A stretch of 64,000 bases of DNA from Microbotryum violaceum (lineage: Eukaryota), in the NCBI GenBank assembly GCA_001244265.2, contig CDLV01000010.1, positions 806,001-870,000 on the forward strand, written 5' to 3'. Positions 1 to 64,000 of this stretch are shown here, one piece after another; the stretch's first letter is position 1, and each line of letters opens with the position of its first letter. Position numbers and translations under genes: made by a program. The notes below the pieces were generated by a model. That model searched no databases. It was not told the DNA's origin and saw nothing but the letters and a program-made list of their open reading frames with translations.

Positions 1-1303
1 GGCTTGGGCGTAGACGTCGTCAGCGACGGTGACGTAGCCGTCGGGGGACATGACGGTCTCCTCGACACCGGTCCCGGACCAGTCCATGCAGGGCACTTGG
101 GCCGACTGCGCGACGATGGTCGAGCTGATCTTGTCACCCAACGAGCGCATCGCCGATCCTGGCGGTCCGATGAAGACGATCTTTTGCTTCGAGGCAGCGA
201 GGGATTCGGGGAGGCGCGGGTTCTCGGAGGCGTGGCCCCTATTGTCCAGTCACAGCGAAGGAACAACGAGGCGGATCGGGAGCAACCACGGTGGTGGGAA
301 GCGATATCGGGAGGGAGCATTGCAACGCGACTCATCAGCCACGTATCAGACTGCAACACAGCCAGAAATGCATCGAGCATCAAGCCAGCGGCAGATCCCC
401 ACTCACCACCCGGCCCATACGGCGTGCACGGCGGCGCGCTCAGCGACATCGACGATGACGTCGACGTTGGCGTAGTTGTTGTTGTTGGTGCCACCAGGGA
501 CCTCAACGTATTGATCGGCCATGCGGATGTAGTCGGCGTTGACTTTGAGATCCTCGGGGGTGGCCATGACGGTGAACTCGATCGCGCGCTCGGACCCAAA
601 GGTCTCGTAGGCCCACTTGCGGATCGAGCGGATCTCCTTGACGGCAGCGATACCTATAGGAACGTGCAACGAGTGGAAATGACGATGCTTTAGTTCCAAA
701 TCCTCGGGAAGGTGCGCGCGGACCGACGCGAGCACTGACCATTGTTGGCGATCAAGACCTGATTCGGAGAATCGGTTGGGGTTGTGGAGTGGGCACGAGG
801 CGGACGAGCGAGAGGCGATCATCACTGTCAGTGGTGCAGAAGCGAGTGCGGAGGTTGGTGAGTACGATGCCACTGACCTTGGTAATAACGGTGTGACCAC
901 CCCTTGACCTGACAAAGTCGGCAACACGACTCGGTGCGGCGACGTCGAGCGAGTGTCCACCTGTCACCCCCGCGACGCCGACGGAAATGTGCGAAGCCGA
1001 GTGGACGAGGCAGCGCCAGCAGTCACAGTCAGGCCGAGAGCGCAAACGCAAGACGAGATGGAGGGAGTAACAGAGTCAGCAGGTGCATGCTGTATACACA
1101 GAACGGAGCCAGCTTGCCCACCCACCAATGAAATGTTGCACCTTGGCGTGCTCAGCGGCGTGCGCATCCGGCGCAGGTGCAGCAATGGCCGCAGCCGAGG
1201 ATGATGCTGCTTGTTGGGTGGGGGCGGAACCGGTCGAAGCGGTGGTGCCGTTGGTCGACTGGTGCGACGATCCACCACTCAGCACCGACTTGATCGCATC
1301 CAT
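1..1303 (-). CDS. ACC1: Acetyl-CoA carboxylase, 5' part (biotin carboxylase domain); runs off the window start; spliced
   Basis: Spliced translation MDAIKSVL...HFIG|GHSLD...[34 protein letters not shown]...[23 protein letters not shown]...[18 protein letters not shown]...[23 protein letters not shown] is the fungal ACC1 N-terminus; GT-AG introns, e.g. 961-1125 and 239-406. Confidence 0.97.
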
Positions 1304-2073
1304 GATCAAAATCGAAGCGGAGAGAGGAGGGCAAGGGTGATTCTGGAAATTATTCCGAGAAGAAGAGGGGGGGTGGGGGGTGGAGGATGAGAAGCTACGC
1401 AACAGAGTTGGGTCGGCCCGACTTTGGACTCGGGAATCTCAAGCAACCGCCCCGTCTCCGCACGCGGGCCAGCGCGGGCGACGCTTGGTCTCGGAGAGTC
1501 GAGTCCCCAACTCGAAGTCTCGAACCCGCAGGCGCTCCCCTGCGCTCCCTAACTTTCGGTCGCAGTTGGGCCACGTCAACCACCCGGCCAGTCCCGACTT
1601 TAGTCTGCCAGCAAGGGCTACAACGGTTCAGAACGTATACGCTACAACCGTCAGAGCAACTGAAGGCAAATTGGGCCGGGCCCAAGCAAGCTCTCGACCA
1701 CAGTGACCATACATTTCCCGTGTCCTGTGGACCTGTATTCCGGTGACGCTTCATCCAGTCGACGACGACGCAGAACCCCAGGGTCACCCGAGCGGACTGC
1801 GCGTCGGCGCGCGATTGCGAAACCGGCGGCAAAAAGCCCCTGTCTCTTTCTCACCGGCGGAAACGATTCGGCCGCCACCAGGAGATGCCCGACTCGCGCC
1901 TTTCAAACCTTTGCCATTGCATTTCGAGTCCACTGAAGTGAGTTTATCCTTTTCGTCCTTCCGTGCAATGATACCCAACGCTGAGTGAGCTCAGCCCGGC
2001 TGTCGCCGAAACCTCATTTCTCGACTGGTCCAGATCGGGATTCGAGATTCGATCCACTCATCCCTCCCCGAGG

Positions 2074-3106
2074 TCATATTCCAAAGCACTTGTTCAACTC
2101 CTGCGCAACCCGTTTCGGATCTTCAATCGCAATCCAATGTCCCACACCTTCAAGGACAACTTTGCTCGCCAGGCCCACAGAGCGCTCGGTCGATCTCGGC
2201 GCATTGATCTTGCCCACAATGGCGTCGATCATCTTTTCATCACTGAGATAATCCTCCGACCCTCCAATAACGACCACTTTGCTTCGGATCTGGGTATAGT
2301 CGGGATCTTGGGCGCTCGCTAAAGCTTCACACGCAGCGGCATAAGCTTGGGGGTTCGTTCCGAGCACGAGCGCTCGAATCAGTGACAGCGTCAAGGGCGA
2401 CTCTTTCTTGGTGCGCGAAGAGGTGGCGGATTCGGCGATTTTGGAGACAATAGACGAAAGCCCGGATGAAGATACGGTCGCGGCTCGTTGTCTCATGACG
2501 GCTTTGGTCGAGTCGAGAAGGGCCGACATGGGGCCGAGAAGGACTGATATTTTACGCGAGGGATCAGAGGCGGGACACGGGACACGGACGGCCGAAATCA
2601 GCTTCCATCGCCACCCTATGTGAAGCCACGCCAAGGGGAGCCGTAACGTTGTCCTTACCGAGCTTCTCGACCTTTTCGGGCCACTTGCTCGCGAAAGTAG
2701 TTGCGACCAATCCACTCATCGAATGGGCGACGATTCCTCTTGCGCTCTCGACTCCAAAATAATCCATCAATTCCTTGAGATCATGGGCCAAGGAATCGAT
2801 CGACAGAGAGGTTTGTAAGGGCGAAAGTCCATGGCCGTTGAAGTCGTACGAGATGAGTCGAGAAGTGCTTTGCGAGAGCACGGCCTCGTAGAAGGTATGG
2901 GATGAACCCAGGCCGTGGAGAACTGTGAGAAGGCCCAATACGGTAGTATTTAGAAAACCGCTGAACTGCAATCGTGCCTCTACTGCCGAGAGAGGGAATT
3001 GAGACTGACAGAACACGGTCGGAGCATCGGATCTGGGGCCGTTGATGACCGAGACGAACAGTTGCCGCCCGCTCGGGTGCAGCGTCACGACGCCTGAATC
3101 GACCAT
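2074..3106 (-). CDS. Alpha/beta hydrolase, 3-oxoadipate enol-lactonase-like; 2 introns
   Basis: Joins ORFs 2564..3106 and 2074..2715. Motifs LHGLGSS (oxyanion), DFNGHGLS, AHSMSG (nucleophile), GGSED and GVGHW. The fold is clear; the substrate is inferred. Confidence 0.8.
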
Positions 3107-3379
3107 GGCTTAGGTGTTATAGTGGCAAATAGAGAGGGAGGAATGTGGTAAACTAAGAGGGAAAGACTATTGTTCGCACCTCTCGTTCGGCGTCATGATG
3201 GGAGCCGGAAATGAAGCTCGACGGAAACCACTTCCCGAATCGACCAGCGTCGACCCAAGTCGATCATGCATGATGCATCATGCATCATGTGCCAAATCGG
3301 CAAGTCGCCCCCGCTCCGCACGCGCGTTTGAACTTTGGGTCAAGTTCTCTCCACACCTGACTGGGTACACGGCGCAACC

Positions 3380-3988
3380 ATGGCCGACGAAACAGTCAGT
3401 CCCAGCGCAATCAGCGTGCAGTTTGATTGTTGACTGATCTACTCTTCTGTGACCATCAGAAAACAATCTACGTTGGAGGCTTCTCGAGCGAGACCTCGGC
3501 CACGACCTTGGAGTCGGCGTTCCTGCCGTTTGGTCAAGTCGTCGACATCCAACTCCCCCCCGACCCCGTCAACAGTCAGTCATGCCAATGCCATCGAGAC
3601 TCGTCACTGTCCATCTGACCCAATTAGTGCTACCTGTGTCTGCTCAGAATCGCGCCACCGCGGCTTCGCGTTCGTGTCCTTCTCCTCGCTCGAATCCGCG
3701 CTCGACGCGATCGACAACATGCACCAAAACGAACTCACCGACCCTTCCAACAAGGGGAGAACCCTCAAAGTCAACATGGCCAAACCGCCCAAGGGACTCA
3801 AGCCCGGTATGGGCAACAGAGCTAGTCAGTCCACCGCGCCCAGTTGTGTGTCACCCACCACCTCGAAGGGAGCCACTGATCGGTCGGCCTTTTTTCTTGC
3901 AGTCTGGACCGACGAGGCATGGATCAAAGAACACGGCATGCAGTCGATCGAGGACATGCATCAGCAAGTCGGCACCGCCGGGCCGTGA
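3380..3988 (+). CDS. Single-RRM RNA-binding protein resembling the RRM of cyclophilin E/Cyp33, with no PPIase domain; 3 introns
   Basis: MADET|KTIYVGGF (RNP2)...AFLPFGQVVDIQLP...RHRGFAFVSF (RNP1)...ALDAIDNMHQNEL...RTLKVNMAKP...AVW; stop at 3988. Confidence 0.85.
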
Positions 3989-4238
3989 GCGCGCCGAGTC
4001 ACCCACCACTCCTCCCAAGTTCCCGTTTCCGCGTTCAGTCGTCTATCACCACATGTTGTGCCAATACTACCCATCGAACACAGTTATGTGTTCTGTTCAG
4101 TCCTTTCTCTCACTAGGCAGATCCAGCAGCTCGTCCCCTGAGTTGAGATACATAAGCATGCATCGCATAGGCATCACAGCACATCAAAATAGTTACCTTG
4201 ACACACAATAAAAACAAGAATCGACTACGGCTCTCCAC

Positions 4239-6533
4239 TCAGCTCGTCACAAAGTACCTATCCCCAAAGCTCCCCATCCCCGGCAGGATCGCAAACACCT
4301 TCTTGGAACCCGACCCATCCTTTTTCTTCTCCCACCTTTCTTCCAACCCATCATCCGCAGCCGAACTGACGATCCTCACCCGTGGGAAAGCCCTCTTCAA
4401 TGCCCACACCCCACCGAGTTTGGAAACGAGGATCGCACAGATGATGATCTTGGCCTCGTCCACTCCGTGATCTAGTAAGACTCGGACGGCCATCAAGGCC
4501 GCGGCCCCTGTTCCGATTTGGGAATCCAGAAGCAAGACCCACGTCTTCTTGGCGGACTCTTTGGAGCGGGTTAGTGCCTGAGGTAATCGGATCGAGTACA
4601 GCAGCGGTTCGCCCGATTGGTCGTCGGATTGGATCAGCATCGACCCCACGGGGATCTCTCGCACGACTCGTCGAAGGCCCTTCTCGAGCGAGGCGCCAGA
4701 GCGAAGGATCGAAACGCCGACCAAGTGTCCGACGTCAATGTCCAGCTCTTGCCCAGTATGAAGCACAGAAGTTCGTGTGGTGATGGGCTTGGATCGGTAG
4801 GGGAGGAGGGACAGCGATCTTTCGACGACGAGCGTCGACAGTCGGTTCGCATAGAATAAAAAGTCTGCTGCCGGTGTCGAGCTGGACCGAAGCAGAGTGT
4901 GAATACCCTGCACAATCGGCATCAGGAAAGACGTCAGAGCTTAGAGTATAGGCAAGCACGTCGGAAGTTAGCTCACACTCAGCTGATTCGTTTGTTCCAT
5001 CAGCACCACCGTATCCGGCAACCCATCCTTGGACGCCAAGCGATCCACCGAGATCTCTCTACTCCGTTGGCTCACCAGTCCAGCTCCACCATCCCCATTC
5101 GTGCCGAGCTTTGCGTTCGCCCCTTCGGTCTCGACAAACAACTCCTTGCGCAGCTCCTGCTTTCTCTCGTCCAATTGTCGCCGGATGTGACCCGCGATCA
5201 ACTCGACAGAGATTTCGTTGTTCGATCCGGGGACGATGATGTCTGCGAATCGAGATGTGGGCTGAATATGGTTATCGAAAGCGGGCTTGACGAAGCGTAA
5301 ATATCTGTAAATATATGTACCATCAGTTTCAAGAGCGCGCACACGCATTCATCAGCATCGCACTCAACTGGTCCAAAACCCCGGCGGCATCCCGACCTCG
5401 CTCGACGAGATCCCGTCGTAAACGCCTCGCGAGCATCAAGTCCGAGTCGCACTGTATACCACTAAACGACTAAGCAACATCGTCGTAAGGAGATTATGTA
5501 GAAGAGAACGCACCTGAACAAAAACCTGTCGTTGATCGTTTACGATTGGTGACAAGTAGCAAAATCAGTTCTGGGTCGTGATAATTCAGGCTCCACCGAA
5601 TCATCCCCTCGTACTTACCTTGAGATCATAAACATCTCTCAGACTCTCGTGCAAAGCATGAATACCCTCGACGATAACGACTGTCGCGCCATAGATATAC
5701 GTGGTCTCGTCGGTCCTCGCATGCTTGGCGAACGAATAATTCGGCAACTGTACAGCTTCGCCAGCTCGTAATCGACCTAGGCAGTCCCGTAGGAGGGCTT
5801 CATCGATTGAGGTCGGGGAATCGAGGTCATGTTCACAGCGGAAGGCGGCGGAGAGCTCTTCGGGCGTTAAGGGCTTGTAGAAGGAATCTTGGGAGATGAC
5901 GACGACCCACCTGCAGCGGAGGGCGACAAGGGAAGCCCGGAGGTGTGAGCATATCGGTGAGGAGACTATGAAAGCGTGGAGGGTGGGACTCACGGTACGC
6001 CTAATTTCTTAAGTACTTCTGTAAGAAGCATCTCCATGACTAGTGATGAGCATCACCCACTCATCGTCCCCGGATCTGGAATGGGGAACGAGTGACTGAC
6101 CCTGAGCGACTCGAGTCTTGCCCGATGCAGAACCGCCTCCGATGCCAATGACGTATGCCGTTTGAACTCCTCCATCTGTCCAATGGAAGGGAAACAACAA
6201 GAACGATGATTTGGGTGATTGCGGGAGTAGGAGGAAACGCGGGGCGAATGAGGCTGCTGTCCTTCGCCGCCGCTGCGTTTACCCCACATGTCACATGGCG
6301 GGCTTGGGCTCCTCGAACGACCGAGCGAACCGATGAACAGCACTAACCCTTGTCATACCATGGTGGTCGACTGTTTCCAAGCGAGGGACAGAGATCCAGT
6401 CAGAACGCACGCAGTAGTAGGTCATAAATGCTTCAGATGAGACTGACCCAGCCTCGGTCAATACCGTGTTCTTGGGTAGGAGCGCGCTTTTACCGTTCGA
6501 GAGCAGAGGAGCAGGTGGGCCACTTCGAGGCAT
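4239..6533 (-). CDS. URK1: Uridine kinase with C-terminal UPRTase-like domain; multi-intron
   Basis: RPPWY..., P-loop IGIGGGSASGKT, ISQDSFYK, VIIVEGI, YLRFVKPAFDNHIQPTSRFADIIVPG; C-terminal UPRT-like GIHTLLR...DFLFYANRL...GVSILRSG...LLDSQIGTGAAALMA...PGMGSFGDRYF. Confidence 0.93.
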
Positions 6534-7374
6534 CGAGGAGGGGGAGATGCAGAAAGGGATGGGCGAAAGAGCAGAAGATATAAGTGAAGTAGAGCGGACC
6601 CGTCGAAAACGAGAGGGTTTGAGGGCTAGACGAGTGTTGATGTGGGAAAGAGCGTAGAAGAAGGCTCGTCGCCGCGGTCGATTGACGTTGCTCGCAGCCG
6701 CCTTCCACTTGCAGACGCGCCTTCCAGTGCTCCAACTCCGCACCAGACGGGCGAAAGAGACGTCTCGGAGCTAGCTGACAGCAGCTCGACACCCGTCGTC
6801 AGAACGATGGGACGAGCCCGGGGAGAGGCTAAACCAAAACAAGTGATGTTCGTCCATCGGAGACTTTCGTAAAGTTCGGTTGACGCTCAACCTCTATAGG
6901 CCAAAAAAAAACCAGGACTGGCCCCTTGAAAGAAAGGGGCTGCTGGCTCCCTAGCCCTCACGGCCCTAAATCCGGGCGACCGCGGTTGGTGGAACAGACG
7001 TCGCCCGTCCAGCCATTCGAAAATGCGGTTCAACTTCAGGCGGCTCACGGTCTCACGCACGAGTCCCCCATCTCTCGGCCGAGGTCGCCGTCACAGCGAA
7101 TTAGGCGTATGCCGGATCACAAAATCTCTCCATTCTCACGGTGTTGGGTAGCGATGGCTTAGTCATTACAAGCAACGACCGATCGACAGCAACCAATAAA
7201 AACAAAGAGCTGGCTCATGATATAAAGGGCGAAGCCCGTTCTCATGCCCAAGAGTGAAAAACGAAAATGGTGATGGCACGCCGACTCGATGCGCTCCTTC
7301 GCGAATCGGCGACGCCCCGAGGTGATGACGATGCCATGAGTCGACGAGGAAATTGAAGGGGTTCGAGGACACAT

Positions 7375-7894
<520 letters not shown>

Positions 7895-8198
7895 TGTATG
7901 TGAGAGGTTTGAAGACTTGGAGAGTGTAGAAGGGAGAAAGTGCTGGTAAACAGGATCGTCGGGTTCGAGGCGCGCGCGCGCCGACCTAGGTCGAGGCAGG
8001 TCATGTTTGGATGCGACGTCGAGGTGCGACTCGCCTTAAGCTCACATGTCGGCCTAACTCGAGGCACTCTTGTCAACAAACGAGCCCACACGCATCAAAT
8101 CCAATTGGCTCGCCTCCCTCCTGGCTCTCTCCCTCTCCCCATCTCGCGACTCTCGCACTCACTCAACACTCACCCCACCCAAGAACCTCTAAATCAAT
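7895..8198. promoter_or_regulatory. Divergent H3/H4 promoter region
   Basis: ~300 bp between head-to-head H3 and H4, the usual fungal arrangement; contains CCAATTGG (CCAAT on both strands) at 8101-8108. Confidence 0.7.
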
Positions 8199-8684
<486 letters not shown>

Positions 8685-9965
8685 ACAACCGGCTTTCGTC
8701 GGCATGGCTTTCACCTACGAGGTCGCGTCCTCGTTGTTGTCTTCACCAGCTTTGTGCTTTCGTCTTTCTACTCTATGCGGGGCTGCATCCTTTGTAGTCT
8801 TCGTACCATCTTTTTCACTCCATCCCGCCAAAGGGCTTTCACATGATCCTTTCTTGAGCAAAGCCTTGGGTGGGCCAGCATGATAAGCCTTCTACATCAA
8901 ACAGCGCATTCTGTCTGGTACATTTGCTCGTACAGCCTTCCCGCTGTACGGGTTGACTGGTTCATGCGCACCCACCACCCTTAGGCCTCCTGTCCAGGTC
9001 GGATCAACTGTTCGAGCCGTTGGCGCCCATGGCCAGTATAGGACGCGAGAGGGGTGTGTGTCTCTTGGTAGCAATATTATGTTCTCCCCAGAGATTTAGA
9101 ACTGCAGGTCAAGGAGAGACCATCACAAAAGCCTGACGGATCGTGCTCTAGTTGATCGGGAGAGCATCTCCGGTGAACCCGCATACCCCTGCTTTTCTCG
9201 GCAGCCCCTGCAGCAACCCGCAGTTCCCCCAGAGTTCCCCGGCCGGCCGCGCTTGCGCAAAGGCCACAATAAGCACATTTTCATTGTCTCGAGTGAAAAA
9301 GACTCCCTCCACTCGCCTTGCTCGGAGAACGCCAACATGACCGCGTACAGTGCCCACAAGGCCGCGGCAACATTTGGACCAAGAAGCTCGCGGCCGACCT
9401 TGAGCTTGAGGCCTTGAGGGCTTCACCGTCGTCGTCTTCTAGCTAACCCTGGCGCGGTCGCCACCGGCCTAACCGAGGGTGGCGAAAATTCCAAGACGCC
9501 GGCCAAGAACTATTGCGACCACATCACCAAAGCCCCAGAACGGCAAGTTCCTCGGCCCGCAAGGTCAAGTCATGCTCTGGGAATTTTCCCCTCCTCACCT
9601 CGGTGCTACTATTTCCTCGCATCGTTACCTGGCGCATGTGATCCCAAATATTCGGTATGGCGTTTACATCTGTGCAACCCTTGTGTTTAGATAGTCAGAA
9701 CCAAATGTGCAGAAACGCTTGTGCGTCCTTCTGTGATATGCCTCCTCTCTGTGTGTGCCCTCGCATCCCGAAAGTGAAACTCGGACAGTTCGCCGATTTC
9801 TGATTCGGTGCGGAAAGTGGTATCCGGGTTTCCCCTGGCTCCGTGACCCGGGGAGCCGTTGATCGAGTCTTTGCCTCTTGCTTTCTTCTGTCCTACTCGA
9901 CGTCCGGTATCCACCAGCCTCAAAATTTCCACCAGCACCACACTTTACTACTTGCTGCTTTGACA

Positions 9966-11582
9966 ATGTCGACGACAGACTATAGTGCCTACGTAGGTCC
10001 CACGTCGAGACCGCAATGGCCGTGCGGGGTCATCACCGCATAAGCACGGTGCCCCACATGCGACTCGAGCAGTACGCCGAGCGCGCGGACCCTCGCTGAC
10101 GTTTCTTGGCTAACCTTGCTCTTGCCCACAGACGCAGAGTGTGATTGATTCGATTGGCAAGAATGCCTCACCCCGCGTCAAGGAGGCGTTCCCGATCATG
10201 CTCAAGCACTTGCACGCTGCGATCATCGAGACGGGCCTGACGACCGAGGAGTGGCGTGAGTGCGGTGCGTCGGGATCGTACTTCGTGGCCCAAAAATCTC
10301 ATGTTGCGCTGTCATACTACCTGTGACCCCAGTTGGCACCTGTAATCTACTCATCGAAGCTGGTACGTAAAGCTCAGCCGAGTCGATCAGCGAGGCTCGG
10401 GCCCGAATCTCACTCGATCATCACTTTTCGCTCGCAGGCAAGGTTTCGGATGACAAGCGCAATGAGATGGTTCTAGTGACCGACGTGCTTGGCGTCGAAT
10501 CCCTTGTTGACATGTATGTTATCACGGAAAATCGGGGCCGAAAAAAAAAAACCCCCAAGCTCCAAAGCTGACGGATGTTCCTTCCTGCCGCTCGGTCTAG
10601 GTTGGAACATGACAAGTACGCCAAAGCCGGAGTCGATGCCACCCCTTCTGCCATCCTTGGTCCGTTCTATCGACACAGTAAGTCTTTTGGCTCGTTGTCG
10701 GATCGTCGGACTTGCTGCGACTAAACTGTCCTTCCCGCATAGGCGTTACCCCGCAGCCGATGGGGACTTCCATCATTCGTGAAAAGGAGCCAGGCGCGCC
10801 ATTCGTACATCTCTTTGGCACCGTATTCGGCAGCGATGGCAAACCACTGAATGGTGCAACCCTCGACATCTGGCACGATGTAAGCCCATTTTTCGTAACT
10901 GAACTGCTTGGCATGGCTGACAAGACTGAGCTGAGGTTTTTTTTTTCGGCGCTGCTTCAGGCTCCTGACGGCCTATACGATGCTCAGAGCCCGGAGAAGG
11001 CTGAACACCATTGCCGTGGTCGGTGAGTGCGGATACGACAAATTACGCCAACGAAATGCGTAGCTGACCAAGGTCATGCGATCAGCTTCGAGACGGGAGA
11101 AGATGGAAAGTACTCGTTAATCGCGCTCGGCCCGACGGCGTACCCGATCCCGTTCGATCACACTGCTGGTAAAGTATTGACGATGATGGATCGACACGCA
11201 TATCGACCTGCTCATATTCACGTGAGCTCAGAGTAGATGCCTCCCTCACGATAGTGGTCTGATGAGATGCGCTGACCTCGTTGTGATGGTCGCGTTCACA
11301 GTTTTGCGTTAGCGCTTCCGGTCACAAAACCCTGGTCACCCAAGTCTTTGACCGCAAATCCAAGTACCTCGACGACGATGCCGTCTTTGCGGTCAAGTGA
11401 GCTATTCGCAGTGCCAGTACTGGGGATCGAGCTGACGACGCTGTATCATGGCTCCCAGGGACTCGCTCATCGTCGACTTTGTCCCCGTTTCTCACCCCTT
11501 GCCCAATGGCGGTGAATTCGACGAGACGCCCAAATTGGAGCTCAAGTACGACATCACCTTGGCTTCCAACAAGCTCGAATGA
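9966..11582 (+). CDS. Intradiol ring-cleavage dioxygenase (catechol/hydroxyquinol 1,2-dioxygenase family); about 9 introns
   Basis: Spliced pieces: LKHLHAAIIETGLTTEEW, KRNEMVLVTDVLGVESLVD, SAILGPFYR, LFGTVFGSDGKPLNGATLDIWHD|APDGLYD (Tyr ligand), PTAYPIP (Tyr), YRPAHIH (His pair), LVTQVFDRKSKYLDDDAVFAVK. Confidence 0.92.
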
Positions 11583-11914
11583 AAATAGGCCAGAAGAAGT
11601 TGTTCGGGACAGACCATGTTCTGGAAGACCGAGATCGCTGGAGAAGGTTCTGCAGTGGCGGGTCGCTTGGTGCGGGAAACGATTTGAGATGATATACTTG
11701 AGTCGTGGTTCAATCTCAACTGTTCTTGCACATCTTCACCTTGTAATACCACCTGAACGATCCATTGCGTCATAGGGACTCAAGTGTTTGCGAGTTTCTC
11801 CGTCTCGGCTGGGTCCGAGCGCAATCTGCCCGTCCAGATTGACGGATCGCCCAGCGCGAGCTCACTTGTGGGTTGGACTTGCCCCTGTCAGCTTGCGCCA
11901 CCCACTCCACCACG

Positions 11915-13751
11915 ATGGCCTCACGCAACTCGTGAGCTCAGAGTATCTACTGAGGAAACATATTTTCGCTTCCTGACTGACCTTCCCTCCCCGCCGTTTG
12001 CACAGCAAAACGGACCTGATCGTCCGAGTGCGCTACCAGCAGAAGCTACCTCCGGTCAGTTGGCTGACGTTGTCCCGCGTCCCTGCCAGGTAGCTCCTCC
12101 TGACTTGTGCAGATCTGTACCTGACATCCCACAGCCACCATTCCCACCTCGACTGCTGCACATCCCGACGAGCCCACATCGGTATGCGGAGGCAGGTGCC
12201 CTCAACGCGCTCGCCTCGGAGCGGGAGGTGCCCATGATTCTCGACGGCGAACTCGGTCTTCCTCTCGAGATGGGCAAGATCCCCGATGGAGCTTATGGGG
12301 ATGGAGAGGAGGAGTACTGGATTGGGAATCGATCGGGTACGTGGTGCGGTGCTCTCGCTAGGCGCGGTGCTCTGACCGCGGCCAGCGATCTTGCTGCCTC
12401 CCCGCCGCATTGGGTTCAAAGAGTTGACCCAATATGTGTTCTACTTTCAAAAGCTATCGTTCCCACCGGTCCGGCACCCACACCACACGAAGACGACCTC
12501 TTCCTCCTCGGCGACGTCGCAGCGGCCGGACCATCCTCAGCCTCGTCGTCGTTCGTCGCAACTCCGGGCCACATCCCACCCGGGGGAGGGACCCCAGCGA
12601 TGGGCGAGAGGAGGAAGGTCGATGTCAGTTGGTTGAGGAGGACCGAATACCTCAGTTCGGATCCCGGGTCCAAGGTATTGACCGATAAGCAAGCACCGAG
12701 GTGAGTCGACCGACCCATCGGTTCAAGTCCTGCGCAGTCGCTATCCACCAAGCATCGCTCATCTCCCCGCCCCCCCCCCCCCCTCTTTCGACCCTTCCCG
12801 AAAAGTGCGCACAAAACGGACGAACCTCTTCTCGATTCGTTATCCCGAGACGCACGAGCCAAAACGATCGCTGCGACTTTCACCGCCGCTCATATCCCCT
12901 TGTCCGAACTGCGTCACCCTTCGAAAGCCCATCTCCGAGCCGAAGAAGCGTGGGACGTACTCCCCGACGCCGAACTCTGGCCCAATCAACTCAACCTCGT
13001 TCGATTTGGAGAAGATCCGGGAGAACGAGCAGAGAAGGAAGGGACCAATGGGGTCGGGACGGGTGGGGGACATGGGTTCTTGGACCCGAGATTACCGAGG
13101 GCGTTGTTCCGACCTGTCGAGTTGCCGGCGGATGATAACAGGGTCGGGTACTACTTGCCCGTTTCGGATCAGGTTGCGCAGGCGTATACGAAGAAGAGGG
13201 AGAGGGTACTGGACGACGACGACGAAGGGGAAGGAGGGGCGGACGAGGAGGAAGGCTTTGAATTCGTGCATGTGCGCGATTACGAGATCACGACCACCCG
13301 GAACTTGGTCGGCGAATACGTCTTTGTTGTCCATGACGGGCTCGGGAAGGAACCGGATCAGGGTGGTGAGACCGTTACTTCCACGGGGGAGAAGGAGGAG
13401 GAGGTCGGCAGTGCGGGAGGGGGGAAGAAGAGGGCCAGAGGGGCGTATTTCACGCCGGTCAAGATGGCGCAGACGTTGAGGAAACGACGACCAAGGGTGA
13501 GTTCTGCGCTGAGGGATCTCCCGGTTCACTCAAAGCTGATGGAGGGCGTCTTTCATCTCTGATTCTTTCAGCGAGGAGAAGACCCGACCGTATTCGCGCA
13601 TGACCCCGACCGGTCCGAGGAAGACCAGTTGGTATTCTGGGACAAGATCCAAGTCAAGGTCACGCCAATCGACGAGGTGTTGCCCGAAGCTGAGAAGGAG
13701 GACAGGGAGAAAGAATTGCGGACGGTGTTGGAACCACCGAGGAGGGTTTGA
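11915..13751 (+). CDS. PAF1: RNA polymerase II-associated factor Paf1; multi-intron
   Basis: KTDLIVRVRYQQKLPP|PPFPPRLLHIPT...D.ELGLPLE, VSWLRRTEYLS, ELRHPSKAHLRAEEAWDVLPDAELWPN and VRDYE are Paf1 family motifs; stop TGA 13749-13751. Confidence 0.9.
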
Positions 13752-14005
13752 AGGGTGCGTGTGGAACGGGTATTGTGCTGGGTGTGAAGTGTAATTGAAA
13801 TCAAAACTCGAAAAGGGGGCCCGTCTACTTTGCTGTGAGATGTAACGACGGGGTAGATGATTATTTGCGTAATGCCTACAGGGTGTGAGGCTAGGAACTA
13901 GGGTGGTAGAGTGGGTCGTGGGTCAAGTCGGATTGTTAAAGGACTAGTGGGGACTATGTAAGAGAAATCAAGATCGTCCTTTCTCGGAATAGGCAGGAAT
14001 GCGGT

Positions 14006-15158
14006 TCACAGGTCGAGTTGTTGCCTAACGTGTTGGCGAATCATGTCGTCGTACGCCTCGCGGTTGTCTCGGTAAAGTTTCTGGAGAGGGAAAAATGATG
14101 GACTGTTAGTATCGTATCGAGTGACAGAGTGCGTGAGAAGGAGAGAACTTGCACATGCGTCAATGTTGGCGCCGGACTCGATATTCGGTTCTGCGAGTGG
14201 AAAACCCAGATCAGTCTCTGCTAGCTCGGATCAATGTGCTTTGGTGGAAATTGGACGTACCTGCGAGCATGCTGATGACGGACAAGAGGATCTTTTCGAC
14301 GGATTGGACGGGGGACCATCGTTCGGACGAAGACTCGTACGCGTTGGGGTCGTCGCCGGGGGAGTGGAGAATCGAGATGCAGACATCTCCCGAGGCATAG
14401 ACTGGGGGAGGGGACGACGATGCCGGTTTAGGTCAATGGGTGATTCAATAGGATACGAAGACTTCAACTGACTATTGGGGTGGAACAAGGGTGGTGTGAA
14501 CTTCATCTATGGGCTCCGAAAGAATGACCCGAATGCCAAGTCGGAGTTTCGGGGCCGTTGAACAAAGGCAGCAGAGGCGGCGCGTGACGACGAAGCACGT
14601 CCACGACAACAGGAGCGGAGAGCGGGGTAAAGGGGGATGCAGATCAGTCATCAGCTCATGGTGGTCGTGGTCAGCACTCGAGTGTGCCTGACGTGTTGCT
14701 CACCTTGGGCGGGCTGAGCGGGTAGTCGCGCGGGAAGGTCAATTCGGCCTCGAAGACGCCACCTTCGAACGGGGTTTCCGAAGGGCCTTGGATCAACGCG
14801 GACCAGATGAAAAAGTCGTTCTCCGAGATCGGGCCTGTGCGATCGCCGAGAGAGGGGTGATGAGTGAGGCACACCGATACGTGGGCAGCCGTGGTCGGGT
14901 GCGGCCGAGGCACGCGACTGGACGAGCCGATAGCAATGGCACTGAAAGGGGTGTATGGGACTTGCCCGCGGTGAACATGCTGTCCTCGTTCTCTGATGCG
15001 GTCAACTGCTTGTACTGTGGAGGCAATGGATGGGTCGATGGGTCAGGATAGCACGTGAGAGGCAAAAAGAGGTTGGGGTGTCTGTCGCGTCGTCGACTTG
15101 CCTCGGTCATGAGCCGCTTGAGTGCGGTGTTCATCGCTGATCGGTTGTTCGAGTTCAT
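14006..15158 (-). CDS. UBC7: Ubiquitin-conjugating enzyme E2, Ubc7/UBE2G type; 6 introns, 3 of them GC-AG
   Basis: [13 protein letters not shown]...[31 protein letters not shown]...[89 protein letters not shown]; includes the acidic loop of the Ubc7 type. Confidence 0.97.
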
Positions 15159-15438
15159 GATGAGGACTTTGAGTTGGAGACGGGCTGGATCGAACTGGTC
15201 AGGATCGCACGGAGATTGGAGAGATGAAGAGGCGAGGAGCGAAGTGCTGACCACGCGCGCTTGACTCTCGAGAGGTCCGAGCGCAACCGGGCCAGCAGTC
15301 GGCGAGCATCCCGCGAAGACAGACGGTCAGCTCAGCGCACAGCAGCAGGAGGCAGCAGTAGCCCCCTATCGCACCTATCGCAGCGGGTGGGGGGTAAGCG
15401 CTCTCTGACTTGGGTCGTACCGCACGCGCACCACGAGC

Positions 15439-18400
15439 ATGGCCACCAGCAGCGACCACCTCGCCGCCCTCGTACGATCCTACTCGGTCGAGGAGCACCC
15501 CTCGACGTCAACGATACCGACTCAGATCGCTCATGGTCAGTTGGGGTAGTGCACCTCGCCCACCCCGCTGCACTCGACCTCGGGAGCTCACTTGGCTGTT
15601 CGCGCGCGCTCCTTCCTCAACACACAGGTCTCGATCGGCAGCAGTACAAGCTGATCGAGCTGGTCAAGTCACTTAGGGAACTCCTCATTGCAGAGCACGA
15701 TTCTTCCCGAGCCAAAGGTCAGCTCCTTCAGCCCGTGCGAACACAGCTTGCGACGGAGCAGCCCACAAGAAACAGCATCAGGGCAACACTGCTCATGCAA
15801 ATGTGCTTTTGACCCTATTCGCACCAGGGGTTTCGCTCTTGTCTCGAGTCGTCGCTGAGATTGATCGTTCCAAGCTGGATCGACAGAGCAGTCAGTCTTC
15901 GCACTCGTCGACCACCCCACCTCCGCCAACTCTCGGCGCTGACCATGTGCGTCTCTCGTTCCCCCGCAGCCAACACCTTGACCACCTTCTTTGCCGACAA
16001 ATTATCCGACAAGCCTCTGCTGCTCTCCTGCGCATCCGCTCTCGCCGCATTGACCGAATCGCCGACGTTCGGCACTGGCGAAGGTGTTCAAGTCGCTCGA
16101 GCGTCAGTTGCAACACCCGCACCCGCCTCCATACTGCGCATTGACTTGGCAACTGACCCTACTCCCACTTCATCCATCAGACTGTTCGCCTCGATCGACC
16201 TGCAGACGTACCCGCAGGCGTCCCGCTTCGTCGTCTACCAGCTCGTCGATGCGCTCATGTCCCGCTCCCGACCGGCGCTCAAGCGACTCGGTCGCGAGTT
16301 CATCAAGGGCTACAGTCAGATGGTCGAGGGAGAAAAGGACCCGAGAAACCTCATGCTCAGCTTCAACCTCATCAAGGTCATCCTGCTCGAATTTGACCTC
16401 ACTGGCAGCATCGAGGTTGGTTTCCGGCAGTTCAAGGCTGAAACGAGTCGTCGGCGCCTCGCTAACATATTCAGCCACTTCACAGGACCTTTTCGACGTC
16501 ACATTCTGCTACTTTCCCATCACTTTCAATCCGCCCAAAGATGATCCGTATGGTATCACGAGCGAAGATCTGATAGTTGCACTGAGGTCAGTCGCAAGTG
16601 TTCTCTCAAGCTGCTCCTCCGAATGGATTGATTTCTTATCGTAGATTGCCTTGCTTCCAAAGGCACTGCTTATCAGCAACACCGTACTTTGGCAAGCTTG
16701 CGCTCCCGCTGTTCCTCGACAAGATGCAAGCTGCGAGTGAAAAGGCCAAGGTGGGTCCAGGCTTACGTTTCGGCTCCGATGATCGTTTTGGCTGACCCCT
16801 CCATGAGCCCGATTTCCATCAGCGACAAACGCTGCAAGCTCTCATCATCTGCTTCCCTATCTACGGAGCCGCTGTGTGTGGCGAATGGGCGGGTCGTTTC
16901 TCGGAGGCGCTCAGCATCGAGGTCAGTCCGATTAGTACATGTTGGTCGCCCCGGGTCCAAGTATTTACTTGTCTCGGTCCGACAGGTATTCCACGCGACG
17001 GACTCGAGCATGATGGAGTTAGCACTGGAGTGCCTTCGCGCACTTTATTCGACACTTTACCCCGACACTTCCCCCGTCTCGATCACGACCACCACAATAC
17101 AATCCGACGAAAAGGATGATGATGCCGAGATGCCAGCCGCCAATGCCGACGAGATTACGACATCGGCGCCGACAGGAGTAGAAGGTATTGCCATCAAGGT
17201 CGTACAAAACTCGCTCGACGAGCTCAGAGAGCCGGACAAGAGCAATGCCAAGCCCGCGGTCCAGATCCTCAACGCGCTCATCTGCAGCTCCGATCGACTT
17301 GCCGCATACGTGCTCTCCGTCACCGTCCCACAACTACTGAATCTCTACAAGGACCCCGACGAAATCGCTCTGCGAGCACCGACACTGGTTTGCCTTGCAG
17401 ATCTCTTGTCTTCACTTTCACCTCTCGAGTCGCCTGCGCCGCTCAACTCGACCGCACCGGCCGATGCTCCCATCTCATTCCCTCCTCCGACTTTGCCCCA
17501 TGCCGAAGGCGCCTCGCCACTCGAGCCCTTCCGAGATGAGCTTTTGTCGGTCTTGACGTCGGGGTCTCGGTCAGCCTCGTCGAGAGCCCCTGCTATGGAC
17601 GGTTTGGTTCGACTCGTTCGAGTTCCAGCGTTTCTCGCCCCACCTGAGGTCGAGTACTGCATCTCGGCGATCGACGACGTCTTGATCGGTGGAGCCGACG
17701 CCGAGCCATCCTCGTCCTTCACAGAGGACGACTATGAGAATGCGCTCGACGGCCTCGTCCTCCTCGCTGCACTGCATCCTCGCACGGTCGAATCGTCGAC
17801 GTTGCCTAAGCTGTTTGAGCGGTTACCGACAAGCGCTGAAACCGTTCCGTTCCACAGGAGTCCCAAATCGACACGGTACCGAAAAGCGCTCGAAGCTCTG
17901 GCCGCTTTGTGCGCCATGCATCCTGACCTCTTTGAAATTCTCTCGTTGAGACTACTGGCACGACTTGAAGGCATCAGCTCGACGCCGACACCGGAAGTTA
18001 CGCCTTCGGTCCTCTTGTATGCGCACCACCTCCTCACGACCCTCAAAGCCGTGCTCAAGACCAAAGTGGAGCGAGAAGATGACGACGTCGTCAAATATGT
18101 TGAAAAATTTGCCCCGCGGTTACTCGGCTTGTTCATCCTTCCGACTGTTGGGCCGTCGAGCGGGTTGAACGGTATCGTCACGGACGTACGGCTGTTGCAC
18201 GACGTGGCGGCGATCATCACTGTTATCGTACAACGATTGGATGCGGGTCGACAGATACGATTCGCCGCGGACGTTTCAGCTGCATTCCAGTCGGGTCAGC
18301 TCGAGGCGCTCTTGGGCGAGAGCGTCAAATCTGCACCGATGCAAGTCGCGTTCGACCCTCTCGGTAACGGACCCACAGCTCAACGAAACTTGATTTTGCT

Positions 18401-19609
18401 GTACACTGCCTCGCTCATACCTATTCGACCGGCGGTCAAGCTGTCCCCAGACCAAGACATTAACGACCTCGTCCGAGGCACCCTTCGACGATCAGTCCAA
18501 GCAGAGGATGAGATTCAACGAATCGCGAACTTGCATCTCCTCGGATCACTCGTCAACAAACGAGCACCCGAACTCGTTCCTTGCTTTGAGAAGGACCTGT
18601 CCACGATCTGGACCGACAATATCGAAGCGGGCCCAGCGTCGATTCGAGCGATCGCTTTACATGCGTGGTCGTGGATTGCGAAAGGTTTGGTCGTGCGATC
18701 GGAGCAAAGAGGCTATGATATGGTCTCGAAAATCGTGGAGCTGTTCGACGATGAGGTGCTGGGAAATGCGGCGGCGCAAGCTCTGGGCGTCATCGCGGAC
18801 GAGAGCGATCAGGTCTTATCCAAGGACAACTTTGCTGTGCTTCGGGTGAGTGTCCCCTCGGTGCGGGGTTTGGACGTGGTCCCGGGGCGTGTTCACTGAT
18901 AATCTTGTTGTGTCGCTACGTGCTCAGCTGCTGTACAAGCAACGCTTCTGCTCGTTCGTACTCCCCAAGATTGTGGCGGGACATGACGAAGCGTTGTGCA
19001 ACCCGAGCGTCTTGGCCGTCCACCTCGTCGCGCTCTCTGGCCTGCTCAACCACATCCCAAAACAATTGACGCTCACTGAACTGCCTCGGGTGAGTCTGAT
19101 TATCCATTCAGGATGAATCAAGCTCTTTCCCTCGGTGCTGATGGGTCTTCAACCTCACGCAGCTGTTGCCACTCCTCATCTCGGCCCTCGACCTCCCCGA
19201 CCCACTCTTACGAGCCAACGTCATCGACTCGTTGAAGACGCTGACGTTGGAAGAGACGTTGTCTGAGACGCTCGAGTTAAACATCCCTTCCATCGTAAAC
19301 AAGCTCATCAAATCGCTCGCGAATGAGATTGGGTCCATAAAGGAGTTGATCGTTAGTCCAAAAATTGGACCCTAGGCTAGGGTATCTACAGCATAACGCT
19401 GATCAATCTCACCTTTCCCCCTTCAGACATTGAGGTCCTCGTGCCTCTCCTTCCTCCAAGTCCTCCCCGCCCGAGTGCCCTACCACGTCCTCCACCCGCA
19501 AAAACCGATGGTGCTCAAGCAGTTGGCGCAAAGCGTTGACGACCCCAAGAAGCAGGTCAGGAAACTCGCCGTCGATTGTAGGAGCGCGTGGTTCACTTAT
19601 GCAGGGTGA
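15439..19609 (+). CDS. MMS19: MMS19/Met18 HEAT-repeat cytosolic Fe-S targeting factor; multi-intron
   Basis: EGEKDPRNLMLSF, DLFDVTFCYFPITFNPPKDDPYGIT, LLYKQRF and C-terminal DDPKKQVRKLAVDCRSAWF are MMS19 family motifs. Confidence 0.93.
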
Positions 19610-19760
19610 GGCAGGGTAGTAGGAGAATAGAATGTTGTTATTACAAACAATTGAAAGAACGAGAAGTGTGCGAAAGAGGGAAAGATCCGAAAGTCAGAAA
19701 GAAGGAAGAAGGAGGCATCGAATTAAACTACAGGATGGAGCGAGAGCATCGGGGAATTCT

Positions 19761-21999
19761 CTACTCTTTTGCCTTCTTGTCCTTCTTTTTCTTCTTACTC
19801 TTTTCCCCCTCCTCGACCTCGCCATCGTCCTCGGCCTTTCGCTTCTTCTTCTTGTCCTTCTCCTTCTTCTCCTCGTCCTCAGCGGCATCCCCATTCGCCT
19901 TGCCTTCCTTTGCCGCCTTTTTGGCCTCCTTCTTCAGCCTCTTCCTCTCCTTCTTGGCCTCCTCGTCCTCCTCCCCTTTTACAACGCGCTCATCCTCCTT
20001 CAACAGAACCTTCTCGTCCACAGCCATTTCCATCGGACCCGTCGCCGTCGCAGTAGGCAACAAGAGCGTATCCGCCGCATCGTTATACTTTGCCCCATTC
20101 CCCTTCATCTCAAACTTGGACTGTTGCGCCCCCGTCTTGCTCAACGAACGCAAGGACGTGTGCCCTATACCTTGTTCGAGCAAACGGAGACGTGCTTCGA
20201 GTTTGACGCGGTTGTCGAATCCGATCGTGGCCGAATCGAGGGACGATTTCGAATCGGCGTCGGCGAGGGCGTCTAATCGGATCGAGAGTGCGGCTTTGGT
20301 TGCTACCATTCGTGCCATCTAGGTGCAGTGCAGGAGTGGGTCAGCGTCAGTACGGTTGTTCGGATATACGGCTCGTCGAGCATTCGGCGCAAGAACTAAC
20401 CTTCCCCTTAAGCTTTTGCGGTGCTTGGCCGACCAAGGAGGCGTGGAAAATGAGACCGTACTTGGGAGTATCGTGCTTGGTCTTGAGCGCCCTGAACAAG
20501 GCTTTCTCCGCGCCCAAGATCTGCACGGTCGACGCCGGGTGCTTCGCGAGCGACAAGAGCGAACCGGCGTGGGCGATCAACCTCGCGCCGACGAGTTCAC
20601 CGACGAGCGCGGTCAAGTTGGGTGCGATCGCAGCCATGCGGTTGCGCAGGTAGTCGAACAACTCGGAGCGGTACTGCGTGATCGAGATGACTTGGTCCGC
20701 GAGCAAGAGGATGTGGTTCAGATCGGTATCGGAAATTTCGGTACCCATCGAGATGGCCGCGGCGGACTTGAGCGTCTCCTCGAGTTCCTCGGGCAGGATC
20801 GCGGAAAAGTCGGTCGTGTTGTAGTTGGTGCGGAACCCCATGGCCTTGACAACCTTGGCGTAGGTGATGTTCTCGGAGACGATCTTGCCCATTTCGGGAA
20901 AGTGCCACCCGTACCATTCCTTGACCCTCATCGAGTAGATGTTGATCTCCTTGTCGAGGTCGTCGAGCAAGGCGATGGCCTGCACGATCATGGTGTCGAC
21001 CTTGTCGGGCGAGAACTTGAGCTTGTACCGCGACACCGAGTGGGAAAGACCGAGCTCCATGGTCGAGAGGTCCTTGGGGTCGATATCGCCGAGGAGGGTC
21101 GAGAGCTGTTGACGGATTCCTCGGTAGAGGTCGTTGACGGTCGAGTCGGAGATGACGGACAGTTCGAGCTTCTTGGCGATGGCACCGGCTGGAGGGAGGA
21201 GGCAGGATGGGATCGTCAGTCTTTGCGTAGAGGCTTCTTGGGCTAGGAACCGAGGGCCGCTTACCGAGCTTGGGTTCAGCGACGGCGAGCTTCTCGGACT
21301 TGAGCTTCTTGTTGCCGGTGATCTCGTCGGTAAGGAACTTTTTCAGCGCCTTGGACACCTTGCCCTCTCCGATCGAGGTCATGTCCTCGACAGCACTGGC
21401 GGTGGAGGTGTAGCGGTGGATTGCCTGCAACTTGACCCTGTGCGAGGGAGAAGGTCGAGGAGGGAATTAGGACTTAAAGTTAGTCTGCTTGTGTTTGAAG
21501 ATGGGGTTGATGTTGTGGTTGGTTGCATCGGATGGTCGGGGCGGAGGAAGTGTCGGGTCGAAAAGACGCGGGCGGCGGGCGGGCGGACCGGGGAGAGCGG
21601 CGCGGAGGACGACGCATACACTAGACTTTCATGTCAAGTGGGGGTGTGGCATGAAGAATCGACAATCCAGCCGTCATCGCGGTGGCGGCCGAGCTAGGGA
21701 GCTGAGGGTCGTCGTGGTCCGTGCCGAGTGCTGGTGGCGGCTGGCTGCTGCGACGAAGCTTTTGCGAAGTGTCGACTTCGGCCCTGAGCCTGAGCCTGAC
21801 GCCGGGCTGGAGCCATTTCACCGCCGCCAAGGTGTGGTCGACCACAGTCATCACAGCCAACACGGCCCGGTACGGCCACTCACAGGTTGGAAGCCGACTC
21901 GGGGTCATCGAACTGCTTGTACAGCTGCTTGTCGTCGAGCTTGCCGTCCTTGATCTTGAACAGCGCCAACCCGACCGACGATTCAAACAGCACCAACAT
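19761..21999 (-). CDS. NOP58: Box C/D snoRNP core protein Nop58; introns 21438-21883, ~21188-21265, ~20322-20400
   Basis: [15 protein letters not shown]..., [93 protein letters not shown]-rich tail. Confidence 0.97.
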
Positions 22000-22561
22000 C
22001 GCGACGAGGAGTTGTGCAAGAGTCTGGCTGGGTAGAGGTGGAGATCACTTGAATAGAGGCGACGGCGACGGAGCGGAAGATGGCGAGGCGAGCTCGAGGA
22101 TTCGAGGGGTGGGTGGTAAGCACGAGTACAAGTCGACGGCGGCCACCGCGCGAAGCTCGTCCGGGCGGGGCCATTCACGCGAACGATGGCCCCCTGCGGA
22201 CTGGGCCATACGGGTTGGGCCTTCGCCGGCCAACGCTAGCCGACGCTTACTGCTGCTAGCTGGCGGCGGTCTTGCACCGATAACTTTGTGAACCTCGGCA
22301 CCATGTACAATATCCAGCAGCTCGGTTCAGAACACTAACACGTCCACTCCCTTGCCTGACTCGACCGAGCCTAGTCAGAAGAAAATCCTCGGGCCCGAAG
22401 CCGACTGACTGCGAAAACTTGCCGCACCCTCCGAGATCATGGTACAGCAACGAGTGAGGCTCGCCTCATGCTGAACCCGAGGACCCATCCACTTTCGCCC
22501 TTGAACTTATCATCGTACGCAACGGCGAGCCCGACAATTCTTCCTGGCCGGCCCCAGCGCC

Positions 22562-22593
22562 TCGAGGTTCACCGTCGAGGTTCACCGTTCACC
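22562..22593. repeat. Short tandem duplication (TCGAGGTTCACCG x2 plus partial copy)
   Basis: tcgaggttcaccg tcgaggttcaccg ttcacc, read directly. Confidence 0.8.
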
Positions 22594-24101
22594 AAATAGG
22601 GGCGCTCCCCTGGCGATCCCTGCGAACGTCGAGCGGGAAAGTCTCAAAAATGCGTCGTTTCGCTTCTCACATTCCACCAAATCACCACCGGTCTACTTAT
22701 ACAAACGGGACCATAACAAGATTTTTGTTTGCCTCGCATGCAATCGCCATGCTAGTCATGGCGTTCGGAAGGGACGCGGCTCGCAGCACGCCGACGCCGA
22801 ATCAGAATTACTCGAGGACTTAGCCACCACAAGCGAGTAGGGAGGCATATTCAGACAACAGACACCGGATTAGGTCAAATTACAGGTACAATCTAACACG
22901 CTACTGAACGAAGCGAGTTGGAACGAGGTAGGTTTGCGAACTTGAAGTCTATTCAGGTCACGTCATGCTCTGAAGGAATCACCTGCGGCGCGGCGCGTCG
23001 TACCGGACGAGCGTTTCAAAGCGCCTAGACCAGACCTTCAAACTGGCGGCGGAAGCGTGTATACTCGTCGACTACTTGGATCGGGTAGTCCCGGTTGGAC
23101 GAGGGTGCTCCCAAGGGGCGTGGTAGTCTCGGGAGAGTGTGAATTTCTGTCGGTGGAGGGGTCGACAGCCGTGAATGCCGGTGCCACCCTGACGAGCGCC
23201 AAGATGGTTTGGGGGGCCGTGAGAATTCTCGACACTGCTGGTGTTTCCCTATCACCCATACGCCCGGGTCTTGAGGGTCAGACGCCCGATAGAACCTCAC
23301 ACGCACACGTTTGGGGAAGGAGCAAAGTGGATCGACCTACCGTGCCAGCGCCGACCTCGTCCGTCGCCATCTCAATCGCGGTGTAACCCGATGAGGTAGC
23401 CTGCCTCGAGCCGTCTTGACCCTGACTCACCGATGGTTACTGTGCCGCTGTAGGGAGCTGTCGGTCGTGCTGAGTGCTGCTTCCTTGACCCGTGGGTTGC
23501 CGATAGTCGCGGGGGTTCCGGTCTGAATCACACACAATACCGGGCCAAGACCTGAGGATTAAATTTCGGAAACGGCCTCACACTGCAGTGGAGAAGGAAC
23601 AAAGTAGATCAACTTACAGTCTCAACAACTTCATCAGCCGACATGTCAATCCCGGGCTTAGGACGCTTTTCGGAGCCGCGTTGGTCCGACGGTTGCTGCA
23701 GCGACAATCCAGGATCTTGCTCAGCCTGGTCCTGCACATCGAGAGTACTGGGTCAGTTTGTTAGGTCGAGCTGAAGAGTATCGAGTGTGAGAGAGAGGGA
23801 GCTTGACGTCAACCACCTCAGGCTGGTAACACTTGGCGACGATGAGGACTGTCAATAGAATCGACGAAAACACTCGAGGGTGCCGGGCGGGATCCCATTT
23901 GAAATGTTCGTACAGATAGAAGCCTGTAAAGCCTTCAACAATGATGATCATGAACAATATGCCTGCGCTGGCGTGCGTTGGCGTGCGTGAGTAAGTATAA
24001 CAATCGCGAGGGCCTCAGCAACTTGGGAGCACATCAGCCACGATGCCTCCGATCGAGCTGCGAACATACCGACGCTGGAGGACGCTGGCGAGGACTGTGC
24101 G

Positions 24102-24459
24102 ACTGACTCCCGACTTTGGCACCCCACTAACCTCCTCTCCGAATCCTCCAACACGCGTCGCTCCACCCCATATCGGAATCGGATGCACAAACCCAAGCAA
24201 AACTTCTGGGAACCCCGGCAAAAACCATCTCTAGCAACTCCACTGCTGGCAAAGACAACCTCCGCGCAACGGGGCTTTGCCAGGACTTGCGTTGCTGGAA
24301 AAGGTCTTGATGGGATTTTCCAAAGCTTTGTTCCGGTTTATACACCCGGTTCCGCCATATCGATTTCGTGAAGATGCCGCGGTCGCGACATGGGGTGGTG
24401 CGACGCGTGTCGGAGGTGTCGGAAAGGAGGTTAGTGGGGTGCCAAAGTCGGGAGTCAGT
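24102..24459. repeat. Long inverted repeat / fold-back hairpin
   Basis: 24102-24175 matches the reverse complement of 24386-24459 at 68/74, with a perfect 35-bp core (24102-24136 / 24425-24459). Degenerate pairing continues inward to a ~20-nt loop near 24255-24274. Confidence 0.95.
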
Positions 24460-25525
24460 TTGTCGATCGCCAGCAGGCGACCAGGCGTATCGACTAAGGC
24501 ACGGGGCCAGCAGCGAGTTGCTCAAATGTGTCTGAGGGTAGTGGTACGGGCGGTTGAAGAGGCGAAGAGGCTTCGAGTGAGAAAGACCGGGCATACGAAG
24601 GCGGGAAAACGCGGGGTGCGTGGCCGGAGAAAGAGCGATCCAAAGACGCCGAGCAAGCGGGAAGCCGACTGTGCCAGAGACTTGCGTTCGTGAGGCACTT
24701 CACGCAAAATGTGGACCGATTATTGACCTGGGATTGGTCCGGGGACGCGAGTTGTTGACCTTGTTTGAGGGATCCCAGGGAGAGGAGGTGGGCGGTATCT
24801 CGGCATCCGAGTGCAGACTGAGCAAACCTTGCGCATGACCTTGCACCACGAGTCCCAGCGTTGCGCGGGGAAAGTGAAGATCTTTTGATGTCGTTTGGGG
24901 ACAATAAGGGCGTATAGGAAGGTGTGGTGGCATTGGACGCGTTCGCAACCGAGAACGGAGTTATCACCTCGCTGAGACGGTCACTGGGGCCTCGGAAGAG
25001 CTTCGGGTTCACGGATAGTTGAATTCCGTGGCCCGCTGTGAAAATGAGTACGTGGTTGGCCCATCGCTCGAGGTAATGAGCCTTGGGGAGTTCCGGGGTT
25101 GGCGGTTTGGGGGGCTGAGCGTCGTTGCCGACGCCCAGGCTTCGAAGTAGCGGACCCAGGGGCCAGCGCTCCAGCCTTGAGGCAGCAGTTCCCTCGTCTC
25201 CTTACGCTCCCGGCGGCCCGGGATGTCGGCGTCCAGGATTTCAAGTGGGGAGTAGTGGCACAGTCCGGGAATAAACGGTGACAGATGCCGGAGACAGAGC
25301 GTGTATTCGAGACAGGCCTTGTCCTTGGGCGAACAAGCATTGGCGACGCAGCTTGAATACTAGTGTGTAACAGGAGAAAGAGGTCCAAGCGCAATCTGGC
25401 CGCAGACTTTGGCAGACTTTGGCGCGCGCTGCATGCCCCCCCTCCCAGCCAAGCAGTTGCGCGCTGATGACCCTCCTTCCCGTCCATCACCCGACGCGAA
25501 CCACCTCCACCCCCCACCGTCGATC

Positions 25526-27594
25526 ATGTCATTGTTCTGTTCGATCTCGGGGCAACCGCCGCTGAAGCCGGTGCTGTCGATCAAGTCGGGCCACGTCTAC
25601 GAGCGCGAGTTGGTGCTCAAGTACCTGCGCGACAACGATGGCAAGGACCCCATTACCGGCCAGCAACTGACCGACGAAGACCTCGTCGAGATCAAGACGG
25701 GTACGTGCACTCTTTATTGTTGAGGACCATGCTGGGAACATGCCATGCTGGGGGAGTGGTTCTGCATCTGCCCTGGTCTGGCAGTCGAGGGCTTGCGTCG
25801 TTGTGCTGCTGGCTCATGGCGGTGCCTGCACTCGATCGCATCACTGCATGGCCCAGTTTACGCACCACCGACTCCACCTCAACACTGTACTGATAGTTTG
25901 CTTCTGGCGCCCCGTTGCCTCAGCGCCGGGAGCTCCATCTGCGCCGCCTCGCCCGCCGACTTTCACCTCGGTCCCCGCGCTGCTGCACACCCTCCAGTCC
26001 GAGTGGGATGCGACCATGCTCGAATGCTTGGAACTGCGTCGTGCCGGCGAGGAATTGCGACAGGAACTCAGTCACGCGTTGTACAAGGAGGACGCCGCGA
26101 TGCGCGTGCTCGCAAGGTTGACACGGGAACGTGACGAGGCCAGGGAGTGAGTGCACACCACTATTTTCATTCTTTTCGGAACGGATATCATCGCCTAGAT
26201 GACAACGACCGCGGTGTGGAATTATGGATCCTGACTTTCGTGACTACCCCCTCACCCAACAGAGCGCTCGCGTCGGTCAAGGCGACTCTTGGTCCTGCCT
26301 TCTCGAGTGGTGCAACGAATGGTGCCAGTGGTGATGTCGAGATGGAGGCATCGAACCAAGCATCCGAAGCACCCGAGGCCGGCCTACCTGCAGAGGCGGC
26401 GCAGATCGTTCAGGACACCAACAAAGCGTCAGTCCCTCGTGCCGGCGTCCCCATCCCACTTTCGAAGGTGCTCATTAGGTCTCACGGGTGGTTCTTCCAC
26501 AGTCTCTCTGCTACACGACGAAAGCGAAAGGCCCCTGCCGATTATGCGACCGCTGATGCGATCAAGGCCTACACAACCACGACCGCGATTTCGAGTCTGC
26601 ATACGACCAAGCCCGCCGGACTCTCGGCACTCGCCTTGGCCAAAGATGCGTCTTTGATCGTTACCGGAGGGTGAGTGCACAATCTCGTATCGAGTCGAGT
26701 CTCGAGCTGCGGACTCATGCTCACACCGGTGTGTCGCCCGCGTACCTTGCCTCCAGCCTCGACAAAGCCGTCCAGGTTTACGACCGCTCGACCTCCAAGA
26801 TCGTCGCCACGCTCAAGGGCCACACCAAAAAGGTCTCTGCCGTCATCGCCTCGTCAACGCTGACCGATGCCGGTCTGCCGACATTCCTCGTCTCTGGCTC
26901 GCTCGACAAGGCCGTTCGCGTCTGGACGCCGAATGGAGCCAAGACCGTCTATGGCTCGACGATCCTCGCGACTGGGGGTGAAGTCAGTGGGCTGTCGCTG
27001 CACCCTTCCGGACGACTGGTCGCATCGGCCTCGTTGGACGGATCGTGGGCCATCCACTCCCTCGATGGTGCCAAAGCTTCGACCGTCTTGACTGGGCAAC
27101 TTCCCGTCGAGGGCGTCTCGAGTACCTCGATCGCTTTCCACCCCGACGGAGCCATCTTCGGTCTCGGCTCTTCGGACGGTCAGATCCGTATCTTTGACAG
27201 CGTCACGGGCAAGATCGCAGCCACATTCGACACGACCCTGGGCGAAGCAGTCGTATCGTTGTCCTTCTCCGAGAACGGTTACACGCTCGCCTCGGCGTCC
27301 AAAGGCTCGAACAAGGTGCAAATCTGGGACCTGCGCAAGCAGACCAACTCGGCCAACGTCGAGCTGCCCGAGGGCGAAGCCACCCTCGTCAATCAGGTGC
27401 GCTTCGATCCTTCGGCGCAGTATCTGACCGTCGTCGGCAACGACTTGCGCGTATTTGCGAACAAGACGTGGGAACCGGTGCTGGTTAATGAGGAAAACAC
27501 GAGCGAGATCACGGGCGTCGAGTGGAGTGCGGACGGGAAGGAGATCGCGACGAGTAGTCTGGATCGATCGGTTAGGTTCCTCGGAACGGCTTGA
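25526..27594 (+). CDS. PRP19: Pre-mRNA splicing factor Prp19 (U-box, coiled coil, WD40); 4 introns
   Basis: [34 protein letters not shown]...KDPITGQ (U-box), [26 protein letters not shown]...[22 protein letters not shown] (Prp19 coiled coil), WD40 repeats. Confidence 0.97.
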
Positions 27595-27946
27595 GGCATG
27601 TGGTCGAATTGGAGCTGGGCAGGGGAGGGGGACAGAAAAGGGGAGGGCGGCGAAGTCGGACGAGCCCTACACCCCATCAACTATACTGAGTCTCGTGTCG
27701 AGGTCATGTTCCCTTATTCTTCTTCCCTTTTGTGTGTGTGGAATTGAACAACAAGCGATTTACACAATGTAATTTCCAGCGTTAGCGAGGCGAGGCGATC
27801 ATTATGCGCGATCTGTAACTGGGAAATGGAGCCGATCACGCGTCGCGCGCCGTCGTTCAATCCGCCGAGTGTTGACCCTCGTCTTTCCAAGTTGCAGGCT
27901 CCTTTCGCCGTGTTGTCGCCCAATCCGAGGGCCGTCTCTCGCCAAC

Positions 27947-30900
27947 ATGAGGATCACCGAACTCGTGCTGGATGGGTTCAAGTCCTAGTCAGTACCCTCG
28001 ATCCTGCTCCGAGCTTGAGCCTCCTTCCGTCGCGGGTCGTGTTTGCTGATCTCGGCCACACCCCGCCCCCTTCGCCCATCCCATTGTGCGTGGTGCCTCC
28101 GCCTACAGTCCCGTACGAACCTCGATCAGCGGATGGGACTCGAGCTTCAATGCCATCACCGGATTGTGAGCCAAGTCAGCCGAGAAGCCAACACCGAGCC
28201 ACGCGTCCCCGACGGCGTTTGTTGTTGGACGACGCGTGTCGCAGCCGGGAAGGCGGGCGAGCACTGACACCTCGAAATCGGCGCACAGGAACGGATCCGG
28301 TAAATCCAATATCCTGGATTCCATCTGCTTCGTGCTGGGTATCACCAATTTGACTACGGTATGTCATCCGATCGGTCATCAGCCTCGGACACTCGACGGG
28401 CCCCGGTGGTCGCTGACTCGCCTTCTCGTCCTGCGGAACAACGCCTCGCCGCTGTCCTCGGTGCGCGCACGCACAGGTCCGCGCCTCCAACCTCTTGGAT
28501 CTCATCTACAAACGAGGCCAAGCCGGCGTCACGCGCGCCTCGGTCACGATCGTCTTTGACAACTCGGACAAGTCCAAAGCCCCCGTCGGCTTCGAGGCCC
28601 ATCCCGAAATCAGCGTCACGCGCCAGATCGCGCTCAATGGTACCTCCAAGTACCTCATCTGCGGGCATCGCTCGACCCAGGCCGCGGTGCAGAACCTGTT
28701 CCAGTCCGTGCAGCTCAATATCAATAATCCCAACTTCCTCATCATGCAAGGTCAATCCTCAATTCGGAGCCCCGAGCCTATACGTTTTTTTCTTTTCTTT
28801 TCGTCGTCTTGCTCAACCTTCTTGCTCCTTCCGGTACACTTTTCCAGGCAAGATCACCAAGGTGCTCAACATGCGCCCGCAAGAGATCCTCTCCATGATC
28901 GAAGAAGCCGCGGGCACGTCCATGTTTGAAGAGAAGAAGGACAAGGCCGTCAAGACGATGGCCAAGAAGGAGAAACGCCTCGACGAGATTCAGGACCTCT
29001 TGAAGGAAGAGATCGTGCCCAAGCTTGATCGATTGAGGGAAGAGAAGAGGGTCTTTTTGGAGTTTCAGAAAAAGGCGAGCGAGTTGGAAAGACTGAGTCG
29101 GTTGGTCGTGGCATGGGATTGGTTGGAGGTGGTCAAGCGGCTCAAAGAAGGCGGGGCTGGGGTTGAGAAGAGCGAAAAGAGGTTGGCAAAAGCTGTTGAG
29201 GGCAAGGTGAGGATGGACAAGGAAGCCGAAAGGATGGAGAAGGATGTCATTGAGATTGAGAAGAGGAGGGAGGTGGTCGGTCTATTCGCTTGCACCGTTT
29301 CTTGCAAATGGATCGCGACTGACATTCTCGGAAAGCGTCTCTAGGAACTGGCAAAGGGCGGCAAGGTGGCACGCCTAGAGCAGGAGCAGACCGAGCTCGC
29401 CAAGGAATGCAGCAAGCTCGAGGCTCAGGTCGACATCATGGCTGGCAACATCATGGATGAGCAGGCCCGGGTCGCACAGCTCGAAACGAATGCTAAGGAG
29501 GTGAGTGGGTACGCTGAAATGAGATCTACGCTTCTCAATTGACTCAGTCTCCATCGTCAAACCCTTCAGCTTGCATCCTCGCGCAAGGAGCGAGAACAAA
29601 GCTCGAAGGAAGCGGCGCAGCAGTTCGCCTCCCTCAAAGCAAATTACGATGCGACCACCACATCGCTCAAGGCCTCCGAGGACCTCTTGCAAACGCTCTT
29701 GACCGGCATCTCTTCCTCCTCGGACGAATCGACGTCGTCCGGGTTCATGGGACAACTCGCCAAAGCCAAGGAGCTTGCCTCGAACCTTGGAACTGAGGCC
29801 GAACGGGCCAAGGCGCGCATCGAGCATTTGCAGAAGGAGTTGAAGGAGAAGGAGCCGAGGGCCAAAAAGGCAGCATCTGAAGGAAAGGGCTTGATCTCTG
29901 AGCTGGAAGCGGCAAAGAAGGAACGAGCCACGCTCGAAGCGGCGTTGGGCAAGTTGGGCTGGGACGAGGACAAGGAGACGCAGTTGAGGGAGAGGAGGGA
30001 CGTCGAAGGGAAAGCGGTGCGCAAGTTGCTCGAGGAGAGGGATGCGATCAAGTCGAACTTGGCGCAGCTCGATTTTTCCTACACAATTCCTCATCGAGGT
30101 TTCGACCAATCGCAGGTCAAGGGTCTGGTCGCGAACCTCGTGTCGTTGGATGAAAGCAACTTTCATGCCGCGACGGCGCTCGAGGTCGCCGCTGGAGGTC
30201 GACTTTACAACGTCGTCGTCCAAGACGAGAATGTCGGTGCGGACCTGATCAAGGGTGGACAAATGCGCAAGCGCGTCACGTTCATCCCCTTGAGCAAGAT
30301 CAAAGCCAGCGTCGCGTCGAAGGAAACCCTGCGTACCGTCAGCAAGGTCTCGCCTCAGACCAAACTCGCGCTCTCGATGGTCGGCTACGACGATGAGCTC
30401 AACGCCGCAATGGAGTACATCTTCGGGAGCACGTTGATCTGCGCTGATTCGGACGAGGCCAAGCTCGTCACGTTCCACAATGAAATTAGGATGCGATCCG
30501 TCACGCTCGAAGGGGATGTCTACTCACCCGACGGAACACTGTCTGGTGGAAGTCGATCCCAGGGCGCCGGCATCCTCGTCAAGGTCCAGCAGCTCAAGAA
30601 GGTCGAGGTCGAGCTGAAAGCGAGGCAACAGGCACTTGATGCGGCTGAGAAGGCATTCGATCAGACCACGGCGGCGATGGACACGTACAAGCAGGCCAAG
30701 AAGCAGCTTGACCTCAAGGCTCATGAGGTCGGGCTGTTGGAGGAGCGTGTACAAGAGTCGAACGCAACGAGGGTGAGTGCGGTTGTTTTCACAGCGAGAT
30801 CTGGGAACCCTTGCTGATGTTCTCCATACCCTATCCGCAGATCATCAGCGAGGTCGAGTCGATCAAGACCATCATAGAGACCATGAAGCAGACGATCGTC

Positions 30901-32678
30901 GACTCGAAAGCGAGGCAGAAGGAGGCCCAGGCCGAATGCAAACGCATTGAGAAGGAGATGGATGAGTTCAAAAACAACCGAGACTCCAAGCTCGACCAGA
31001 TTAAGGCTGAGATCAAGAAGAAGAAGGGCGATGTGACCAAGCAGACGGTCGAGGTCAAGACTTTGCAACGCGAGGTGCAGACCGCCGAGCTCGAACTGGA
31101 GCAGATGGAGAAGGACATTGCTGCGAGTGGGATCGAACTTGCTGAAGCCAGGACCCATCTCGTCAAAACCGAGGCTGCACTGCTAGAGCTCAAGAAGACC
31201 GTCAAGCAAAAGCAGAATGAACTCAGGGTCATCGAAGCCAAGATTGCCGAGGAGACCAAGATGCTGACCGCATTTCAGGACGAGCTCGATGCGCTCGATC
31301 GTGCGATCAAGGCGAAGCGACAAGAGATCGTCGACATTGATATGGCTATCACTGAGCTCAAACTTGAGATTGAACGCGCCAAGAAGGACCAGAAGAATGC
31401 CGCTGATGCCGTCGCCAAGCTCGAGAGCCGATTTGAGTGGATCCAAGACGAGTGCCAGTAAGTAGACCTTGAGGAGGCGCGCGAAGCTTCCCATCACTGA
31501 TTCGAATCACGATTCTCTCCCACGTAGAACCTTTGGTAAAGAAGGTTCACAGTACAACTTTGCCAACGTCAACATGAATGGCATGAAGGCCAAGTGCCAG
31601 AAGCTTGAGGAGGAGCAAAACGCGGCGAAGAAGAAGGTCAACCCGAAGGTGCTGACGATGATTGACAGGTGTGTACTCGGTATCTCGGCTGTTAGGCTCC
31701 TTGAAATACCGGCTAATTGAGATGTTTGCTTGATGTTGCAAAACAGTGTCGAGAAGAAGGAGAAGGAGCTCATCGGGATGTACCGACAAGTGCTCAAGGA
31801 CAAGAGCAAGATCGAAGAGACCGTTGCTAAACTCGACGACTACAAGAAAGATGCGCTGCAAAAGACGTGGGAGACTGTCAACGCCGAATTTGGGAACATT
31901 TTCGCCGAGCTGTTGCCGGGGAACTTTTCGAAGCTTCAGCCACCGGAGGGAATGGATATCACACAGGGCCTCGAGGTCAAGGTCCGATTGGGCACAGTGT
32001 GGAAAGCCAGCTTGACCGAGTTGTCGGGTGGGCAGAGGTACGTTCTGTGACTCGTTATGGACAATCGCTGGGCCCGACTGATCTGAAATTGACGTCCTTC
32101 GCAGATCCCTAATCGCGCTCTCGTTGATCATGGCGCTGTTGCACTTCAAACCGTATGTCAGCGTATCATGTCTCCCTTGTTACAGCATGCCGTTGATCTG
32201 GTCTTCTTTCATCTTCGCAGTGCACCGATGTATATTTTGGACGAAATTGTGAGTATTTCGCACACTTTCGTGTCGATTGCATCATCTGACCTTTGTCCGC
32301 GTGCACCACCCTCAGGATGCTGCCCTCGATCTCTCGCACAGTGAGTTTTCACGCCGCGCGTTTCGATCAACGAGCCCCGTCCTGACATTTTCCTCTACTT
32401 TTCCAGCCGAAAACATTGGTCGCCTCTTCCGAACCCGCTTCAAGGGCTCGCAATTCATCGTCGTCTCCCTCAAGGACGGGCTCTTCTCCAACGCGAACGT
32501 GCTCTTCCGCGCTCGCTTCCGAGACGGTACTTCGATCGTCGAGCGGACAAGTCAACGCAGTGCTTCGGGCTTGTACGACAAGGAGAATGCTCAACCCAAG
32601 AATGCGTCGGGTGCGGGTGCGAAGGGCAGAGGGGCGGCGCTTTCCATTAGTGGCGCGGGTTTGATCGCTGCTACATGA
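27947..32678 (+). CDS. SMC2: Condensin subunit Smc2; multi-intron with 25-28 nt micro-exons near the Walker B motif
   Basis: [74 protein letters not shown], hinge GGRLYNVVV...[36 protein letters not shown]. Confidence 0.98.
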
Positions 32679-32906
32679 GGGACAGACATGAATTTTAGGG
32701 GGCGTTCGATTCTGGGATTCTCTCCGTCGTGTTGTGAGATTGCTGTACTTCATTCGACTTTCTTCTTGCTTCAGTTGTAACTTTCATTGGAGTCTCAATT
32801 CTCTGGCTCTCGGCAGCATCGAGCTCATCGCGAGAGACCAAGCGAGAGATGCAATGCACAGAGTGCATGGACGAGCGTTGTTGCAGGAACTGGGAAGGAC
32901 AAGCGA

Positions 32907-32952
32907 GCGTACGATACAATACAAATAACGCGTACGATACAATACAAATAAC
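32907..32952. repeat. Exact 23-bp tandem duplication in the convergent 3'-UTR region
   Basis: gcgtacgatacaatacaaataac twice in a row. Confidence 0.9.
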
Positions 32953-33032
32953 AAGTGGGCACAAGAAAATCAAGCATAGATATATACATGGGACCAACTA
33001 GACCGATTAAAAACAATCCGTTCCCAATAGAC

Positions 33033-35690
33033 TTAAAGCATCGACGCCACACTTTTAACGCGATCGACCAACCCGGTCGCGGTTTTTTCCAAATCTTCGA
33101 CGACCTTGAGCAAACTCTTCATCTCTACTTCGGCAGAGCTTTTGGACCCTGTAGTTGAGTAGACGGACTTGTACTGGTCGAGGACACGCGAGACGGCACT
33201 GGCGACTTCGTGAGGCTGGCCCATGCGGGCGTGGTGAGCTACTCGTGCCTGCACGCGCAGTGCATTGAGGGTGAACAGATTCGTGAGAGCGAGAATGACG
33301 ACGAGGCCAACAACGATTCCCATGGGTCCGGTGAGCTGCTCCAAGAAGGACGAGAGGAGCGATTCGCCTTCCTCACTTGCGGATGCCCGAGCGCTGTCAT
33401 CGCCACCCTTCTTCGAGCCACCACTGGCGCCGGTCATCGTGACGCCTGAATCCTTGAAGTCGTCAGGGTTGGCTTCGATATGCGCTCTTGCCGCCTTCTC
33501 AAGGTCTTGATGATACTTCTTCTGCCCATCGATACAACTCCTCTCGATAATGCCCTTGAGCATCCTGTTCGTCTTGGTCCACTCGACTTCGGTCGTTACG
33601 CGCACACGCGCTCCGCCTTCATCGGACCAGGTCGTCACCGTTTTCGTGCGCACGGAGAAATCTTTACCTGCAGGAACGTCGGGTGTCTGGGTGGTAGTGA
33701 TATTGGAGATGTACTTCTCGGGATCGACCTTCTCATTCTCGTCCTTGATGTTGCAGTGCGTCTGCTTGGGGCCTGATGGAGGTGGAAGAAGGATCGGGTA
33801 AGTGTGGCGTTTCTTAAAGGGAAGATTTGATTGAAAATACTCACCGATCGAGCCGTTCAGCGGCTTGATGTACGACATCTCACGTTTCTGGAGATCGCCG
33901 TCACCGTTCGACTCCCACTCCCCGATTTCAACTTCCTTGAGACCTTGGTCGTCGGTAAAGAAGTCCTTCAAAAACTCGGAGTCGTGGATGAACAGCTCGT
34001 AGGCCTTTTGAGGCGAAATCGGTAGAACGCAATCGAGAGCGACATTCGCAAACTCTTCGCCGTCGTACTCGGTCGGCTCGTGGCCGAGCTCGCCTTGCAT
34101 GTCCTTCTTGGCCTTGTCCTTGATTTCTTCCGCTTCCGTCTTGCCCTCGGGCTTGTCGTCGTTGACGGCGGTGATCGACTTGAGGCGTGATCCGACTTTA
34201 GCGAGCGCGTTCGTGAACTTATGCTTCTTTCGTTCTCCGTGCTCGTCCTCGTACGAGATTTCGCTGTTGACGTCACCACCGCGGTTTACGCCGGTCGCAC
34301 CACCGGCGTCGCTGACGATGCTCGCAGAATCCTGGTCCTTGCTTTCGCGCGATCGCTCCTCTCCAGGATGGTTGTGGCGCCACAGATCGACGAGTAGATC
34401 GTAAGCTGGATCCCGAGCCAAGAAAGAGGCAAAAACATGCCGAGTGTTGAGGGTCGTCACCTCGATCGCGTTCGGAATGACGAGCGCGGTCATGCGCTTC
34501 TCGATCGTGACAATCTCAAAGAAGGGAATGCACACCGAAGTCTGCCAGCCAAGAATATTGGCTTTGAAGGCGAGATAGTGTTCCGAGAGGTAGAGACGGC
34601 CTTGTGCGAGAACGTCCTTTTGCAAGGCGCAGCGATAGTCCTCGATGAGCTCGTCGTCGTCGGGGATCTCGGAGGCAAAAAGCTTGTGGAACTTAAAGTT
34701 GGACACCTTGGGCGACGGGTGGTGATCCTCCGAAATGCGGTCCTTGATCGATTCGCTCATACTTGGGCTGTCATTCCTGTCGGGGTTCAGTTGTCGATCG
34801 GGCACGGCAACAGGTGCAAGACCTTGACGTGCCGATCCCGCTTGATGAATAGGGGTTGACGGCTGCAGTGGCAGGAGTGGCGGGCGTGAGAGATTTTCAA
34901 CATATGTGTTCGGTACCCTCCCTCGCAAAAACTGACTGACCTCTTTCCTTCCGTTGACCTCATCAAGCACCTCAGCGGCTTTCACATCTTGTTCTTTCTT
35001 GTCATTCTCTCCGGCATCTCCGCCGACGTCGCCCTCATCGTCGCTGCTCTCGGAGCCGGCGTCGGCCTCGCCAAGCTCGCGGTTGTTGCGACGACTCTTG
35101 CCGTGGTGCTTGCCGACCAGAGGGGTAGCGAGCTTGGCGTACCATGGCTTGGACGAGGAGGACCCGGAGGTGGGTGTGTCGACAGGACTCGAGGTGACTT
35201 TGGTCACGACCTCGGGGTACAGTCCCGAAGCGGGGCCGCCGACGACCTCACGCGAATTGTCCTGGAGCGCTTGGCGCGCGGGCATGTCGACACCAGCCTC
35301 ACCCGAGTGCACGACACTGGTGTGGGATGAGAAGCTCGTCGTCGCAACCATCTCAGTAGTTGAGGTTGGTGATGGGGAGAATGGAGAGAGAGAGCTCGTG
35401 TCCAAAGCAAGATGAGGCTCAGCAGAAGCTCCCGGCTGCAATGACGTGGGGTTGAGCCCCGCAGAAGCCCCGGGCTGGGCGGTAACGATCGGCGATGGCA
35501 CGAGTGGCGCAAGGCGGCGCGAACGGGGCTGAGTTGTAGTTGCCGGGAGCGGGGCTGCGGCACCGAGTGGAGGAGGATCTTCTCGCTTATTGACAAGGAC
35601 CAAGGACCCGTCCGAGTGACACTCTTCTGAATCGTCAGAGTGCGATGCAGGACTGCTGCAAGGGGTCGAGTCTCTCGCGCCGTCGCTCAT
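33033..35690 (-). CDS. GRAM + VASt (StARkin) membrane-anchored sterol transfer protein (Lam/Ysp2/Ltc family); short in-frame introns likely
   Basis: GRAM: FHKLF..IPDDDELIEDYRCALQKDVLAQGRLYLSEHYLAFKANILGW...IEKRMTALVIPNAI. VASt: REMSYIKPLNGSIG|PKQTHC...TTQTPDVPAGKDFSV...KGIIERSCIDGQ. C-terminal TM helix. Confidence 0.92.
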   Translation of the reverse strand: MSDGARDSTPCSSPASHSDDSEECHSDGSLVLVNKREDPPPLGAAAPLPATTTQPRSRRLAPLVPSPIVTAQPGASAGLNPTSLQPGASAEPHLALDTSSLSPFSPSPTSTTEMVATTSFSSHTSVVHSGEAGVDMPARQALQDNSREVVGGPASGLYPEVVTKVTSSPVDTPTSGSSSSKPWYAKLATPLVGKHHGKSRRNNRELGEADAGSESSDDEGDVGGDAGENDKKEQDVKAAEVLDEVNGRKEVSQFLRGRVPNTYVENLSRPPLLPLQPSTPIHQAGSARQGLAPVAVPDRQLNPDRNDSPSMSESIKDRISEDHHPSPKVSNFKFHKLFASEIPDDDELIEDYRCALQKDVLAQGRLYLSEHYLAFKANILGWQTSVCIPFFEIVTIEKRMTALVIPNAIEVTTLNTRHVFASFLARDPAYDLLVDLWRHNHPGEERSRESKDQDSASIVSDAGGATGVNRGGDVNSEISYEDEHGERKKHKFTNALAKVGSRLKSITAVNDDKPEGKTEAEEIKDKAKKDMQGELGHEPTEYDGEEFANVALDCVLPISPQKAYELFIHDSEFLKDFFTDDQGLKEVEIGEWESNGDGDLQKREMSYIKPLNGSIGEYFQSNLPFKKRHTYPILLPPPSGPKQTHCNIKDENEKVDPEKYISNITTTQTPDVPAGKDFSVRTKTVTTWSDEGGARVRVTTEVEWTKTNRMLKGIIERSCIDGQKKYHQDLEKAARAHIEANPDDFKDSGVTMTGASGGSKKGGDDSARASASEEGESLLSSFLEQLTGPMGIVVGLVVILALTNLFTLNALRVQARVAHHARMGQPHEVASAVSRVLDQYKSVYSTTGSKSSAEVEMKSLLKVVEDLEKTATGLVDRVKSVASML

Positions 35691-36525
35691 CGTCGTGGCC
35701 CAAGACGGACCTGTTCTCAGGGCCCAGCGAGCGGGGCACGCATGACGCAGCCGTGTTCTGCTAGGTTCTGCTCGCGGCCACTCTCACTCCCGGGCTTGAA
35801 GCGAGCCGTCTGTTCAGCTGTCAGTCAAGCTTCCCCTCGGAAGCGATCGGCAGGATCGGCAGGCCGAGATGAGCTGGGCGAGTACTATAGTTGTGATCAA
35901 TAAATAGCCTGACCAAATTGACTAGTTTCCCTTGTCCTCACTCGCCTTTATCGACAATGATATCACTTATCGGGACCGAATCATTTCTTCGGGAACCAGC
36001 TCTCCACTCAAGCGGCCTCACCAGTCTTCACTCGCCAACCCGCGGGAAGCGGGCAACCGTCACCGCGTCACCGGCGGGTCGCACTGTCCATTCCCAATTG
36101 CTGCAAATTATGATAGCAGCTTCAAGAAATATGGCATATCTTTCTCGGTCAAGTAAGTATCGACACCGCCGTATCCATCGCGGGACACCTCGAAGTCACG
36201 TGATCAGTTGTCAACTCCCGGCGGGGCCGTTCTGTGAAGGATCCGACTGTACGTCGAGTTGTGCGTGAACTCTGGGCAAATTTTCAAGTACGCTGAGCTG
36301 CCAATGACACCTACGTAGCTACTGGATACAGACTGCCTGAACACTCCGTTTCGATTTTGGGTTCGGGCTCGGGCAGCTCGCGCACAGACACTCTGCTTTT
36401 GGCAGCTGGCCCCCACTTAAAAGTCACCGATACGCGAACTTGAGTCTGATTCGACTCGACCTCTTTTCCCTTCCCCCCTTCTAGCACGCCTGTAAGCACC
36501 CATACCTACACAACACGTCTACATT

Positions 36526-38345
36526 ATGACCAGCCGCACAAACCACTTTTTTGACCTCATATCGGACCCAGAGATGCTCGCTTCGATCTCATCCGACTCG
36601 GACGATCCGGGCAACCTCGACCTGACAACCGTGGATCGTCAAGTCGCCGACGCCGTCGACAACCTCGACTCGGACAAACAGACACGACAAGGGCGCGACT
36701 GGCGACCCAAGTCGACTTTTCACTTGAAGCAGTTCTCCGAAATGACCATTCTCGAAAAGATGGCGGCGAGACGGTTGATGCCGTCCGAATATCACTCGTT
36801 ACCGTCGATCGGGGTCCGATACCCAAGCAACCCCTCTTGCCTGAACACCTCTTCATCCTGTCGCATGCACTGCTTGCACCGGCATTGCAACAATTGAGCT
36901 ATTATTCTTTCCCTGGTCATTTGTCGCTACGTTGACCATGGTGTTACAGACTGTCAAAGCCACCGTCCAATCTTACCTTCAGGTCTGGAGGGTTGTGATT
37001 GCCGCGGGTGTCACGTGCGCGTGGACTTCGACTGATTGAGCCGCTGCCGCCCCTTCTATTCCCTCCGCACAGGATACAAATGGCCTCCAGAAGTGGCTTG
37101 GTTCGTCTACGTTGCCAGCTACATTCTCTTCGGGAATCGAGTGGTGAGTCCATCTCACTCATCAATTCGGGCCCAACGCTGGTCTGACGATTGCACGCCA
37201 CTTGCCTTTTCGGATTGCCCAGTTTAAACGATTTACGCACTTTGCTGTAAGCTCCGGCCTCGTCACTGGGGTTACTCGTGCAGTCCACTCATCTCATCAC
37301 TGTATCTTAGCTCAAATACGGGACTCTGGACGAGAAAAATGTTGGTCGAGACCGATACCCAGACAAGGCCATTGACCAACTAGCCCTCGTCAGTATATTC
37401 AAGAGTCGGCTTTGACTGTAACAGCAATAACTGATGACAAGAAAAATCCTTCCATCTACGATATCGAAGGGCCAACTCGCATTCCTTCTCACTCGAACCT
37501 TTGGCGAATTCTTCATCAAATACGATCGCACCGAGAACCCCATCAACGCCTTTTCTTGGACGACCCCTATACGGTGGTTCTTCTGGCTTGTTGCTCTCGA
37601 TTACTTCTTCTACGCGTATCATCGCACCGCCCATGAGGTAGATTCATTTTGGAGAATCCACAAGATCCATCATACAACGCGCCACCCGTCGCCGCTGTTG
37701 TCAATCTTGTCATCCGAGATCCAGGAGGTATGTACCTCCCTGCCGCAGACCCAATTGTCGACTCTCGCATACTGAATAAGCTCTTTACAGGCAATCGAAA
37801 TTGCTTTGGTCCCACTCTCGGCCACTCTACTGGTATCAATGAACTTCCACGAACTTTTCGTTCTCTGTGAGTACACCACGCCACCCCCAGCCGCAGGAGT
37901 GATGGCTGACAAGTGTGGGACGTTTCACAGCGGTCTACACGTCCTATGTCGAGTTGCTCGGCCACACGGGTATTCGTGCAGAGTGGGAACTCCCTATTAC
38001 AGGTTTACCACTCAGACTTATTGGGTGCAACCTCTTGATTGAAGATCATGATACTGTGCGTCTCGCTTCGCTTAGGCTTTATAGTCGAAGCTCGCGAAGC
38101 TGACCTCTAGCTTCTGCTCGGTCCTCTTGCGTCGGGGCCCATAGCATCATCGATTCGGTGAGCAGCATTTACACCACTATGACACTATATTGTCCGGGTT
38201 CTGTTACTCACCGTGCTTCATCCATCCTCTCACAGGTAAATCGGGTCGAAACTACGGCAAGCAAAGTCGCTTCTGGGACGTCTTGTTCGGCACGACGACC
38301 GATCGAATTGAAATGAGCAACTTGCCCGGTCAAAGGCCTTACTGA
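36526..38345 (+). CDS. Fatty acid hydroxylase / sterol desaturase superfamily membrane protein; multi-intron; start uncertain (36526 or 36574)
   Basis: His boxes DYFFYAYHRTAH, WRIHKIHHTT, ELLGHTG, EDHDT|HHRF|GKSGRNYGKQSRFWDVLFGT. Confidence 0.87.
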
Positions 38346-38445
38346 TGACTTCGACGGCTGTTCGATTACCCGTCTTGTTCCTTTTGGATAGCATATGTAT
38401 ATCTCGTTTACCTATCGATTGCAATGTGACACTAAATACACCTCG

Positions 38446-41400
38446 TCACCCCTGGCTCAAGCTCCTTAGGGCCGAAAGCCTTTCAAACACCTGCTCCGTG
38501 ATCACTTTCTTCTGTTCCGCGAAATAAGTCGACACCCCCGGCGCAGTCGTCGCCATCGCCTCTCTTCCAACATATTCCAACTTGTGTCCCGAGGGTAAGA
38601 TCTGACTCAAGCGAGGGTAAACGAACGTATACGCCCCTGCGTTCTCTGGCTCCTCTTGAGCCCAAACGAATGATCTGGCGTTGGGATAGGCTTGGATCGT
38701 CTTCTCTAATACGGCGTAAGGGAAGGGTGAAATCTCTTCCACGCGAATGAAGGTGATCGCGCCGTCGAGGGAGCGCGTGGTACGTTCTTTGATGAGGTCG
38801 TAGTACATCTTGCCGGAGAGGAAGACGACGCGTTGGACTTTCTCTGGGGAGTCGAGGGTCTCCGAAAGGACGGGTTGGAAACTCGTCCCGGGGCCGAATT
38901 CAGAGAGAGACGAGGAGGCGGACTGGTGGATGTTTGAAAAAACCATCTCAGCAAAAAGACAGATGAAATCAGCTCGAACAAGGAGTACTCACTGGAAGTC
39001 GAAGAATACCCTTGGGGGAAAAGACGACCAGAGGCTTGCGGTACTCGCGCTTCATTTGGCGTCGCAAAAGGTGGAAGTACTGGGCCGAAGTCGTCACATT
39101 GACCAAATGAATATTTGGTACAAAATTCTTCCTCGTCATGGGCTCGTTGGTTAGCTGAAGGAATCGCTCAATCTTGGCTGAGGAGTGTTCCGGCCCGGCC
39201 GAGTCGAAGCCATGGGGCAGCAGCAAGGTCAAAGCGCTTTGCATACCCCACTTGGTCTCGCCTGAGCCCAAGAACGTGTCCAGGATGACCTGAGCGGTGT
39301 TGTTAAAGTCACCAAACTGCGCTTCCCAGAGGGAGAGGATGTTGGGCGAGACCCAAGCAATGCCTTGTTCGAAACCGACAACGGCATATTCGGACAGGGG
39401 CGAGTTGACGACCTCGAACGTGCCGGGCCCAAGCTTCTGCAAGGGGACCGTTGTCCGCGACGAGTTCTGATCCGCAAAGATGGCATGTCTCTGCGAAAAG
39501 GTACCGCGACCAGAGTCCTGACCATCAAGTCGGACGTGGTAGTTCTCCTCCATCAGCGATCCGAAAGCAAGGGCTTCGGCCGTCGCAAAGTCGAGCCCCG
39601 AGCCAGACTCGAGGCTCTGAAGCCTCTTGGAGATGTGCATACGTCCGAGACGAGGATGGATGGTGATCTCCGAGGGAATCTCGACGCTCTGTTTGCCGAT
39701 CCGCGTAAGCGCGTCCACCTCGACTCCAGTATCCACGGAGTGAGCCCATTCGCCGGCGACAGGCCACTTCATCTTGTCCCATCCACGTGGACGGTCGAGG
39801 TCCGGTACGATAAAGTTGTTGGGCTCGGATGCGACGAGAGATTCGTCGAGTTGCGCTGCCAGAGCTTTTCGTGTTTCGGCTGCCACGGCAAGATCGAGAA
39901 TCGCGGCCTCAATCAGCTGCCTCTCGTACATTTGAGGGACCGATCTATGAAATTGCAATAGGGCTTTCAGTGGCTTTATCTAAATACTTGGTGCCGGTTG
40001 TCACTCACGGGAGGTTCGCAATCTTCTGGTACATGGTGGGAGATGTGTAAGCCGGTTCATCGAGCTCATTGTGTCCTCGTCTACGGTACACCACGAGATC
40101 AATCACGACGTCCTTCTTGAACCTCCTGTGAGACCCAAAATCACACGTAAGCTTCATACTCCGAGGTCCACTACGATTACACCTGAGAAAGGTACTGACT
40201 GCTGATACGCCAAAGCGAGCGACATCGCCCTCGCCACATCCTCAACTCGGTCGCCGTTGACATGGATGATAGGAGCAGCGATACTCTTGGCCAGGTCGGT
40301 CGCATAGAACGAAGTACGACCCGAACTTGCCGGGGTAGTGTAACCAAGCTGGTTGTTGACGACGATTCGGATCGAGCCTCCGACGGTGAAGTGGGGCAAA
40401 TCCGCGAGGTTGAGACTCTCAGAGACGACGCCTTGTCCACCGAATGCGGCGTCACCGTGAATTTGGATTGACAGAACCTTCTCTCCGAGACCTTGAGTAT
40501 CACTGAAGGGGACCTGTAATCCGCGTGCGAAACCGAGTGCGACGGGTCCCACGGCCTCGAGGTGGGACGGGTTTGGCAGCAAGTGAACGCCCATTGAGGA
40601 TGTGTACTGTGCCGAAAGGAACAGATGGGACAGAACGTCATCCGAGAAGTCGGGCGATTTGAGGTGCTCGGGCAAGGTGGGAAGGCCGCGCATCTGAAAA
40701 TTGGGACAGTTGATCTAAATGTCAATTTCGCCGATCGCAATCGCCGATGGGTCGACAGGAGCTGACCTTGCGGACGAGCAGCCTCATGTCCATGCCAAAC
40801 AGCTGGGTCAAGACGTTCAAACGACCTCGATGAGGCATAGCGATGACCGATTCTTGAATTCCTCTCCTCTCCGCATCTTCCATCAAGACCGCTAAAGCGA
40901 CCATCATGCTCTCGGCACCTTCGAGGCCGTAGCGCTTGACATTAGGGAACCTTTTGGCGGCCCAGGCGTCGAAGCCTTCACTCGCTGCGAGCAATCGCCA
41001 GTACTCGAGTTGCTTCTCGGACGGGATGGGGCGAGAATGCGATGTCTCGAGCATATGTTCTAGGAACCTTCGCTCATGCTTGGAGGGAAGATGCATGAAC
41101 TGAATGGGGGCAGAGCAATCGGTCACGTGACTTAATGTGAGCTTCTGATCGCCCGTCGCGCGACCGATTATCACAAGAGGCAACGGATTGAGACGCACTT
41201 CATAGCCAACACCACCGCAATAGACTTGAGAGAGCCACTCCGAGATCTCTTCGATCGACCTAACGCCGCCCTTCATGTTTTCGGGAAAGTCGAGGATGCC
41301 TCGGGTATCGACCTCGGTCGACTGGATCGCGGCGGTCGAAGGCGGTAACACCTCGGAACGGAACTCTTCCCTTGATGGCGGAGCACTCAACTTGAATCCG

Positions 41401-41859
41401 TATCGTCGGGTATCCAACGCGGGTACGTTAGGTCGTTCGGCGAGGTCGAGCGGGTCGAGGCGGGCGGAGCGATGACCGTGTCGCTGTTGAAGGAGACGAG
41501 AAGGCACGGAGTGCACGGGATGCCGAGAGCAGACCGAAGGAGTGAGTGAGTGAACGAACGCAGCCGTCCCACCACTTGATCTCCGGAAGAGGCCCCGAGC
41601 TCGGTCTTGGTATGGGCTTCAATCAGGGATGACTTACACGATAAGATTCGACCAAACGCAGCAACGAAGCGTTCTCGGCTCGGTTTTGTAGCTCTTGACT
41701 CGTAAAGTCGGGTAGAGTGAATTGTCGTGGCGACTGATAGCCCCATACGCCCTGATCGTGCAAAGACCGCCGGAGACCGGCACCGCGGTCTCCAGTGGCC
41801 AGAAGCGAGGCACATGACGATGGCGTGGCCTTGAGCTGCCGCCGAGTGAGAGATAACAT
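38446..41859 (-). CDS. DHTKD1: 2-oxoadipate/2-oxoglutarate dehydrogenase E1, DHTKD1-like, with putative mitochondrial presequence; multi-intron
   Basis: LHDQGVWGY (DHTKD1-type N-terminus), [43 protein letters not shown] motif [10 protein letters not shown]...[56 protein letters not shown]. Confidence 0.92.
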
Positions 41860-42379
41860 CTCTTTGAGAGCGAAAGAGTGAGTGGAGGAGGCAAGGGATA
41901 CGGGACAAGAGCAAAGGAAGGCTGAGATAGCAGTGGCAGGCCACTGCAGGCGCACGCGCTCGCTCGGAGTGCTTCGGCAACGAAAGCGCCCAAACGCGTG
42001 GGCCCCGAGATCGCCCCCACATGTCACGTGCCCCCACGCCATGACGAAGAATTTTCACATGTCGCCAAAAGCCTAAAACTTGGAAAGCATAGGGCTTATG
42101 ACTTTAGCGAGACCTTGCAAGGGTCGACCTCGTGCTTGCTGAGCTGTAGCGAAGCCGCAATGTGCCGAACCTGGCTCGCTCACTGCAGCGCGGTACGCCG
42201 CCGCCGCCCATCGCCCTCTGCGCCAGGCGACTCACCGGGCATGAACCGGCTGTGCTTTACGCTCATTGCCCGCCCTCACCTGCTGTTAAGCTCATTTGAT
42301 GTATGCGAGTGATCTTCTTTGACTTGGTTTGTGATAGCTTAGATACAACAATTGAAGAAGTAGCCCCTTCCATCCTTCA

Positions 42380-45300
42380 CTACAGGAAACACGCCCTCAA
42401 CCGTACCATCAACTCGGCATCCTCGCCTTCCAACCTCTGCTGACCCTTCGCAGACTTCTCCAGCCTAAACGCCAGCTTGCATACGATATGACTCCCCTGC
42501 AGACCCAGCGGTCCATCAGGCTTGGGCGACGCCTGAAGCGCTTTCCGAAGACCCTCGAGCGTCGCTTGGAGATCCTCCGCCGAATCGACCCAATCTCGAG
42601 TGATGACTTCGTAAAGTTCCGGTTCGACAAGATCGTCCTGATAAATGTTCGGCTTTTCGACGGCAAACAACAAAGAGCTCGGTCTCGAAAGTAACGCCAG
42701 TTCAGCCTCGATTTCCTCTTTTGTGTGACGCAACTTCGTCGGTCCCGCGGTACGCAAGATGGATTCGATGCAGCGTCGTTCGGTTTGAGCGAACCCATCG
42801 CTCCATTCACGAGTAACGATTGTTGAGGCGTATTCTCGTACAGTCGTGTCGTCGTCTTGGACGAGGCGGAGAAGGAGACGAGCAAAGAGGTCGCTCTGGA
42901 CAATTTGAGGAAGGCGGAGTTCGGCCAGTGCGTATGCGGAGGCCTCTCGAGATTCGATGGACTGTGAACAGCGAGAAGATGCGGTTAGTGCCTATCCCTT
43001 CCCGATTCCTGGAGGTTTCTCGAACTCACCTCGTAAACATCCGACGCCATCCTAATGGTCTCAAGCACATCTCTCGCACGCCGCTCATCACCCCGAAGAT
43101 TCGCCAGCTTGGCCAACAGCGGCAACAGTGCCTCCCTCAGCGGCACGATCTTGGTCGTCTCCCACTGTCGAATCAACCGCTCAGCGATTTCCTCTAATTG
43201 AGCATTCTCGGAATCCCATTCCGCACTCGTGAGGATCTCGATTGCCCAAATTCGGCACTCCGAAGCGGCCGTCTCCGAAAGCGCGACATCGAGGACGCTC
43301 GGCAAGACCTTCGTGTGAAGGAGAGCGTGGGCTTTAAGATACTTAAGAGCAAGACGTTGTACTTCTAGGAAAGGAGCAGCAAGACCACCGATGAGGAGAT
43401 TTGGCTGAGAAGGTTCGTATACGAGTACGACGGAGAAGGCGGCGGCGACGAAGTTTTCGGCCGAGGGTAGGTGCGCGACACTTTGGCCCCAGGAGCGAGT
43501 CGAGTCAAGTTCTTCGTGCGCAAGGTCGAGGAGCACGTTAGACTTTTGGCCATGCGAGAGGGCACAGACCCGTACGATGTTGAGGTACGCCGTTCGTACC
43601 GAGAAAGAGTGATGACGAGCGAGCAAGACGGGCGCCAGTTTTACAACGCGCGAGAAGACCGTCGATCCGTCTTCATGGGAGAGGTGGGCCGCTGCCTCGA
43701 GCAAGCGAAGAAATTGCACAAGACGACCGTGCGTTTCGTTCTCTCCCAAAGTATCGATCCCAACCAGCAGGTCAATGCAGACCGAAGCGACGGCCCTGGC
43801 TTGGACGAGTCCCGTTAAAGCATCACCAGCAGCATCACGGATCTTCGCAGACAAGAGTGGGCGAAGCAATGCATCAGTACAAATGAGGCACAGCTGGTAC
43901 AGTGATTGTTTCCATATCTCACCTTCCAAACACGACTGGTCGCACAGGCTCGAACGATCTTGATGAACGGATCCGCCAACGCATCATTGTTAGACCCGAC
44001 CTGGTTCGGCGACTGAAGCAGCGACAAGAGCATCAAGACCGAGAACAAACTCGAATGCAGATCCGAGGTCGGTAAATCGTCGAGGTTGTCCTTGGTTGAG
44101 CGCTCGAGCTCGGTTTTCAACACCCCATGCAAGGAGGGGAATCGACCGAAAAAGTCGGCGGTGCTCATACGGATCTGTAAAGACGCATGATCTCGAGCCA
44201 AGTTTATGCGACGAGGGGTGAAAGCTCGCGTGACGAGTGCGGCGTACGTCATCATCGCAACGTTGCGACAAATCCAATTCGAGGACCAGAAGAGGGAGAT
44301 GGAGATGAGGAACCCTCGTTCGATGTAAGGAGCGACACCTGGGGTCAATTTGGAATCGAGGAATGCCGTGCGCAGCGTGTTCATCGCGTGGACGCGACTC
44401 TCATCCAGGATCTCACTCGACGTCGACTCGGCAACATCGAACAAGCGCACGAAGGCAGCGTCAAAGGTCGGTCGATCCGCCGAGAGCACGACGTTGAGAA
44501 TGCCGACGATGCAGTAGGGTATTCCGGCCGAGCGACGCGTGATCGAGATTTTCTGCGAGACGATCGAATCCAAATGCATGCGAAGCCATGCAGCGGGGAG
44601 CGCCTTGACTTCGGGCCAGTCCTTGCACTGTAACAGAGCAGCAGCGGCTCGCGAATAGCACGGATGTAAAGCCATGAAGGCGCCGCGATGTCGGATTCTC
44701 GCAAGCCATGTGGCGAACAACGACCCAATGTGCTGAATCTCTTCGAATGACCAAATCGAGCGGAAGGGATCCGCGCCCAGTTCCGACGGTAATCGAAGGA
44801 TTGTCTCGAGCAACTCGCCGGCTTCCTTCATCGCCCGCCATGTCGCGGACAAGATGACCTTGTGCATCGGCCCCCCGACACCGTCCGCAAGGTCTTCGGG
44901 CCCCTCCATCTCGACGTCGTCGCCCTCGAAGCGTAAAGCTCGAGCTTCTTCGGTGTCGGTGACCATCGCCTCCGCCGCCGCTTTCTGCGATTCGGTGACG
45001 CCCTCCGGAGCACTCGCGGCGAGGACGGGCGAGGTGACGCTCCATACTCTTTCAAGGATGGCCAACGCGCGATGGAACAAAGCTCGCCTCTCTTCAACGG
45101 AGGAGAGTCGATCCAGTGAAGCGAGCGGGATTGAGATGAACAAATGGCGCAGGGCGATAAGCGTGCCGTGCATTGGAGAGGTCGAAGCCGCTCGGCCAAG
45201 ATCAGCCTCATGAGCCGCAAGTTGAGCGTCGGCCAGATCCATCAGACTGTTGAGGAAGGCGACTGCGCATGTATTAACGCAACAGTACAATCAGCCCCGC

Positions 45301-47451
45301 ATCGCATGTCTTGTTTCGTGCCACGGCGACTTACAACCTGGTGCACCTGCAATCCCACCCTCTCTTTCGGTCCAACCCCCAATCTCTCCCAACTTCCATG
45401 ATCCTTCACCCTCAAGCACCCACTTTCTCCAAACGAGTCCCACGATCCCCGCCCCCGCACTCGCCTCTGACTCTCTCCCACTCCTAACCATTCTCAACGC
45501 CGGCACCAAAAGCTCTTTCTTAGCCCTCTCCCCCCCTTTCTGCCCTTCATACCCCGGCAAAGGGGCGGGGAATCGTTCCAACAACACTATCGACAATTCC
45601 CTCAACGAGGTATACGTGCTCAACAACAACCTCAACAGCGTAAACGTCGTTTTGGCATTGATGAGATCGACTCTGAATGGCCATGCACCGGGCGAGGTCC
45701 CATCATCGGCTTTGCCGCTCGCTGCATCGTCGTCGATCTTTTTGTGCTTGCGCTGGAAATGAGGCATCGTCGTGGGTGCTGTTTTGCGATAGGATGAATA
45801 GCCGCTCACGTGTTTGGGCCCGGTCGACTTGCCTTCGACGAGGGGAATGGTCGATCCGAAACGTTCATCGAGCTTGGCTTGTAAGAGCAGGTCCAAGAAC
45901 CTCAGAGCGTTCGTACGGATCCGGAACGGTTTAGCGGGGTTCAGATTCGCCAACAAGTCGTTCGTCCACCACGTAATGAAGGACTGCACAAGAACGACGT
46001 ATTGGATCGAGGCAGGGTCGGCAAGTTTGTCGACTTTGCGTTGGGCCTTCCATGCTGAGTCACGCAAACGGAGGAGCAGTTTCCCCGAGAGGGCGATCGA
46101 CGTCATGCGAAATTCGCCGTCCTCGTCACCCAACGAGTAGTTGTAAAACGTTCGAATCAGAGGAAAGTTGGAAGCGGGGATTGCGAGGTGGTTCGAGGTC
46201 GAGAGGACGAGGAGCGCGAAAGCCGAAGTGCGCAGCGAAGCCGAGGCGTGGTAGAGACATTTTTGAATGAGTTGCTGAGGCACGACGACAAGATGTGGGT
46301 CTCGGTCCGTCGATTGTATATCTTCGACGTGGGCTTCTTCGGCAATTTCGACGAGATGAAGTTGATGCCCAACCTTGAGCAGTGCCAAAAGGATGTGCAA
46401 CTCGTCCTCGGTCTTTTGGTTCTCCTCGTGCAGATACCTGCCCCGCTGCAAGATCTCCTTAAAGCCAGCTCGCTGCTGTTCAAAGATGCCGGGAAACAGG
46501 TACAGACACAAGTTTGTCCGCGCCGATCTCGAAGCGGATTGAAGGACGTCAAGCGAGGGTTGGATCCAAAAAGTGGGGTCCTGTCCCTCGAGGGCCCAAA
46601 CCTTGTTGTTCCAGTTGGTGACGACCCTTCCCGCAGGGTAGGCCATTTCATCCGAGACGGCCATCCCTTCTGCGAACCTGCGAACGATACCCGACGGCGT
46701 GGGCTCGTCGGGTCGAGGTTTGAAAGCGGCCATGTCCTCGAGGGTGGTCGACTTGCGCGTGATGAGCACGTCAAAGGTGTTCAGGGTCCTCTTGACGGTC
46801 CAGGGAGCGACGGCGATCTTGGCTCGGAGATGTTCGAAAACGATGTGAGTCTCGAGCACCTCGGCGAGATCAAGGAGAGAGACGAGGGCTGATCGGATCT
46901 TGGCCAGAAGGACTGAAGGTCCCGAGTCGTAGGAGAAGTAACTGGCGTCGGCGAGTCGGAGCAACATCGGCGAGTCAAAGACGGCGACGATGGGACCGGC
47001 TTCACCGTTGCGAAATTGGGTCACGCATCTCGTCAGGAGCAAGGTGAGGGTATCATAGGCCAATACGGTCGTTGCATGGGCGTTCTCGGGCGAGGTCGAG
47101 GTCGAGGCTGCTAATGCTAACGTATCGAGGACGAGCTCGATCGCCCGAGCCATGTCGAGCGGTCTAGAGAGGTCAGGAACACAGTCAGTATCCCATATTG
47201 CCCACATCTCAAGAGGCCCAGCTCGGAACGACTCACCCTGAGTCATCTTGAGCCGCTTGGGCCGTCGACTGAGGTGGTGTCGTAGTGGCGTGCTGCTGCT
47301 CCGGCTGCTTGCCCTTGCCGTTGGCCTTCGCAGCGGCAGCATTGAGCTGCTTGGCGTGTGCAGCGGCTACCCGAGCATCCTTGACCAGTCTCTCGCGTAG
47401 AGCGACGATTTCCTGATTCTCCTTGACCTCGCGATGATCGACGACACGCAT
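42380..47451 (-). CDS. TRM732: Trm732/THADA (DUF2428) tRNA Nm32 methyltransferase partner; multi-intron
   Basis: ARM-like large protein with IRHRGAF, SITRRSAGIPYC and RVHAMNTLR motifs; ORFs 45291..47342, 43815..45290, 42985..43929 and 42380..42757 join via GT-AG introns. Confidence 0.92.
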
Positions 47452-47896
47452 CGTTGCGGGTTTGCGCACTCGGACGTGTGGGGGAGGCCGCGAGAGGTCG
47501 AGCAGCGCCGGATCGTGGAAGCGACTTCGCACCGAGGAGCTCCGGGCGCACAGGCTCGCACGGGCCTCTCGGATCGGACTCTGGAGCTGTGGAGCTTGCC
47601 GGCCGATTGTGGACATTCCCCGGCCGGATTCGCTCCGATCGCGAATCTTTCGGACCCACTGTCGATTGGCAATTTTGGTGCGAGTGATTTTGCGTGTGTT
47701 TGGGGAAAGGGAACTATCTTGGAAATAATCGGACGTTGATGGTCATTGTTCAGGCCTATTGTATATTTAACATCCCCGACTCGGAGGCCGTCTAAAAGTA
47801 ATCGTTGCCCGCGTGATTCGAGTCAGGCGCCTCGCGTTCCCCCACTCGCTCCTCTCCTTGCAAGGCGCACGTCGCACCGCAGCACTCGCCCGTAAC

Positions 47897-49722
47897 ATGA
47901 CCGCCGCCTCCATCGCCGCCAGTCTGGCCCAGCTGATTGGACTAGGCGAGTCCTTCTACCCGCCTTTCTCTGCAGCGTACCGTGAGCAGCTCCGCACGTG
48001 ACGTCGCTCACCCCAGCTCTCTCTGGCATCGCTGACGTCGTCGTCCACACGTTCAAACTTGCTCGTTACCTCCACAGACGAGCCGACCGTCGCACAGCAG
48101 ATCCTGCCGTACATGACCTCGATCAAGACAGCGCAGCAAGTCAGCAACTATCTCGAGGTACGTCCCGTCTCTTTCTACATCCTTTCAAACTTTCCCGAGC
48201 TGACCTCCATCCCCCCCCCCAGACCCTCTTACCGCCCGGCCAAGCTTCACGCGCCTTGATCGAAGCCTACCTCGCACAGAGGTTCCCTGCACCTGCTGCT
48301 TCCCGACCTCAGCCTCCCCGATCGTCATCAACCGCAGCCAAAGCAGACCCCTGGGGCACGGCCAAACCAACTCCCGCTGCAGCACCCACTCGTGCACCCA
48401 ATATGGCAGCGATGCAAAGTCAATTCGCATCGACCGGAAAAGTCTACGTCAAAAACCGCGATGATCTCGATCAGGGTAGAAGGGGTGGCGGAGGCACTGC
48501 TTCTTCGTCGAGAGCAAATTCCTCCAGTCGAGCACCGTCGGGCACGACCACACCTGTTCCCCCACCTATGGCGCCATCATCATCATCATCATCATCGGTG
48601 GCAACACGATCTAGCAAGCCTCCCTTCCACCACCACATCAATGACATGTCCTCCCTACCAACGCCCCAAAGCATTTCCCTCTCCGAAACCGGTCGATCCC
48701 AACTCGCAACCCTCGACACCTCTCTCAAATTACTCCGGCTCCGGCCCTCCTCTTCTTCTTCCTCTTCCCCCTCCAAGAGAGCCTGCTTTTGTTCCGCGCG
48801 CTACCACCCCCTTTCTCCTTACTCACCCATCTGTCCAAGCTGTGGCCTTGTCCTCTGTTCCTTGAATCCACCCTCTTTCCCCTGTCCTTCATGCCAACAC
48901 CCCCACCTCATCTCCGCACCTTTGCTCGAATCCCACATCAACACATTGGAAACGCAACGTTCTGAGATGTTGGAAAGGGAACGTCGAAGGACCGAAGCGG
49001 AGAAGGAACAAGAAGCTCTCGAACGAGCGGCGATTCGGTTCCCTGAATTGGGAGGCGGGGACCGTGCGCACGTCGCTCAGGGAGCAGGGTCAGGTCGTAT
49101 GGGGTACGCTGGTTTGGTGGGAGGAGGTAAGGTAGGGGCATTGGATATCCAAGCGAGGATCAACAGGGGCTATGCCCAGGGACGGATGGTCGGTGGGAGG
49201 GAGTTTGGTGGCGGTGGCGCGGGAGGGGGAGGCGCACCGCAAAGGGTATTGAGGTTGGATACGAAGACGAGTAAAGTAAAGGTACAGACCAAGACCAAGG
49301 TCGTCAAGAAGAGTGAACCGAAACTGGATCGAGGGAAGGCCGAGTATCTCGAGAAAGAGGAGGAAGTGGATGAATGGGAAAGCTCGAGGTGGATCGATGA
49401 ATCAGATGATGGGTGGCGTCTCAGGAAGGGACTCTCACCACTCGACCACACGACGACCACGCAAGCCGATCGGGACGCAACAAGACCTTTCCTCAACCTA
49501 ACTATGGACGAGAAAGACCAACCCCTCTGGATCAAACCATTGACGATCGATTCTGAACCTCTTCCTTCCACAATCGGAGTGGACATCGATCTTGAAGCCA
49601 ACACGGGGAGGAGGAATGTTCCTGGTGCTGCACCTAGTAAAGTTTTGGAGGGAAAGAAGAACAAGAGGAGTAGGAGGGCCAAGACCGAAGAAGCGACTCC
49701 TTCCTCTGCCGTAGGGGCTTAG
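47897..49722 (+). CDS. RQT4: C2HC5 zinc-finger protein, Rqt4/ASC-1 (TRIP4) family; 2 introns
   Basis: CFCSARYHPLSPYSPICPSCGLVLCSLNPPSFPCPSC fits zf-C2HC5; N-terminal LAQLIGL|DEPTVAQQILPY...YLE|TLL. Confidence 0.85.
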
Positions 49723-49831
49723 ATAGTATCTTCCTCTGTCGTAGGGGCGTAGATACCGTGTGTATTTGCAATTGCATGTCATGATGCTCAAATTATTTAT
49801 TCACTTTCCTTTTAACTTCCTTATGCTTCCT

Positions 49832-51243
49832 TCACTCCCAGATGAGTTTCCCATCATTATCCAACGAGGCGTACATCCCCCCACTCTGCAATTTGGTCGG
49901 ACCCGACCCGGGTCCACTCGTAGGATAACTGACGCTACGGATCCCACTCTTCTTGCCCTTGTTCCTTTGCACGTCTTGATCGAGCATCCTGTGGTAACAG
50001 CGGCTCTTTCAATCACTCGAATCAAAAAGGACGTGTTGATGACGAAACTTCACTCGTTACGAACCTCGTCCTCTCCAACTGTTTTTGATGAGCAGCCAAT
50101 CGCTCAAGACGTTCTTGCTCCGCTGCGTCCTTTACGGCCGCGGCTTTGGCCGCCTTGGCTTGGTTCTCGCGCTGTTTCTTGGTCATCGCGGCTTGAGCTG
50201 AGGCGGTAAGGGCTGAGACGGATTTAGGTGCTGATGGTGCGGGGTTGGAGGTGGAGAACGCTGCAGCGCCGGAGGAGCTCGCTGTGGAAGAAGCGGATTT
50301 GGTCGGTTCTGTTGAGGATCGCAAATAAACCTGCATCAGCGTGGTGCGTCATCATCAATTTCTATGATGACTCACTCTTACTCCTCGCAACAACCCAACC
50401 GTCATCCTCCTGCCCCTGCCCGTCCCACTCCTCCTCCCACCTCTCGTCCTCAATTGGCCTCGCACCAATTGAGCCTCCGACAACTTTAAGCACCCTCGCG
50501 ACCTTGACGGTAGGATCATGTTGCTCATCCCTCATGTCCTTCAATGCCGGATCGGCGACTTCGGGAGAAGGCTTGGCGTCGTGGTGTTTCTCCGCTGCTG
50601 AGATTCCCGAGACGGGCTGCTTGTCCTTTTTGTTCTTTTTGGTTCCCGATGCTGAGGGTGCCGCTGCTGCTGCTGCGGCCGCGAAATAATCATCCGTAGC
50701 TGCTGCTGCAGGCTTCTTGTTCGAAGCGTTCGCAGAAGTCTGGTCCTCCGCACCAACTGCAGCAGCATCAGCGAACGAGGTCGGTGCCTTATGGGGAGGC
50801 TGAGCCGACTTGGCACCAATCGATGACGTGGTCGACGGTGATTCGGGGGTGACTACCTCGGCGTAAGACGGCTCTGTCGAAGCTGCATTTGCTGCTGGCG
50901 TAGTTTGCTTCTTTTTCTTCTTCTTGGACGTTCCTCCAGTTGCTCCATCCGTCGGAGCCTTCTTGCCACTGCTGGAGGTGTTGGACGACGTGGGGGTGCT
51001 CGTCGAAGCCGAAGCTACTTTCGTCTCCGCGACCGCCGGACCTCCCGCAGCGTTGACCTTCTTCTTGTTCCCCTTATTCTTCTTACCCGAACTCGTTCCA
51101 CCACCCGCCGCATTAGTCGCCTTGTGATTCCCCTTGTTCTGAGCGAGCACGTAGACTCCAGCTACCAAGGCGCCTGTTAGAGCGATGTTGATCAAGGTCG
51201 AGACGGAGATCGTCATGGAGCCGATGTCGGAGAAGGTCGACAT
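49832..51243 (-). CDS. Hypothetical protein with N-terminal TM anchor, K/A/S-rich linker and C-terminal coiled coil; 2 introns
   Basis: ORF 50362..51243 (TM: LINIALTGALVAGVYVLA) splices to TKKQRENQAKAAK...ERLERLAAHQKQLERTR and a last exon ending GGMYASLDNDGKLIWE*. Confidence 0.75.
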
Positions 51244-51497
51244 CGTTCTTTTGTTGAGGGTGGCGCCAATTGAGATGGGTTTGTGGTTGTAGGTGAGGAA
51301 GGGGAGGAAGTTGAGGTGGCGACCCGACGTGCTCGCTCGCCTTAATTACAGTGTGAAGATCGACCGATTTGATCCACGAGAGGTCCGTGCTCACGAGGCA
51401 GTCATGGCCAAAAATTACGTGCCACACATCACGTATCTAGCATATAGACTACTCCATGTTTCCACAAACATACACGACACTCGATTCTAGAACAACA

Positions 51498-52816
51498 TCA
51501 CCCCTGGAAAGGCAGATCATACTTCGTCGCCTCGGCCTGACCCCCAGCGGCGAACCCAGTCCCCTCCCGACGCAATTCGATGAACGCCGGTCCCACCTTC
51601 TTCTTCTTCTCGGATGGAGTTGTCGATGTTCCGCAGTGCGCGCATTGCCTGTCGGGGATGCAGAGCGTTTCCATGCAGGTGCCGCTGCGGGAAATGGAGT
51701 GCCGCACAAAGAAAGAGGATTAGCTCAATCTGTTCCGGAATGCAACGAATCAGGCATGGGGTCCAAGTCTCGACGACTTACCAAACGACATGACCACAGG
51801 ATCGAACGACATACGCCTTGACGTTGTTGGTCAGGCTCTTGCGGCAGACAGGGCAAATGCACGCGACGCCTTTGGCCGAATCGGAAGCGTCCACTTCGAA
51901 TTGGACATTCGTCAACGTTTTCAGGCTGGTGTCGAGAGGCAAGAAGGCCAGCAACGTAATTTAGTACACGAAAGCTGGTGTTCACAAAGGTGAGACAACG
52001 ACGTACGAAACGGGATGAGGCGGTTTTGTGGCGTGACACAGGGTCTGCAGCTTTACATCGAGTACTGAATCCGGTGTTGCTGAAGGTGTCAGGGAGGGCT
52101 GCAAGGCAGTCACGGACGGGAACAGGTTAGCACCAAAGACCTCCTTCGCTGCAAACGCCACAGACAACACACTCACCAGCCAAAAATTGGGCAACTTTGC
52201 TTTACTCTGTTCGGCCAACTCCCTCGCCGTCCGATTCAGCGCCTCGACCGTCGCCTCCTCGGCCAACTTTTCGACCTCATTCTCGTCCAACTCGAACGCG
52301 CCTGTGTTCCTCTTCTCCCCAGCCTTCCCCAGTTCCGCATTCGCCCCCCCTGTCCTCCTCTTGGCCTTCCCATCAATGAGCCCACTGCCCAACCCATTCT
52401 GACTCGATTCAAACTCATCCACGACCCTCTGCCTCGCCGCCTCTCTCGCGTTCTTCATCTCGACCTGTGCCTCGCGCCGAATGCTCTCCAAGATCGCCTG
52501 TTGGCGTTGCATGTCCTTCTTCTGCGCGACGAGGGCGGAAAGTATGCATTCGTGGCAGTAGAGATGTCCTTCGTCGCACGTCTTGGGGTCTCGCGCGACT
52601 TGGAGGCATAACGAACACGCATTGAAGTTCTATCGTCGCACACACGTCAAGATATCAGCTCCACGCCGCACTGAAAAAAAAGGAAGACGGCTCTTGGCCA
52701 CGGACCTTCATCGCATCCCTTCCTAACCGTTCGCGCTTGGACCCATCCTTGAGCATTTGGCGCTCGGCGTAGGTGAACGACGACGCGTTGGTGTTGTTCT
52801 TGGCGTGGCGGACCAT
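51498..52816 (-). CDS. NOSIP: NOSIP-like RING/U-box protein; multi-intron
   Basis: MVRHAKNNTNASSFTYAER...RLGRDAMK|NFNACSLCLQVARDP...GHLYCHECIL, LPNFWL|PSLTP, CPVCRKSLTN...CGHV, ELRREGTGFAAGG. Confidence 0.92.

Positions 52817-64000: not shown

Follow-up and report, generated by a model that had tools for sequence, protein, structure and literature searches.

The window analysed in this work, a 64-kb stretch of DNA corresponding to positions 806001–870000 of contig C8 in a genome of 33.2 Mb and 20 contigs, contains a fold-back in the 3.5-kb interval that separates two divergently oriented genes, a Nop-domain gene on the minus strand (ATG at 21999), which we take to be NOP58, and PRP19 on the plus strand (ATG at 25526). 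The features of the interval are collected in Table 1. The relatives of PRP19 detected in metagenomes (11 loci with 30–58% identity) were too remote or too short for synteny. Elsewhere in the window, a perfect 23-nt tandem duplication was present at 32907–32952 in the interval between an SMC-hinge gene and a GRAM/VASt gene, and two 49-nt copies with a tRNA-like T-arm motif, 88% alike, were found at 56730–56778 and 57428–57476. The latter pair possibly represents SINE-like or intron-split tRNA remnants; no tRNA was called by ARAGORN within the 64-kb window.

Table 1. Coordinates of the fold-back, the adjoining LINE remnant, the neighbouring genes and the spliced RNA within the window.
Feature	Position	Strand	Basis and remarks
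Left main-stem arm	24102..24175		Inverted-pair search and arm alignment; perfect block 24102-24136
Right main-stem arm	24386..24459		Inverted-pair search and arm alignment; perfect block 24425-24459
Left inner arm	24176..24254		55/78 columns match the right inner arm
Loop, 20 nt	24255..24274		Arm alignment
Right inner arm	24275..24354		Arm alignment
Right-arm insert, 33 nt	24355..24387		Exactly at the border of the 92% and 71% stems
Weak outward extension	24071..24101		Pairs with 24460-24489; contains an 8-bp GCTGGCGA match
Decayed LINE ORF2 C-terminal fragment	24567..25200	-	Genome matches and profile; RVT_1 in intact copies
PRP19	25526..27594	+	U-box, Prp19 and WD40 domains; divergent neighbour of the fold-back
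NOP58/NOP56-type gene	19761..21999	-	Nop domain; same strand as the RNA and downstream of it
Inferred spliced non-coding RNA, ~2.3 kb	22854..25340	-	X17 contigs 9-13, 0 differences; LINE fragment and hairpin in exon 1
Intron, 95 nt, GTAAGT..TTCAG	23523..23617	-	X17 contig gap and splice sites
Intron, 92 nt, GTAGGT..GATAG	23249..23340	-	X17 contig gap and splice sites

The main arms, each 74 nt long and spaced by 210 nt, paired at 68 of 74 positions (92% complementary) and were the longest among the 61 inverted pairs in the window. An earlier note on this DNA had described these arms and their perfect 35-bp block, and all of it was recovered by the arm alignment. Its other geometric claims also proved accurate: the ~30-nt bulge on the right arm corresponded to the 33-nt insert, the loop given as ~20 nt measured exactly that, and the more degenerate inward pairing was present in the aligned inner columns, with an inner fold that beat its shuffles. 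The six mismatches of the main stem fell at 24137, 24143, 24144, 24150, 24162 and 24172. Counted inward, the mismatches increased stepwise from 0 of 35 to 6 of 39 and then, in the inner stem (24176–24254), to 23 of 78 aligned columns, so that identity dropped from 100 to 85 and 71%. The step between the two stems (6/74 versus 23/78) gave z ~3.3 by hand for a boundary picked post hoc and coincided exactly with the 33-nt insert, the first 8 nt of which are a direct copy of left-arm positions 24168–24175; judged from its letters, this insert with a copy of the opposite arm may be a template-switch scar. The whole element (24102–24459) occupies 358 bp. The span of 24010–24540 originally assigned to the fold-back was generous: weak outward pairing did exist, but only to ~24071/24489, where the local alignment starts, and beyond these points the arms appeared in the alignment to match only loosely; the solid fold-back is therefore ~24071–24489.

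Folding of both strands, as suggested in the earlier note, gave structures that beat all shuffles (z about -14 to -19). For 24010–24540 the values were -13.9 on the plus and -15.3 on the minus strand (0 of 100 shuffles as good on each), and for the inner part alone -5.0 and -7.0, respectively (0 of 200 on each). At 24090–24470 the minus strand was 22 kcal/mol more stable at equal z (-18.5 minus, -19.0 plus). The minus-strand fold included a 40-bp uninterrupted duplex followed by 2x2 and 1x1 loops, and the rod was kept in the centroid fold of a 1.5-kb minus-strand context. A sliding 150-nt fold over 21900–25574 revealed no second strong local structure (lowest z -2.8).

Three of the main-stem mismatches are transitions (24137, 24150 and 24172), which become G-U pairs on the minus strand, exactly as had been stated; the strand bias claimed on this basis, however, was not significant. 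The strand-neutral arm alignment comprised 147 Watson-Crick columns, 12 G-U pairs on the minus strand, 8 on the plus strand (P = 0.50) and 16 other mismatches, and within 24102–24254 the G-U counts were 12 versus 6 (P = 0.24, by hand). This tilt favours the transcribed strand and is too small to count. The mismatches within 24102–24254 consisted of 18 transitions and 11 transversions, a spectrum that looks like neutral decay. With 29 mismatches in ~152 columns, a perfect 35-bp run has a probability of ~0.015 under uniform decay (by hand), and the uneven identity can be explained by selection, by a TIR origin or by later homogenisation of the arms alike. Template switching homogenises inverted arms in yeast, transcribed DNA included, according to PMC8604942 and PMC3820800. 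Since it can do so without selection, and since the G-U bias was not significant, the earlier argument for a selected precursor was left unsupported. The hairpin was near-identical in sequencing runs X15 and X17, and the flanks were equally so; among 40 listed of the 143 substitutions in the comparison of four runs described below, 0 fell within the hairpin.

Copy number and the adjacent LINE remnant

When the 531-nt region and the right arm were compared with the genome by BLAST, the two arms were the only matches (a lower bound), and the flank at 22850–24100 was likewise unique. The search for copies that had been proposed as a check thus returned a single-copy element rather than a dispersed MITE family. 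Two further places matched an 18-nt motif of the core when as many as 2 mismatches were permitted; both carried 2 mismatches, their number was about that expected by chance, and at the one inspected the match did not extend. Neither BLAST nor the core-motif search found a trans-target for the hairpin in the genome. The arms matched no TE, Pfam or Rfam entry, the two Rfam hits being chance ones far from the gathering score, and the core pattern was absent from metagenome contigs, viral contigs and phage records. In agreement with the earlier report of no clear target-site duplication, none of 2–9 bp was seen by eye at 24102/24459, and no flanking direct repeat of at least 10 bp was detected at symmetric ends. 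A 10-bp direct repeat at 23752/24454 was rejected as a target-site duplication: a match of this length is roughly what 1.2 kb would yield by chance, and the loose end of the run X22 contig continues like a filled allele. Close to the end of contig C1 (L063, 1532–2227) lies a small element whose inverted ends measure 19 bp and which is rich in GATCT/GATCA repeats; C2 seems to carry a duplicate near its own end.

A LINE remnant absent from the earlier note, frameshift-broken and on the minus strand, begins ~80 nt outside the right arm. Its part at 24567–25159 was 71–76% identical to 39 other places (40 scored of 132 candidates), and the closest copy among those scored was a divergent one at C8:435597–436184 (76%). 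The matching LINE copies are ~98% alike, ~5.2 kb long and encode a reverse transcriptase. With a profile of 13 LINE 3' ends, detectable homology stopped at 24570, and nhmmer gave no match of the right arm to this profile; the match of the LINE C-terminal codons to 24480–24545 was weak, with a score attained in 5 of 198 random windows, and a forced alignment of the right arm with the LINE reached ~47% over 85 columns (hand count). Because of the profile end, the weak codon match and the low forced identity, the arms were not shown to be LINE sequence, and the right arm as a LINE 3' end was discarded as unsupported.

PRP19 and the LINE fragment are joined by a single 11.8-kb contig in run X22, which is ~10% diverged; the LINE was thus in place before that split. 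At its loose end this contig resembled codons from further along the LINE, which the window does not have (23 of 30 by eye, compared with the LINE copy L039), and the 3' end of the LINE would therefore have been rearranged in the lineage of the window. Nothing at least 80% alike was found in X22 over 23819–24546, where contig 24 runs for 1,118 nt from 23737 toward the hairpin; as no contig joins across, this gap was not counted as absence of the hairpin.

At other sites, nested inverted and tandem repeats with arms of 250–590 bp, 81–95% alike, were observed to enclose a divergent LINE 3' fragment (L025, C8:430000–439900, at 3078–9901). Two LINE copies on C6 (L026, C6:609000–618900), ~1.1 kb apart, inverted head-to-head and 99.85% identical over 4.1 kb, form a very young large palindrome. 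In the LINE 3' UTR, as represented by L024 (716–890) and related copies, a short motif resembling a stem-loop is preserved between subfamilies with 70–80% likeness; the UTR terminates in TAAA repeats or poly(A).

Evidence of transcription

Four sequencing runs were compared over 23000–25700, and transcription was indicated in one of them, X17 (organism B, kind not on record), in the form of contigs, not single molecules, with the strand given by splice sites, not over the right arm itself. Two stretches of 92 and 95 nt, both bounded by CT..AC and hence GT-AG introns on the minus strand, are missing from a 1,091-nt contig of this run, which reached 24131, inside the perfect core. Further contigs with 0 differences covered 24107–24454, i.e., across the hairpin, 24430–24890, 24866–25157 and 25128–25340; the break at the core is explained by the 35-bp perfect repeat, which breaks a 31-mer graph. 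The depth was zero at 23251–23329 within the 92-nt intron and no piece was present at 25341–25540, which argues against DNA carry-over; both introns were retained in X15 and X22. Run X20, guessed to be RNA, was rejected as transcription evidence, consisting of scattered pieces at a depth of ~3 with intron sequence included. The ends of the RNA are contig ends and unmapped, the 3' end at ~22854 being extrapolated from 146 unaligned contig letters. At the hairpin the X17 contig depth stepped from 11–12 (24107–25340) to 32 (23000–24131), which may reflect a stalled reverse transcriptase, a 3' bias, another start site or cleavage.

A spliced minus-strand RNA free of credible ORFs probably runs from the PRP19 promoter through the hairpin, and the splice orientation in X17 independently supports the minus-strand transcription, divergent from PRP19, that had been suggested from the letters. 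Toward PRP19, contig coverage breaks off at 25340 and is taken up again at 25541, inside that gene. At the other side, the RNA ends ~850 nt upstream of the ATG of the NOP58-type gene on the same strand; it could interfere with that gene from upstream or serve as a long alternative leader. Its longest ATG frames encode 155, 119, 90, 77, 76 and 68 aa; the RNA had no Pfam match, and the 155-aa frame, which starts in the LINE remnant, matched nothing in Pfam, Atlas or the exact collection; on these searches a protein-coding gene was rejected as not credible. Between X22 and the window, 54 differences were counted in 475 nt at 23094–23568 (exons), compared to 42 in 427 nt of the dead LINE, and the downstream part of the RNA carried in X22 several frame-breaking indels of 1–2 nt.

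RNAi genes and known hairpin RNAs

The genome encodes a Dicer whose single 1388-aa frame holds two RNase III domains, two Argonautes (Piwi loci) and one RdRP; the check for Dicer and Argonaute recommended in the earlier note was thus positive. The same RNAi gene set is reported as present and expressed in M. lychnidis-dioicae in PMC4469406. The fold-back was compared with the mi/milRNA criteria of PMC9757828, among which are Dicer-dependent small RNAs that exceed an abundance threshold and derive to >80% from one strand. Its minus-strand 40-bp duplex lacks secondary stems and large loops; its arms matched no TE, Pfam or Rfam entry, with a LINE remnant adjoining; and a putative precursor on the hairpin strand was suggested in one of four runs by the spliced minus contig entering the core and by contigs, not molecules, spanning the hairpin. 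As a MITE or foldback transposon the element fails, having only two arms (in lower-bound searches) and no target-site duplication; as a Mu-killer-like locus it fails with arms outside the detectable LINE homology; and the spliced RNA fails as telomerase RNA for want of a template, the telomere repeat being taken as TTAGGG after PMC4469406 and PMC12119880. Fungal telomerase RNAs are further characterised by a pseudoknot and a three-way junction (PMC3592445). With a near-perfect stem of ~70 bp, ~150 bp in total, a spread of siRNAs would be likelier than one duplex.

Drosophila hpRNA loci, which are lineage-restricted sources of endo-siRNAs with homologous target genes, consist of long inverted repeats carried by spliced Pol II transcripts that do not code for protein. 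The fold-back resembles them in the long inverted repeat, the apparently spliced non-coding RNA and a putative lineage restriction and differs in the target, none being found here by the genome searches. At the maize Mu killer locus a hairpin RNA is made from a neighbouring promoter and the hairpin itself is transposon sequence; a probable neighbouring-promoter hairpin RNA and an associated transposon fragment are shared, but no LINE sequence is detectable in the arms here, and the divergence of the LINE fragment from the copies scored amounts to 24–29%. MITE and foldback elements are similar in a size of ~360 bp, inverted termini and non-coding content, in contrast to the single copy lacking a target-site duplication found here. 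Fungal mi/milRNAs, including the Neurospora milRNAs, as presented in parts of PMC9757828, are alike in the intergenic single-strand fold-back within a transcript, in the lack of an Rfam match and in the presence of Dicer and Argonaute, whereas in the present locus, known from sequence and contigs alone, a TE fragment shares the transcript. The homogenised quasi-palindromes of yeast, as described in PMC8604942 and PMC3820800, also combine an imperfect inverted repeat with a perfect patch in transcribed DNA; those repeats are short, while the arms here are ~150 bp and the event is deduced without before/after alleles.

The use of natural long hairpin RNA by fungi is still described as open in PMC9757828, and Microbotryum is mentioned 0 times in its main text. 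In published literature outside supplementary gene and lncRNA tables, no description of the locus was found. The fold-back offers a cheap test case: it is present once, seems to be transcribed and spliced, has a long perfect stem and lies in a genome that encodes RNAi genes. Small RNAs arising here would identify an endogenous hpRNA in a lineage for which none was found described in the literature; if there are none, the locus would count as a common scar of rearrangement and would show that selection cannot be deduced from a perfect core accompanied by a few G-U pairs. It seems rather improbable that this is already a young functional hpRNA gene, the stem of which primes RdRP spreading into the LINE part, as an anti-LINE silencer with a non-TE stem, or sends small RNAs to the host plant. 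If so, one spliced lncRNA from divergent promoter transcription would join a dead LINE fragment to a Dicer-ready stem in Pucciniomycotina.

Origin of the fold-back

The explanation preferred here, with a probability of about 55%, is an old single-copy inverted duplication by a dead LINE, with the outer 74 bp re-homogenised, situated in exon 1 of a non-coding RNA from the divergent PRP19 promoter. The duplication, a fold-back or template-switch scar, would have arisen where the 3' end of the old LINE was lost, and a second copying event between the arms would have renewed the outer 74 bp; the template-switch origin and the lack of selection on the structure are both presumed. Bidirectional activity of the PRP19 promoter would then lead to minus-strand transcription across the fold-back. 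The transcript probably makes dsRNA: one RNA molecule with both arms is predicted to fold into a ~70-bp near-perfect duplex, which Dicer may cut at some level, giving small RNAs expected to match their own transcript only. Points against a scar are the 35-bp perfect run, improbable under uniform decay and explained by selection or a TIR origin as well as by conversion, and the fact that the G-U tilt and the 22 kcal/mol both point toward the transcribed strand, without being significant. Searches also gave no source for the sequence that was duplicated, with no detectable LINE match for the right arm. The locus is a real, probably transcribed fold-back of a known kind and a fair small-RNA candidate, for which selection and a target are unsupported; its features are closer to those of an old duplication scar next to a dead retrotransposon than to those of an established small-RNA gene.

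A selected hairpin-RNA or milRNA precursor, whose near-perfect stem would yield small RNAs against a fungal or host target or prime RdRP spreading into the LINE fragment, is unlikely. It would account for a spliced minus-strand RNA over an intergenic locus with no Rfam match, for a long uninterrupted minus-strand duplex in a genome with Dicer, two Argonautes and RdRP, and for G-U pairs tilted toward the transcribed strand, but this bias is not significant, no genomic target was found, the core motif recurs elsewhere at about the chance number, and the LINE fragment would make a poor silencing guide because of its 71–76% identity to the copies scored. The inward drop in identity from the outer edge, typical of long TIRs, together with a MITE-like length and an adjoining second TE, would suit a lone relic of a non-autonomous TIR or foldback DNA transposon with ends at 24102/24459, inserted at the LINE end. 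We nevertheless consider such a relic quite unlikely, given that no second copy, no target-site duplication of 2–9 bp and no symmetric direct repeat of at least 10 bp was found and that a weak symmetry persists outside the supposed ends; to our knowledge, these termini are also unlike those of the TIR superfamilies.

A cis-acting role is a very doubtful alternative: the lncRNA would tune PRP19 through the shared promoter, or the NOP58-type gene by tandem interference, with the hairpin setting stability or termination. It agrees with the contig gap at 25340–25541, which frames a divergent promoter, and with the RNA ending ~850 nt before the next ATG on the same strand, but not with X22, in which the conservation of the exons does not exceed that of the dead LINE and frame-breaking indels occur in them. 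A housekeeping structural RNA (telomerase RNA, SRP, RNase P/MRP) might be imagined from a ~2.3-kb spliced non-coding RNA with a long rod, yet this reading is largely refuted and extremely improbable, as Rfam gave two chance hits only, none near the gathering score, and a LINE remnant lies inside the RNA. Telomerase RNA was specifically rejected: CCCTAA is absent from both strands and TAACCC from the minus strand, which leaves no TTAGGG template, a rejection that holds unless another telomere repeat is used here. The string (TTAGGG)3 was not found in the assembly, and contigs C8 and C3 (L003 and L004, respectively) start with one shared subtelomere-like sequence that contains a ~79-nt tandem unit.
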